Shown here piece after piece: positions 1 through 64,000 of a stretch of 64,000 nt of DNA. The first letter of the stretch is position 1, and each line of letters starts with the position of its first letter. The stretch lies in assembly GCA_051313645.2 (NCBI GenBank), contig JBNRSN020000011.1:166966001-167030000 (forward strand). Reading direction: 5' to 3'. The DNA is from Centroscyllium fabricii. Taxonomy: Eukaryota. Both the position numbers and the translations under genes were made by a program. Below the pieces are notes generated by a model. It worked only from the letters and a program-made list of their open reading frames with translations. It had not been told where the DNA came from and did no database searches.

Positions 1-821
1 GTTTAATTAAATCGTATTTTAATCAATTTTAAATATGTAATGTTTTTTGTTTTGTTTGATGTCTGGGTGTATTTTTGGGGATATTCCCATTCATGCTTAT
101 GGGAGTTCCATAGATACGGAATCCCCATAAGCATGAATGGGGATCCCCTTCTTTCATTGGTTGGGCCGGCCCAGGTGAGCCCAGGGGAGCTCGCGAACCT
201 CCTGCGCCCCTGGGATACGTGAACCTGTAGAGGCCCAGGAGCGCGACTCTCCGTGGATCCCAAGGCGGAAGGTAGGCGCGGATTTTATTTGCGGATTGGA
301 GGCATTTCCCCACGGGTAGCCTCCGACCCCAAATTCAGGCCCAATAAGTTAAGATTCCAGGTGTAGATCCTGCGTCAGAACTGGAAGAAATTACAGGGAC
401 ACAACTTTTTTTTTTAAATATAAAAAAGGAATTGAACAAAGGGAAGGGGGGAGCGATATGCAAACAAAAAAAATAATTAAAATGGAAAATAGGAGAGATG
501 GTTAATATCACTTCAGCCATTTATCACAAGACAAAAAGGAGGACTGAAAAAAGAATTTAAAGACATTTAAAGATGCAAACTGGCTTCCCCAAAATGGCTC
601 AGGATTTTCATGGTGGCGGGGGCGGCGTGATAATACCATTCACCAGAGTGAAAAATAAATGTAAATGTTTTAAAGGGGCTAAACAAAATAACCTTAACTT
701 ATTTTACAGGTGCTTTTATGTTTAAATAATTGTTTTTTTTTTTAAATATTAATTTAAACTCTTACACTGGTAAAAGCAGGCCGTACGCCTACTTTTACCA
801 GGCTTAAGAATTTCACGGGTA

Positions 822-984
822 TAGGTTGAGCACCGTTAATCCAGCACCCTCGGGACCAGGCCGGTGCCGGACCACTGAAAACTCCGAACCACTGAAGGTT
901 TGGGGGCGGGGGGAGCGCACGGTAGAACACTCCCCGGGGCGCGCGGTCGAACCATCGGGTGCCGGATTACCGGTGCTCAACCTG
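822..984. mobile_element. pogo/Tigger-like MITE
   Basis: TIRs (T/C)AGGTTGAGCACCG...CGGTGCTCAACCTG with flanking TA at 820-821 and 985-986; a truncated copy of the same end lies at about 44908-45090. Confidence 0.75.
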
Positions 985-1519
985 TATTCGCTGGACATTA
1001 GTTAGGGAAAATACTCTCCATCCCACGGATGCCCTTTTCCCAGGGATGGCTATGAAACCTCCCAAATGGCCAGTCCGTCCCTGGACATTTACCAGAAATG
1101 GAACAGCGGAGGTGGTGGTTCGGGAGAGGGGTGGGGGTAGGGGGTGGGGGGGAAAGGGTGCGGAAAGGCAAGTGGAAATGGAATCAGGAAAAACTGGCAA
1201 AGCAGAGCGGGCTCCAGTGGCCCAGGAACCTGGGGAAGAGAGAGAAAAAAACCAGGCCAACACCAAGGATACAAACCACCCTACCAGCACCATGTCCTGA
1301 CAGAACATCTCCACCCAAGCCTGAACCTGCCTTTCCCCTCCCAAAAAAACAACGCATCTAACTCATACAATGCCAGCATTTGGCATAGCGCCAGGGGAAG
1401 GGGGTGGGGGGGTGAGAGGAGGAAAGGAAAGAGTATAGACGTAGGGTGGGGGGGAGAAAGCTAGCTAGAACAACCTTAAAACTTTTGTTTTGCACAATCA
1501 CCGCTCTATTTGTTCTTGG

Positions 1520-2090
1520 GACGCTGGGAAAGCTGTATTTATTGCGCGTTCCTAGTTCCCCATGGAAGGTGGTGGTGGGCCTTCGCCATGAACAGCTGCA
1601 GTCCGTGTGGTGGTGTTGGTGCTTCCACAATCGTATTGGATAGCGGATTCCAGAATTCTGACCCAGCAACACATGTCCAAGTCAGAACGGTGTGTGACTG
1701 CTGGAGGGAGGTTGCTGTCCCAATAACCATGCCACAATGCATCCTGTATTTCATACATACCGCAGCCAGTATAGATACGGAGTCCAGCGGCAGGGGCACC
1801 AAACTGTTCTGTCCTGGATGGTGTTAAGCTATGAGTGGTCCGGCAGCTGCACCCATGCAGGCAGACGGTAAATGTTCAATCATACCCCTGACTTGAGCCT
1901 TGTAGATGAAGGAGAGGTAAGCCATTCCTCGGTACAGTATCCAGCCTCTTTCCTGGTGGCGGACTTGGCGATGGTGGTTCCACTGGCGGTCAAGGCGAGG
2001 TGGTTGGGCTCCATCTTGTTTGAGATGGTCATTACCGGCAGCTTATCCAGGTCAGGCTGTAGGCTGGCATGGGCTGTTTCATTATCAGAG
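1520..2090 (-). mobile_element. old degenerate 3' fragment of CR1-group LINE
   Basis: diverged match to the LINE at 36019-38033 (AACAGCTGCAGTCCGTGTGG, TTCCAGAATTCTGACCCAGC). Confidence 0.6.
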
Positions 2091-2189
2091 GACTGGGGGG
2101 CGGCACAGTGGCATAGTGGTTAGCACTGTTGCCTTACAGTGCTAGGGGCCCGGGTTCAAATCCGGCCTTGGGTGACTGTCTGTGTGGAG

Positions 2190-2488
2190 TGTGGTAAACC
2201 ATTAACAGTAATGCTATACCACTGTCGTACTACCGTACTGTATCTGTAAATACCTTGCTGCTGACTATGTATATACCTGTAAATACCTGTATGTTAATAC
2301 TTGTAGGAGCTTGCCCCGGCTGACCCCGCCTCTGACTCCTCCTCCGGGCTCAGGTACGTAGGTGACTGCTCCCCCTCCCCCGGTCAGTACATCTCTGAGC
2401 TCAGCCGAGACACACTCCATTCTTCAGTGAATAAAAGCCTTATAGTTAAGGTTAACTCTTCGTCTTTGGCCTTATTGACAGTACATCA
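2190..2488 (+). mobile_element. solo LTR (~300 bp, family A)
   Basis: TGTGGTAA...ACATCA termini, AATAAA at about 2430, 5-bp TSD TGGAG. Confidence 0.85.
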
Positions 2489-2617
2489 TGGAGTTTGCAC
2501 ATTCTCCCCGTGTCTGCGTGGGTTTCCTCCGGGTGCTCTGGTTCCCTCCCACAGTCCAAAGATGTGCGGGTTAGGTTGATTGGCCAGGATAAATTGACCC
2601 TTAGTGTTAGGGGGATT

Positions 2618-3867
2618 AAGTAAGTAAGTAAGTAAGTAAATTTTTTATTGTCACACAACTGAAAATAAACAATAAATTCAGGTGAAATGCTTACTGCAGT
2701 TTCACGCACTATATAACAACTAAACCACTACAACTAAACATCAAAGAACAAAGACACACAGCACGTGAGAACCCACAAGACGTCAAGCCATTTTTCCGGC
2801 GCCATCGTTGAGGGTCCACATGTGCTCCGGTTCCTAAATTCGACGTTATTAAAAAAAACCTTCAACCAATTCAATATATATAAATATGTTCAAGTTAATC
2901 AATGTTTCAGGGAGTGCAGAAGGCGACCCGATCACCGACCATCCATCCGACCGCAGACCACGCAGGCCAACCAATTTCTCAGCTCCTGGATTGAAGAAAC
3001 TAGTCCCCAACTCCGACCACTGCTCCATGAATGCCCATAGAATCTTCTGGAAGAAAGTGAAAGAGTCCACATACAGCCAACGGCCCGATTCACGCCCGAC
3101 GAATTCTTCCTGCTCCCGCGCCTCAGGAGCAAACGCACAACTCCCGACAACGACCATTAGGCCCGACGAGATCTTCATGCTCCCGCATCTCTGGAGCAAA
3201 GGGACAACGCCCGACAACGACAACGGCCCGATGAAGGCCCGACGACCTCCTCTACCTTTCACACCTCCGGAGAGAAGGAACAGCGCTCGACGCCGACCAA
3301 CGGCCCGATAAGGGCCCGACTACTTCTTCTAGCTCCTACACCATGGGAACAAAGGAGCAGCGCCCGACGCCGACCAACGGCCCGATTTAGGCCGCCGAGA
3401 TCTTCCTGCTCCCGCACCTCGGGAACAAAGGAGCAGCGCCCGACGCCGACCAACGGCCCGATTTAGGCCGCCGAGATCTTCCTGCTCCCGCACCACGGGA
3501 ACAAAGGAGCAGCGCCCGACGCCGGCCAACGGCCCGATTTAGGCCGCCGAGATCTTCCTGCTCCCGCACCTCGGGAGCGAAGAAACAGTGCCCAACGCCG
3601 ACCAACGGCCCAACAGTGAGTAGAACGGAGATCTGGGGCCTACCCTTCGGCCAGATCTCCCAAAAACATCGAAATTCAAAAAGAACATAAAAAACTTGAA
3701 ATCTAAATTTAAAATTTAAATCTAAACCATCGGCCCAACTCTCAGCTTACTTCCAAGGGCCGATGTTTTAAATTTAAGTTAAAAAAAGATGGAATTTTAA
3801 ATTACATTATGAGGAGCTCCCTCCAATAACGTCTACTCCAACCGGAGCACAGCGCCCCCCCCCCCCC
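2618..3867 (-). mobile_element. non-autonomous retroposon with internal minisatellite and (TTAC)n tail
   Basis: inserted into a SINE; minus-strand 3' end TGTGACAATAAAAAATTTAC(TTAC)n; GC-rich 5' end; no long ORF. Confidence 0.6.
3075..3612. repeat. 76-bp GC-rich minisatellite, about 7 units degenerating leftward
   Basis: GAGATCTTCCTGCTCCCGCACC recurs at 3397, 3473 and 3549 (period 76). Confidence 0.9.
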
Positions 3868-4644
3868 AAATATGTGGGGTTACGGGGATAGGGTGGGATA
3901 TGTGTCGGTGCAGGCTCGATGGGCCGAAATGGCCTCTCTCTGCACTGTAGTGATTCTATGATTCTGTGAATGGAGCTGAACTCTGGAATTATCAGCAAAC
4001 AGCTGCAATTTTAACTTAATGGAGGGAAGGTTGTGACATGAAACAGCTGAAGATGGTTGGGCCGAGGTCGCTTCCCAGAGGAACTCATACAGTGATGATT
4101 GGCCTCCAACAACCATCTTACGTTGAGTCAGGTACTTTTGACTCCAGCCATTGGGAGGTTTTCCCTTTGACCCCACATTGACCAGTTTTTTTTTTAGGGC
4201 CTCTTGATACCATACTCAGTTAATGTCGGGGATAGTTACCCTTGCCTCTGCTCTGGTATTCAGCTCTTATGTCAATGTCTGAATCGAGGCTGTGATGAGA
4301 TCTGGAGTGGAGCGATTCTAGCGGAACCCAGACGGAGTATCCTGAATCATTAGTAAGTAGATGTTACTTGATGGCACTATTGCAGAATCGTTTCATCACT
4401 TTACTAATGTTGAAACAACTTCTTGAATAATATGGGGGGTGGGGAGAAAGAAGAGAGAAAGAAATTGATTACGGAAGGAGAGTTGTTAACAAATTGGAAA
4501 TAATGCAGTCTAGGAAGGTGAACACTGGGAGGAGTATATAGATTAACACAATTATGACAAATAATACATGACTGAAAAAAATGAGATAAGTAACGCTAAT
4601 GTATGCAGGAAGCAAGTGCTGCATTCAAGATTTTAATATATTTA

Positions 4645-5120
4645 AAAAAAAATGTTTTATTCGTTGATGGGATGTGAGCATTGCTGGCTGGCTAGGCCTG
4701 CATTTAGTGCCCATTCCTAATGGCCCTTGAGAAGACGCCTTCTTGAACCGCTGCAGTCCATATGGTGTAGGTACACCCACAATGTTGTGTCGTGGTTGTT
4801 TTTACAACTGAGTGGCTTGCTGGGGCATTAAGAGTCAACCACATTGCTGTGGGTCTGGAGTCACATGTAGGCCAGACCAGGTAAGGACAGCAGATTTCCT
4901 TCCCTAAAGGACATTAGTGAACCAGATAGGTTTTTGCAACAATCGACAATGGTATCATGGTCGCCATTACTAAGACTAACATTTAATTCCAGAATTAAAT
5001 TGAATTGAATTTAAATTCCACCAGCTGCCGTGGTGGGATTTGAACCCATATCCTCAGAGCATTTGACTGAGCCTCTGGCTTACTAGTCTAGTGACATAAC
5101 CACTACGCCACTGCTTCCCC
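4645..5120 (-). mobile_element. tRNA-headed SINE sharing its 3' tail with the LINE at 36019-38033
   Basis: head GGGGAAGCAGTGGCGTAGTGGTTATGTCAC...GGTTCAAATCCC; tail matches 37900-38030; near-identical copy at 15063-15551. Confidence 0.8.
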
Positions 5121-5407
5121 CTTAGATAGATATATTTTAATCACATTTCAAGTGCCCTTACCTAGGCTACAACTTTCATTTACAACAGCCAGACTGAAAT
5201 GGAAACTGGCACTTGCAGGTCACCTGTAGATAACATGGCATTTTAATCTGGATTGCTTTTAAATAAAAGATGCTAATTTTCTAGTTCTAGTGTGGATAGT
5301 GATGAGAGAACCAGTCAATCATCTTTGGCACAAAATATCCTCTAACTTGGGTAAAACAATATTTTGTTTGCATCTAGGATACGTTCAGTTTACTGTGTTG
5401 TATATAT

Positions 5408-7213
5408 TTTTTTCATTCGCTTATGGGATCAGGGCATTGCTGGCCAGGCCAGCATTTATTGCCCATCCCTAATTGCCCTCGAGAAGATGGTGGTGAGCCG
5501 CCTTCTTGAACCGCTGCAGTCCGTGTGGTGAAGATACTTCCACAGTGCTGTTAGGTAGGGAGTTCCAGGATTTTGACTCTGCGACGATGAAGGATCGGCA
5601 ATATACTTCTATGTCACGATGGTGTGTGACTTGGAGGGGAACTTGGAGGTGGTGGTGTTCCCCTGCGCTTGCTGCCACTGGCCTTCTAGGAGGTAGAGGT
5701 CGTGGGTTTGGGAGGTGCTGTCGAAGAAGCCTTGGTGAGTTGCTGCAGTGCATCTTGTAGATGGTATACATTGCAGCCACGGTACGCCGGTGGTGGAGGG
5801 AGTGAATGTTTAAGGTGGTGGATGGGGTGCCAATCAGGCGGACTGCTTTGTCCTGGATGGTGTCGAGCTTCTTGAGTGTTGTTGCAGCTGCACTCATCTA
5901 GGCAAGTGGAGAGTATTCCATCACACTCCTTACTTGTGCCTTGTAGATGGTGGAAAGGCTTTGGGGAGACACTCGCCACAGAATACCCAACTCTGACCTG
6001 CTCCTGTAGCCACAGTATTTATGTAGTTGGTCCAGTTAAGTTTCTGGTCAATGGTGACCCCCAGGATGTTGATGGTGGGGGATTCAGCGATGGTAATACC
6101 ATTGAATGTCAAGGGGAGGTGGTTAGACTCTCGCTTGTTGGAGATAGTCATTGCCTGGCACTTCTGTGGCGCGAATGTTACCTGCCACTTATCAACCCAA
6201 GCCTGAACATCATCCAGGTCTTCTTGCATGCGGGCATGGACTGCTTCATTATCTGAGGAGTTGTGAATGGTGCTGAACACTGTGCAGTCATCAGCGAACA
6301 TCCCCATTTCTAACCTTATGCTGGAGGGAAGGTCATTCATGAAGCAGCTGAAGATGGTTGGGCCTAGGACACTGCCCTGAGGAACTCCTGCAGTGATGTC
6401 CTGGGGCTGTGATGATTGACCTTCATTCACCACAACCATCTTCCTTTGTGCTAGGTATGACTCCAGCCAGTGGAGTGTTTTCCCCCTGATTAGAACATAG
6501 AAGATAGGAGCAGGAGTCGGCCATTTGAGCCTGCTCCGCCATTCAATGAGATCATGGCTGATCATCCAAATCCAGCACCCTGTCCCTCCCTTGTCCCCAT
6601 ATCCCTCAATCCCTATCAAGCCTGCACCGACACATATCCCACCCTATCCCCATAACCCCACATATTTAATGTCCCTAACACTAAGGGTCAATTTATCCTG
6701 GCCAATCAACCTAACCCGCACATCTTTGGACTGTGGGAGGAAACCGGAGCACCCGGAGGAAACCCACGCAGACACGGGGAGAATGTGCAAACTCCACACA
6801 GATAGTACCCAAGGCTGGATTTGAACCCGGGTCCCCAGTGCTGTGAGGCAACAGTGCTAACCCTATACCACCGTGCCGCCCATTGACTTCAGTTTTACTA
6901 GGGCTCCTTGATGCCACACTCGGTCAAATACTGCCTTGATGTCAAGGGCAGTCACTCTCACCTCACCTCTGGAATCCAGCTCTTTTGTCGATGTTTGGAC
7001 CAAGGCTGTAATGAGGTCTGGAGCAGAGTGGTCCTGGCGGAACCCAAACTGGGCATCAGTGAGCAGGTTATTGGTGTGTAAGTGAGCACTGTCGATGACA
7101 CCTTCCATCACTTTGTTGATGATTGAGAGTAGACTGATGGGACCGTAATTGGCCGGGCTGGATTTGCCCTGCTTTTTGTGGACAGGACATACCGAGGCAG
7201 TTTTCCACATTGT
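5408..7213 (-). mobile_element. 5'-truncated CR1-group LINE (RT), split by a SINE
   Basis: ORF pieces [28 protein letters not shown]. Confidence 0.9.
6492..6882 (-). mobile_element. HE1-like SINE with CR1-type tail
   Basis: reverse complement of the SINE body plus CTCCTGCTCCTATCTTCTATG tail. Confidence 0.85.
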
Positions 7214-7256
7214 CGGATAGATTTTATATTGTGCAGTACATTTAACACGGACTTAC

Positions 7257-7393
7257 CTGAAAATATGCCACTCAAAGCTGTTAAAATTCTAGGGCCATTT
7301 CCGCTCTTGGTAAAATGTGCCTTTATATCTTGTATGTTGTTTATCACATCCTGGAGATCTCTTAAACCAAGGTTCTGTTCCTTAATCTCAGCA
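7257..7393 (-). CDS. internal exon (137 nt, phase 2-1) of a TRIM-like gene
   Basis: CATAG acceptor, GTAAGT donor; open in the frame continuing from the 20-nt exon: SAEIKEQNLGLRDLQDVINNIQDIKAHFTKSGNGPRILTALSGIFS. Confidence 0.65.
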
Positions 7394-7906
7394 CTATGAA
7401 CGTATATTAAAAAAAACCAACGATTTCAGTTAAAAACACTCTTTTTTCGTAGGCTGTAAAAAGGTTATGTATTGAAAAAACAGGTTATCGATCTTGAAAA
7501 GATATTCTTTGATCTTTAAACAAAATCACTACAGGAGTCCAGTCCCTTTCAACTAGTACCTGGGAAAAAACATGCTCTAGACTGAAAAAATCTCAACATC
7601 TGTAGCCATGCCAACATGCAATTGCTATTTCTGGTCATTGTAAAAAGAGAGGGAGATAATGTGCTTGCGTGCAAGTTAATTCTGGTCTCAGTTACAGAAA
7701 CTATTTGGTGGTTTTACCAATAGTTCTAGAAGATTTAACACTAAATAGAACTGGTGAGGGCAGCTGGTTAGATTGGCTTTTACTTCTTTCCTACAGTACA
7801 ACAGTGACTACACATCAAAAGTAGTGCGTTAGTTGTACGTCCCGAGGACCCAAAAGGCGCTCTCCATTTCATAAATGCAAGTCTTTCTTTCAAAAGAATA
7901 GAGTTT

Positions 7907-8224
7907 CGGGCGGCATGGTGGCATAGTGGTTAGCACTGTTGCCTTACAGCACTAGAGACCCGGGTTCAAATCCAGCCTCGGGTGACTATCTGTGTGGAGT
8001 TTGCACATTCTCCCCGTGTCTGCGTGGGTTTCCTCCGGGTGCTCCTGTTTCCTCCCACAGTCCCAAGATGTGCGGGTTAGGGTGATTGGCCATGATAAAT
8101 TGACCCTTAGTGTTCGGGGGATTAAATGTGTGGGGTTACGGGGATAGGGTGGGATATGTGTCGGCGCAGGCTCGATGGGCCGAAATGGCCTCTATCTGCA
8201 CTGTCGGGATTCTATGATTCTATG
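7907..8224 (+). mobile_element. HE1-like SINE (GATTCTAT tail)
   Basis: full tRNA head, body and tail. Confidence 0.9.
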
Positions 8225-8677
8225 AACAAAGAGTCTATTAAAAGATAGATGATTGCTCTGAGAGCAGACCGTAGTGGTGCAATTTATGAGTTGATGTTCC
8301 TGAAATGGAGTTTTATCAACCAAGAGGCTAAAGAGATAGTCCAGTGCAGCCACCTGATCTACAGAGCAACACTTACTCCAAGCGTCAGCCCCGCAAATGT
8401 CACCAATCGAGGCCCAGTTAAGAGCTGCCCGGGCTGCAGCCATAGAACGGGTGCAGTGCAGTTTATTCTGCTCTCTCAGCTCCCTACCTGCAAGATGGCA
8501 ACGTGAAATGATCTCAATTGTCCACTTGGCTGGATGGCTGTCCCCCTCCCTTTAGTCATTGGTCAAAAAACCAATATCACGTTAAACCAAAGAAAATCAA
8601 CAGTTGCCTGGATTTTCAAATCTGCTCCACACATTTGTCACGTTGTCTGGGAACAGCTGTAAAATGACAAGTGCTGT

Positions 8678-9085
8678 AGAAACATAGAAACATAGAAACT
8701 AGGAGCAGGAGTAGGCCATTCGGCCCTTCGAGCCTGCTCCGCCATTCAATGAGATCATGGCTGATCATCCAAACCCAGTACCCCACCCCTGCCCTCTCCC
8801 CATATCCCTCGATCCCTATCAAGCCTGCACTGACACATATCCCACCCTATCCCCGCAACCCCACACATTCAATCCCCCTAACACTAAGGGTCAATTTATC
8901 CTGGCCAATCAACCTAACGCGCACATCTTTGGACTGTGGGAGGAAACCGGAGCACCCGGAGGAAACCCACGCAGACACGGGGAGAATGTGCAAACTCCAC
9001 ACAGATAGTACCCGAGGCTAGATTTGAACCCGGGTCTCCAGTGCTGTGAGACAGCAGTGCTAACCACTGTGCCACCGTGCCGCCC
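8678..9085 (-). mobile_element. HE1-like SINE with CR1-type tail
   Basis: full-length reverse copy; (TTTCTATG)n end. Confidence 0.9.
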
Positions 9086-9322
9086 GTAATTTTGACTGAC
9101 GAGGTGCTGCATAAAATGTAACGGGACAACAATCTCTGTATCCAAATGAAATTGGGTTGGCATGCTGGTCCAGGACTGTACAGCTGGGATGCCAAATCAA
9201 GGTAAGGATGAACCTGCGACTGACCAAAACCAAAGTCACAAATAAAGCAGTTTTCCAATAGCCAATCGGGAAGTCTTTTGACTCAGTTAAATCACACTAA
9301 CTGCATAAAAAGATATCCTTAC

Positions 9323-9342
9323 CTTCTAAAACTGCTCAGCAG
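9323..9342 (-). CDS. micro-exon (20 nt, phase 0-2) of a TRIM-like gene
   Basis: CTTTTCTTTATAG|CTGCTGAGCAGTTTTAGAAG|GTAAGG; phase fits both neighbours; resembles the ~23-nt exon after the TRIM coiled-coil exon. Confidence 0.6.
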
Positions 9343-9592
9343 CTATAAAGAAAAGTTACTACAGTTAGTAATAAGTTAATTTTACAAGATACCTGTACTA
9401 AAGTAGGATTTTGGTGACTTATTTTGCTCAAGTAAACAGGCTTTGACTTTTACTTTTATGAAATGCAAAGAATCAAGTTCCTGGTAATGCTCCCTCTGGG
9501 CTGCACAGCAATGCCAAACGGCCCTACGCAGGTTGCTCACAGGATTCTCCATTGTCAATACCACGCTTGCACGGAAATTTAACGGGACCACG

Positions 9593-10328
9593 CATAGAGT
9601 CATACAGCACAGAAAGAGGCCCTTCGGCCCACCGTGTCCGCGCTGGTCATCAAGCCCTGTCTATTCTAATCCCATTTTCCAGCACTTGGTCCATAGCCTT
9701 GTATGCTATGGCATTTCAAGTGCTCATCTAAATGCTTCTTGAATGTTGTGAGGTTTCCTGCCTCTACCACCCTTTCAGGCAGCGAGTTCCAGACTCCAAC
9801 CACCCTCTGGGTGAAAAAGTTCTTCCTCAAATCCCCTCTAAACCTCCTGCCACTTACCTTGAAACTATGCCCCCTTGTTATTGACCCCGTGAGATGCCTC
9901 AAATCAAAGACGGCAGCGAGTTCTTAAATAAGTGGCTTTTATTCACAAAGAATGTCCCCGATGAGCCTGCCCGGAATGAGAGATAAGTGGGCGGAGCATT
10001 CTCCTTTGTACTAGTACCCAGAGGCGGGGTCAGCCGGTACAGGTCCTTACAGAAAGGTACAGATATTAACAGATATATAACAAACACATTAAACAAAACT
10101 ATATACAATAACCGTACAGTGTGAACCACACCAAAAGGTTCATCACACCCCTCTACTAAGGGAAAAAGATCCTTCGTATCTACCCTATCTATGCCCCTCA
10201 TAATTTTGTACACCTCAATGAGGTCCCCCCTCAGCCTTCTCTGCTCCAAGGAAAACAACCCCACCCTGTCCAGTCTCTCTTCATAGCTGAAGCGCTCCAG
10301 CCCAGGTAACATCCTGGTGAATCTCCTC
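9593..10328 (-). mobile_element. CR1 LINE 3' fragment split by a solo LTR
   Basis: LEQRRLRGDLIEVYKIM and FFTQRVVGVWNSLP motifs. Confidence 0.9.
9890..10147 (-). mobile_element. solo LTR (~260 bp, family B)
   Basis: TGAGATG...CATCACA termini; interrupts CR1 at GACCCC; AATAAA on the minus strand. Confidence 0.7.
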
Positions 10329-10746
10329 ACGCACTAAAAGAAACAGGCCGGGCAGAACAAAGTGCAGCTTACAGGGAACATCCCCTGGTGGTACACATGG
10401 TGCACCTACTGGTGGATACAAGCACTACTTGTAGTGGCAGGACAAGCCATCAGAGTGGAAGTATACTGCCCCCTTTATATAACTTACTGAACTAAACAAC
10501 TCACAGGACTAGAAGCATATTCCTTAATCTTGGTACACCACACACAGCTGCCAACAGTAAGTAAATATTGCTTGTTTTACACTTCTGTGATTTTTAATCA
10601 CTTCACCGGTCACTAACTATATCATGAACGCACCGAATTTTTCCCCAGGTCTACAGCCAAAATGACACCGCATACCAGTGATTTATTTTGCAAATTACTG
10701 ATCGTTGACACTACCCCTTTTTCAAAGTTGTATTTTTTTAACTTAC

Positions 10747-10980
10747 CTGCAGCAATGTCACGGGGTTTTCAGTCCAAAATACATTCTGCAGAGCAGCTTT
10801 AGTTTTCTGCAGTTTTGCCTGCAACTGTTTGAGTTTTGCTGCCCTGCGCTCGACCATCAGATCCACCTGGGCAGTCTCCACAGAAAATCTTTTTTTCCAT
10901 GCTCGTTCCTCAATGTCGAGAAAAAGACGGACTTTCCTGAAGAAGTCCAGGTGTGTCTGTTGCTGCTTTTCCAACTTGTC
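10747..10980 (-). CDS. coiled-coil exon (234 nt, phase 0-0) of a TRIM-like gene
   Basis: polypyrimidine-AATAG acceptor, GTAAGT donor; DKLEKQQQ...WTENPVTLLQ; 231-234 nt is the usual TRIM coiled-coil exon size. Confidence 0.7.
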
Positions 10981-11065
10981 CTATTAAAAAAGGAAACAGA
11001 AGCTTTCCTGGGGTATTTTCCACTTTAAAAACCAAGAACATTTTTCATTCTGCATGTCTTTAACT

Positions 11066-11865
11066 TGCTGGAATCCTTCATTGAGGAAGCAGTAGCAGGA
11101 CATTTGGAATATCATAATGCAGTCAAGCAGAGTCAGCATGGTTTTATGAAAGGGAAATCATGTTTAACAAATTGGCTGGGTGTTCTTTGAGGATGTAACG
11201 AGCAGGGTGGATAAAGGTGAACCAGTGGATGTGGTGTATTTGGATTTACAGAAAGCATTGGAAAAGGTGCCACATAAAAGGTTACTGCACAAGATAAGAG
11301 CTCACGGAGTTGGGGGTAATATATTAGCATGGATAGAGAATCGGCTAAGTAACAGAAAGTAGAGAGTTGGGATAAATGAGTCATTTTCCGGTTGGCAAAC
11401 GGTAACTAGTGGGGTGCCACAGGGATCTCAACTATTTACAATCTACATTAGTGACTTGGATGAAGGGACAGAGTGTAATGTAGCCAAGTTTGCGAATGAT
11501 ACAAAGATGGGTGGGAAAACAAGTTGTGCAGAGGACTCGAAGAACCTGCAAAGGGATATCGACAGGCTAAGTGAGTGGGCAGATATTTGACAGATAAGAG
11601 TATAATGTAGGAAAGTGCGAGGTTATCCACTTTGGTAGGAAAAATCAAAAAGCAAATTATTATTTAAATGGACGTAGATTACAAAATGCTACAGTTCAGA
11701 GGGACCTGGGGGGTCCTTGTGCATGAAACACAAAAAGTTAGCATGCAGGTACAGCAAGTAATCAAAAAGGCAACTTGAATGTTGGCCTTTATTGCAAGGG
11801 GTTTGGAGTATAAAAGCCGGGAAGTCCTGCTACAACTGTACAGGGTATTGGTGAGACCACTCCTT
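11066..11865 (+). mobile_element. CR1 LINE RT fragment (disrupted)
   Basis: QHGFMKGKSC, VDVVYLDLQKA, MLAFIARGLEYK. Confidence 0.9.
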
Positions 11866-13775
11866 GGGCAGGATTTTCATTGGGCCGTGGCGGCGGGATT
11901 GGAGGCGTGTGGGTGGTTAAAATTGCAAAAACTGGTGGACGGGCACGACCCCGACTCCATCCCACCTCCACGCAATTTTCAAAAATTTGTGTCTAATGGT
12001 CCCGGCTCCGTCCCGCCTCCAACAGGCAGGATAGGCTGTTGAGGCCCTTAACAAGCACTAAATTGCCTCTATAATGCCATTTTGAATGGCCATTGCAATT
12101 TTAACCCTTTTCCCACATGAAACACGCCTGTTCTGAAACACGATGGTGAAACCTGGCGGGAGCACAATTTAATTGCTGACTATCAGCTGCAGGTCAACCA
12201 TTGAAGAGATTTGATCAGCCATCATTTGCAGGTGGCAGGACTTTATCGTCTCAGGTCTGGGGGAACTTTTAGAAGGCATAACCACACCTGTGGAAGTTTG
12301 GAGCCTCACACACATCTCCAGTGTGACCTCCTGGGAAACCCCTCTCGCCACCTTCACTGAGCGCTTCCTCAACTGAGGCATATACCAGAAGCACGGGAAC
12401 CATTTATTTCCTTTCCTCCTGGACATCAGATTCTGACGAAGACCAGCAGAACCAACAACAGCAGCAGCAACAGCAAGAGCGCTAAGCTGCTGCTTCACTT
12501 GAAACTGCACAGGCCAGAAGGGGCCAGCGCAAAATCACATTGCTGCTCGGGATGCAAGGAATGCACTCATCTTGGCCAGATTTGCTTAGCCTAGCCAATC
12601 AAGCACTTTTGCCTCGCAGCTTCTTACCTGAGCATCGACAATGGCCAAGAATCAGCGGATTCCTCACAATTTGACCACCATACTAACAATTGCAAGTAAT
12701 CCGAAGCCCCCAATGTGGAAGTCCCATTCGCGAAATGACACACGCCACAACTACAGCAGTAGCCATCAGATTTTTCAGGTCCATGATTCATATGATGGCT
12801 TTTACACATAAAACATCAATTTTCACCCAAGTGACTACCCTTATGATTATAAGTACGCTTATGATTATAGGTGCACTATCTTTCTCTTACCCGTGCTCCT
12901 ACGTGGTACTTCCCCTGTGGCTTCAGCAGATGCGGAGGCCCCTTGTTCACTTTCTTGCTGCTCCTGTCTCGACACCTTTGGCGGGCATCCTCTGGGGTGG
13001 TGAACCTGTGATGGCTCGTCAACAGTCTGCTGCTCCTGTGGCTGTGCAGGGGTTGAGGCGCCGATCTCAGTTGGGTGTGGACTCTGGTGGGGCTCTGACG
13101 GAGGGATCTGCAGTGGCATGGGAGTGTGAATGCTTGGAGAGGAGCCCCACTTCCTTGATGTCTGCCACCAACTTCCCTCTCAAGGGCCAGGTGCCCCTCA
13201 GTGCTTGCAAGTGGCTTGAGAGCACCTTGCTGCACATCAGGGGGACCATGGGGACCTGTTTCTGCACTGGCAGTCCTACTCAGAGGGACTGCCATGAAGG
13301 TCTGATTTCTCTGTTCAATAGCTGGCCATCGCTCCTCCAGAGATGTCAGTCTATTCTAAACATGTACCATGTTTTCAACACTCTAGCGACTTATCACCTC
13401 CATGGAGGTTGCCATCCTTTCCATGGTAATGTGTTTATGTGCCAATGACTCCACAAAGGCTCTGCTCATGTTTGCTATGGACTCTTCCATTCACTCTACA
13501 CTCGCAGCGACCCTGGAGACAAAACCTGCCAGGGACTCCTGCATCTGTGCATGAAGTTCCATCACCTCTGATCTTGCGGATGAACCCAGAGGCAGAGGGT
13601 CGACATGCAGCTGAGCTGAGCTGGCAGAGTCCTGTGCACTCCAACTAGGACTCTCCACTGCTATCCTTGTCTCCACAATCTGCTGATGCTCACTTGTGAG
13701 CTGTGATACACCAGGTGACAACACTACTCTATGTCCCGAAGGTCCCACCGAGGTGTGAGTGTCTGTGCTGGTGCT

Positions 13776-14040
13776 GGGTGCTCCGGTTTCCTCCCACAGT
13801 CCAAAGACGTGCGGGTTAGGTTGATTGGCCAAGATAAATTGACCCTTAGTGTTAGGGGGATTGAATATGTGGGGTTACGGGGATCGGGTGGGACATGTGT
13901 CGGTGCAGGCTCGATAGGGATATGGGGACAAGGCAGGGACAGGGTACTGGGTTTGGATGATCAGCCATGATCTCATTGAATGGCGGAGCAGGCTCGAAGG
14001 GCCGAATGGCCTACTCCTGCTCCTATCTTCTATGTCTATG
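13776..14040 (+). mobile_element. 5'-truncated HE1-like SINE with CR1-type tail
   Basis: SINE body plus CTCCTGCTCCTATCTTCTATGTCTATG. Confidence 0.85.
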
Positions 14041-14251
14041 TCTTTGGCCTGTGCCTTGACAGCAGGCAGCATGAGGCTTTCATTCGCAGCTCACTTTTCC
14101 TGAAATGAGGGAGACAAGTGGAGTTTGAGTGAGAATGAAGGAGTGAGTGTAGAGAATCCATAGCATGGATGCTTAAAAGAGACAAAGATGGAGTGAGGTG
14201 GCAAAACCAAGGACCCTCCCTGTGTGTTGTCAGTTGTTTTCATAGCATCAC

Positions 14252-14544
14252 TGACGTATCGTCAATAAGGCAAAAGACGAGTAGTGACCTTAACTAAAGG
14301 CTTTTATTAACTTAAAGATGGAGCTAGTCTCCAGTTGAACATCAGGCACAGAATGACTGGGGGCGGGGCAGACCTCACCTATAAGGCTCCCACCTGAGGG
14401 GAGGAGTTAGAGGTGTGTCTGACCTGGCCTTACAACCGTGTTCTACATCCGATACATCCAATGCACCAAGAAACTATATACATGGGTCATGTGGTGCAGT
14501 ACAACTACAATCCAACTATATACAATGGTAATATGATTACCACA
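14252..14544 (-). mobile_element. solo LTR (family A)
   Basis: TGACGTATCG...TTACCACA, TSD ATCAC. Confidence 0.85.
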
Positions 14545-14933
14545 ATCACAATGATAGGGAGTGTGAGAGCTGCATAGTCGAATAGTTATGTGAATGTGAG
14601 CATAGAGAGAGAGGGAATGGGTAAGGGTGCATGGATGTCAGTGTCAAGTGGGATGTGGAGGAAGAGATTGCTGAAGCTGAGTGCTGAGTGCTGGTGAGGA
14701 AAGGCAATGGGGATCAGATTGAGACTGATAGGAAATTCATACTCACTTTTCCAGTGCGCAGTGGGTCATGAAAACTCTTCCTGCACTGTATCCAGGTTCT
14801 GTGGGTAGCCGATTAGGAGTTTGACCACCTCTTCCACTTGCAGCCACGCAGCCTTTGTCTGCTGGGGCGGCTTCTTCCTCCCATGAGCAGCCATTCACCA
14901 TTTCAGAAACCACTAGCACAGCTGACCAATCGG

Positions 14934-15681
14934 CCAAAGATGTGCGGGTTAGGTTGATTGGCCAGGATAAATTGACCCTTAGTGTTAGGGGGATTGAATA
15001 TGTGGGGTTACGGGGATAGGGTGGGATATGTGTCGGTGCAGGCTCGATAGGGATCGAGGGGTATTTTTTTTTTTATTCGTTGATGGGATGTGGGCGTCGC
15101 TAGGCCTGCATTTAGTGCCCATCCCTAATTGCCCTCGAGAAGATGGTGGTGAGCCGCCTTCTTGAACCGCTGCCGTCCATATGGTGTAGGTACACCCACA
15201 ATGTTGCGTAGCGGTTGTTTATAACTGAGTGGCTCGCTAGGCCATTTCAGAGGGCATTAAGAGTCAACCACATTGCTGTGGGTCTGGAGTCACATGTAGG
15301 CCAGACCAGGCAAGGATGGCAGATTTCCTTCCCTAAAGGACATTAGTGAACCAGATGGGTTTTTGCAACAATCGACAATGGTATCATGGTCGCCATTACT
15401 AAGACTAACATTTAATTCCAGAATTAATTTTGAATTGAATTTAAATTCCACCAGCTGCCGTGGTGGGATTTGAACCCATATCCTCAGAGCATTTGACTGA
15501 GCCTCTGGCTTACTAGTCTAGTGACATAACCACAACGCCACCACCTCCCCCAGGTGGTGGCGTAATGGTTATGTCAGGGATAGAGTACTGGGTGTGGATG
15601 ATCAGCCATGATCTCATTGAATGGCGGAGCAGGCTCGAAGGGCCGAATGGCCTACTCCTGCTCCTATCTTCTATGTCTATG
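14934..15681 (+). mobile_element. HE1-like SINE fragment containing a nested minus-strand SINE (15063-15551)
   Basis: SINE body to about 15062, tail resumes at about 15577. Confidence 0.8.
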
Positions 15682-16095
15682 TCTTTGGCCTGTGCCTTGA
15701 CAGCAGGCAGCATGAGGCTTTCATTCGCAGCACCCTGGCCAAACCTTTGAGAGTGCCTATTTCAAACTACATAGGTTCCCTTGGACTTAAGGCACTGGGG
15801 AATTAAGTGTGCTGGAGGCACGCGAAGCGGAAGCAACCCAGCTTCGCCAAATGGAAGAAAAGCGCCGGCAGCAAGAGACTGAGCTCCGGCGGGCAGAGGA
15901 GTCATCAAAGCGGGAGATGGTGAACCTCAGGTCAAAGCTTCAACAGCATGTGCTTCAAATAGAGGAACAAGGAAAAAGAAAAACAGTGCTGAGTTGAAAC
16001 AGCAAATGAATGAGCTGCAAATCCAGCTTAACACTGTCACAGCAGGCCAATGATTTACTGCAGACCAAGGGTACGAACCAACCATGGATGAGAAG

Positions 16096-16372
16096 TGGCG
16101 TATCGTCAATTTACTCAATAAAGTCAAAGACGAGTAGTGACCTTAAACTACAGGCTTTTATTGACTAACTTTGGAGCTATACTCCGAACGAACGAACAGG
16201 AACAGAATGAGTGAGCCCGGTCAGTCCTCACCTATAAAGGGCCTCACCTGGGGGAGGAGTTAGAGGTGTGGCTGACCTGGCTCCACGACAGTGTTGCAAA
16301 CATGGTTACATATACAGGCAATATTGGCAACAATATTGTATTGGTAAACTATGTACAATTACGGTTACCACA
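16096..16372 (-). mobile_element. solo LTR (family A)
   Basis: TGGCGTATCG...TTACCACA, TSD AGAAG. Confidence 0.85.
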
Positions 16373-16392
16373 AGAAGGTGATCCGGTTTGAA

Positions 16393-17961
16393 GCTGGGGT
16401 TTCGCTTGAAAACTGTGTTGAGGTTGGATGAATCGCTAATACTTACAACTTGACAGAAGTTGTAACGGATTGTGGTGGGGCCCAAATGCAGAGACACTGA
16501 AATGTCTTTCTAAAGCAAAACTCCTTTAATATATATAAATAACAAAACCCTCATAAATTGCATTCACACATACACAAATCTATTAAACATCTAAACAAGT
16601 CTTTGCTGAAGACTGGCACAAGCTTCATTACAGTTACAAAATACAAGATAGAAATAGAAATCAAGTTCCATTCGGAACTGGTACAATACTTTCCAAAGTT
16701 GAGTGGAATAGAGTAGAGGAATGCTACGCAGCCAAGCGCATCATTGACCCGAGGAATACATGTCCAAATCCTGAATCCAGGTGGGTGCAAAACTGGATCT
16801 CTTCCGAGTCCGCCCTGCGGTCGAGACTCACTCCAACTGAGTCTTCTGAGGAAGAGAATACCATCCAGAATCCTTGGGACTCCTTGCATACCCTACAGCA
16901 ACGTCCAAACCTGAGTTCGGTTGATAATGACCAAATGTCCAAGGAGTAGATTCTGAACTCTCTTCCGAGTCCGCCCTGCGGTCGAGACTCACTCCCCCGG
17001 AGTCTTCTGAGGAAGAGAATACCTGATCCACTTGCAGGGGGACGCCCTTACACGACAGATGAATGTCCAAGCCTGAACTGCAGAATAGCAGAGTGCAATG
17101 TCAAGGCTGAGTGATATGAGCTCCAAACCCCATTGCCTCTCGAGCAGCTCAGCCTGAGCTGCAGAATAGCAGAGTGCAATGTCAAGGCTGAGTGATATGA
17201 GCTCCAAACCCCATTGCCTCTCGAGCAGCTCAGCCTGAGCTGCAGAATAGCAGAGTGCAATGTCAAGGCTGAGTGATACGAACTCCAAAACCCCATTGCC
17301 TCTCGAGCAGCTCAGCACAGCAACCAACTCTTCCAGTAGTCTGAAGAAAGTCAATCCAATCCAATGAATGTAGCAATTCAATGATCCCGCACCTGCCTCA
17401 TCACTACCTCCAGCTTATGAACCAAACCGGCAAACAGATCATTTGGTGTTAGCCAATAAGCTGAAAGCAATGAGAACAGGGACACACAGGCAAGTGAAAC
17501 AGATAATAGATAAGATTAATAGAATAACAGGGGAACAAGTCCTCAATTCAGCTGTGAGGCCACAACCAAGCTGTCTTTGAAATCTTAAAGGGACAGGCAC
17601 TCTGTGACAGAAGTAGATAAATAGGTAAATAACTTCATTTCTGAAGAATTTCCCGGCACTGCTAAGTACTGGGGAATTTGTGAAACTCCTGTCTGAGAGA
17701 CTTGCCTTTGTGCTTTCAAGCAACAGCCTCAAAAACTGCACTGAACTTGAACTTTTCAAGTCCACCTGTCGTTGGTTGAGATATGCGGGCTCACGGATGG
17801 ATTTTGCCTCAAAGATAATGAAGAATATTAGGTTTCCGCTGATGTCACCACAGGAATTAATTAATCACGTTCAACCGGTGGACTTCATGAGAACGGACAA
17901 TGTTTGCCTTCAATCTGCTACTAGAAGCCAGTAACTATCAGGTGATGCCCTACATGCAACC
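16393..17961 (+). pseudogene. klhl13: kelch-like 13/9 BACK-domain fragment, with stops and frameshifts, split by a solo LTR
   Basis: GVSLENCVEVG*IANTYNLTE|[20 protein letters not shown]...[42 protein letters not shown] closely matches KLHL9/KLHL13 as recalled. Confidence 0.85.
16461..17609 (-). mobile_element. 1149-bp solo LTR or miniature LTR element with internal repeats
   Basis: TGTAAC...GTGACA termini, TSD GAAGT; three 81-bp units at about 17070-17315; block duplicated at about 16798 and 16959. Confidence 0.8.
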
Positions 17962-18299
17962 TGAAATAGACAAAATCAGTGCTGCCCTCCGGAAAGTTCA
18001 AGATGATAAGGGAGCCGCAGACATAGAAAAGCAGAGCAGAGTGCGTGCAGACCAGCGTGGCAATGAATCCCGTCAGGCTGTGGAGCTGGCTGCTCTCTGT
18101 CAAGAGCTTGAAGAAGATCTGGATACAACCCGTAAAGACCTGATTAAGTCTGAGGAAAGAACTTTGGATTTCCAATTGGAGAGGAAGCTCCAGCATGCAG
18201 GAGCTCAACAGTCAGCAGAGCTTCGCAGTGGAGCTGGAGCTGACGGCCATTCTGTTGCCAGGCAGCAGCTTGAAGCTTTCTTTTTGCGAAAAATGCCAG

Positions 18300-18392
18300 A
18301 AGTCAGACAACAAACACCAGGTTATAGTCCAACAGTTTCATTTTAAATCACCAGCTTTCGGAGCATCTGCCCCTTCGTCAAGGTGAAAGAGC
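18300..18392 (-). mobile_element. Penelope-type terminal repeat remnant with degenerate hammerhead motif
   Basis: ACACCAGGTTATAGTCCAA (also at about 46656); minus strand TGACGAAGGGGCAGATGCTCCGAAAGC. Confidence 0.55.
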
Positions 18393-18569
18393 TCTTTTTG
18401 CGAGCCCCCAGCTTCATTGAAACGGGTGCACTACCGCGGGTTTTGACAGAGAGCCAGCGCGCAAATCTTTTGAGAGTTGGAGGGAGCTTTCCAGAACATT
18501 CGGGAAAGCTTCCAACGGTTATATTTGAACGTTTTTTTTGACCGTTTAGTCAGTCTGCTGCTTGAATCT

Positions 18570-20320
18570 TGTAAGGAGCGTGCGCCGTATATTTTATTGT
18601 ACGACTTGGGGTCCGTTACTGCCTTGCGCTAGCAGTCCGCTAGGCCTCGCGCAATAACCTCCTCCCCCGCGAGCGGTTCGAATCGCTCACCCTTTACGGT
18701 TCTAGACGCTGGACTTAGGTGCAGGAAGAGAGAGAGAGACGAGATGGATACCGATTGGACTCAGATTTCAGACTCGAATAAAAGTTTGTAAAGTTGGAAG
18801 GTTTTTATTACACCAAGAGATATATTTACAGCAGTAAGGATAAAGGTTTATTACACTAAGAGATACATTTACAGCAGTTAGGTTGTATTTCATCAGAGTG
18901 ACACAGTATGATACACCAACAATTGTTTCCCAAACAGATATATATATATGTACATACACAGATAACTTATGGGATGGGGAACGCACGGCACAACGTAAAT
19001 CGGGGCAATGACTCTATAAATTCACCCCAAATAAACCACCCTTCCCTCTATTGCCTAGCTATGTCCAGGTGTGTAGGATCGAGGCACATGCTCACCACTC
19101 GGTAATACTCGGGATCTGCTACGAAGTTCCTCGCTTCCTCGGCTGCAGCGTCGGTCGTCACGTGGCTGTGGAAGATTCGGGAGTCCACTTGTTGTCTTCT
19201 CCCTTTGGGCGGCGGTCGCTCCTGCTCGGGCTGGTCCCGGACGGGTTCCTCGAGGCTGCTCTATCTCCTCGCACCAACCGCACCGTCTCCCTGGCTGAAC
19301 CGGACCCTGGGGTATGCCGATCCTGCCCTCTCAAGCCGAACTGTAACGGGCTGCTAGCCTAATTGCTCTCCCACTCTTCGAACGCTAGTTTATTTGCAGT
19401 GTTCACCAAGATGCTTTACCACTGGGCCTCCCAACAACCAACTACCTCACCAGCAATGGTTTTCCAATGCGATACTGCCCTGACCCAACTCTGCTGTCCT
19501 GCCAGAGCCTTCACCCTGCTTGCCCTGCACCCAGAAAGCTGAACTGGAGTCTTCGAGAAAAACAGCCCACCCAAAGTCACTGCTAGACCTCACCGCTTCA
19601 AGAGGTCGCCTCCACGAGTCGAGAGAGAGAGATCCAAGAGCCTTCTCCAAGAGCTCTTTCCTTGCGATTCTACAGAGCTAAGAGAGACCTCACCGCTTCA
19701 AGAGGTCGCCTCCACGAGTCCTAAGTCATAAGAGAGCTGAGAGCTAAGAGAGAGAATTCTAGAAATGTGCTGCCAGTTATACCCCAAATGTTGAATGCCT
19801 AATGTCTTTCCCATTAGGGCCTGTATTGTGTGTAGAAAGCGGTTACTGCACTCCTTTGTCCAGCCAAGCCTGCCGGTAATAGTTTTGATGGTGGCTCTAA
19901 CTTCTCCGGTTAGAGTCCCATTGTTTTCAAGGGTGCTAATCGCTTTATGCTCGAAGGGTATACAATTTCTGTAGCTGGTTAAACGGGCCAGCTGCTTCGT
20001 ATTTGCAGTTGTTTTGGGTGCTTATTTAAACTGGGTGCATTTCTTTGTCGGGCTAATCGGTTTCTAAAGGGCAGGCTATTTATTCACAGGTTTAACAGCG
20101 CCTTTATGTCTGGTTTCTTCGCGGGCTTTTCGAGTTGAGTTTTAGTTTCGGTTTTGCACTGTGCCATGTGGTCCGGCGGCCATCTTGGAGGCCCCTTTTC
20201 TCTGACCAGGCCGCAGCCTGTCTTGTCTGTCATTGTTCAAATAAAAGAAAATATGTATACTCCATCCTTCGTTTCTGGTCTTTGTGAATCCGTTTTGACA
20301 GGGAATATTGCGACCTTACA
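18570..20320 (-). repeat. 3' LTR (1751 bp)
   Basis: direct repeat of 27712-29445; 7-bp terminal inverted repeat; AATAAA on the minus strand at about 18593, 18805 and 18847; TATAAC at 19776-19781. Confidence 0.97.
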
Positions 20321-20330
20321 GTCCCTCCTG
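20321..20330 (-). promoter_or_regulatory. polypurine tract
   Basis: CAGGAGGGAC directly before TGTAAGG of the 3' LTR. Confidence 0.7.
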
Positions 20331-21163
20331 TTGATTAGCATAACCCTGCTTAGCGAATCAATTAAGAAAGGTTGAGCAAGATTCCCGATTCTCCACACCT
20401 CAACTCTCCTGGTTACCTAAATTAACTCTTGCCCCATGACACATGCGGTTCCCATTCCCTTTGATCAACCTCGCATTGCCTTTACCCTGGGCAATCGTAT
20501 ATTTACACCACCATGTCTTACACCTCCTGGTTCCTTCCACGTCTGCCAGGCCGATGCCTTCGTCTCCACCTGTTTATATCATTTATTAACTTAAAAGAGA
20601 CATCACACAACCATCAGGAAAATATAAACACACACATTTCTCCCCTCATGAATCCCCCCATTTGTCCCAAAGTTTGTACAGTGTTCTGGCGGTCTTCTGC
20701 AGCCACCACCATCGGCTCGCTGGGATCTTCATATCCCTCAACGGAAGTAAGTCCTTTTACCGATGATAGCGCCGGTCCTGGGTGCGATGGTCTTGATCCG
20801 GGGCACAGAAAACCAAGTCTCTCCACAAGCAGATTCCGACGTGCTGGGATGCTCCATTGGGTCCGTTCCCAGCCGTCCTTACTCCCCGGTGTGGCCCCGG
20901 CAGGCCAGTCCATCTTTGATGCCCGCACGCGTCATCAGAATCCCCGCCTCTCTGGGTTCTGTAATCAAACAAAGGGGTTGCCGGCCTCCCAAGAGCGCCT
21001 GGCTGTGGTGAGATGTGCACGCCTCCTGGACAGATCCCATATTACCTAAACACTCCCCTTTACCTTTAACAAATATTCAAACTTAATTCGGGCTACTCCC
21101 TTGACACTACTAAACTTATTTTTCATTCATTATATACAGTGCCGCCTCTCCCAGGCGGCCTAC

Positions 21164-24100
21164 CTATCCCCTGTCAGGGTCGTAGTGGGCCGCTCCCCGT
21201 GGCGGTGCCTTGCTGACCCTTCCCTTTGGTTCCCCGCAGCCTGTCGCTGCTTTTAATTCTCCGCAGCCTGGTGCTGCTTGTCGGGGGTGGATAATTATCC
21301 TTTTGCGGGGGCTTTTCCTGTTCCTGAGGGCATATGACGGTTCTGGCCAAGCTTTCCTGGGCGGGGGTACCCTTTCCGATCGACGGAGGGTGCCTTTAGG
21401 TACTGCTCCCTGGGCCGACGAACTGAGGACCGAGCCAGGTTGTGCTGCAGCCTGTGACTCCCTCACAGCTGCCAGCACCAACCCCTCTCCCTCCAGCTTC
21501 GCTTCCCTGGGACCGAGAGCCCCCTGGGTCGATGACCTGAGGACCGGGCCAGGTCGTGCTACAGCCTGTGACCCCGTCACATCTGTCAGCATCGACGCTC
21601 CCTCCTCTCGCCTCGTCGACGAACTGAAGGCCGGGCCGGATCGTGCTGCAGCCTGTGACTCCTTCACAGCTGCCAGCACCGACCCTCCCTCCTTCAGCTT
21701 CGCTTCCCCGGGACTGGGATCTCTTGCGGCTTCTGACCTCACCTCACCTATCTCCTCAGGTGGTGAGTCTCCGCCTGCTATCCCTACCTCGTCGGCATTC
21801 GAGTCGAGAACGGAACCCCCGTCCTCCGACCCCTCCTCCTCCCCTGTGATTGACTCTAGCACTGGGTCGCATAGGTCAATCAGGTCCAACCCTTGGTCGG
21901 GTTGGCCACTCGGATCCAACACTTGGTCGTGTTGGTCCATCGGATCCAACACTTGGTCATGTTGGTCCGGCTCCTCCCCATCCGAATCCCACACAGCACG
22001 AGAGACCCTCCTCTCCTCCATCGGGGCCTCTCCTTTCACGCAGGCTACTTTACCACCTGTACTTGGCTGGGCGTTCCCACTCACAGGGCTTGCCCCTGTG
22101 GTCGACCCCTGCGTGCCCGACTTATACATTTTACATTGGTTTATATGGAACCACTTTGTGCGTCGGGGCACCTTCACCGCATAAACCATGGGGCTTGCCT
22201 TATCTACAATGCTGTAGGGCCCCATGTACAGTGGCTCTAAACTCCCGACCCGGGCATAGTTCCTCACCATGACCAGGTCTCCCACTTCCCATTCTTGCGT
22301 TCTTCGGGGCTCCAGCAACAGCTTGTTCCCCTGATGCTGTCTGCCCATGTTCCCTGCTGCCTGCTCGTGTACTCGCTTTAGGTGCTCGAACAGATTTTGG
22401 GCAAACCTGTCCTTCTTTACCTCCTCTAGCTGTCCTTCCGTGAGCACCGGAGCTAGTACATGAGTGGGGGTACGCATGGCCCTTCCAGTCATTAGCTCGT
22501 GCGGGGAATATCCCGTACTTTTCGACTGGCTGGCCCTGATCCCCATGAGGATTAAAGGCAGGATCTCCGCCCATTTCTGGGGCGAGCCCATCGCCTCTTT
22601 CCTCAACCGTTCCTTAAGGGTACGGTTCATGCGTTCCACAATTCCTGACGACTGGGGGTTGTGCGCTACGTGCCATTTTCCTTCAATGCCTAAGAGCATG
22701 AGGGTGTTCTGCATGACCTGGCCGGTGAAGTGACTCCCCTGGTCGGACTCCACAAAACGGGGAAGTCCCCACCGTGAGAACACCTCCCGGACCAAAATCC
22801 TGGCAGTACCTAAGGCCGTAGCCGTCCTACAGGGGAAAGCTTCTACCCATTTGGAGAACACGTCCACCAGGACGAGACAATATTTATAGCCTCCCTGGGC
22901 GGTGGGTAAGGGCCCTATATAGTCGACTTGGATCGACTGCCACGGTCCCTCCACCCTCCTGACGTGCCCCATCTGCGCTTTCCTTCTTTGGGGGTCTGGG
23001 TTGTTCGCAGCGCACACCAGGCAGCTGGCGCAGAACTCGCGGGCATCTTCCCTGAGTCCCAGCCACCACCCTGCCTGCTCCACCCGTTGCCATGTAACCT
23101 CTGGCCCGGGGTGCCCTGCTCCTGGACCCTCGTGGGCCAATTGGAGAAATTCCCTCCTGTGCTGCTGCGGCACAACCCACTGTTCCTCCCTGAACAACAT
23201 TCCTTCCTTAACGGAGAGGGTCGCCCTATTGTATGGGCCCTCTACCTGCTTGTCCTCACTAATAGCTTTGAGGACAGCTTTTAAAACGGGATCCTGGTTT
23301 TGGACCGTTTTGAGATCCAAAGGCAAGGGAACCCTGGGGCGGTTCCCCTCCATATCCCGGATCGCTGCCACAGGTCCGGACCCGTAGGGGTCCCAGAAAG
23401 TGCCTTCACGAGCACCCTCCTTGGCCAGCGCATCCGCCCGCTGATTGCCTCCCCCACGTGGTTCCGTGGAAGAGTGAGCCTTCACCTTGTGGATGAAGAT
23501 CTCCCCTTCTTCCCCTACTGCTGCTAGGATCTTCTCCAACAAGGGCTTTACCGTTAATGGCCGCCCGTCCGCGGAAGTGTACCCGCGACGTGACCATATG
23601 GCCAGATACTCCGTGCACGAGTTGCACGTAAACATACTATCGGAGCAAATTGTGTACGGGGTTGGGAAGGTCTCGGGGTGGGTTACCACGTACGCCACCG
23701 CCGACAGCTCGGCCTGCTGTGCGCTCATGGTGCGGGGAAGCTTAACCGCCAAGGCAATGTCTGCCGTAGGGTCAAAAATCCCGCAGCCCGTGAGTCGTTC
23801 GCCAGCCACCACCGTGCTGGAACCATCAACATAGATCTCGCGGCCCGTGGGATGTATCCCGGCTCGCAGACCTATGTCCACCTCCCATACCCCCTCCACG
23901 GAACACCGATGGGCCGTTCCGGGGTACATCAAATTTGCTGCGAGCTTAGGCTCGCACAAACCCTCCACTTTTAAATCCATTTGGGACAACAGAAGAGTCC
24001 AGCGCGCAATTCTCGCGCTGCTCACGGTCCCATCCTTTATCCTCCCATCCAGGAGCATCCTGGTGGGCGTGTGGTGGGTGAGGAGAGTAATGGGAGAGGT

Positions 24101-25786
24101 TCCCGTGAAGATTAATGATCTCTTCACGGCCCAATGCGTGGCTAAGAGATGCCGTTCGCAGTTGGAGAACCCCCTCTCCACCTCCGTGAGTACCCTTGAG
24201 GAATACACCACCGGTCGCAGCTTGCCGTGCCGCTCTTGGAGCAACACCGCGCTCAAGCTGTCCTCGCCGGCTGCTACCTCCAGGGAAAACTCCTTCCCCC
24301 CCTCTATGGCCCCCAGGGCTGGCGCGGTTTGCAAGTCCCTCTTCAACTTTTCAAACGCCGCCTGGCAACCCTCATCCCATGACCACCCAACTCCCTTATG
24401 TAAGAGTCGGAGCAGCGGAGCTGCTGTGGCTGCATAGTCCTCAATGAAGTCTCTGCAATAGCCGGTCAATCCCAAAAAGGACCTCACACCCTTTACGGTG
24501 GTCGGGATCGGTAGCTCCTGTACCGACTCCCTCCTGGCCTTATCTATGGCCCTTTCCCCCGCGCGGATGGTCAGACCCAGAAACTTTACTTCTGTCTGGC
24601 CAATCCGTGCCTTCTTCGGGTTTATTTTAAAACCCTTCCTAGCCAGTAATTCCAGCAGCTCGCCTAGCAATGGCAAGTGCTCATCCCTCGTGTCCGTAAA
24701 CAGGAGTAAGTCGTCCACATACTGCACTACCTGATTGGGCTGACTAAACTCCTTTAAACTCCCTGCCATACACTGGTGGAAAATACTGGGGCTGTTGTGG
24801 AAGCCTTGCGGCAAACAATTCCACGTGTACTGCTGCCCTTTAAACGTAAAGGCAAACTTGTACTGATCCTCCCTCCGCAGCGGGATGGACCAAAACCCGT
24901 TGGAAATATCCAACACCGTAAACACCGTGGCGGAAGCGGGAATACTCCCGATCAGGTCGGCAACTGCTGCCACCGTGGGCGCGCAGGCGGGGATGTTACT
25001 GTTGAGGACCCGATAATCCACCGTGGCTCTCCATGAGTTGTCTGGCTTCCGTACGGGCCACAACGGAGAGTTCACATGGGTGGCTATCGGCCTCAACACG
25101 CCCTGCCGCACCAGTGAAGACATCGCTGTCTCCAGATCGGACTCCGCTTCCTTGGGGAAGTTATACTGTTTCTGGGGTCGGGACATGGGATCCCCCTGTA
25201 CGCTAACCTCAAACCCTAAGACCCTCCCGCAATCGTGCTTGTGGGTCGCAAAGGCGTTTATATTCCACGTTACGGCCGCCTGCATGTCGGCCGGAACCCC
25301 TTTGGACAAACTATCGAGGTCGTAACCTCCGGACGGCTTCATGGTGCATAGGGTCCCCTTTTCTTCTTCCTCCCCTATGACCACAACTTCACCTCTTCCA
25401 CTTTCGGCTGCCCATAAACAGTGGTTCCTTAAGTCGATCATGATCCCGTGTGCTCTCAGAAAATCTGCTCCTACTATACCTCTGCCACCTCCTTCTTCCC
25501 ATTTCAGTAGGATGCACTCCCAAGTGGTGTGGAGCGCTCCTAACCGAATGGAGAGTGGCCTAGAGCGCGCGCCCCCCTGTTCCTTGCCCGTAAACCCTGC
25601 TAATGCAAAAGGGACTCCGGTGGACATTGGGGAATTAAACGGCTTCTCTGTATGGATCACGGTGCATGAGGCCCCCGTATCCAACAGATAATTCCCCTCC
25701 TGTCTCTCCACCTCCATTTCCACCAGAGGTCTCCTCCATGCATCATAACGGAGCGGACACAGGTAAATGGGCAGCGCGGGTCTTAG
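21164..25786 (-). CDS. pol: Pol: protease, RT, tether, RNase H, integrase, C-terminal extension
   Basis: LLDTGA; LPQGFHNSP; YVDD (~24715); IYVDGS/SAQQAEL/SDS/KVKAH/GNQRADALAK; HHCC, DYIG, SDQG, ERMNR, GPY; frame is open from the gag stop onward. Confidence 0.97.
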   Translation of the reverse strand, partial: LRPALPIYLCPLRYDAWRRPLVEMEVERQEGNYLLDTGASCTVIHTEKPFNSPMSTGVPFALAGFTGKEQGGARSRPLSIRLGALHTTWECILLKWEEGGGRGIVGADFLRAHGIMIDLRNHCLWAAESGRGEVVVIGEEEEKGTLCTMKPSGGYDLDSLSKGVPADMQAAVTWNINAFATHKHDCGRVLGFEVSVQGDPMSRPQKQYNFPKEAESDLETAMSSLVRQGVLRPIATHVNSPLWPVRKPDNSWRATVDYRVLNSNIPACAPTVAAVADLIGSIPASATVFTVLDISNGFWSIPLRREDQYKFAFTFKGQQYTWNCLPQGFHNSPSIFHQCMAGSLKEFSQPNQVVQYVDDLLLFTDTRDEHLPLLGELLELLARKGFKINPKKARIGQTEVKFLGLTIRAGERAIDKARRESVQELPIPTTVKGVRSFLGLTGYCRDFIEDYAATAAPLLRLLHKGVGWSWDEGCQAAFEKLKRDLQTAPALGAIEGGKEFSLEVAAGEDSLSAVLLQERHGKLRPVVYSSRVLTEVERGFSNCERHLLATHWAVKRSLIFTGTSPITLLTHHTPTRMLLDGRIKDGTVSSARIARWTLLLSQMDLKVEGLCEPKLAANLMYPGTAHRCSVEGVWEVDIGLRAGIHPTGREIYVDGSSTVVAGERLTGCGIFDPTADIALAVKLPRTMSAQQAELSAVAYVVTHPETFPTPYTICSDSMFTCNSCTEYLAIWSRRGYTSADGRPLTVKPLLEKILAAVGEEGEIFIHKVKAHSSTEPRGGGNQRADALAKEGAREGTFWDPYGSGPVAAIRDMEGNRPRVPLPLDLKTVQNQDPVLKAVLKAISEDKQVEGPYNRATLSVKEGMLFREEQWVVPQQHRREFLQLAHEGPGAGHPGPEVTWQRVEQAGWWLGLREDAREFCASCLVCAANNPDPQRRKAQMGHVRRVEGPWQSIQVDYIGPLPTAQGGYKYCLVLVDVFSKWVEAFPCRTATALGTARILVREVFSRWGLPRFVESDQGSHFTGQVMQNTLMLLGIEGKWHVAHNPQSSGIVERMNRTLKERLRKEAMGSPQKWAEILPLILMGIRASQSKSTGYSPHELMTGRAMRTPTHVLAPVLTEGQLEEVKKDRFAQNLFEHLKRVHEQAAGNMGRQHQGNKLLLEPRRTQEWEVGDLVMVRNYARVGSLEPLYMGPYSIVDKASPMVYAVKVPRRTKWFHINQCKMYKSGTQGSTTGASPVSGNAQPSTGGKVACVKGEAPMEERRVSRAVWDSDGEEPDQHDQVLDPMDQHDQVLDPSGQPDQGLDLIDLCDPVLESITGEEEGSEDGGSVLDSNADEVGIAGGDSPPEEIGEVRSEAARDPSPGEAKLKEGGSVLAAVKESQAAARSGPAFSSSTRREEGASMLTDVTGSQAVARPGPVLRSSTQGALGPREAKLEGEGLVLAAVRESQAAAQPGSVLSSSAQGAVPKGTLRRSERVPPPRKAWPEPSYALRNRKSPRKRIIIHPRQAAPGCGELKAATGCGEPKGRVSKAPPRGAAHYDPDRG

Positions 25787-27709
25787 TCATTGGGTTTCCA
25801 CGTGAGGGGCTGCGGTGCCTGCGGAACCGGTGGCCACCGCTGCCTTCCCCTGGGAAGCCATATACAACTTCATGGCCCCCAGCGTGGACTCAATCGTCTC
25901 GGGACTTAAAGTCGCCCCGGCACCTCCTGTGGGAGCGGGTGCTCGGGTTGGGGCTACCTTCCCCTGGGAAGTCATATAAAACTTCATGGCTTCCAGCATG
26001 GACTCAATTGTTTCGGGACTTAGAGTGGCGCCGGCACCTCCTGTGGGAGTGGGTGCTCGGGCTGGGGCTGCGGGAGCTCTTTCCTTGACCTCCCTCCACG
26101 GGGCTCTACAGTCTCTGCGCCAGTGGCCTGCCTTCCCGCATCTATGACATGTAGACTGCCCCGGGTTGCCCCCCTCCTGATACCACTCTCTCTGCGCTGG
26201 GGCGTTTGCGTTAGTCGCATACACCTTCCCCTTATCGCAGTGCATCACCGAACTCCTTGTATTTTTATACCCAACCGTGAGTCGGTTGAGGACCGTCTCC
26301 TCTGTGGTTAGAGCATCGGTGGGGTCAAACCACACCTTCGCCTGCTCTCTAACGGCGGGTAGGCTGTTGGCAACGATACACCGGAGCCACTGGGCTCTCC
26401 CGGCATCGCGCAAAACAGCCCGTGCAGGTACATCTGGGCAGCTGCGCTGATACACAGGCCACAGCCTCCCGGCGAAAACCCATGGGGGTTCTCCCTCCAT
26501 CTGCACGGTCCTACCCAGCCTTACAAACGGACCTTCATCGTCCATCCCTAATATTTCTAGGACCTCGTCCCGCAGGTCGTTATAACAATTCTCCCCCCTT
26601 TTGCTCTCGTCGGAGAGACACTGAAGGATAGAGCTATCCAACGAGAAAAGCAACATCCTGGCTTGCTCCCCTTCGTCACAGCCGTTAATTGCTGCGGCCT
26701 GTTCGACCTCTCTAAAATGCAGGGACGGATCGCCTGCTGCGGACAGCTTCTTGAAATGCCCTATCATGCTCCTTATCTGTTGCGAGCTATGGGGCACTAT
26801 AACCTCATTCAGGATGGGCCCGGGATCCCCAGCCGCAGTGTCGGGACCCCGCCTCGTCTCTCGAACCGGACACATGGGTGCCGGGTCTGGATTCCCCATT
26901 TTGGGAACCTTTGCCGCCACCTCCTCTCTGTCCCCTTTCTCCCATGCTTGCGTATAGTGGGGTGATCGCGCGGGGAGCGCGGGGGCTGGTGCCTCCGGCG
27001 CCCTCCTTCTTAACTTTGGCTTCGGGGGTTCCTGAGCTACCTTTACCTCACCCACCGATGGGTCGATGAGGCACACCAGACCATTTGACCTGTTCAGGGC
27101 CTCCCTGAGGTCCTGAATCTCCTTTAAACAAGCGCCATGATCGGCGTCCTCATATTTGGCCTCGAGGGACATTTTGTATGCTGCCCTCATCCCCAGTAAA
27201 TCCTCCTCCTGTGCCTTCAATTGGCCACTTAGGCGGACGCACCTTTCCCTGAGCTTCCCTTCACTTGACATGGCCTCTACGACTTGTCTTTCTAGGAGCT
27301 CAACCCTAGCTTCATGGCGGTTGGTCTTCACCTGGCGCTCATTATTTAGAGCTTCTAGCGCGGTGATTAACCGCTGCCCCCCTGAGACCTTTTCCTCCAC
27401 TTCTAGGACTAACCCTTTTATCTGCGCGGTCTGCGCCGCAATCACCTGGTCCGAAAGCTGGACCTGCTTTTTATAACACATTAGCCATACGGCTTTTTCT
27501 ACGGCCTTTTTATGCCCCTTGCTACCCGTCCAACGGATAGCTGCATCCAGTGGGCGTTTGTCTGCCAACAGGTCCCCAATCCACTGCTTTGTTAAATTAA
27601 CTTTGCTGAATACATAATCAGCAATCCTTTCCTCCATTACGCTTCTTTTATTCAAGGCTGAGTCCAATATATCTCTCTCCTGCTGCCAACGTCCTGCCGC
27701 GGTCGCCAT
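25787..27709 (-). CDS. gag: Gag, 640 aa: N-terminal coiled coil, one CCHC knuckle, duplicated C-terminal 38-aa unit
   Basis: CHRCGKAGHWRRDC; position between PBS and pol; 114-bp repeat at 25851 and 25965. Confidence 0.92.
   Translation of the reverse strand: MATAAGRWQQERDILDSALNKRSVMEERIADYVFSKVNLTKQWIGDLLADKRPLDAAIRWTGSKGHKKAVEKAVWLMCYKKQVQLSDQVIAAQTAQIKGLVLEVEEKVSGGQRLITALEALNNERQVKTNRHEARVELLERQVVEAMSSEGKLRERCVRLSGQLKAQEEDLLGMRAAYKMSLEAKYEDADHGACLKEIQDLREALNRSNGLVCLIDPSVGEVKVAQEPPKPKLRRRAPEAPAPALPARSPHYTQAWEKGDREEVAAKVPKMGNPDPAPMCPVRETRRGPDTAAGDPGPILNEVIVPHSSQQIRSMIGHFKKLSAAGDPSLHFREVEQAAAINGCDEGEQARMLLFSLDSSILQCLSDESKRGENCYNDLRDEVLEILGMDDEGPFVRLGRTVQMEGEPPWVFAGRLWPVYQRSCPDVPARAVLRDAGRAQWLRCIVANSLPAVREQAKVWFDPTDALTTEETVLNRLTVGYKNTRSSVMHCDKGKVYATNANAPAQREWYQEGGNPGQSTCHRCGKAGHWRRDCRAPWREVKERAPAAPARAPTPTGGAGATLSPETIESMLEAMKFYMTSQGKVAPTRAPAPTGGAGATLSPETIESTLGAMKLYMASQGKAAVATGSAGTAAPHVETQ
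27691..27708 (-). promoter_or_regulatory. primer-binding site, tRNA-Arg(UCG)
   Basis: TGGCGACCGCGGCAGGAC, 3 nt from the LTR, complementary to the vertebrate tRNA-Arg-TCG 3' end GTCCTGCCGCGGTCG+CCA as recalled. Confidence 0.9.
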
Positions 27710-27711
27710 TC

Positions 27712-29445
27712 TGTAAGGAGCGTGCGCCGTATATTTTATTGTACGACTTGGGGTCTGTTACTGCCTTGCGCTAGCAGTCCGCTAGGCCTCGCGCAATAAC
27801 CTCCTCCCCCGCGAGCGGTTCGAATCGCTCACCCTTTACGGTTCTAGACGCTGGACTTAGGTTCAGGAAGAGAGAGAGAGACGAGATGGATACCGATTGG
27901 ACTCAAATTTCAGACTCGAATAAAAGTTTGTAAAGTTGGAAGGTTTTTATTACACCAAGAGATATATTTACAGCAGTAAGGATAAAGGTTTATTACACTA
28001 AGAGATACATTTACAGCAGTTAGGTTGTATTTCATCAGAGTGACACAGTATGATACACCAACAATTGTTTCCCAAACAGATATATATATATGTACATACA
28101 CAGATAACTTATGGGATGGGGAACGCACGGCACAACGTAAATCGGGGCAATGACTCTATAAATTCACCCCAAATAAACCACCCTTCCCTCTATTGCCTAG
28201 CTATGTCCAGGTGTGTAGGATCGAGGCACATGCTCACCACTCGGTAATACTCGGGATCTGCTACGAAGTTCCTCGCTTCCTCGGCTGCAGCGTCGGTCGT
28301 CACGTGGCTGTGGAAGATTCGGGAGTCCACTTGTTGTCTTCTCCCTTTGGGCGGCGGTCGCTCCTGCTCGGGCTGGTCCCGGACGGGTTCCTCGAGGCTG
28401 CTCTATCTCCTCGCACCAACCGCACCGTCTCCCTGGCTGAACGGACCCTGGGGTATGCCGATCCTGCCCTCTCAAGCCGAACTGTAACGGGCTGCTAGCC
28501 TAATTGCTCTCCCACTCTTCGAACGCTAGTTTATTTGCAGTGTTCACCAAGATGCTTTACCACTGGGCCTCCCAACAACCAACTACCTCACCAGCAATGG
28601 TTTTCCGATGCGATACTGCCCTGACCCAACTCTGCTGTCCTGCCAGAGCCTTCACCCTGCTTGCCCTGCACCCAGAAAGCTGAACTGGAGTCTTCGAGAA
28701 AAACAGCCCACCCAAAGTCACTGCTAGACCTCACCGCTTCAAGAGGTCGCCTCCACGAGTCGAGAGAGAGAGATCCAAGAGCCTTCTCCAAGAGCTCTTT
28801 CCTTGCGATTCTACAGAGCTAAGAGAGACCTCACCGCTTCAAGAGGTCGCCTCCACGAGTCCTAAGTCATAAGAGAGCTGAGAGCTAAGAGAGAGAATTC
28901 TAGAAATGTGCTGCCAGTTATCCCCCAAATGTTGAATGCCTAATGTCTTTCCCATTAGGGCCTGTATTGTGTGTAGAAAGCGGTTACTGCACTCCTTTGT
29001 CCAGCCAAGCCTGCCGGTAATAGTTTTGATGGTGGCTCTAACTTCTCCGGTTAGAGTCCCATTGTTTTCAAGGGTGCTAATCGCTTTATGCTCGAAGGGT
29101 ATACAATTTCTGTAGCTGGTTAAACGGGCCAGCTGCTTCGTATTTGCAGTTGTTTTGGGTGCTTATTTAAACTGGGTGCATTTCTTTGTCGGGCTAATCG
29201 GTTTCTAAAGGGCAGGCTATTTATTCACAGGTTTAACAGCGCCTTTATGTCTGGTTTCTTCGCGGGCTTTTCGAGTTGAGTTTTAGTTTCGGTTTTGCAC
29301 TGTGCCATCTTGGAGGCCCCTTTTCTCTGATCAGGCCGCAGCCTGTCTTGTCTGTCATTGTTCAAATAAAAGAAAATATGTATACTCCATCCTTCGTTTC
29401 TGGTCTTTGTGAATCCGTTTTGACAGGGAATATTGCGACCTTACA
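27712..29445 (-). repeat. 5' LTR (1734 bp)
   Basis: differs from the 3' LTR by about 6 substitutions, a 1-bp indel and a 16-bp indel (by eye). Confidence 0.97.
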
Positions 29446-29529
29446 ATCTGAAGAACGAACATCGCAGACTGATGTAGTCTAGATCTCTGCCACAATTAAT
29501 TTGATTTATAATTAGAATTATAGAAAGTA

Positions 29530-30072
29530 CATAAGAACATAAGAAATAGGAGCAGGAGTCGGCCAATCGGCCCCTCGAGCCTGCTCCGCCATTCAACAAG
29601 ATCATGGCTGATCTGATCCTAACCTCAAGTTTATTTTCACTCTCCATCCCGCCCAAACCCATGTGATCACCCGGGAGAGGCGAAAAACCAGATAAAAAAC
29701 CCAGTGGCCAATTTGGGAGAAAACACCTGGGAAATTCCTCTCCGACCAATCTAGGCGATCGAAAACTGGTCCAGGAGATCACATGGCCGATCTGAACCTA
29801 GCCTCACGTCCACTTACCTGCCCGCTCGCCATAACCCCTAATTCCCTTTACTTCCAGGAAACTGTCTATCTCTGTTTTAAAATTATTCAACGTAGTAGCT
29901 TCCACAGCTCTCTGGGGCAGCAAATTCCACAGCCCCACCACCCTCTGGGTGAAGAGGTTTCTCCTCATCTCAGTTTTGAAATGGCAGCCCCTTATTTTAA
30001 GATTATGCCCCCTAGTCCTAGTTTCACCCACCATTGGGAACATCCTCACTGCATCCACCCGATCAAGCCCTC
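29530..30072 (-). mobile_element. CR1 3' end with structured 3' UTR insert
   Basis: RTRGHNLKIRG...FTQRVVGLWNLLP; (TTCTTATG)n tail. Confidence 0.9.
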
Positions 30073-30419
30073 TGAAGTAGAAAAGTTAATTAATTGATTA
30101 GAAAAAATAAGTTAAATTTACAGAAGAATATAGAAAGAATAGTTTGTTAATTGATTAGAAAAAGTTGATTTCACATAAGAAGAAGATAGAAGAAATAGTT
30201 GCAGATGAATTGCTTAAAAGAAATAAGGACATTTTTTCATGAAGAAGTTGAAATTCTGTCAAACAAGGTCCAACAAAGATTTTCGTCTTGATGACATCTC
30301 TCCCCAAGATCAACAAAGATTTTATCGGATATCGGTATTTGTTTCAATTTGAAGAAAAAAAAGACTTTTCTTTATTTCGTCAATTTTTTTTATTGGATTT
30401 ATATTTCTTCGTTTTGAAT

Positions 30420-31104
30420 GGCCCAGAAATTCCCGTCAGCGCATATCGGGTTTAAGCTCTGCGAGCGCACCAGAGCTTAAACCTGCAGGAAGCAGCCAGA
30501 GCGCACGTTTTGGGATTTCCTGTGCCGCCCAGCGGGGGTGTCCCTGCTTCCTGCGAGGTCCACCGCAGGAAGCTGCGAACTACGGGAGCGCCCAGACTTC
30601 CCGATGTTTTTTTAACTTTTTCTACAGACCAAGAGAAGAGAATTCAACACTGGAAAAAAGCAGTCGTTAACACCCATTTTCATCTGGTAAGTGTGTATTT
30701 TATTGATTTTAAGGTTTTTAATTGTTGATAACTTTAAAGACAGGCAAGTATTTTTTTAGACCTGTTGGAAGTGAAAAAAAAATTCTGCAAATTTTTATTT
30801 TTTCTTTAAAATGGGTTATTTGTGTTAGTTGGGGTAATGTTTAAAAAATGTGGTGTTTGTAAAATTTTATTTTTGTGTTTAGATGTCTTTTGAGAATCTC
30901 TCCATTCAAAACTCGCACAGATTTCTCTGTGGAAGTTTTGAACGGAGAATTGCTTCCAGTGATTGGCTCCCTGCCAATCACGTGGTCTCAAAAGCCACTT
31001 CGCACTAATTACGCCCTTCAGATGCCCATGAAGCTCGCATGGAGCTCTGACAGGCTGGGCTAACGGGAATTTCTCAGTGCAAAAAAGCAAAACTGAATAT
31101 GGGC
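30420..31104. mobile_element. Harbinger-like MITE
   Basis: GGCCCAGAAATT terminus; interior homologous to 53779-54521 in the opposite orientation. Confidence 0.6.
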
Positions 31105-31124
31105 AATTAAAGTGCGTTAAGCAG

Positions 31125-31414
31125 TGACGTATCGTCAATCAAGACAAGAAACACGAGTAGTTACCCAAACTACAGGCTTTTATTCACTTATAATGGAGCT
31201 AGTCTCCTGTCGAGTTCAAGGCGAGAATGAGCGGGGGCAGGGCGGCCCTCACCTATAAGCTCCCACCTGAGGGGAGGAGTTAGAGGTGTGGCCGACCTGG
31301 CCTTACACATAATGTACAGAGTTACAGGTGAATACATCCATATATATACACACAATGTACAGAGTCGCCGATGAACACATTACTATATACATACTGGTAA
31401 TTACGGTTACCACA
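31125..31414 (-). mobile_element. solo LTR (family A)
   Basis: TGACGTATCG...TTACCACA, TSD AGCAG. Confidence 0.85.
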
Positions 31415-31687
31415 AGCAGGTTCTGCACCCGCACGAAGGCTCCACTGCAATTTCTGTGCCAATATTACTTTGAATCCAAGTGTTCAACTTGGAGGACTTT
31501 GGACAGAAATGATATTTTTTTTTACTTGAAATATTATATTGTATGTTTTTTTTTTGAGATCTCATTTTTATTTTGGGGAATTTATTTTTAATTTTTTCTG
31601 GCCAGTGTGATGTGTAAATATTAATAGATAGATATATATTCAAATTGGACCTTAACCACAGAACCAGATTAGATACAAAAGATAGTA

Positions 31688-32078
31688 CAGGCGAAGGCCG
31701 GTTCCCATTTTGAGTGGTCTGCGCATGCGCTCGCCGAAGCATCAATCGTTCGGGGAGAGGCCTGGGCATGCGCTGCCAAGCGCGGTGGCCATTTTGTGCA
31801 TGCGCAGCCAAGCGCGGCATCCATTTTGTGCATGTGCAACCAAGCGCGGCGGCCATTTTGCGCATGCGTAGACCAGTCAGGTAGTCGGGGAGAGGGACGG
31901 GCATGCGCAGCAGCTATTTTGCGCATGCACAGACCAGTCTGGCAGTCGGGGAGAGGCCCGGGCATGCGCAACCAAGCACGGTGGCCATTTTGCGCATGCG
32001 CAGACCAGTCGTCCAGATTCGTTCCGGACGACTGAAGTTTCCGGATTACTGGTGTCCGGATTAACGGTGCCGGACCTG
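31688..32078. mobile_element. pogo-like MITE with tandem GCGCATGCGC/GCCATTTT units
   Basis: TA-CAGG...CCTG-TA; right end CCGGATTAACGGTGC similar to the 822-984 and 52905-53580 elements. Confidence 0.65.
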
Positions 32079-32794
32079 TATACAATTGTAACCAGGTAAG
32101 CTGGATAAATGAAAGATGTCCTTTATGCACCAGGGGTTCTCTTGCAAACTCAAGTCCACATGGACTTTAAGAATTTTCTTATATCAATTGAAGGTACAAC
32201 ACAGGTGGTTATTCGGCCCATCAGGTTTGTGGCAGCTCTGCTAGAGCAATCCAAATCGAATCCCATTTCCCCGAGCTCGATTCACAGTCTTGCATCTTCC
32301 CACGCTTCAAATATTTATCCAATTTCCCCTTAAAAGATGCAATGCTTTCTGCCTCAGCCACTGCATTTGGTAGAGCCTTCTATGTTCTAACAGCCCTCTG
32401 TATGAAGAGTTTTTCCTTCCATTCATTTTCTTGTTCATAATTAAGTGATGAACCCTCATCACCGAATCCCCAACTGGAGGAGACAGTCCTTCCCCAGCGA
32501 AACTTTCCTCATAACTATTTTAGACAATCTACGCTGTGCTCTCTACTGCTTCAATGTAATTTTTACAATGGGGCGCCCAAAACTACAAATAGCGCCTACC
32601 GGAGACCAAACCAATTTTTGTTTTTATTATAGAAGTTCATAATTTTTGTACTGTGTGCTGCTATTTTTAAAACCCTACATTCTATTGACTTTATCTACCT
32701 GCTCTCGCAATTTCAGGGAATTATGAGGGACCCCTAGGTCCTTCAGTTCATCCACACCTTTCCAGAGGTGATGAAGGAGGATGGTGTTGTTTTA

Positions 32795-33172
32795 CGGTTG
32801 TGGGTTCAACTCCCACTCCAGAGACTTGAGCACAAAATCTAGACTGACACTCCAGTGCCGTGCTGAGGGAGCGCTGCACTGTCGGAGGTGCCGTCCTCTG
32901 GCTGAAATTTTAAACCAAGGCCCCGTCTGCTGTATCAGGAGGACGCAAAGGATCCCATGGCGTTATTTCGAAGAGGAGCCGGGGAGCTCTCCCTGGTGTC
33001 CTGGCCAAAATTTATCCCTCAACCAGCATCACTAAAAAGGATTGCCTGGTCATTATCATGTTGCTGTTTGTGGGAACTTGCTCTGAGCAAATTGGCTGCC
33101 GGGTTTCTTCCATTAACACAGAGCATACACTTCAAAAGTACTTCATTGGCTGTAAAGAGCTTTGGGACGTCT
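32795..33172 (+). mobile_element. SacSINE1/Deu-domain SINE; tail resumes at about 34551-34590 after a CR1 insertion
   Basis: Deu-like GATCCCATGGCGTTATTTCGAAGAGGAG...GTGTCCTGGCCAAAATTTATCCCTCAACC. Confidence 0.75.
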
Positions 33173-33173
33173 T

Positions 33174-34550
33174 AAGAACATAAGACCATAAGAAATAGGA
33201 GCAGGAGTAAGCCAATCAGCCCCTCGAGCCTGCTCCGCCATTCAACAAGATCATGGCTGATCTGATCCTAACCTCAATTTTATTTTTACTTTCCACCCCG
33301 CCCAGACCCATGTGATCACCTGGGAGAGGCGAAAAACCAGATTAAAAAAAACAGTAGCCAATTTGGGAGAAAAAAAATCAGGACAATTCCTCTCCGACCC
33401 ATCTAGGCGATCGAAAACTGGTCCAGGAGATCACATGGCCGATCTGAACCTAGCCTCACGTCCACTTACCAGCCCGTTCACCATAACCCCTAATTCCCTT
33501 TAATTCCAGGAAACTGTCTATCTCAGTTTTAAATTTATTCAACGTAGTAGCTTCCGCAGCTCTCTGGGGCAGCAAATTCCACAGCCGCACCACCCTCTGA
33601 GTAAAGAAGTTCCCCCTCATCTCAGTTTTGAAATGGCAGCCCCTTATTTTAAAATTATGCCCCCTAGTCCTAGTCTCACCCACCATTGGGAACATCCTCA
33701 CCGCATCCACCCGATCAAGCCCTCTCACAATCTTATATGTTTCAATAAGATCGCCTCTCATTCTTCTGAACTCCAATGAGTAGAGGCCCAATTTACTCAG
33801 CCTCTCGTCATATGTTAGCCCCCTCATCCCCGGAATTAACCTAGTGAACCTTCTCTGCACTGCCTCGAGAGCAAGTATGTCCTTTCTTAAATAGGGACAC
33901 CAGAACTGCATGCAGTATTCCAGGTGTGGTCTCACCAATACCCTGTACAACTGCAGCAAGACCTCCCTGCTTTTATACTTAATCCCCTTAGCAATAAAAG
34001 CCAACATTCCGTTGGCCTTCCTTACCACCTGCTGCACCTGCATATTAACTTTTTGTGTTTCCTGCACCAGGACACCCAGATCCCTTTGCACTGAAGTACT
34101 TTCCAGTTCCTTTCCATTTAGATAATAACTCGCTCTATTATTTTTCCTGCCAAAGTGCATAACTTCACATTTTCCAGTATTATACTCCATCTGCCAAATC
34201 TCTGCCCACTCACTTAGCCTATCTATGTCCTTTTGCAGGTTTTTAATGTCCTCCTCATTCATCACCCTCCCTCCCATCTTTGTGTCATCCGCAAACTTTG
34301 ATATGTTGCACTTGGTCCCTTCTTCCAAATCGTTAATATAGATGGTAAAGAGTTGGGGTCCCAGCACCGACCCTTGCGGAACACCACTAGTGACTGACTG
34401 CCAGTCTGAGAATGAACCATTTATCCCAACTCTCTGTTTTCTGTTAGAAAGCCAATCCTCCACCCATGCCAGAATATTACCCCCAACCCCGTGATTTTTT
34501 ATCTTGAGTAATAATCTTCTGTGTGGCACCTTGTCAAATGCCTTTTGGAA
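33174..34550 (-). mobile_element. young 5'-truncated CR1 LINE with intact 357-aa RT C-terminal ORF
   Basis: [15 protein letters not shown]; GTCTT on both flanks. Confidence 0.95.
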
Positions 34551-34916
34551 GTCTTGAGGTCATGAAAGGCGTGATATAAAAGTCTTCCTTGGTCTGCTAG
34601 TGAGAAAGCTTTTTGATAAGACTACTGATTAAGTGATCTTCTATCCTTAAAGAATGACTATACATTGACAGTAAGGCCATAGGAAGAGGCTGGCTCCGTG
34701 TAACAAAGATGTACTTCATTCAGAGACAACTACTGGACTGACCAGCTTTCCCCTTCTTCAATCTGAAGCCTGCTGCAAACACAAATTTGTCTTTTTTATG
34801 ATCTCAATGTTTATTGAGAAATTATAAGTGGAAAGTACAATCAAGAAGTAAATTCACTGATTGGTAATTGTGGAGGCACACCTCCGTCTTTTAATTAATT
34901 TAATTAAGAACAAAGA

Positions 34917-34955
34917 GCTCTGTAAATAGACAATTTCTGATTGGAGTGCACTCTC
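34917..34955 (-). pseudogene. odf2l: possible eroded odf2l exon remnant
   Basis: ESALQSEIVYLQS resembles ODF2L ESALQIKILDLET at the expected position; splice sites not evident. Confidence 0.35.
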
Positions 34956-35111
34956 TGATTGATAAGAACCCACATGGGATAAAGGAATCATTAATCTGAG
35001 GGACTGGGACACAATACCAGATAGCTTCAATATTGGAGTACAGTACCTTGTGCGGGACCACAACTTATAATCGGCCAGATAGAAATAACACCCGTTAGGA
35101 ATTTTGTTTGT

Positions 35112-38100
35112 GTCAGGGATCCAGGGCACCTTGGAACAGTGGATCCAAAACTGGCTTAGTGGCAGAAGGCAGAGGGTGATACATAGATACATAGATGATA
35201 GGAGCAGGAGTAGGCCATTCGGCCCTTCGAGCCTGCTCCGCCATTCAATGAGATCATGGCTGATCCTTCAGTTCAGTATCCCGTCCCTGCCTTCTCTCCG
35301 TAACCTTTAACCCCTTTTGCCTGCAGAAATATATCTAATTCCCTCTTAAATATATTCAATGAGCTGGCATCCACTGCCCTCTGTGGTAGTGAGTTCCACA
35401 GGTTCACCACTCTCTGGGTGAAGAAATTCCTCCTCATCTCTGTCCTAAATGGTTTAGCCCTTATCCTAATGGTCGAAGGTTGTTTTTGCGACTGGAAGCC
35501 TGTGTCTAGTGGGGTATCGCAGGGATCAGTGCTGGGTCCCTTGCTGTTTGTAGTCTATATTAATGATTTGGGTGTGAATGTAAAGGGTATGATCAGTAAG
35601 TTCGCTGATGACACGAAAACTGGTGGGGTGGTAGATAGCGAGGAGGGAAGCCTCCGTCTGCAGGACGATATAGATGGGTTGGTCAGATGGGCGGAGCAAT
35701 GACAAATGGAATTTAACCCTGAAAAGTGTGAGGTGATGCATTTTGGAAGGACTAACAAGGCAAGGGAATACACAATGAATGGTAAGACCCTAGGAAAGAC
35801 AGAGGATCAGAGGGACCTTGGTGTGCATGTACATAGATCCCTGAAGGCAGCAGGCCAGGTAGATAAGGTGGTTAAAAAGGCATATGGGATACTTATATTC
35901 TATGCCTCGGCTAATGAAGGCAAGAGCAGGGAGGTTATGATGGAGCTGTACAAAATGCTGGTAAGGCCACAGCTGGAGTACTGTGTGCAGTTCTGGTCAC
36001 CGCACTATAGAAAGGATGTTTTAACGAAGAGTGCAGGAGAGCATGCCGGGAACAGCACCAGGCATACCGGAAAATGAGGTGTCAACCTGGCGAGGCTGCA
36101 ACACAGGACTACTTGCATGCCAAACAACAGAAGCAACATGCGATAGACAGAGCTAAGCGATCTCACAACCATCGGATAAAATCAAAGCTCTGCAGTCCTG
36201 CCACATCCAGTCGTGAGTGGTGGTGGACTATTAAACAGTTAACAGGAGGAGGAGGCTCCAAAAATATCCCCATCCTCAACGATGGTGGAGCCCAGCACGT
36301 GAGTACAAAAGACAAGGCTGAAGCATTTGCAACTATCTTCAGCCAGAAATGCCGAGTGGATGATCCATCTCGGCCTCCTCCTGAGGTCCCCAGCATCACA
36401 GATGCCAGTCTTCAGCCCATTCAATTCACTCCACATGATGTCAAGAAATGGCTGAAGACACTGGATACTGCAAAGGCTATGGGCCCTGACAACATTCCGG
36501 CAATAGTACTGAAGACTTGTGCTCCAGAACTAGCTGCGCCCCTAGCCAAGCTGTTCCAGTACAGCTACAACACTGGCATCTACCCAGCAATGTGGAAAAA
36601 TCCCCAAGTATGTCCTGTCTACAAAAAGCAGGACAAATCCGACCCGGCCAATTACCGTCCCATCAGTCTACTCTCAATCATCAGCAAAGTGATGGAAGGT
36701 GTCGTCGACAGTGCTATCAAGCGGCACTTACTCAGCAATAACCTGCTAACTGACGCCCAGTTTGGGTTCCGCCAGGGCCACTCAGCTCCTGACCTCATCA
36801 CAGCCTTGGTCCAAACATGGACAAAAAGCTGAACTCAAGAGGTGAGGTGAGAGTGACTGCCCTTGACATCAAGGCAGCATTTGATCGAGCGTGGCATCAA
36901 GGAGCCTTGGCAAAGCTGAAGTCAATGGGAATCAAGGGGAAAACTCTCCATTGGTTGGAATCATACCTAGCACAAAGGAAGTTGGCTGTGGTTGTTGGAG
37001 GTCATTCATCTCAACCACAGGACATCACTGCAGGAGTTCCTCAGGGCAGTGTCCTAGGCCCAACCATCTTCAGCTGTTTCATCAATGACCTTCCCTCCAT
37101 CATAAGGTCAGAAGTGGGGATGTTCGCTGATGATTGCACACTGTTCAGCACCATTCGAGACTCGTCAGATACTGACGCAGTCCGTGTCCATATGCAGCAA
37201 GACCTGGACAACATTCAGACTTGGGCTGACAAGTGGCAAGTAACATTCGCACCACACAAGTGCCAGGCAATGACCATCTCCAACAAGCGAGACTCTAACC
37301 ATCTCCCCTTGACATTCAATGGCATTATCATCGCTGAATCCCCCACTATCAACATCCTGGGGGTTACCATTGATCGGAAACTGAACTGGACCAGCCATAT
37401 AAATACTGTGGCTACAAGAGCAGGCCAGAGGCTGGGAATTCTGCGGCGAGTGTCTCACCTCCTGACTCCAAAAAACCTTTCCACCATCTACAAGGCACAA
37501 GTCAGGAGTGTGATGGAATACTCTCCACTTGCCTGGATGAGTGCAGCTCCAACAACACTCAAGAAGCTCGACACCATTCAGGATAAAGCAGGCCGCTTGA
37601 TTGGCACTCCATCCACCACCTTCAACATTCACTCCCTCCACCACCGGCGCACTGTGGCTGCAGTGTGTACCATCTACAAGATGCACTGCAGCAACTCGCC
37701 AAAGCTCCTTCAACAGCACCTTCCAAACCCGCGACCTCTACCACTTAGAAGGACAAGGGCAGCAGACGCATGGGAACACCACCACCTACAAGTTCCCCTC
37801 CAAGCCACACACCATCCTGACTTGGACCTGTATCGCTGCTCCTTCACTGTCACTGGGCCAAAATCCTGGAACTCCCTTCCTAACAACATTGTGGGTGTAC
37901 CTACACCATACGGACTGCAGCGGTTCAAGAAGGTGGCTCACCACCATCTTCTCAAGGGCAATTAGGGATGGGCACTAAATGCAGGCCTAGCCAGCCAGCG
38001 ACGCCCACATCCCATCAATGAATAAAAAAATAAATGTGATTGCTTTGGAGAGGGTGCAGAGGAGATTCACTTGGATGTTACCTGGGCTGGAGCGCTTCAG

Positions 38101-38530
38101 CTATGAAGAAAGACTGGGCAGGCTGGGGTAGTTTTCCTTGGAGCAGAGAAGACTGAGGGGGGACCTGATTGAGGTGTACAAAATTATGAGGAGCATAGAT
38201 AGGGTAGATAGAAAGGAACTTTTTCCCTTGGTAGAGAGGTCAATAACAAGGGGACATAGTTTCAAGGTAAGGGGTGTGAGGTTTAGAGGGGATTTAAGGA
38301 AGAACTTTTTCACCCAGAGGGTGGTTGGAATCTGGAACTCGCTGCCTGAAAGGGTGGTAGTGGCAGGAACCCTCACAACATTCAAGAAGCATTTAGATGA
38401 GCACTTGAAATGCCATAGCATCCAAGGCTATGGACCAAATGCAGGAAAATGGGATTAGAATAGACAGGGCTTGATGGCCGGCACAGACACAATAGGCCGA
38501 AGGGTCTCTTTCTGTGCTGTACAACTCTAT
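35112..38530 (+). mobile_element. CR1 LINE with two nested insertions (35184-35468 CR1 3' end on minus strand; 36019-38033 LINE)
   Basis: RT motifs continue across both inserts. Confidence 0.9.
36019..38033 (+). mobile_element. CR1-group LINE (distinct family), 5'-truncated, one frameshift at about 36825
   Basis: NYRPISLLS, QFGFR, ALDIKAAFD, GVPQGS, MFADD; AATAAAAAAA end; ATGT on both flanks. Confidence 0.92.
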
Positions 38531-39172
38531 GGGGGCTAAATTGGTCAGCGCATAAAAAGTGGCGCTGACCTGGGCAATGCGCTATTTAAAAAAAATGCCA
38601 CATCGCCCATTCCGTTTGGGCGGGTGCTAAAATCTGGCGGGTGGCCGAATACCTGGGCGCCGGCGCCGCGCGAGGGAGACCGCAGTGGCCTAGCGCGGCT
38701 GCAGCGAGAGCCCCGCGGGGCCGCCGAGGGACCGGGAGACGCCTAACGAGCCCGGCACTCGGGGGAAGTGCCGGGCTCAGCTGAGGGAAGCCTCACCCCG
38801 CCGGGGAGCAGCGGGGGAGGCCGGGGGAAGCCGAGGGGGAAGGTGCTGGCGGTCGGCCAGCGATAAAAATGGCCGACCGCCGCACTTGCCTTTAAACAGC
38901 GCTCGGGCGCTGCTGTTTGGGCAGAAAAAAGCTGGCGCTGGCAGAGCGCCGCGATAAAACAGCGGGCGCTGCCCAATTTCGGGTGCGCAGTGCCTCCCAG
39001 GTGCTGTGCGGCCTGATGACGTCATTCAGGACGTCCAGCTGGGCACTAAATTCGTTGGGGCGCTAACAGTTAGCCCCTAGTTTAGCGCCCAGCTGAATTT
39101 GGCGCGGGGCTCTATTTTTGGGCCGGCGCTAGAGCGCGAATTTCGCGCCCGATGACTAGGAATTTTAGACCA
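38531..39172. mobile_element. GC-rich Harbinger-like MITE
   Basis: GGGCTAAATT...AATTTTAGACC imperfect TIRs, AGCGCC-rich subterminal repeats. Confidence 0.6.
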
Positions 39173-39949
39173 CATAAAAACATGGCTTGCTGTACAAACC
39201 TGTGCAAAAGCAGTCGGAGATAACATTCAGGATGTCAGGAGTGAATGTGTCAGCTTCAAAATGAATCACTGAGACACTTCCAACCACATTGTGAAAATTC
39301 AGTAATCCACAAATCTAAATTAAGCTATAAATCTAATGGACGGGTGAATTGCCTTACTGAAAATGCCAGCATTATAAATGTGATGTTTTAAGTAGTCACG
39401 CAGCATAAGGCAAGTCAGCATCAATTAAACAGTGCACTAGACTATGCTGGCTCAGACGGATGCTGAACTGATCCAGGTGACAAAATCCCCCCCAGGAGAA
39501 ATTGGCAGATATATCTAGCATGGAGATCGTCTGTATCTTCATGCAAAGGCTCAGATCCACTTCAATACAACAAATCTGTCATACTGAAAACTTGAACACA
39601 CACATCCATGTATTTCTACACCAGGACCTATGGCGGCAAAGATTATCGAGTTTCATAACACTCACATGCCTGGATAGCGTTACTGTGATCAACTTCAGGA
39701 AGAAGGGCTTCTTCCTGTGCCATTTCTCCCCACTGGCTTAATACCTTGACGAGTAGGACAGTCATACTGCCGAAGGCTGTGTTGGTCAACTTGGCACTGA
39801 ACACAGCCGCAACAACAAAATTTGACATCGAGCAACATAATGAGCCAGAACTCCCGATGAGCGCAGGAGGTGTTTGAGCCGGGTGTTAGCGCACCCGAGC
39901 TCCGAATTGCAGGGAGCAGCTGTTACCTGCAATTCCGAAGGCGGCCAGC

Positions 39950-41462
39950 GGGTAAAATTTTGGAGTCCGTTATTAAGGAGACAGTAACAGGACATTTGGA
40001 TAAACTTAATTTAATAGGACAAAGTCAGCATGGTTTTACGAAGGGGAAGTCTTGTTTGACAAATTTGTTGCAGTTCTTTGAGGAAGTAACATATAGGGTG
40101 GTTAAAGGGGAACCAGTGGATGTAGTATATCTAGACTTTCAAAAGGCATTTGACAAGAGACCGCACAAACGATTACTGCTTAAAATAAAAAATCACGGAA
40201 TTGGGGGTAATATTCTGGCATTGATAGAGGATTGGCTATCTAACAGAAGGCAGAGAGTTGGGATAAATGGGTCATTCTCAGACTGGCAATCGGTAACTAG
40301 TGGTGTTCCGCAGGGGTCCGTACTGGGTCCCCAACTCTTTACAATTTATATTAACGATTTGGAGGAGGGGACTGAGTGTAACAAATCAAAGTTTGTAGAT
40401 AATACTAAGATGGGAGGGAAAGTGGTGAATGAGGAGGACAAAGAACCTGCAGGGGGACATAGACAGGCTAAGTCATTGGGCAGAGATTTGGCAGATGGAT
40501 TACAATACGGGAAAGTGTGAGGTTATGCATTTGGCAGGAAAAATCGTAGACCGTAGAAAATTCTTGCCATTATTATCTTAATGGCAAGAAACTGGAAAGT
40601 ACTGCAGTACAAAGGGATCTGGGGGTCCTGGTGTGCAAAAGGTTAGTATGCAGGTGCAGCAAGTAATTAAGAAGGCCAATGGAATGTTGGCTTTCATTGC
40701 TAGGGGGATAGAATATAAAAATAGGGAGGTATTGCTTCAGTTGTACAAGGTATTGGTGAGACCGCACCTGGAATACTGCATACAGTTTTGGTGTCCATAC
40801 TTAAGAAAGGACATACTCGCTCTCGAGTCAGTACAAAGAAGGTTCACTCGGTTAATCCCAGGGATGAGGGGTTGGACATATGAGGAGAGGTTGAGTAGAT
40901 TGGGACTCTACTCATTGGAGTTCAGAAGAATGAGGGGAGATCTTATTGCCACATATAAGATTGTGAAGGGGTTGGATCGGGTGGATGCGGGGAAGATGTT
41001 TCCAATGATGGGTGAAACTAGAACTAGGGGGCATAAACTTAGAATAAGGGGCTGCTCTTTCAAAACTGAGATGAGGAGAAACTACTTCACTCAGAGGGTA
41101 GTAGGTCCATGGAACATGCTGCCCCAAAAAGCTGTAGAAGCTATTTCATTACATAAATTTAAAACAGAAATAGACAGTTTCCCAGTAGTAAAAGGGATTA
41201 AAGGTTACGGGGAGCGGGCAGGAATTTGGACATGAGTCTAGGTTCAGATCGGTCATGGCCCTGTGGGTAGTGGAGCGGGCCCAGGGACTGTGTAGCCTGA
41301 TCCTGCTCCTATTTCGTGTGTCGAATTCTGTTAGATGCAGGAGATGCTTCTGTGATGGTAGGTTGGTTGTTAGGATCAGATCAGCCATGATCTTATTGAA
41401 TGGCGGAGCAGGCTCCAGGGGTCGATTGGCCTACTCCTGCTCCTATTTCTTATGTTCTTATT
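39950..41462 (+). mobile_element. CR1 LINE 3' half (frameshifted)
   Basis: [26 protein letters not shown]; (TTCTTATG)n tail. Confidence 0.92.
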
Positions 41463-41532
41463 TCCTTCCCTAAAGGACATTAGTGAACCAAAAATAAAAA
41501 CAGAAAATGCTGGAAATACTCAGCAGGTAATA

Positions 41533-41858
41533 CAGGTACACAACCCTTTATCCGAAAACCTCAGGACCGGGCGGGTCTCGGTTTTCAGGTAATTTCGGTT
41601 TTTGGAGTTGGCCCAGATCGCATGCGCATTTCCATGTTTGCAGCCCAGCTCGCAGTCGGGGAACGGTATATCGGCCGTTTGAAACGGGAGATCGGCTGTT
41701 TTCTTTCCTCAGCATGGCATCAACAGCATGAAATCAAGGTAAGAACATATTTTTTCTGCTGCAGCTTAAGAAAAAAATGGTTATTTTGGCACAACCCTGG
41801 ACTTCGGTTTTTGGAGCTTTTCAGTTTTTGGAGTTGCGGATAAGGGATTGTGTACCTG
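41533..41858. mobile_element. pogo/Tigger-like MITE
   Basis: CAGGTACACAACCCTTTATCCG...CGGATAAGGGATTGTGTACCTG with TA flanks. Confidence 0.85.
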
Positions 41859-42479
41859 TACTTAGTATTTCCAGCAGTTTCTGTTTTTATTTCAAATTGC
41901 CAGCATCCGCATTATTTTGCTTTTGCATTATTGAACCGGATGGGTTTCTTATTCCAGATTTTTATTCATTTGAATTTAAATTCCCCAGCTGTGATGATGG
42001 GATTTGAATGCACATCTCCAGATCATTAGTCCAGGCCTCTGGATTACTGGTCCAGTAACATAACCACTGTGCTACCGTAACCGAAATTCTGTTGATGCGG
42101 AGTCGTTGAGTATATTCAAGGCGGAGATAGATCGATTTTTGGGCTCTCGGGAAATCAAGGGATATGGGGATCGGGCGGGAAAGTGGAGTTTCTGATTGAA
42201 TGGCGGAGCAGGCTCGAGGAGCCGTATGGCCAACTCCCAATATTCCCTCTGATTTTTTTTCCCTCTGTGCGTGCCCTTTAAATTTGCTGTGCAGACGCCG
42301 TATTTCTTCCAGCAGAACAGCTGGTGAGTGGCCTGCGTGGGACCTCGCGATTGGTGCGTGGGGAACATTCCCTTCTCCTGCTTCTAATTCTTATTTTCTT
42401 ATATTTCCAGAGCTTAGAGCCTAGGCAGATGAGTGCACAGCCGCCAATGGTGCAGCGATAAAATTCAGGGATGTGCAAG

Positions 42480-42775
42480 AATCCAGAATCCACTCGCCTA
42501 GATGAGTGCAGCTCCAATAACACTCAAGTACTCGACACCATCCAGGACAAGGCAGTCCGCTTTGATTGGCACCTCATTCACCACCTTGAACATCCGCTCC
42601 CTCCACCACCGGCGCACCGTGACTGCAGTGTGGACCATCTACAAGATGCACTGCAGCAACTCGCCAAGGCATCTTCGGCAGCACCTCCCAAACCCGCGAC
42701 CTCTTCCACCATGAAGGATGAGGGCAGCAGGTGCATGGGAACACCACCACCTCCAAGTTCCCCTCCAAGTCACAC
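42480..42775 (+). mobile_element. CR1-group LINE internal fragment
   Basis: LHHRRTVTAVWTIYKMHCSNSP, homologous to 37520-37810. Confidence 0.8.
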
Positions 42776-42814
42776 ACATAGAAACATAGAAGATAGGAGC
42801 AGGAGTAGGCCACC

Positions 42815-43142
42815 TGAGCAACCATTTTTATCCACACCTTTTATTTGGCCTTTCTTTTCTCTATCGTGGCAGCCACCTCCTGTTCTGCCAGGGCTTTTCA
42901 CACCTAATCTACAGCTGTCTCCTGTCCACAGCATCTCGTCTCATTTTGAATACCCCTCAGTCTTTTCTCTTTGTGCTGTCTTCTCTTTGTTCCCTCCCAC
43001 CTCCCCCCGCCTTCCTGCTTGTGTTTCATTCCCCAGCTTTAGTTCTGATAAAGGGTCCCAACCCGAAACGTCGACTCTATATTTCTCTCCACCGATGCTG
43101 CCTGGCCTGCCGAGTTTTTCCAGCGTTTTCTGCTGTTATTTT
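42815..43142 (+). mobile_element. Penelope pseudo-LTR with variant minimal hammerhead motif (43040-43080)
   Basis: pyrimidine-rich tract then CTGATAAAGGGTCCCAACCCGAAACGTC and GATGCTGCCTGGCCTGCCGAG. Confidence 0.7.
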
Positions 43143-43272
43143 GAAAAAGGTTTGGTTTGCTCCACACAGCAATGGGCCTGCCAATAGTAAATAGCATCCT
43201 CTTTCTAGATGTTCTGAACAAGGAAAGGAAAATTGCAGCCTGATGAAAAAATAATTTTGCAGGAGTTCATAC

Positions 43273-43435
43273 CTTTTTACTAACATCGTGTAACGCAGCT
43301 TCCAACTGCCGACTCAACGCTGCAGATTCCCTCGACCTCTCTTCCAGCTGATATCTGCTCAGCGCAAGAGCTTCTTCTTGTGTTGCCATTGTCTCAGTCA
43401 GCTCTCGGTTTTGTAAATCAACCTCCTTTAGTTTC
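43273..43435 (-). pseudogene. odf2l: odf2l exon (163 nt, phase 2-0)
   Basis: KLKEVDLQNRELTETMATQEEALALSRYQLEERSRESAALSRQLEAALHDVSKK aligns to ODF2L/ODF2 (ALARQLEAAL); AG/GT ends. Confidence 0.85.
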
Positions 43436-43863
43436 CTCAAATGAATAATAATTGAAATTCTTAAGTAGATTCAAACAGGAAAAGCGGCCACTTCTCACTG
43501 AAAAGCTATCTATATGCAGTTAGAAAGCATGCACACACCTATCCAAAGGAGAGATAGTTATAAATTACGAATCGACTGAAACAAAATGTATTTAAAGTTG
43601 GTTTTCTGAGCTGGGTTAGCAGGCTGCCTTTTAATCTCTTTTGTACTGGGTTTGAATCCAGCCGAGATTGACAGAATTAAATCTCTTTCTGCTGATAATA
43701 AAAGGACCCAATGTGAAATGCACCTAGGCGCTGAGCCACAGAGACAAGGTGGTCCTGGGTTCAATACCCAGACTATGTTGTGTTAACTGATTTCATCCAG
43801 GGCAATTGCAAAGACATTTTACATTTGGTCATACTGGTCCAAGTGTTAATTTTGTTTTTAATT

Positions 43864-44710
43864 GGGCCAGAAATTAGGGTTTGCCGGTTGGTGTGCAACT
43901 AGGACCATGCGGAGCACTTACGAAGCCCAGCAACATCTGAGGGTTTTTTTCCTCAAAACTTGCGATTGGCTCCGCCCCCTTCGTTCGCAACATGGCAGTC
44001 CAGCCACGTTACGTGCGAAGTGTAAGCCCCGCCCACAGATCCCAAATTTAAATAAAAAACGCCCCCCAGATCCCTAATTTAAATGCCGAGATCCCGAGTC
44101 GGACCTTTGTGAGAGCAGGTAAGTGCGGAGCTGCACAACAAACTCGCAGGGAGCAGCCCGGAGCCACAGCAGCTTCGCAGAGGAAGAAACGGCAGGTAAG
44201 AGAAGCCATTTTTTCCCCGTAGATTTAAAAAAAAATTAAATTAGCTAGAGAGTTAGAAATTTCAGAAATTTAACTTTAAAAATTAGCGATTTCAACCAGG
44301 TAAATTAACTTAAAATCGGATTTGTTAATTTTTAAAAAAAACTTTAACTTAAAAATTTAACGTTACCGATCTGGCCACACTACTCCCAAAAACTGTAAAA
44401 AATGTAAATTAAAGTTAAAAAATTAACTTACCATGCTTAAGAACGTTTCTCTCTACCTCACCAACGAGTTACTCCAGCTTTTTTCAAGTGCATCTGTGGG
44501 CTCCGTTGCCCACAGAATCATGGAAAAAAATGACCCCTTTTGACCCTTTTTGAATCGGAAGTTTTGGGTGCAACTCATTCCTGGGCATCATGCTGAGGGC
44601 CCTTCTCCCTCAGCATCGGAAGTTTCGGATCCGTGGGTCTCTCGGATCCGTGGGCATTTTTCGTGGGCATCGCCGTGGGCATCTGCTTTAGGCATCGGAA
44701 TTTCTGGCCC
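43864..44710. mobile_element. PIF/Harbinger MITE
   Basis: perfect TIR GGGCCAGAAATT/AATTTCTGGCCC, 3-bp TSD ATT. Confidence 0.85.
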
Positions 44711-45091
44711 ATTATGTATTTGTTTATGGGATGTGGGCGTTGCTGGCAAGGCCGGCATTTATTGCCCATCCCTAACTGCCCTTGAGAAGGTGGTGGTGAG
44801 CTGCTGCCTTGAACTGCTGCAGTCCGTGTGGTGAAGGCACTCCCACAGTGCTGTTAGGGAGGGAATGATAGGATTTTGACCCAGCGACGGTGAAGGATCA
44901 GCGATATACCAGTTGAGCACCGGTAATCCGGCACCCGATGGTCCGACAGCTTCAGTGGTCCGGCACGATTGGAAACCGGCGCTCTTCAGTTTGCGGAGCA
45001 GCCGCTCGGCAGCACCACCATTTCCCGCGATGGGTGGGCGAGCGCCGAAGGCGTCGGGCGTTTGGGTTTCTGTTTTTTTAGGTGCTTTAAG

Positions 45092-45352
45092 TGTTTAGAG
45101 GGGATTTGAGAGGAAGTTTCTTCAACGAGAGGGTTGTGGGGGTCTGGAACTCCCTGCCTGAAAGGGTGGTAGAGGCAGGAACCCTAACCACATTTAAAAA
45201 GTACTTGGATGTGCACTTGGGATGCTGTAACCTGAAGGGCTACGCCCAAAAGCTGGGAAGTGGGATTAGGCTGGATAGCTCTTTGTTGGCCAGCACGGAC
45301 ACGATGGGCCAAAATGGCCTCCTTCCGTGCTGTAACTTTCTATGATTCTCTG
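45092..45352 (+). mobile_element. CR1 3' fragment
   Basis: FFNERVVGVWNSLPERVVEAG; TTCTATGATTCT tail. Confidence 0.85.
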
Positions 45353-45504
45353 ATTGTGTGATTTGGCAATGTAATAATTAAGTCAACTGCTTTAGAATTG
45401 TAGGTTGGTATCTGGGCTTTATAGTTGGTATCTAACACATAATGAGTTTCCTAACTGATTGCACCTAATGGAGTGCCCAACAGCTTTATACCTGCCCCCT
45501 TCCC

Positions 45505-47052
45505 ATTGTACAGGGCCCCAAACACCCCTTCCAGGTGAAACAGCGATTTACGTGCACTTCCTGTAATTTAGTATACTGTATTCGCTGCTCACGATGTGCT
45601 CTCCTCTACATCGGGGAGACCAAACGCAGATTGGGTGACCACTTCACGGAACACCTCCGTTCAGTCCACAAGGGGGACATCGAGCTCCCGGTGGCCTGTC
45701 ACTTTAATTCTCCGCTTCACTCCCATTCAGACCTCACTGTCTGTGGCCTGTTGCATTGTTCCATGGAAGCTCAGCGTAAACTCGAGGAACAGCACCTCAT
45801 CTTTCGCTTAGGCACTCTACAGCCCTCTGGGCTAAACATAGAGTTCAACAATTTTAGATCATAACCTCGGCCCCACCATACTGTTCTAATATATATATTT
45901 TCTCTCTTTTTTCCAATCCACACTTTCGTCTGGGCTTTTTTCTTTACTCTGCCAGAGCTGTCCACACCTATTCTGAGCCATCCTGTGTTCCTTGAATTTC
46001 TCCTAATGTTTCTTATCTCCCCCGCCTTCTAGCCTGTTGCTGATCTTTCCTTTGTTCTTTCAGCCCCTCCTCCTTTCCCCAGCCCCCACAAGCTTTAAAA
46101 TCTATCACCCCTCCCGGCTTCTCCAGTTCTGAAGAAAGGTCATCGACCTGAATCCTGGGGGGGGGGGGATTTCGCCGGAAGGGTGGGAACCTGGCGGGGA
46201 TTGGTCTGGGTGGCTTCCGGTCCCGCCCACCCAAACAGCTGGGAAGCCCACGCAAGTTTAATTAGGTTGTTAAATCCCTGTCAGCGGCAGCGGGAGGTAA
46301 TTAGGCCAATCGAGTCGGGCTGCATCGGCGCTGCGAGCAGTTTGTTTGACAGTTCCAGCACTGGTTGTTGTCAGTTCCCATGGAAACACTCCACTGTGAC
46401 ATCACAGTGGAGTGGAGCCAATGGGAAAGGCCAACTGCTGGTGACTGACAGGTGGGCGGGCGGGCTCAGAAGCCCTCACAACTCGCAGCGGCTGTCAGGA
46501 ACTGTGCAGAACTGAGGTTTCTCAGTTTCTGCTCACAGCTGCTGCTGCAGCCAGAACGGAGTTACTTACTCTAAGGTGCTGGAGGCATGCCAAACATTTG
46601 GCAGCATGTCCTTCACACCTTGAAGGAGAAAGTAATAAATGCAAGAAGTCACACAACACCAGGTTATAGTCCAATAGTAATAACCAGCGCTGTGCTCCTG
46701 CTGGCTTTCACTCAGCGGGGTTTAAGGTGACGGGGTTAGGGCGGGAAACAGGGCAAAATGGCTGAGCGCCCTTAAAATGGTATTAAAGATGCCAATTAAG
46801 GGTCCTTACCGAGGTGACAACCCATCCCCGCCGGTCGGCGGCGGGAAGGTTTCGGGGCGGGGAATCTGGGTGGGGTAAAATGTGAAAGCGACGGGAAGGG
46901 GCGGGACCTACTGGTTCCGCTATTTTGCTGGCCGGGCCGCCCAAAACCCCGCCTCACAGGGACATGAAATTATCCCCCTTTAACTCTGTTTCTCTCTCCA
47001 CCGATGCTGCCTAGCCTGCTGAGTTTCTCCAGCGTTTTCTGTTGTTATTTTG
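45505..47052 (+). mobile_element. Penelope-like element 3' end: GIY-YIG endonuclease plus pseudo-LTR, split by a MITE
   Basis: NLVYCIRCSRCALLYIGETKRRLGDHFTEH...GLNIEF (45535-45864); pLTR broken at 46155 and resumes at about 46979. Confidence 0.9.
46156..46978. mobile_element. Harbinger-like MITE
   Basis: GGGGG...ATTTC / GAAATTATCCCCC ends; homologous to 63426-64000 in the opposite orientation. Confidence 0.7.
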
Positions 47053-47389
47053 GATTGCCCAACATCCCTTTACCCACTTCCTCTCAGCTGATTTTAAATA
47101 TACAACTACGTAAGAAACTACCGTGGTGCCGGTGGCTGTATTGTCAAACCTCCCAACAATGAGAGACCGGATGGAATATTAAGAACGTCTGAAACTCGTT
47201 GCTGTAATTCAGGCTCCAGTCAGAACCATCTATATATCATCCAGCTCCTGCTTGGCTGAAAGTGTAACAGTCATGTCCAAGAGAGAATTGTGTGCACGCC
47301 TGGATACTGATGTGAGGGGCGGGCTCTCTCAATAATTAAAAATGTATATATTTAGATGGCGGAGAGGAGAGAATCCCCACTCTCTCAAC

Positions 47390-47974
47390 ATTCAGTTGTA
47401 CAGGGCCTTGGTGAGACCACACCTTGAGTACTGTGTACAGTTTTGGTCTCCTTATCTAAGGAAGGACATTCTTGCCATGGAGGGAGAGCAGAGGAGATTC
47501 ACCAGGCTGATACCTGGGATGGCAGGATTGACGTATGAGGAGAGACTGGGTAGACTGGGTTTGTACTCTCTGGAGTATAGAAGATTGAGAGGGGATCTCA
47601 TCGAAACGTATAAAATTCTAACTGGTCTGGACAAACTTGATGCAGGAAGAATGTTCCCGATGGTCGGAGAGTCCAGAACCAGGGGTCATAGTCTAAGGAT
47701 AAGGGGTAACTCATTTAGGACAGAGATGAGGAGGAATTTCTTCACCCAGAGAGTGGTGAACCTGTGGAATTCTCTACCACAGAGGGCGGTGGAGGCTAGT
47801 TCATTGAATATATTCAAGAAGGAGCTGGATGTTTTTCTTAAGGCTAGAGGGATCAAGGGATACAGGGAGAAGGCAGGGACAGGGTACTGAGTTTGGATGA
47901 TCAGCCATGATCTCATTGAATGGCGGAGCAGGCTCGAGGGGCCGAATGGCCCACTCCTGCTCCTATCTTCTAGG
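47390..47974 (+). mobile_element. CR1 3' fragment
   Basis: LVRPHLEYCVQFWSP...FFTQRVVNLWNSLP. Confidence 0.9.
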
Positions 47975-48718
47975 TGTAGCCCTGTGAGTGATTGGGCTGT
48001 TAATCTAGCAGGCTCTAGGACCTGGGAGGCACAGCCATAAACAGCAGAGAGCTGCAGTTGCTGATTTTTGAGACAACAGGGGTTGCAAAGTGGGGTCACA
48101 TGACCCCAAAAAGAGCGTGAAAATCGGGGGAGGGGCCAGAAAAACCAGTTTGAGCCGGGTTGGAAGAAGAAAGAGAGAGACGATGAGAGCCTGAGAAGAG
48201 AAAGGAGGAAAGGAGCAGAGCTAGAAGTCAGAGCTGCAGTCTTCGAATAGGAGGCTGTGTTGGGCTCAGCATTCTTCCTGGAACTACTATACCAGATAGC
48301 ATTCTGAGTGACCTGGAGACAGCTCAGAATTCCTCTGGCTACGCTGGATTTACTCAACCCTTCGTGAGAGGCTTTTACAGAGTCTGCAAGCAACGAAACA
48401 GGCCTGCTACACTTTTTCATTTTGTAAATTTAATCTGCCGGCTTAGAGTATTGTTGTTTATTTTACCTTACAATAAAATTTACAAGTTACTGTTTTAATT
48501 GTTAAAATAGTTTCTGAGTGTAATTCGTTGTAGAGGTCAATATTTAGTCTTGAATATACAAGACTGGGGAGTGTTTGTTCATTGTGTTCAGATCTACTGG
48601 AGTTGTAGTTATAAGGGACCCAGGATTCACTTACGAAAGGTTACGTGAAAAGATATGAGATAGAGTTAAAGAACTCAGGGCCCCCTCAAATCACTGGGAA
48701 CGGATTGACTGGGCTACA
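47975..48718 (+). mobile_element. solo LTR (744 bp, Gypsy-like)
   Basis: TGTAGCCC...GGGCTACA 8-bp inverted ends, flanks TAGG/TATG, AATAAA at about 48472. Confidence 0.8.
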
Positions 48719-48769
48719 TATGTTTCTATGTAAATGGCATTAGGTCGGCTTTATAAAGTGCCCAGGATC

Positions 48770-49163
48770 GAGGCACAGTGGCACAGTGGTTAGCACTGCT
48801 GTCTCACAGCACTGGAGACCCAGGTTCAAATCCAGCCTCAGGTACTATCTGTGTGGAGTTTGCACATTCTCCCCGTGTCTGCGTGGGTTTCCTCCGGGCG
48901 CTCCGGTTTCCTCCCACAGTCCAAAGATGTGCGGGTTAGGTTGATTGGCCAGGATAAATTGACCCTTAGTGTTAGGGGGATTAAATATGTGGGGTTACGG
49001 GGATAGGGTGGGATATGTGTCAATGCAGGCTCGATAGGGATCGAGGGATATGGGGAGAGGGCAGGGGCGGGGTGCTGGGTTTGGATGATCAGCCATGATC
49101 TCATTGAATGGCGGAGCAGGCTCGAAGGGCCGAATAGCCTACTCCTGCTCCTAGTTTCTATGT
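48770..49163 (+). mobile_element. HE1-like SINE with CR1-type tail
   Basis: tRNA head, body and tail. Confidence 0.9.
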
Positions 49164-49445
49164 TACGATGAACTGAGTCCCTGAGCACTTTGTAATTCAC
49201 GTTTGACACCACACTGGATTTACACTGCATGCAGTGTCAACCAAAGAGCGAGGCTACCCCCTCCAGGGAGTTTAACCTACTTCATTTTAGAGTCAAATGG
49301 GTCACTCGCGCACACTGCCAGAGTAGCACTGCTGCAAAGCCAGAATTGATTTCCACCAACGCTAAACTGGGGACTGTAAAAGAACTGGTAGGTGAGGAGC
49401 TAACAAAATGTTCTGAAATGCGATTAAAAATTGTTGAGACGTTAC

Positions 49446-49546
49446 CGAGAAAGAACTTCTAACGTCATCTGTGCTGTGTGTTTCTCTTCGCTCAAAGACT
49501 CCACCTTTTCCACAGAGGATTTCAATCGAAAGCTTTGTTCGTCAGC
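49446..49546 (-). pseudogene. odf2l: odf2l exon (101 nt, phase 0-2)
   Basis: TTACAG|ADEQSFRLKSSVEKVESLSEEKHTAQMTLEVLS(R)|GTAAC; phase joins the exon at 43435. Confidence 0.75.
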
Positions 49547-49700
49547 CTGTAACATCAGCATAATTATGGCACTTCTACAAAATAATCCATTTGGTTGAAA
49601 GACACAAACTATTGTCAACATTACCAGTAAATAAAGAGGAACTACAGGGTAGTAAATAACCCTGTTCCTGGGACTAGGGACAGGGCCACTGGCAAGGCTT

Positions 49701-49958
49701 AGAAGCTAAGCAGAGCCAGGCCTGGTTAGTACTTGGATGGGTGACCACCAGGGAATGCCAGGTGCAGAAGGATCACGAAAGGAGCCCCGGGGAGGGGCGG
49801 TTGGCTGAAGATTGTCGGAATGATGGAAAGATGGAATGGCGGCACGCACAGACGCAGCGGCTTTGCTGGACTCTTGGGAGCTTGCAAGATCACATTTTGT
49901 TGTTCATGTACTTGTACATTGTATAATGACAATAAAAGTTGAATTATTATTATTATTA
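49701..49958 (+). mobile_element. 5S rRNA-derived SINE (SINE3-like), 5'-truncated
   Basis: GAAGCTAAGCAG...CCTGGTTAGTACTTGGATGGG...GGGAATGCCAGGTGC is the 5S internal control region and 3' half; then unique body and ATGACAATAAAAGTTGAA(TTA)n. Confidence 0.7.
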
Positions 49959-50219
49959 ATAAACAAGGCCAACCGAGGACATATATAGTGAAAATGATTA
50001 GAACGAGCAAGCTCTGCATTATACCATTGCACAAGGGAAACATCAATACAGCGTGATAGGAGTTAGGAGGGCCTGTGCACTTTAAAGTCAAACGGCCACG
50101 AAAAATCCATACACAATGCTTAGCATGTTGTTTCCAGGACCTTGCAGATTACTACACACTGTCCGATACACAGCAATATTGAACAGTGCCATGTCCAAGA
50201 CTCCAGGAAAAATTATCAT

Positions 50220-50610
50220 ATACAGAAACACAGAAGATAGGAGTAGGCCATTCAGCCCGTCGAGCCTGCTCCACCATTCAATGAGATCATGGCTGATCAT
50301 CCAAACCCAGTACCCTGTCCCTGCCTTATCCCCATATCCCTATCGAGCCTGCACCGACACATATCCCACCCTATCCCCGTAACCCACATACTTAATCCCC
50401 CTAACAGTAAGGGTCAATTTATCATGGCCAATCAACCTAACCCGCACATCTTTGGACTGTGGGAGGAAACCGGAGCACCCGGAGGAAACCCACGCAGACA
50501 CGGGGAAAATGTGCAAACTCCACACAGATAGTACCCGAGGCTGGATTTGAACCCAGGTCTCTAGTGCTGTAAGGCAACAGTGCTAACCACTATGCTACCG
50601 TGACGCCCCA
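50220..50610 (-). mobile_element. HE1-like SINE with CR1-type tail
   Basis: reverse copy of the SINE. Confidence 0.9.
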
Positions 50611-50729
50611 TATATAAAAGGTTGCAGGTGGGAAAGGCTGGGCACAGGCAGCATCAGGGGTGCACCCAACTGATTACAGCGTGCTACTTCCCTTCTCCCA
50701 ATTAATGACATTTGCCTTAACTCGAGCAC

Positions 50730-50888
50730 CTTCATCTGCAGCTCAATCAGTGTTTTTGATAGACCAAAGAATCTTCTCCTGCGACACAGGAGCTTTTCCT
50801 CATATTCCGAAGCCTACGTTCAGCCACTTTCAGCAGCTCAGGAAAGGCCCCCAATTTCCTTCAAGTGTGGTCCCATCTGATCTTTCGC
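50730..50888 (-). pseudogene. odf2l: odf2l exon (159 nt) with +1 and -1 indels and an in-frame TGA
   Basis: reconstructs to AKDQMGPHLKE-LGAFPELLKVAERRL-EYEEKLLC...LIELQMK (ODF2L: QMESHLKEL...AAERRLHEC). Confidence 0.8.
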
Positions 50889-50961
50889 CTGCACCGTGAT
50901 AGTAACAGCGGTGGGGTGGGGTGGGGTGAGGAGGGTGGTGGAAAGAGGGCAAAAGGTAGAT

Positions 50962-51242
50962 GAACATAAGAACATAAGAAATAAGAGCAGGAGTAGGCCA
51001 ATCGGCCCCTCGAGCCTGCTCCGCCATTTAACAAGATCATGGCTGATCTGATCCTAACCTCAATTTTATTTTTACTCTCCATCCCGCCCAAACCCATGAG
51101 ATCTCCTGGGAGAGGCGAAAAACCAGATTAAAAACCCAGTGGCCAATTTGGGAGAAAAAATCTGGGAAATTCCTCTCCGACCCATCTAGGCGATCGAAAA
51201 CGGGTCCAGGAGATCAAATGGCCGATCTGAACCTAGCCTCAC
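50962..51242 (-). mobile_element. CR1 3' UTR fragment with structured insert
   Basis: near-identical to 29530-29808. Confidence 0.85.
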
Positions 51243-51849
51243 AGATGAAAAATAACCTGTTAAAACTAGAGAACCTGTGTTGATGACTCTAATGGGTTCA
51301 CCGTTATGCAACACTTCATATGGACACATCGACAATATTATTCCCCCTTGGAGAAACAGACATTAGTAAATGCCAATGCCAAATCTTTAAGAAAAAAGCA
51401 GTTATTTCATGCTGCTTTCTGCTGATCTTGATTACATGGTTCCCAAGGGAAGGAGTCAGGATTTACAAGGAGCTGCCAATCTACAAGCAGTAAGAAACCA
51501 ACTAATCGTTCCCTTATGCTGAGTCTCTCGCGAAGGGGCAGCATTGCTGTTTAATTGTTATTTTTAGTCGGACAAACTTCCGTCAAAATCAGTCATTGAT
51601 GTCAGAACGAGTCTAATTGGAGCACTGCCCCACAGAGAGTAATTAAGGAAGATCAGATTTGGGCTCAGAATGTGTCAGTTTAAAGGGACAGGCTAGCTTA
51701 AACACAGTTTAGATAGCTCTCCTCAAGGCAGTCCCTTTTGGAAAGGGCTATCAAGGCATAAAGAACCACCTCTTTATTCAATAAATTGTGCATTAAATGG
51801 TATAACACTTTGTCATAAAACAGTGAATCCTTTGACTTATTAGCAGCTT

Positions 51850-52517
51850 AACTAAGACCGCCTATTTCCACCTCCGTAACATCGCCCGTCTCCACCCCTG
51901 CCTCAGCTGAAACCCTCATCCATGTCTTTGTTACCTCTAGACTCCAACACACTCCCGGCTGGCCTCCCACATTCTACCCTATGTAAAGTTATGGTCATCC
52001 AAACCTCGGCTGCCCGTGTCCTAACTCGCACCAAGTCCCGTTCAATCATCACCCCTGTGCTCGCTGACCTTACATTGGCTCCCGGTTAAGCAACGCCTCG
52101 ATTTCAAAATTCTCATCCTTGTTTTCAAATCCCTCCATGGCCTCGCCCCTCCCTATCTCTGTAATCTCCTTCAGCCCCACAACTCCGCTCCCCCCACCGA
52201 GATATCTGCGCTCCTCTAATTCTCCCCTCTTGGCATCCCTGATCATAATCGCTCTACCATTGGTGGCCGTGCCTTCTGTTGCCTAGGCCCTAAGCTCTGG
52301 AATTCCCTGCCGAAACCTCTCCGACTCACTACCTCTCTTTCCTCCTTTAAGACGCTCCTTAAAACCTACCTCTTTGACCAAGCTTTTGGACACCTGCCCT
52401 AATTTCTCCTTATGTGGCTTGGTGTCAATTTTTTTGTCTTATAACACTCCCGTGAAGCGCCTTGGGATGTTTTACTATGTTAAAGGTGCTATATAAATTC
52501 AAGTTGTTGTTGTTATT
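51850..52517 (+). mobile_element. L2 LINE 3' fragment
   Basis: TKTAYFHLRNIARL, LHWLPVKQRLDFKIL, KLWNSLP; (GTT)n tail. Confidence 0.85.
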
Positions 52518-52904
52518 GTGAGCAATAATTCATTGAATCAAAGATTCATTAGATGTTAACATTTAAAAAAAATGTTCAGATAGAACTTGTTTTTTAAAAC
52601 TTGGTGTACAGCAACCTAACCCCATTAATTTACTGCTTTTGCTACATTTTAAAAAGGACACAAACGTTAAAGAGAATAAATACTGGTTTCTGCACGAATT
52701 AACTTACGCGTCACTAAAAGAAAAACATTCTCACAGCAGTTCTACGCTATTCCACTCGCTTCACTGTTGAAAAACAAATTCAATAGAATAGTTATATACA
52801 GAATGATACAGCACAGAAGGAGGCCGTTCAGCCCATCGTGCCTGTGCTGGAAAGAGCTCTCTAATTAGTCCCACTCTTCTGCAATTCCCTTTAGAAAGTT
52901 ACTA

Positions 52905-53580
52905 CAGGTTGTGCACCGAAAATCCGTGACCCGAAACGCCGGCAGCTTCAGTCTGCCGGCACTAATTGCCCCGACTGCACTGCGCATGCGCAAGATGGCA
53001 GCCACCATCGCGGCTTCGGCGAATGATCTGCGCATGCGCTAGCCGTCCGGCGAGCGCATGCGCAGATCATTCAAAATGGCTGCCGGGTGTTTTGAATGAT
53101 CTGCGCATGCGTCGCCGGACGGCTAGCGCATGCGCAGATCATTCAAAACGGCCGCCGGGCCTTCCGTGGCGTCAGGGCGAAAATAAAACTGGAAGCGCAC
53201 GGTTCCCGGCGAGCAGGCTGGCCCTGTGCGGGAGCCGGGAATCGGAATGTTGAGCGGAGTTCCTTACCCGGCTTTGCTGCTGCTGGAGTCAGTGGATGAG
53301 CGGCTGGCTGAGTGAGTGAACAGCTCCGGCTCGTGTCTCGGCAGTACTAGCATATCCAGTGAGCACTCACTCTAAAAATAGCTCCTCTCCCCCTGCACCA
53401 AACCGCACATACACATGGCCCCACTCAGCCCCCTCTTTTGAACTTTTCCTGCATCGTTCGGCGGCCATTTCCAATTGAATGGTGCGTGCATGCGCATTGT
53501 CCAACTTCATTCTCCTGTTTTTTTCAGTTTCCCGGCACGGGCCTGGTCCCGCCCGTGGCGGATTAATGGTGCACAACCTG
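52905..53580. mobile_element. pogo-like MITE with GCGCATGCGC repeats
   Basis: TIR CAGGTTGTGCACC/GGTGCACAACCTG with TA flanks. Confidence 0.85.
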
Positions 53581-53778
53581 TATTGAATTATTTCAGGAAG
53601 TGCATTCCAGATCGTAACAACTTGCTGCATAAAAAAGATTATAAAAGTAAATGAGCCATTTTAGTGACATTGTACTGCATAGTGCAATGTTATTTTCGGT
53701 CACGTAAAGGAACATTCTTGAGAAGGCACTTGCATCTTATGGTCCACCGGATTATAATGGAAGGCTCACCAATATAAT

Positions 53779-54521
53779 GGCCCAAAAATGAGCCTCGGAG
53801 CCTTCCTGCGAGTGTAAGCCTCCAAGGTCCACTTGCCCTGCGCTCCTGCCGTTCTGCAATTCTGGGATGTGAAATCCCGAGTTGTAAAGCTGCTGCAAGC
53901 TCCAAGCACCGTTCTGGTGTAACTCAACGTCGTAGTTAGTGGGAGATCTCGCGCGGGACCACGTGATCTGCAGGGAGCCAATGAATGGAAGCAATCCTCC
54001 ATTCATAACTTACACGGAGAAATCTGTGTAAGTTATGAAAAGGAAGAGCTTCAAAAACACATCTAAACACAAAAATAAAATTTAAGAAACACCACATTTT
54101 TAAACAATACTTTAACCAATATAAATTACCTATTTTAAAGAAAAAAGAAAAATTTAGAAACAAAAATTAAAGTTTTTAACTGGCCTAAAAAAATACTTAC
54201 CTGTCTTTAAAGTTTAAAAAAAGTAAAAACCTGTTAAAAAATACTTAAATTATATAAAATCAAACACTTACCTGATAAAAAGGGGTTGTTACGGCTGATA
54301 TTTTTCAGCGTAAAATCTTCAATACTTACCCCGATAGAAAACTCTGAAAAAAATCAGAATCCTCCTGGTGCGCAGATGAATGCGATACAGCTCGCGATCC
54401 CCCACTGGCCGTCTTCGGAATTACAGGTAGCACCGGGAAACGGCCGCTACCCGCAACTCGGAGCCCGTGTACGTGAGTACCCGGCTCCAAAACCTCCCGC
54501 GGTCACCCTAATTTTTGGGCC
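53779..54521. mobile_element. PIF/Harbinger MITE
   Basis: TIR GGCCCAAAAAT/ATTTTTGGGCC, TSD AAT. Confidence 0.8.
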
Positions 54522-54594
54522 AATGTCTTTGAAGTTAAACATTACATTTTTTTAAAATCACATAGAACCCCATGAAAAATATAGTTGAACGTAC

Positions 54595-54699
54595 CTTCTC
54601 CGTTTCCGTATCTCTTGTACTTCTTATCCGGCTATTTTCTTCTGCAGCCTTTCCAAGACCAGCCTTCACTTCATCAGCTGCTGTCTGTAATAACTGGAC
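54595..54699 (-). pseudogene. odf2l: odf2l exon (105 nt) with AA in place of the acceptor AG
   Basis: VQLLQTAADEVKAGLGKAAEENSRIRSTRDTETEK|GTACG, 35 codons, aligns to ODF2L VEKLQEAAEIVK...KNVEK. Confidence 0.7.
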
Positions 54700-54781
54700 T
54701 TATTGTTAGGAGTGACAAATTGAATTGTGCAGCAACGCCAGAGTACCGAGTGACAACTGCAACTTTTAAACAACATACTAT

Positions 54782-55786
54782 GGGGGGAAAATCCGGTATC
54801 GCCCCGTTTGGGGCGCTATAGTCGGCGCAGCGCTAAATGTAGCGCCTGGCACTAATTATCACCACCAACTGCAAACTTGGCTTTTATCGCCCCTGGAGGT
54901 GATTGGAGCGCTAAATCAGGCGCTACACGCCTCCCTTCAGGCGCTAAGGCCGAGGAGCGAAGCGTTACCTCAGAGCGCTGGCGAAGCTCATGTGATGTCA
55001 GTCAGCAATGGAACACAGACACACCGGCACCGTCCAATTCTTAAAGGAGAGTTCTGACGAATGGTCATCGACCTGAAACGTCAACTCTGTTTCTCTCTTC
55101 ACAGATGCTGCTTGACCTGCTGAGTTTCTCCAGCATTTTCTGTTTTTATCTTAAAGGGGAGGGTTGATTTTACTCTCCAGCCACATCCAGCTCATTGCAG
55201 CCTTGAATCTTGGCCTGGAGAGACAGGTACATCAAATCTGCTGGGAAGAACAATGGAGAGACCCAGGGAAAGAGCTGAGAGTGCAGCCCCCACATTCTCT
55301 TCTAAATCGATACAAGGAAGGGCAAATCAAAATGAACCTGCAAATTACTGCTCAGTCCCCAAAACTCGTTCACACAGCGTTGAATCTCTCCAGAAGTCTC
55401 TCTCTCACTCTCTCAGAATTCGAGGTGCAAAAATGTCATCAACAAAAAAAGGCAGGAAGCAGTCACCTTTGAATAGCGCTCATCCAGTCCTTTTCTGACT
55501 GCAGAACGCTCCCCTCAACCTGTCGTTGTTAGCGGCAGGCGGTAAAGGCAGGGAGCGCCACTCAATATCGGGTCCGGGGCGCTGCCGGGGCGTTGCGCAC
55601 TTGAATGACGTCACAATCTGCCGGTGCAGGAGATCGTGGCGCTAATGTTTTGCACCGCCGCCGAGCGCCTAGTCAATTTGCCGAGCGGCGCTAAACTCGC
55701 CGCACCCGGGCGCTAGTTGCTTCGTGCTCCCATTGGCGCCCTCCTAGGGTGCTAATGGGTGGTGCAACCAATCGAATTTTTGCCCC
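54782..55786. mobile_element. Harbinger-like MITE with nested Penelope hammerhead unit
   Basis: GGGGGAAAAT...ATTTTTGCCCC, TSD TAT. Confidence 0.7.
55048..55088 (+). ncRNA. minimal type I hammerhead ribozyme (Penelope-derived)
   Basis: stem I AGAGTT/AACTCT, CTGACGA box, stem II GGTC-ATC-GACC, GAAA, GTC cleavage triplet. Confidence 0.7.
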
Positions 55787-56021
55787 TATTTTTTTTAAAT
55801 ACCACAGATCCCAGAAGAATAACTCTGCCTGTTTACCAGAATAAGAGCAACTTCGAGAAAGTGAGAATAAATTATGGAGACCGAGAGGACACAATTTATA
55901 TCCTGTAATGTGCTGACCTCAGTATTCATAAGTAATAAAGTGTTATATTTCCCCCATTCCTTAATTTTAAACAGGAAAAGCACAATGCAGTGCTCCCCCC
56001 TTAAACTGATCTTCCCACTCT

Positions 56022-57243
56022 AATTTTTTTTAATATATTCATTGATAGGATGTGGGCGTCACTGGCTGGCTAGGCCTGCATTTAGTGCCCATCCCTAATT
56101 GCCCTTGAGAAGACGGTGGTGAGCCGCCTTCTTGAACCGCTGCAGTCCATATGGTGTAAGTACACCCACAATGTTGTTAGGAAGGGAGTTCCAGGATTTT
56201 GGCCCCGCGACAGTGAAGGAGCGGCGATACAGGTCCAAGTCAGGATGGTGTGTGGCTTGGAGGGGAACTTGTAGGTGGTGCTGTTCCCATGCATCTGCTG
56301 CCCTTGTCCTTCTAAGTGGTAGAGGTCGCGGGTTTGGAAGGTGCTGTTGAAGGAGCTTTGGCGAGTTGCTGCAGTGCATCTTGTAGATGGTACACACTGC
56401 AGCCACAGTGCGCCGGTGGTGGAGGGAGTGAATGTTGAAAGTGGTGGATGGAGTGCCAATCAAGCGGCCTGCTTTATCCTGAATGGTGTCGAGCTTCTTG
56501 AGTGTTGTTGGAGCTGCACTCATCCAGGCAAGTGGAGAGTATTCCATCACACTCCTGACTTGTGCCTTGTAGATGGTGGAAAGGCTTTGGGGAGTCAGGA
56601 GGTGAGACACTCGCCGCAGAATTCCCAGCCTCTGGCCTTCTCTTGTAGCCACAGTATTCATATGGTTGGTCCAGTTCAGTTTCCGATCAATGGTAACCCC
56701 TAGGATGTTGATAGTAGGGGATTCAGCAATGATAATGCCATTGAATGTCAAGGGGAGATGGTTAGAGTCTCACTTGTTGGAGATGGTCATTGCCTGGCAC
56801 TTGTGTGGTGCGAATGTTAATTGCCACTTGTCAGCCCAAGTCTGAATGTTGTCCAGGTCTTGCTGCATATGGACACGGACTGCGTCAGTATCTGACGAGT
56901 CTCGAATGGTGCTGAACAGTGTGCAATCATCAGTGAACATCCCCACTTCTGACCTTATGATGGAGGGAAGGTCATTGATGAAACAGCTGAAGATGGTTGG
57001 GCCTAGGACACTGCCCTGAGGAACTCCTGCAGTGATGTCCTGTAGTTGAGATGAATGACCTCCAACAACCACAGCCAACTTCCTATGTGCTAGGTATGAT
57101 TCCAACCAATGGAGAGCTTTCCCCTTGATTCCCATTGACTTCAGCTTTGCCAGGGCTCCTTGATGCCACACTCTATCAAATGCTGCCTTGATGTCAAGGG
57201 CAGTCACTCTCACCTCACCTCTTGAGTTCAGCTCTTTTGTCCA
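56022..57243 (-). mobile_element. CR1-group LINE 3' part (same family as 36019-38033)
   Basis: ALDIKAAFDRVWH, GVPQGS; high identity to 36810-38030. Confidence 0.92.
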
Positions 57244-57345
57244 ATTAGCTGCAAACTACTTCATAGGTGATGCAAAAGTGACAATGTAACTGCACCGTGC
57301 AGATCATTCTCTTCCATCATGTGACTTTTTTCCCTTTAACATACT

Positions 57346-58233
57346 GGGGTCAATTTTCCTCTGGCCTTGAGGCGGGTATATGGGCGGGCCTGCAACGAAA
57401 ATAGCAGAAAGGGGGGTCCGCGACCCCTCTCGCCGCTTTCCCGCCCGCTTGTCAATTTCACCCGGCGGGTCCAATCGGCCCGCCTCAGTCCCGCCTGGCA
57501 TGGACGGGGATGCTCGTTAGGCTCATTAGGGGCCCTTAATTGGCATCGGTAATGCCATTTTAAGGACCCCTTGCTACTTTGAGCCTCTTCCCACCCAGAA
57601 CCCACCTGGTGGTAACAACGCCGTTGAAAGTTGGCGGGCACCCAATCAGCTAGGTGACTGCCACCTTCAAGGCAAGGGTACGGCAGCCACACAGCAGCTT
57701 GCTAGCCTCCAACATGCTGGAGGTGTAAGTGGCACCCAAGGGTGCCAAACTTCAATGCCCAAAGACCTTAAAATCACTTACCTGCCAGCTGCATCCCACT
57801 CACTCACAGACATCGCGCTGCGAGCGGTGTCAGTGAAGCAAAGCAGCTCCGCTGTCAATCATCCAGTGGATCAGTTTCTGTTTACATTCCACTGAAACCA
57901 CAGAGACAGCCTACTTAAAGCTGTCACTCTTAGATTTGTGGTTTCATCTGTTGACATAGCATTATTACATCATAATGCCCTGAAACCACAGAAAGAGAAA
58001 CACCAAGCCTATCAGTACAGCTGCCAATCATCGATCCTGCTGCTGACACAGGTCGAAGCCCACCCAGCTTCTAGGTAAAATCCATCAATTGCCAGGATCT
58101 TCCCATACTCGGGGATTGAATTGGCCAATTATGCCAAAATTGCATGGGGATTACACACCCTTCAGAAAGTGGGAAGATAGAGTGATCAGTGGGGATCCCA
58201 CCCATTTCCCACACCTTCAGGAAAATCCTGCCC
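57346..58233. mobile_element. Harbinger-like MITE
   Basis: GGGGTCAATTTTCC...GGAAAATCCTGCCC, TSD ACT. Confidence 0.7.
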
Positions 58234-58376
58234 ACTATGTATCATATTCCAGTCAAATTTTAGCTTAAAGAAACTATTCACATTTTTCTTTGAAAATGTA
58301 TCCCTCTAGTACATTAACTCTATCACAGCATCTAATTGTACTTTGCATAACAACTTGTATTTATATAGCACCTTCA

Positions 58377-61300
58377 GGTTTCTCCAAGATGGCGGCGTGC
58401 AGTCGCAGCGGCTTCGCATCTCCCGAGACAATTTTATATATTTATTATATTCGCTTTATTTCTAAGTCTTTTCACTCAGGAAGTGCGGGCAAAAATACTT
58501 TAAAGCAGGCAGACGCTCATCGACATCGGAGCGGAGTTTAATCAGCTGGGATGCAGCATGAACGTCTTTCCCGACATTGACATTAGCATAGCAACGGGAC
58601 CAGCGTCCATAGCAACCACTACAGAAAGACGCAGAAAACGAAGAAAAAGAAAGCAAAAGCGGGGGAAACGAGCAGGTATACATGATAGGCTAAAGAGGAA
58701 TCCCCACAAAGACATCGGAGCTGTGTATACTCAACCTAGAATGAACTTTGTCGCTGACTTTAGCATAGCAACGGGACCAGCGTCCATAGCAACCACAACT
58801 GAAAGACGCAGAAAACGATGTAATAGAAAACAAAAGAGGAGAAAACGAGCTGGAATACATGCTAGACTAAAGAGCAATCCCCATAAAGCCCCTCTTCCAA
58901 GCATTTTCCTAGCCAATGTCCGGTCACTGGAGAATAAAATGGATGAGATCAGACTAAGACTTTCCTCACAGAAAAGGATAAATGACTGCTGTGTTATGAT
59001 CTTCACTGAGACCTGGCTAAACAGTAGTATCCCAGACGCTGCCATCCAGCTTGCAGGATGCACGGTTTCCCGTTCTGATAGAACAGCTGACTCCGGTAAA
59101 AGCAAAGTCGGCGGACTGTGCATCTATATCAACAATGCTTGGTACACAAACTCGGAAATTATCAAGAGTCACTGTTCTGCCGATCTGGAATTCCTTATGA
59201 AGTGGAGGCCCTTCTATCTGCCTAGGGAAATTACGGCTGTTATTATCACCGCAGTCTATATTCCACCACATGCTAATGCCAAACTTGCACTGATAGACCT
59301 TCACAGTGCCATTTGCAAACAACAAACCGCACACCCGGACAGAGCACTTATCATTGCAGGAGACTTCAACCAAACAAACCTCAAAACTATTCTACCTAAA
59401 CTCCACCAGAATGTCTCCTGCCCAACAAGAGGTGAGAACGCACTGGACCATGTTTACACTAATATTGTGAACACATACAAGGCTATACCCTGCCCCCACC
59501 TCAGGCAGTCGGACCACCTCTCTTTGTTCTTAGTCCCGGCATACAAACCTCTCATCAAACGAGTCAAACCATCTGTGAGGATGGTTAATGTATGGCCTGA
59601 GGGGGCAGTTTCAGAACTCCAGGACTGTTTTGAATGCACCGACTGGAAAATGTTTGCCAGGGAAGCCACACACGACACCCATATAAACATTATGGAATAT
59701 GCATCAACAGTTTTATCCTATGTAAATTGGTGTGTACAGAATGTCACAACCCGTAAGGTTATAAGGACATTCCCCAAACAGAAACCGTGGATAAATGGGG
59801 AGGTCCGCTCGCTGTTGAAGGCGAGAGATGCAGCATTCAAGTCAGACGACGTTGCAGCTTATAACATAGCCAGGGCTAACCTGAAAAAGGGTATCATGAA
59901 GGCCAAATGCAAATACTCAATGAAGATTGAGGAGCATTTTCAGAATAATAGACCCTCGGCGCATGTGGCAAGGCATTCAAACCATCACTGATTACAAGAA
60001 CAAGAACACCTGCCCCCCAACCAGTGACGCCTCCCTCCCTGACGAGCTTAACAACTTCTATGCTCGCTTTGACATGAACAGGGAGCCAGCCACCTTAGCC
60101 TTGTTACCCTCGGAAGATCAGGTGCTCACACTGTCCATCTCTGATGTAAGAGGTTCTTTACGCAGAGTGAGCACACGTAAGGCTGCCGACCCAGACAGTA
60201 TCCCTGGACGAGCTCTCAGGGCATTTGCGGACCAGTTGGCTGAGTTCTTCACTGACATCTTCAACTTATCACTAGTTCAGGCAGTGGTCCCCACAAGCTT
60301 TAAGACCGCAACCATCATTCCGGTGCTGAAGCAATCGGTTGTGACGTGCCTGAATGACTACCGCCCTATCGCACTCACTCCCATTATAAGGAAGTGCTTC
60401 GAGAGACCGATCTTGACTTACATTAAAGCCAGTGTGCCCGCCACCCTGGATCAACACCAGTTTGCCTACTGCACAAATAGGTCAACGGAAGATGCCATTT
60501 TATCTGCTCTTCACTCCGCTTTGACCCACTTGGAAGGTAAAAACACCTACGTCAGAATGCTGTTTATCGATTACAGCTCAGCATTCAATACCATCATCCC
60601 GACCAAACTTGCAACTAAACTCCACGCCCTAGGCCTCAACACCACCCTCTGCAATTGGACCCTGGACTTCCTGACGAACAGACCCCAATCTGTTAGGTTA
60701 GGTAACCTCACCTCCACCACCTTAACCCTGAGCACCGGGCTCCACAAGGATGTGTGTTGAGCCCTGTCCTCTCCTCTCTCTTCACCCATGATTGTGTGCC
60801 TATCCACGACTCCAATACCATCATCAAGTTCGCGGATGACAGCACAGTGATAGGACTGATCACTAACAATGACGATTCAGCCTATAGAGAAGAGGTCCAA
60901 CACCTTGTGGTGTGGAGCGCTGACAACAACCTGTCCCTCAACACCAAGAAGACCAAGGAGCTCATTGTAGACTTCAGGAAGTCCAAAGACATCAGACACA
61001 CCCTGATCTACATCAATGGGGCTGAGGTGGAAAGTGTCTGCAGCTTCAAGTTCCTGGGCGTCCACATTACGGAAGACTTCTCATGGTCCCTCAACTCATC
61101 CTCCTTGGTGAAGAAAGCTCAGCAGCGCCTATACCTCCTGTGGAGGCTGAAGAAAGTTAACTTATCATCCCAGCTTCTCTCCAACTGCTACCGTTGCACA
61201 ATCAAAAGCATCCTAACAAACTGCATCATGGTGTGGTATGGCAGCTGCTCCACCTCCGACAGGAAGGCCTTTCAGTGAGTAGTCAAAACTGCCCAATACA

Positions 61301-61772
61301 TCACCGGCACCCAGCTACCTGCCATTCAAGACATCTAGGAGAAACATTGCCTGCGGAAATCTCTCAGCATCATCAGGGACCCCGCCCACCCCAGCCACAG
61401 ACTGTTTGCCCCCCTGACATCTAGGAGGTGCTACAGATGTATTCGAGCCCGGACGACCAGGCTCAAGAACAGCTTCTTCCCTAGGGCTGTTATCCAGTTG
61501 AACTCTGTCACTCAACACCAAATCTGTCTACCATCGGCACCTCCACCCACACTTCCTGCATTAACAGCCCATTTGCTCCCCAACACTTGCTCATCTACTC
61601 TTTGAAATGCTATTTGCACTCTTTATTCATTTATCTATTTATTTATTATTTATCCATAACTCTGTATAATTTATAACTTAATGTCTGGTATGTCATGTCC
61701 TGGGAGCTTGCGAGCTCACTTTTCGTTGCACTGTGATTATAGACTGTGCAACGACAATAACATTAAATTGAA
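58377..61772 (+). mobile_element. near full-length Rex1/Babar LINE (APE endonuclease plus RT), frameshifted, inserted in an L2 3' end
   Basis: LANVRSL, FTETWL, IAGDFN, SDH; [27 protein letters not shown]; frame breaks at about 59950 and 60745; GACAATAA...TTGAA end. Confidence 0.92.
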
Positions 61773-61937
61773 TGTCGTAAAAAGTCCCAAGGGGCTTCAC
61801 AGGAGCGTTTATCAAACAAAATTGAGCACCGAGTCACATAAGGAGATATTAGGGCAGGTAACTTGGTCAAAGATGTAAAAGGTTTAAGGAGCACGTTAAA
61901 AGGAGGAAGCCATGCTGTCTTGAGCTCTATCGTCTTG

Positions 61938-62608
61938 CTTCAATTCAATTCAAGTTTTATTGTCATTGCAGAGTACTGGTACAATACAACGAGATGAAGA
62001 CTCGACGCTCCCGAGAGTAGTGCAAATAAATTACATGCAAATTGCATACAGTAAAGTACATTTTCAGGTGTGCAGGTACCGGAGTTTATTTTTTAGAGTT
62101 CAGGAGGCTGACAGCCCTGGGGAAGAAGCTGTCCTTAAATCTAGTCGTGCGGGTGCGAATTGATCTGTAGCGTCTCCTGGAGGGCAGGGGGGCGAACAGA
62201 CTGTGGCTGGGGTGTGTGGGGTATTTAATAATGTTCAGAGACCTCCGTAGGCAGCGTTTGAGGTAGATGCTTTCCATTGACGGTAGCTGGGTACCGGTGA
62301 TTCGTTGGGCAGTTTTGACTACCCGCTGCAGGGCCTTCCGGTCCGTGATGGTGCAATTTCCATACCAGACTGTGATCCAGCTTGTCAGTATGCTTTCGAT
62401 TGTGCAGCGGTAGAAGTTGGAGAGGATGCCGGATGACAGCCTGGCTTTTTTCAGCTTCCTTAGGAAGTACAGGCGCTGTTGGGCATTCTTAACCAGAGAG
62501 GAGGTGTTTAGTGACCAGGAGAGGTCTTCCGAGATGTGGACCCCGAGGAACTTGAAGCTGGACACCCTTTCCACCTCAGCCCCTTGGATGAAGATGGGGG
62601 TGTGCTTG
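61938..62608 (-). mobile_element. Rex1/Babar LINE 3' fragment
   Basis: FKFLGVHISEDLSW...RFKDSFFPRAV; ATGACAATAAAAC(TTGAA)n tail. Confidence 0.9.
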
Positions 62609-63017
62609 GTGGATTATTCCAAACATTTATCATTCAGAAAGTTAAACAAGTTCTGCTTCGTGACATCTGTTCCAAATTTACTTCTCGCTCATTTCTTCCC
62701 ATGTATTTCCATGTCCTCTGGTTCTATTTCTCAGTGTATTTTCAAATAATAATCTATATACCATTTAATATTTTGTATACTTTGATGAGATTCCCCTTAC
62801 CCGCCTTCTTTTAAGGTTGTACAGCTTAAACATTTATGTTCTTTGTTTATGGTTCATGCCCTTTACATGGATCAGTCTTGTTCTCGTTTAATTTTTTTTT
62901 TATATCTCTATGTAGTGTGGTGACCAAAACTAAAGCCAGTTTTCTGATTGTAGTCTGACAGATACCACCTTCGGTCTTAATATTCTACTCCTGCTCCTAT
63001 TTCTTATGTTCTTATAA

Positions 63018-63378
63018 CGGAAATAGACTGTATTTTAGCAGACAAGGGAATTAGGGGTTACGGGGAGCGGGCAGGGAAGTGGACCTGAGCTATTGTTAGT
63101 ATAGTAAGACCTGAGTGATCTCCTGGACAAGTTTCGATCGCCTAGATTGGGGTCGGAGAGGAATTTCCTGGATTATTTTTCCCAAATTGGACCTGGGTTT
63201 TTATCCGGTTTTTCGCCTCTCCCAGGAGATCACATGTTTTTTTTTGGGTGGGATGAAGGGTGATAGTGGGAAGAAGGTTAGGGTAGGATCAGCCATGATC
63301 TTATTGAATGGCGGAGCGGGCTCGAGGGGCCGATTGGCCTACTCCTGCTCCTATTTCTTATGTTCTTATGTTCTTATA
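63018..63378 (+). mobile_element. CR1 3' end with structured 3' UTR insert
   Basis: KGIRGYGERAGKWT*; (TTCTTATG)n. Confidence 0.85.
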
Positions 63379-63425
63379 CTTTGCTAGATTAACTTTTTAC
63401 ATCTCGTCATATTTTCTGGACATTG

Positions 63426-64000
63426 AGGGGCAATTTTCATCTCCCCGTGAGGCGGGGTTTTCGGCGGGTCGGCCGGCAAAATAGCGGAACTGGTGGGTCG
63501 CGACCCCTCCCCCCGCCACTTTGACATTTCCCCCCACCCTGTCTCCCCGCCCCGAAACCTTCCTGCCGTGGCCGGCGGGGATGGCTTGTCAGCTCATTAA
63601 GTGTAATGCCATTTTAAGGGCCCTTAGGAATTTTCACCCCCTTCCCTCCCTAACCCCGCCATCCTAAAACCCCGCTGGTGAAAACCCAGCGGGATCACAG
63701 TGGTCTTTATAACTTTCTCCTTCAAGGTGTTGAAGGACCTGGAGCAAAATGCTTCCCAGGCCTTCAACACCCTGGAGGAGTAAGTCACTCCATTGGGTCA
63801 ACACCAGCTGTGACCAAAAACTTATAAATCTTACCTTTCCAGATTTGCTGACAGCTGGTGGCTAGCTGTCAAAGATTCGGATCCCGCCGGCCCACCTGTC
63901 CGTCACCAGCACTTGGCCTTTCCCATTGGCTCACAGTGGAGTGTTTCCATGGGAACTGTCAACAATCAGTTCTGGAACTGTCTGTCAAGCTCCTCGCAAC
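63426..64000. mobile_element. Harbinger-like MITE (runs off the window)
   Basis: GGGGGCAATTTTC terminus; reverse homolog of 46156-46978. Confidence 0.7.

What the first reader, a model, noticed from the sequence alone, without database searches (positions are those of the whole stretch)
25720..25795. Gag-Pol joined by a CAA-UGA-CUA read-through signal
Seen: the minus strand reads GAA ACC CAA TGA CTA AGA CCC..., and the same frame continues LRPALPIYLCPLRYDAWRRPLVEMEVE into the protease with no other stop (25786-25723 = 63 nt). Established: UGA-CUA is the leaky stop of alphaviruses and of mammalian UGA-CUAG read-through genes, while gamma- and epsilonretroviruses read through UAG. Inference: a ~2180-aa Gag-Pol is made by opal suppression, an unusual strategy for a retrovirus-like element.
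Basis: partly seen in the sequence, partly recalled or inferred. Interest (0 to 1): 0.72.

Follow-up and report, generated by a model that had tools for sequence, protein, structure and literature searches.

The report
Endogenous retrovirus with leaky UGA stop
A young, intact retrovirus-like element, probably from a shark or ray, separates its structural and enzyme genes by one inherited UGA stop that ribosomes most likely read through now and then; this trick is already known from fish and frog retroviruses and from yeast retrotransposons, so only the exact signal in this lineage is new.

Summary
In a 10.9-kb env-less LTR element (LTRs 98.7% alike, 4-bp target duplication), gag (640 aa) and pro-pol (1540 aa) share one frame with a single TGA between them, context CAA-TGA-CTA. 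The stop is inherited, not private: seven related Gag proteins (35-60% identical, three from a skate) end at the same place; all five junction types seen in public runs keep TGA-C while the codon before varies; the stop sits in the same column as snakehead retrovirus's UAG. The protease begins upstream of pol's first ATG, and the displayed changes there are synonymous (5 of 5), so that stretch is probably translated through the stop. Read-through itself is not measured. CAA is not conserved, CTA is kept in 4 of 5 types, and a predicted 220-nt stem is unsupported by sibling variation. 'Unusual' is overstated: UGA gag-pol junctions are reported for SSSV, ZFERV, a toad ERV and XtERV-S, and GAA-TGA-CTA/CTG for fission-yeast Tj1-type elements. 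New is only the alphavirus-type UGA-CUA hexamer in an unclassified vertebrate retroviral lineage.

The parts
29446..29449 (-). Target-site duplication, left copy (4 bp, AGAT)
27712..29445 (-). 5' LTR (TG...CA termini)
   Evidence: 98.7% to 3' LTR over 1751 columns, 6 mismatches, 2 gaps
27691..27708 (-). Primer-binding site, 3 nt after the LTR; matches the 3' end of a vertebrate tRNA-Arg (isoacceptor identity recalled, no call)
25787..27709 (-). gag ORF, 640 aa from the first ATG (which overlaps the PBS; a second conserved ATG lies at 27637), ending in TGA
   Evidence: 60% identical to Rhinoraja longicauda proteins
26105..26152 (-). Single CCHC zinc knuckle of Gag
   Evidence: Pfam PF00098, E 1.1e-4, above cut-off
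25839..26069 (-). Tandem duplication (about 114-nt unit) at the 3' end of gag
   Evidence: table 5
25781..25792 (-). Read-through site CAA-TGA-CTA-AGA; TGA at 25789-25787
   Evidence: TGA-C in 5 of 5 junction types seen, CTA in 4 of 5
25562..25783 (-). Predicted extended stem-loop, +7 to +228 from the stop (unconfirmed)
   Evidence: sibling variants break 9 of 12 paired sites
21164..25786 (-). pro-pol ORF, 1540 aa, same frame as gag; first ATG only at residue 24 (25717)
25451..25738 (-). Aspartic protease (residues 17-112, catalytic D36); domain match starts before the first ATG
   Evidence: Pfam PF00077 profile 2-95 of 101, E 8.7e-4, 20.0 bits against cut-off 20.7
24566..25054 (-). Reverse transcriptase core (YVDD)
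   Evidence: PF00078 E 4e-35
23981..24379 (-). Degenerate RNase H (tether)
   Evidence: PF17919/PF17917
23411..23839 (-). RNase H
   Evidence: PF00075 E 4.1e-19
22124..23173 (-). Integrase (HHCC, core, SH3-like end)
   Evidence: PF17921, PF00665, PF24626
21164..22123 (-). About 320-aa low-complexity tail of Pol with internal repeats; no Pfam match
20321..20332 (-). Polypurine tract before the 3' LTR
   Evidence: sequence
18570..20320 (-). 3' LTR
18566..18569 (-). Target-site duplication, right copy (AGAT)

Best explanation
The element is a young, env-less endogenous retrovirus-like LTR element of an unclassified vertebrate lineage (host probably a cartilaginous fish; inferred from the nearest named relatives). 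On the full-length RNA most ribosomes stop at the gag UGA and release Gag; a few percent insert an amino acid from a near-cognate tRNA and go on to make a 2181-aa Gag-Pro-Pol, which sets the Gag:Pol ratio. The core signal is UGA plus C at +4, usually CUA (type II, alphavirus-like); the upstream CAA is dispensable and a 3' structure may or may not help. Shown: the layout, the inheritance of the stop, coding constraint just after it. Inferred: read-through itself, its level, and any role of RNA structure.
For: One stop in 2181 codons of an otherwise open frame in an element with 0.35% LTR divergence. Seven Gag relatives end 16-17 residues after the same motif: three Rhinoraja loci (60%), P0090 (45%), P0092/P0201/P0202 (35% for the two measured); no row at the stop or at CTA among the 40 best-supported of 90 difference rows; X17 record 13 spans the junction with 0 differences; loose ends show AAG-TGA-CTA (6 contigs X1, 1 contig X17), AAG-TGA-CTA-AAG with the preceding codons replaced (1 contig X1), CAA-TGA-CAT (2 contigs X20), and ACA before the stop in X20 record 20. 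Stop aligns with the UAG of the SnRV genome L001, 8 residues before the shared LCxL. Protease match starts at residue 17, first Met at 24, catalytic D at 36. Displayed variants: 5 of 5 synonymous between stop and first ATG (p 0.008 against a transitions-only null), 19 of 27 over +4..+408 (p 2e-4). UGA-CUA is the type II motif (PMC13517186 sec. 2.1) and gives about 2% read-through alone in cells for Sindbis (PMC3159437).
Against: No measurement of read-through, transcript or protein. One sibling type has UGA-CAU, not CUA. 50 of 90 difference rows were not shown, so sense-codon copies below roughly half of the depth are not excluded; X19 does not cover the stop. For protein-only relatives neither the stop's identity nor the pol frame is known. 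A coelacanth relative (P0008) is annotated as a fused Gag-Pol with Q in the stop column. In Tca2 the UGA junction alone did not direct read-through in a yeast reporter (PMC2194720 abstract), so layout does not prove mechanism. The synonymous counts use only displayed rows and related copies are not independent.
Confidence: 0.8

Rival explanations
1. Pol is made without read-through, from a spliced RNA that skips the stop (foamy-like or gag-pol splice) or by re-initiation/internal promoter, as partly seen in the Tca2 junction.
For: An AG lies 5 nt after the stop and a pyrimidine-rich tract follows; Tca2's junction holds a minor promoter (PMC2194720 abstract); no RNA data were available.
Against: The first in-frame ATG is 12 residues before the catalytic Asp and after the start of the protease match; the AG shifts phase between junction types (ends at +8 in the window, +9 in two sibling types); 0-frame alignment with the SnRV amber has no purpose under this model.
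Confidence: 0.1
2. The TGA is a decay product (e.g. CpG deamination of a sense codon) in a family that made one fused Gag-Pol.
For: Coelacanth P0008 is annotated as fused, with a sense residue in that column; minor variants were not all displayed.
Against: Gag ends at the same place in seven relatives down to 35% identity; TGA kept in all five junction types while flanks changed; no other stop in 2181 codons; no close fused relative among the 83 hits.
Confidence: 0.03
3. Read-through occurs but depends on an alphavirus-like long 3' stem-loop rather than on the codon context alone (a sub-case of the best explanation).
For: MFE stem +7..+228, z -3.7 for +15..+219, many pair probabilities above 0.9; such stems are common 3' of type II sites (PMC3159437).
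Against: The window was chosen after seeing the fold; 2 of 40 windows along gag-pol fold as well and the mean z is -1.7; +1..+160 alone gives z -0.2; 9 of 12 displayed variants at paired sites break the pair, 4 of 5 within one contig that also covers the partner; no pseudoknot found.
Confidence: 0.2
4. The UGA is bypassed by another recoding route (A-to-I editing or selenocysteine insertion).
For: UGA can be recoded by both in animals (established knowledge).
Against: The stop is unpaired in the predicted fold and its A has a 5' G, the neighbour ADAR disfavours (recalled); no SECIS was looked for; the conserved +4 C is explained by ordinary leakiness.
Confidence: 0.03

Closest known systems
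Snakehead retrovirus (SnRV; locus L001, named by motif match to the SnRV RT row in PMC7947760's supplement)
   Same: gag and pro-pol in one frame, stop in the same alignment column; one CCHC knuckle; Arg-type PBS (recalled); RT region 38% identical
   Different: SnRV uses UAG-GGC and has env and accessory ORFs; Gag similarity not significant; no supported clade with the window
SSSV (UGAAGA), ZFERV (UGACGA), Rhinella marina ERV (UGAAGU), XtERV-S (TGA)
   Same: Vertebrate retroviruses or ERVs with an in-frame UGA between gag and pol, presumed read through (PMC13517186 sec. 4.1.2; PMC8278194)
   Different: None has the UGA-CUA hexamer as listed (XtERV-S context not seen); different lineages; XtERV-S has YIDD, dUTPase, 5-bp TSD and env
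Fission-yeast Ty3/gypsy elements Tj1, Tcry1, Tosmo1-3
   Same: GAA-TGA-CTA/CTG strictly conserved between gag and pol; stop essential for Tj1 transposition (PMC10085805)
   Different: Metaviridae of fungi; here the RT lies on the retroviral side with a dual RNase H
Alphavirus nsP3-nsP4 type II read-through (Sindbis UGA-CUA plus extended stem-loop)
   Same: Same hexamer; a long 3' stem is predicted at a similar distance
   Different: Unrelated virus; stem here not supported by variation
Gamma-/epsilonretroviruses (MoMLV, WDSV)
   Same: Gag-Pol by stop read-through
   Different: UAG-G with pseudoknot; window lies outside their 100/99 clade; no pseudoknot found

Membership tests
Retrovirus-like ERV | LTRs with TG..CA, TSD, PBS, PPT | tested here: met
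Retrovirus-like ERV | PR-RT-tether-RNase H-IN (dual RNase H) | tested here: met
Retrovirus-like ERV | RT groups with retroviruses, apart from Metaviridae | tested here: met
   100/100 split, 22 against 6 outgroup rows; no foamy, ERV-L or Loki reference rows in that tree
Retrovirus-like ERV | env gene | tested here: not met
   no ORF over 110 aa on the coding strand between pol and the 3' LTR; no SnRV or MoMLV env match
Type II read-through signal | UGA-CUA or UGA-CGG | tested here: met
   CTA in 4 of 5 junction types
Type II read-through signal | conserved extended 3' stem-loop | tested here: inconclusive
Type II read-through signal | measurable read-through product | not testable with these tools
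   needs reporter, ribosome profiling or proteomics
Gamma-/epsilonretrovirus | UAG junction; RT within their clade | tested here: not met
SnRV-like (clade Huo) | RT clade with SnRV | tested here: inconclusive
   basal polytomy; SnRV joins other rows at 92/99; no AU test run
SnRV-like (clade Huo) | in-frame stop at the homologous column, one CCHC | tested here: met
SnRV-like (clade Huo) | Gag homology | tested here: inconclusive
   hhalign probability 9.6%, coiled-coil stretch only
Lokiretrovirus | RT signature (RCPFGY.NSP..F..F..KA type) and F-like env | tested here: not met
   window has CLPQGFHNSP; compared by eye with the Loki rows in supplement parts 67-68; no env
Lokiretrovirus | phylogenetic placement with Loki RTs | not tested
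   Loki sequences were not held as stored proteins
Class III ERV-L / XtERV-S | YIDD, dUTPase after IN, 5-bp TSD | tested here: not met
   YVDD, no dUTPase match, 4-bp TSD; features from PMC8278194

The most novel reading that the evidence does not exclude
An unclassified, deep-branching retroviral lineage of cartilaginous fishes carries a complete alphavirus-style type II cassette (UGA-CUA plus a functional ~220-nt extended stem-loop) at the position where SnRV has amber-G, showing that read-through at this column is ancient in non-frameshifting retroviruses and that whole signal modules are exchanged.
Probability: 0.2. Interest if true: 0.55.

Novelty: new variant of a known kind. Interest (0 to 1): 0.3.

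Why it matters
Read-through has been measured only in gammaretroviruses among Retroviridae; the 2026 review says it is unverified in epsilonretroviruses and lists four unclassified cases, none with UGA-CUA (PMC13517186). A high-copy, intact family with natural variation around the stop gives a ready comparative set for asking which bases matter and whether fish-type retroviral read-through needs RNA structure. It also warns annotators: gag and pol get called as separate genes, with pol truncated to a downstream Met and labelled 'NYNRIN-like'. It does not reveal a new mechanism.

Tried and rejected
No whole genome is held, so copies in the host could not be counted. No RNA holder listed; X20's RNA status is a guess; contigs showed no joint skipping the stop, which says nothing on splicing. 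Scans for close relatives' DNA found none: viral contigs (only SnRV, gamma/epsilon and other distant viruses), metagenome contigs (best segments 24-42% identical). Search for longer fused proteins with the junction query found 0 of 8000 candidates, weak evidence as even the skate Gag was missed. Single-sequence fold of the protease was unusable (pLDDT 37). Pseudoknot scan: none in +4..+120. Rejected: lokiretrovirus (suggested by the NYNRIN-like labels; RT signature absent), CAA as a required element, a compact hairpin right after the stop (z near 0). The first 84-row tree did not finish its careful search; one search is the tree relied on (28 rows; long-branch P0031 and P0083 and near-duplicate rows left out). 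ESM Atlas gave only generic retroelement Gag clusters. No tRNA gene in the window to check the PBS. Earlier-findings look-ups by sequence and place were empty.
Full report
Observation. The minus strand reads GAA ACC CAA TGA CTA AGA CCC, TGA at 25789-25787. Two long ORFs abut in one frame, 25787..27757 and 21164..25786. From the ATG at 27709 there are 2182 codons with stops only at codon 641 and at the end: Gag 640 aa, Gag-Pol 2181 aa.

The element. It spans 18570-29445 on the minus strand: two LTRs 98.7% alike over 1751 columns (6 mismatches, 2 gaps), TG...CA ends, a 4-bp target duplication, an 18-nt PBS three bases after the 5' LTR (tRNA-Arg type, recalled) and a purine tract before the 3' LTR. 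Six mismatches in 1734 compared bases is 0.35%, i.e. about 0.8 My at the mammalian rate or 8 My at the shark rate assumed in PMC4422223; either way young. Gag has one CCHC knuckle; Pol has protease, RT, tether, RNase H and integrase. There is no env ORF. The only Gag hit among 8000 scored candidates was a skate protein, 60% identical, so the host is probably a cartilaginous fish (inference). In a 28-row RT-tether tree the element falls on the retroviral side of a 100/100 split from Metaviridae, outside the gamma/epsilon clade (100/99), in an unresolved basal group with coelacanth and frog 'NYNRIN-like' Pols; it is not joined to SnRV with support. The tree holds no foamy, ERV-L or Loki references. 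The Loki RT signature is absent by eye, and Wang and Han found none in 3 chondrichthyan genomes. I leave it unclassified.

Is the stop inherited? Three of four members of the skate cluster end at the same place as the window's Gag; the fourth is cut short at 334 aa. P0090 (45%) and P0092, P0201, P0202 (35% for the two aligned) end one residue further from the same motif. For these proteins the stop's identity and the pol frame are unknown. DNA came from laying four of the 24 listed runs on 25380-25945. X19 does not cover the stop. Among the 40 best-supported of 90 difference rows none lies at 25784-25790; the lowest shown row has a share near one half, so I infer that TGA-CTA is the majority form in X1, X17 and X20, with minor forms not excluded. 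X17 record 13 crosses the junction with no difference. The 14 shown of 51 loose-end rows, read in register, reveal other subfamilies: AAG-TGA-CTA (6 contigs in X1, 1 in X17), AAG-TGA-CTA-AAG with the five codons before it replaced (1 contig in X1), CAA-TGA-CAT (2 contigs in X20); X20 record 20 has ACA before the stop. So TGA-C stands in 5 of 5 junction types, CTA in 4 of 5, CAA in 2 of 5. Further out, the SnRV genome (L001) has its UAG eight residues before the LCxL shared with the window, the same distance. A coelacanth relative is annotated as fused, with Q in that column; this is the one case against a universal stop.

Is the stretch after the stop translated? The Pfam protease match starts at residue 17 (profile position 2; score just under the cut-off), the first Met is residue 24 and the catalytic Asp residue 36; initiation at that Met would lose the RPLV strand, which is kept in coelacanth, SnRV and gammaretrovirus rows. 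The five displayed variants between the stop and that Met are all synonymous (p 0.008 against a transitions-only null), and 19 of 27 over the first 408 bases (p 2e-4); these are displayed rows only and copies are related. This favours entry from upstream, in frame.

RNA structure. A long stem from +7 to +228 is predicted, z -3.7 for +15..+219, resembling alphavirus extended stems (PMC13517186 sec. 4.2.4). Against it: the window was picked among 30 tried; 2 of 40 windows across gag-pol fold as well and the mean is -1.7; +1..+160 gives -0.2; 9 of 12 displayed variants at paired sites break the pair (for some the partner was not covered, but in record 20, which covers both arms, 4 of 5 changes in the +166..+186 arm break). 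No pseudoknot was found. Unresolved, leaning negative for the upper stem.

Mechanism. Most likely (0.8) programmed read-through: UGA followed by C is the leakiest natural stop; Sindbis UGA-CUA alone gives about 2% in cells (PMC3159437), enough for a Gag:Gag-Pol ratio. Shown: layout, inheritance, coding constraint. Inferred: the read-through, its rate, any helper structure. Rivals: spliced or separately initiated pol (0.1; Tca2's UGA junction failed to direct read-through in a yeast reporter, PMC2194720), decay of a sense codon (0.03), editing or selenocysteine (0.03).

Comparison with what is known. The 2026 review of animal-virus read-through lists UGA junctions for SSSV (UGAAGA), ZFERV (UGACGA) and a toad ERV (UGAAGU), and UAGGGC for SnRV; XtERV-S has TGA; Ovex1 an amber; fission-yeast Tj1, Tcry1 and Tosmo1-3 have GAA-TGA-CTA/CTG (I was led to that paper by earlier finding e1-7527795). 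Opal read-through at gag-pol is therefore known in vertebrate retroviruses, and the same context in LTR retrotransposons. My searches showed no paper on this family or on a UGA-CUA junction in a vertebrate retrovirus; the library lacks most subscription papers and Repbase/Dfam, where the family may be named.

What I saw of each paper: PMC7947760 abstract, text parts 1-2 of 4, supplement parts 1, 67, 68 and searched passages (file cut at 300 of 318 pages); PMC9040795 a term search with no hits; PMC8278194, PMC10435555, PMC6001957, PMC2717909, PMC10085805, PMC3159437 passages; PMC2194720 abstract; PMC13517186 abstract, passages, sections 2.1 and 4.2.4; PMC4422223 part 1 of 2. Figures (e.g. the XtERV-S junction) were not visible. 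Gao et al. 2003 not seen.

Verdict. Real, inherited, very probably a read-through site; a new variant of a known kind. Interest 0.3.

Noticed in passing
window 27691-27709 (-): The first gag ATG overlaps the first bases of the PBS, so the PBS is read as M-A-T-A-A-G. The same Met-Ala-Thr start, in frame and 24 codons before a second conserved Met, is seen in Rhinoraja P0003/P0006 and in P0092; P0090 differs. Which ATG is used is unknown.
   Followed up: partly
window 18570-20320 and 27712-29445: LTRs are long (about 1.75 kb) with internal 36-nt repeats and no ORF over 110 aa.
   Followed up: no
window 21164-22123 (-): Pol carries a ~320-aa acidic, repetitive tail after integrase with no Pfam match.
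   Followed up: no
window 25839-26069 (-): In-frame tandem duplication at the Gag C-terminus, absent from the skate Gag but present in contigs of all four runs laid (table 5).
   Followed up: partly
P0008 (Latimeria, XP_064407972.1): Related element annotated as one gag-pol protein with Q-G at the stop column, recalling SnRV's UAG-G context; could be a gene-model artefact or a copy without the stop.
   Followed up: partly
window 20321-21163: About 840 nt between pol and the 3' LTR without an env-like ORF; a 194-aa ORF lies on the opposite strand at 20465-21049.
   Followed up: partly
run X1 on window 25380-25945: 1853 contigs and very high summed depth point to a very high-copy family in that organism (not a copy number).
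   Followed up: no
window 36823-38034 and 56026-57237: Two 97% alike inverted copies of another 1.2-kb repeat, among many dispersed SINE/LINE-like repeats.
   Followed up: no
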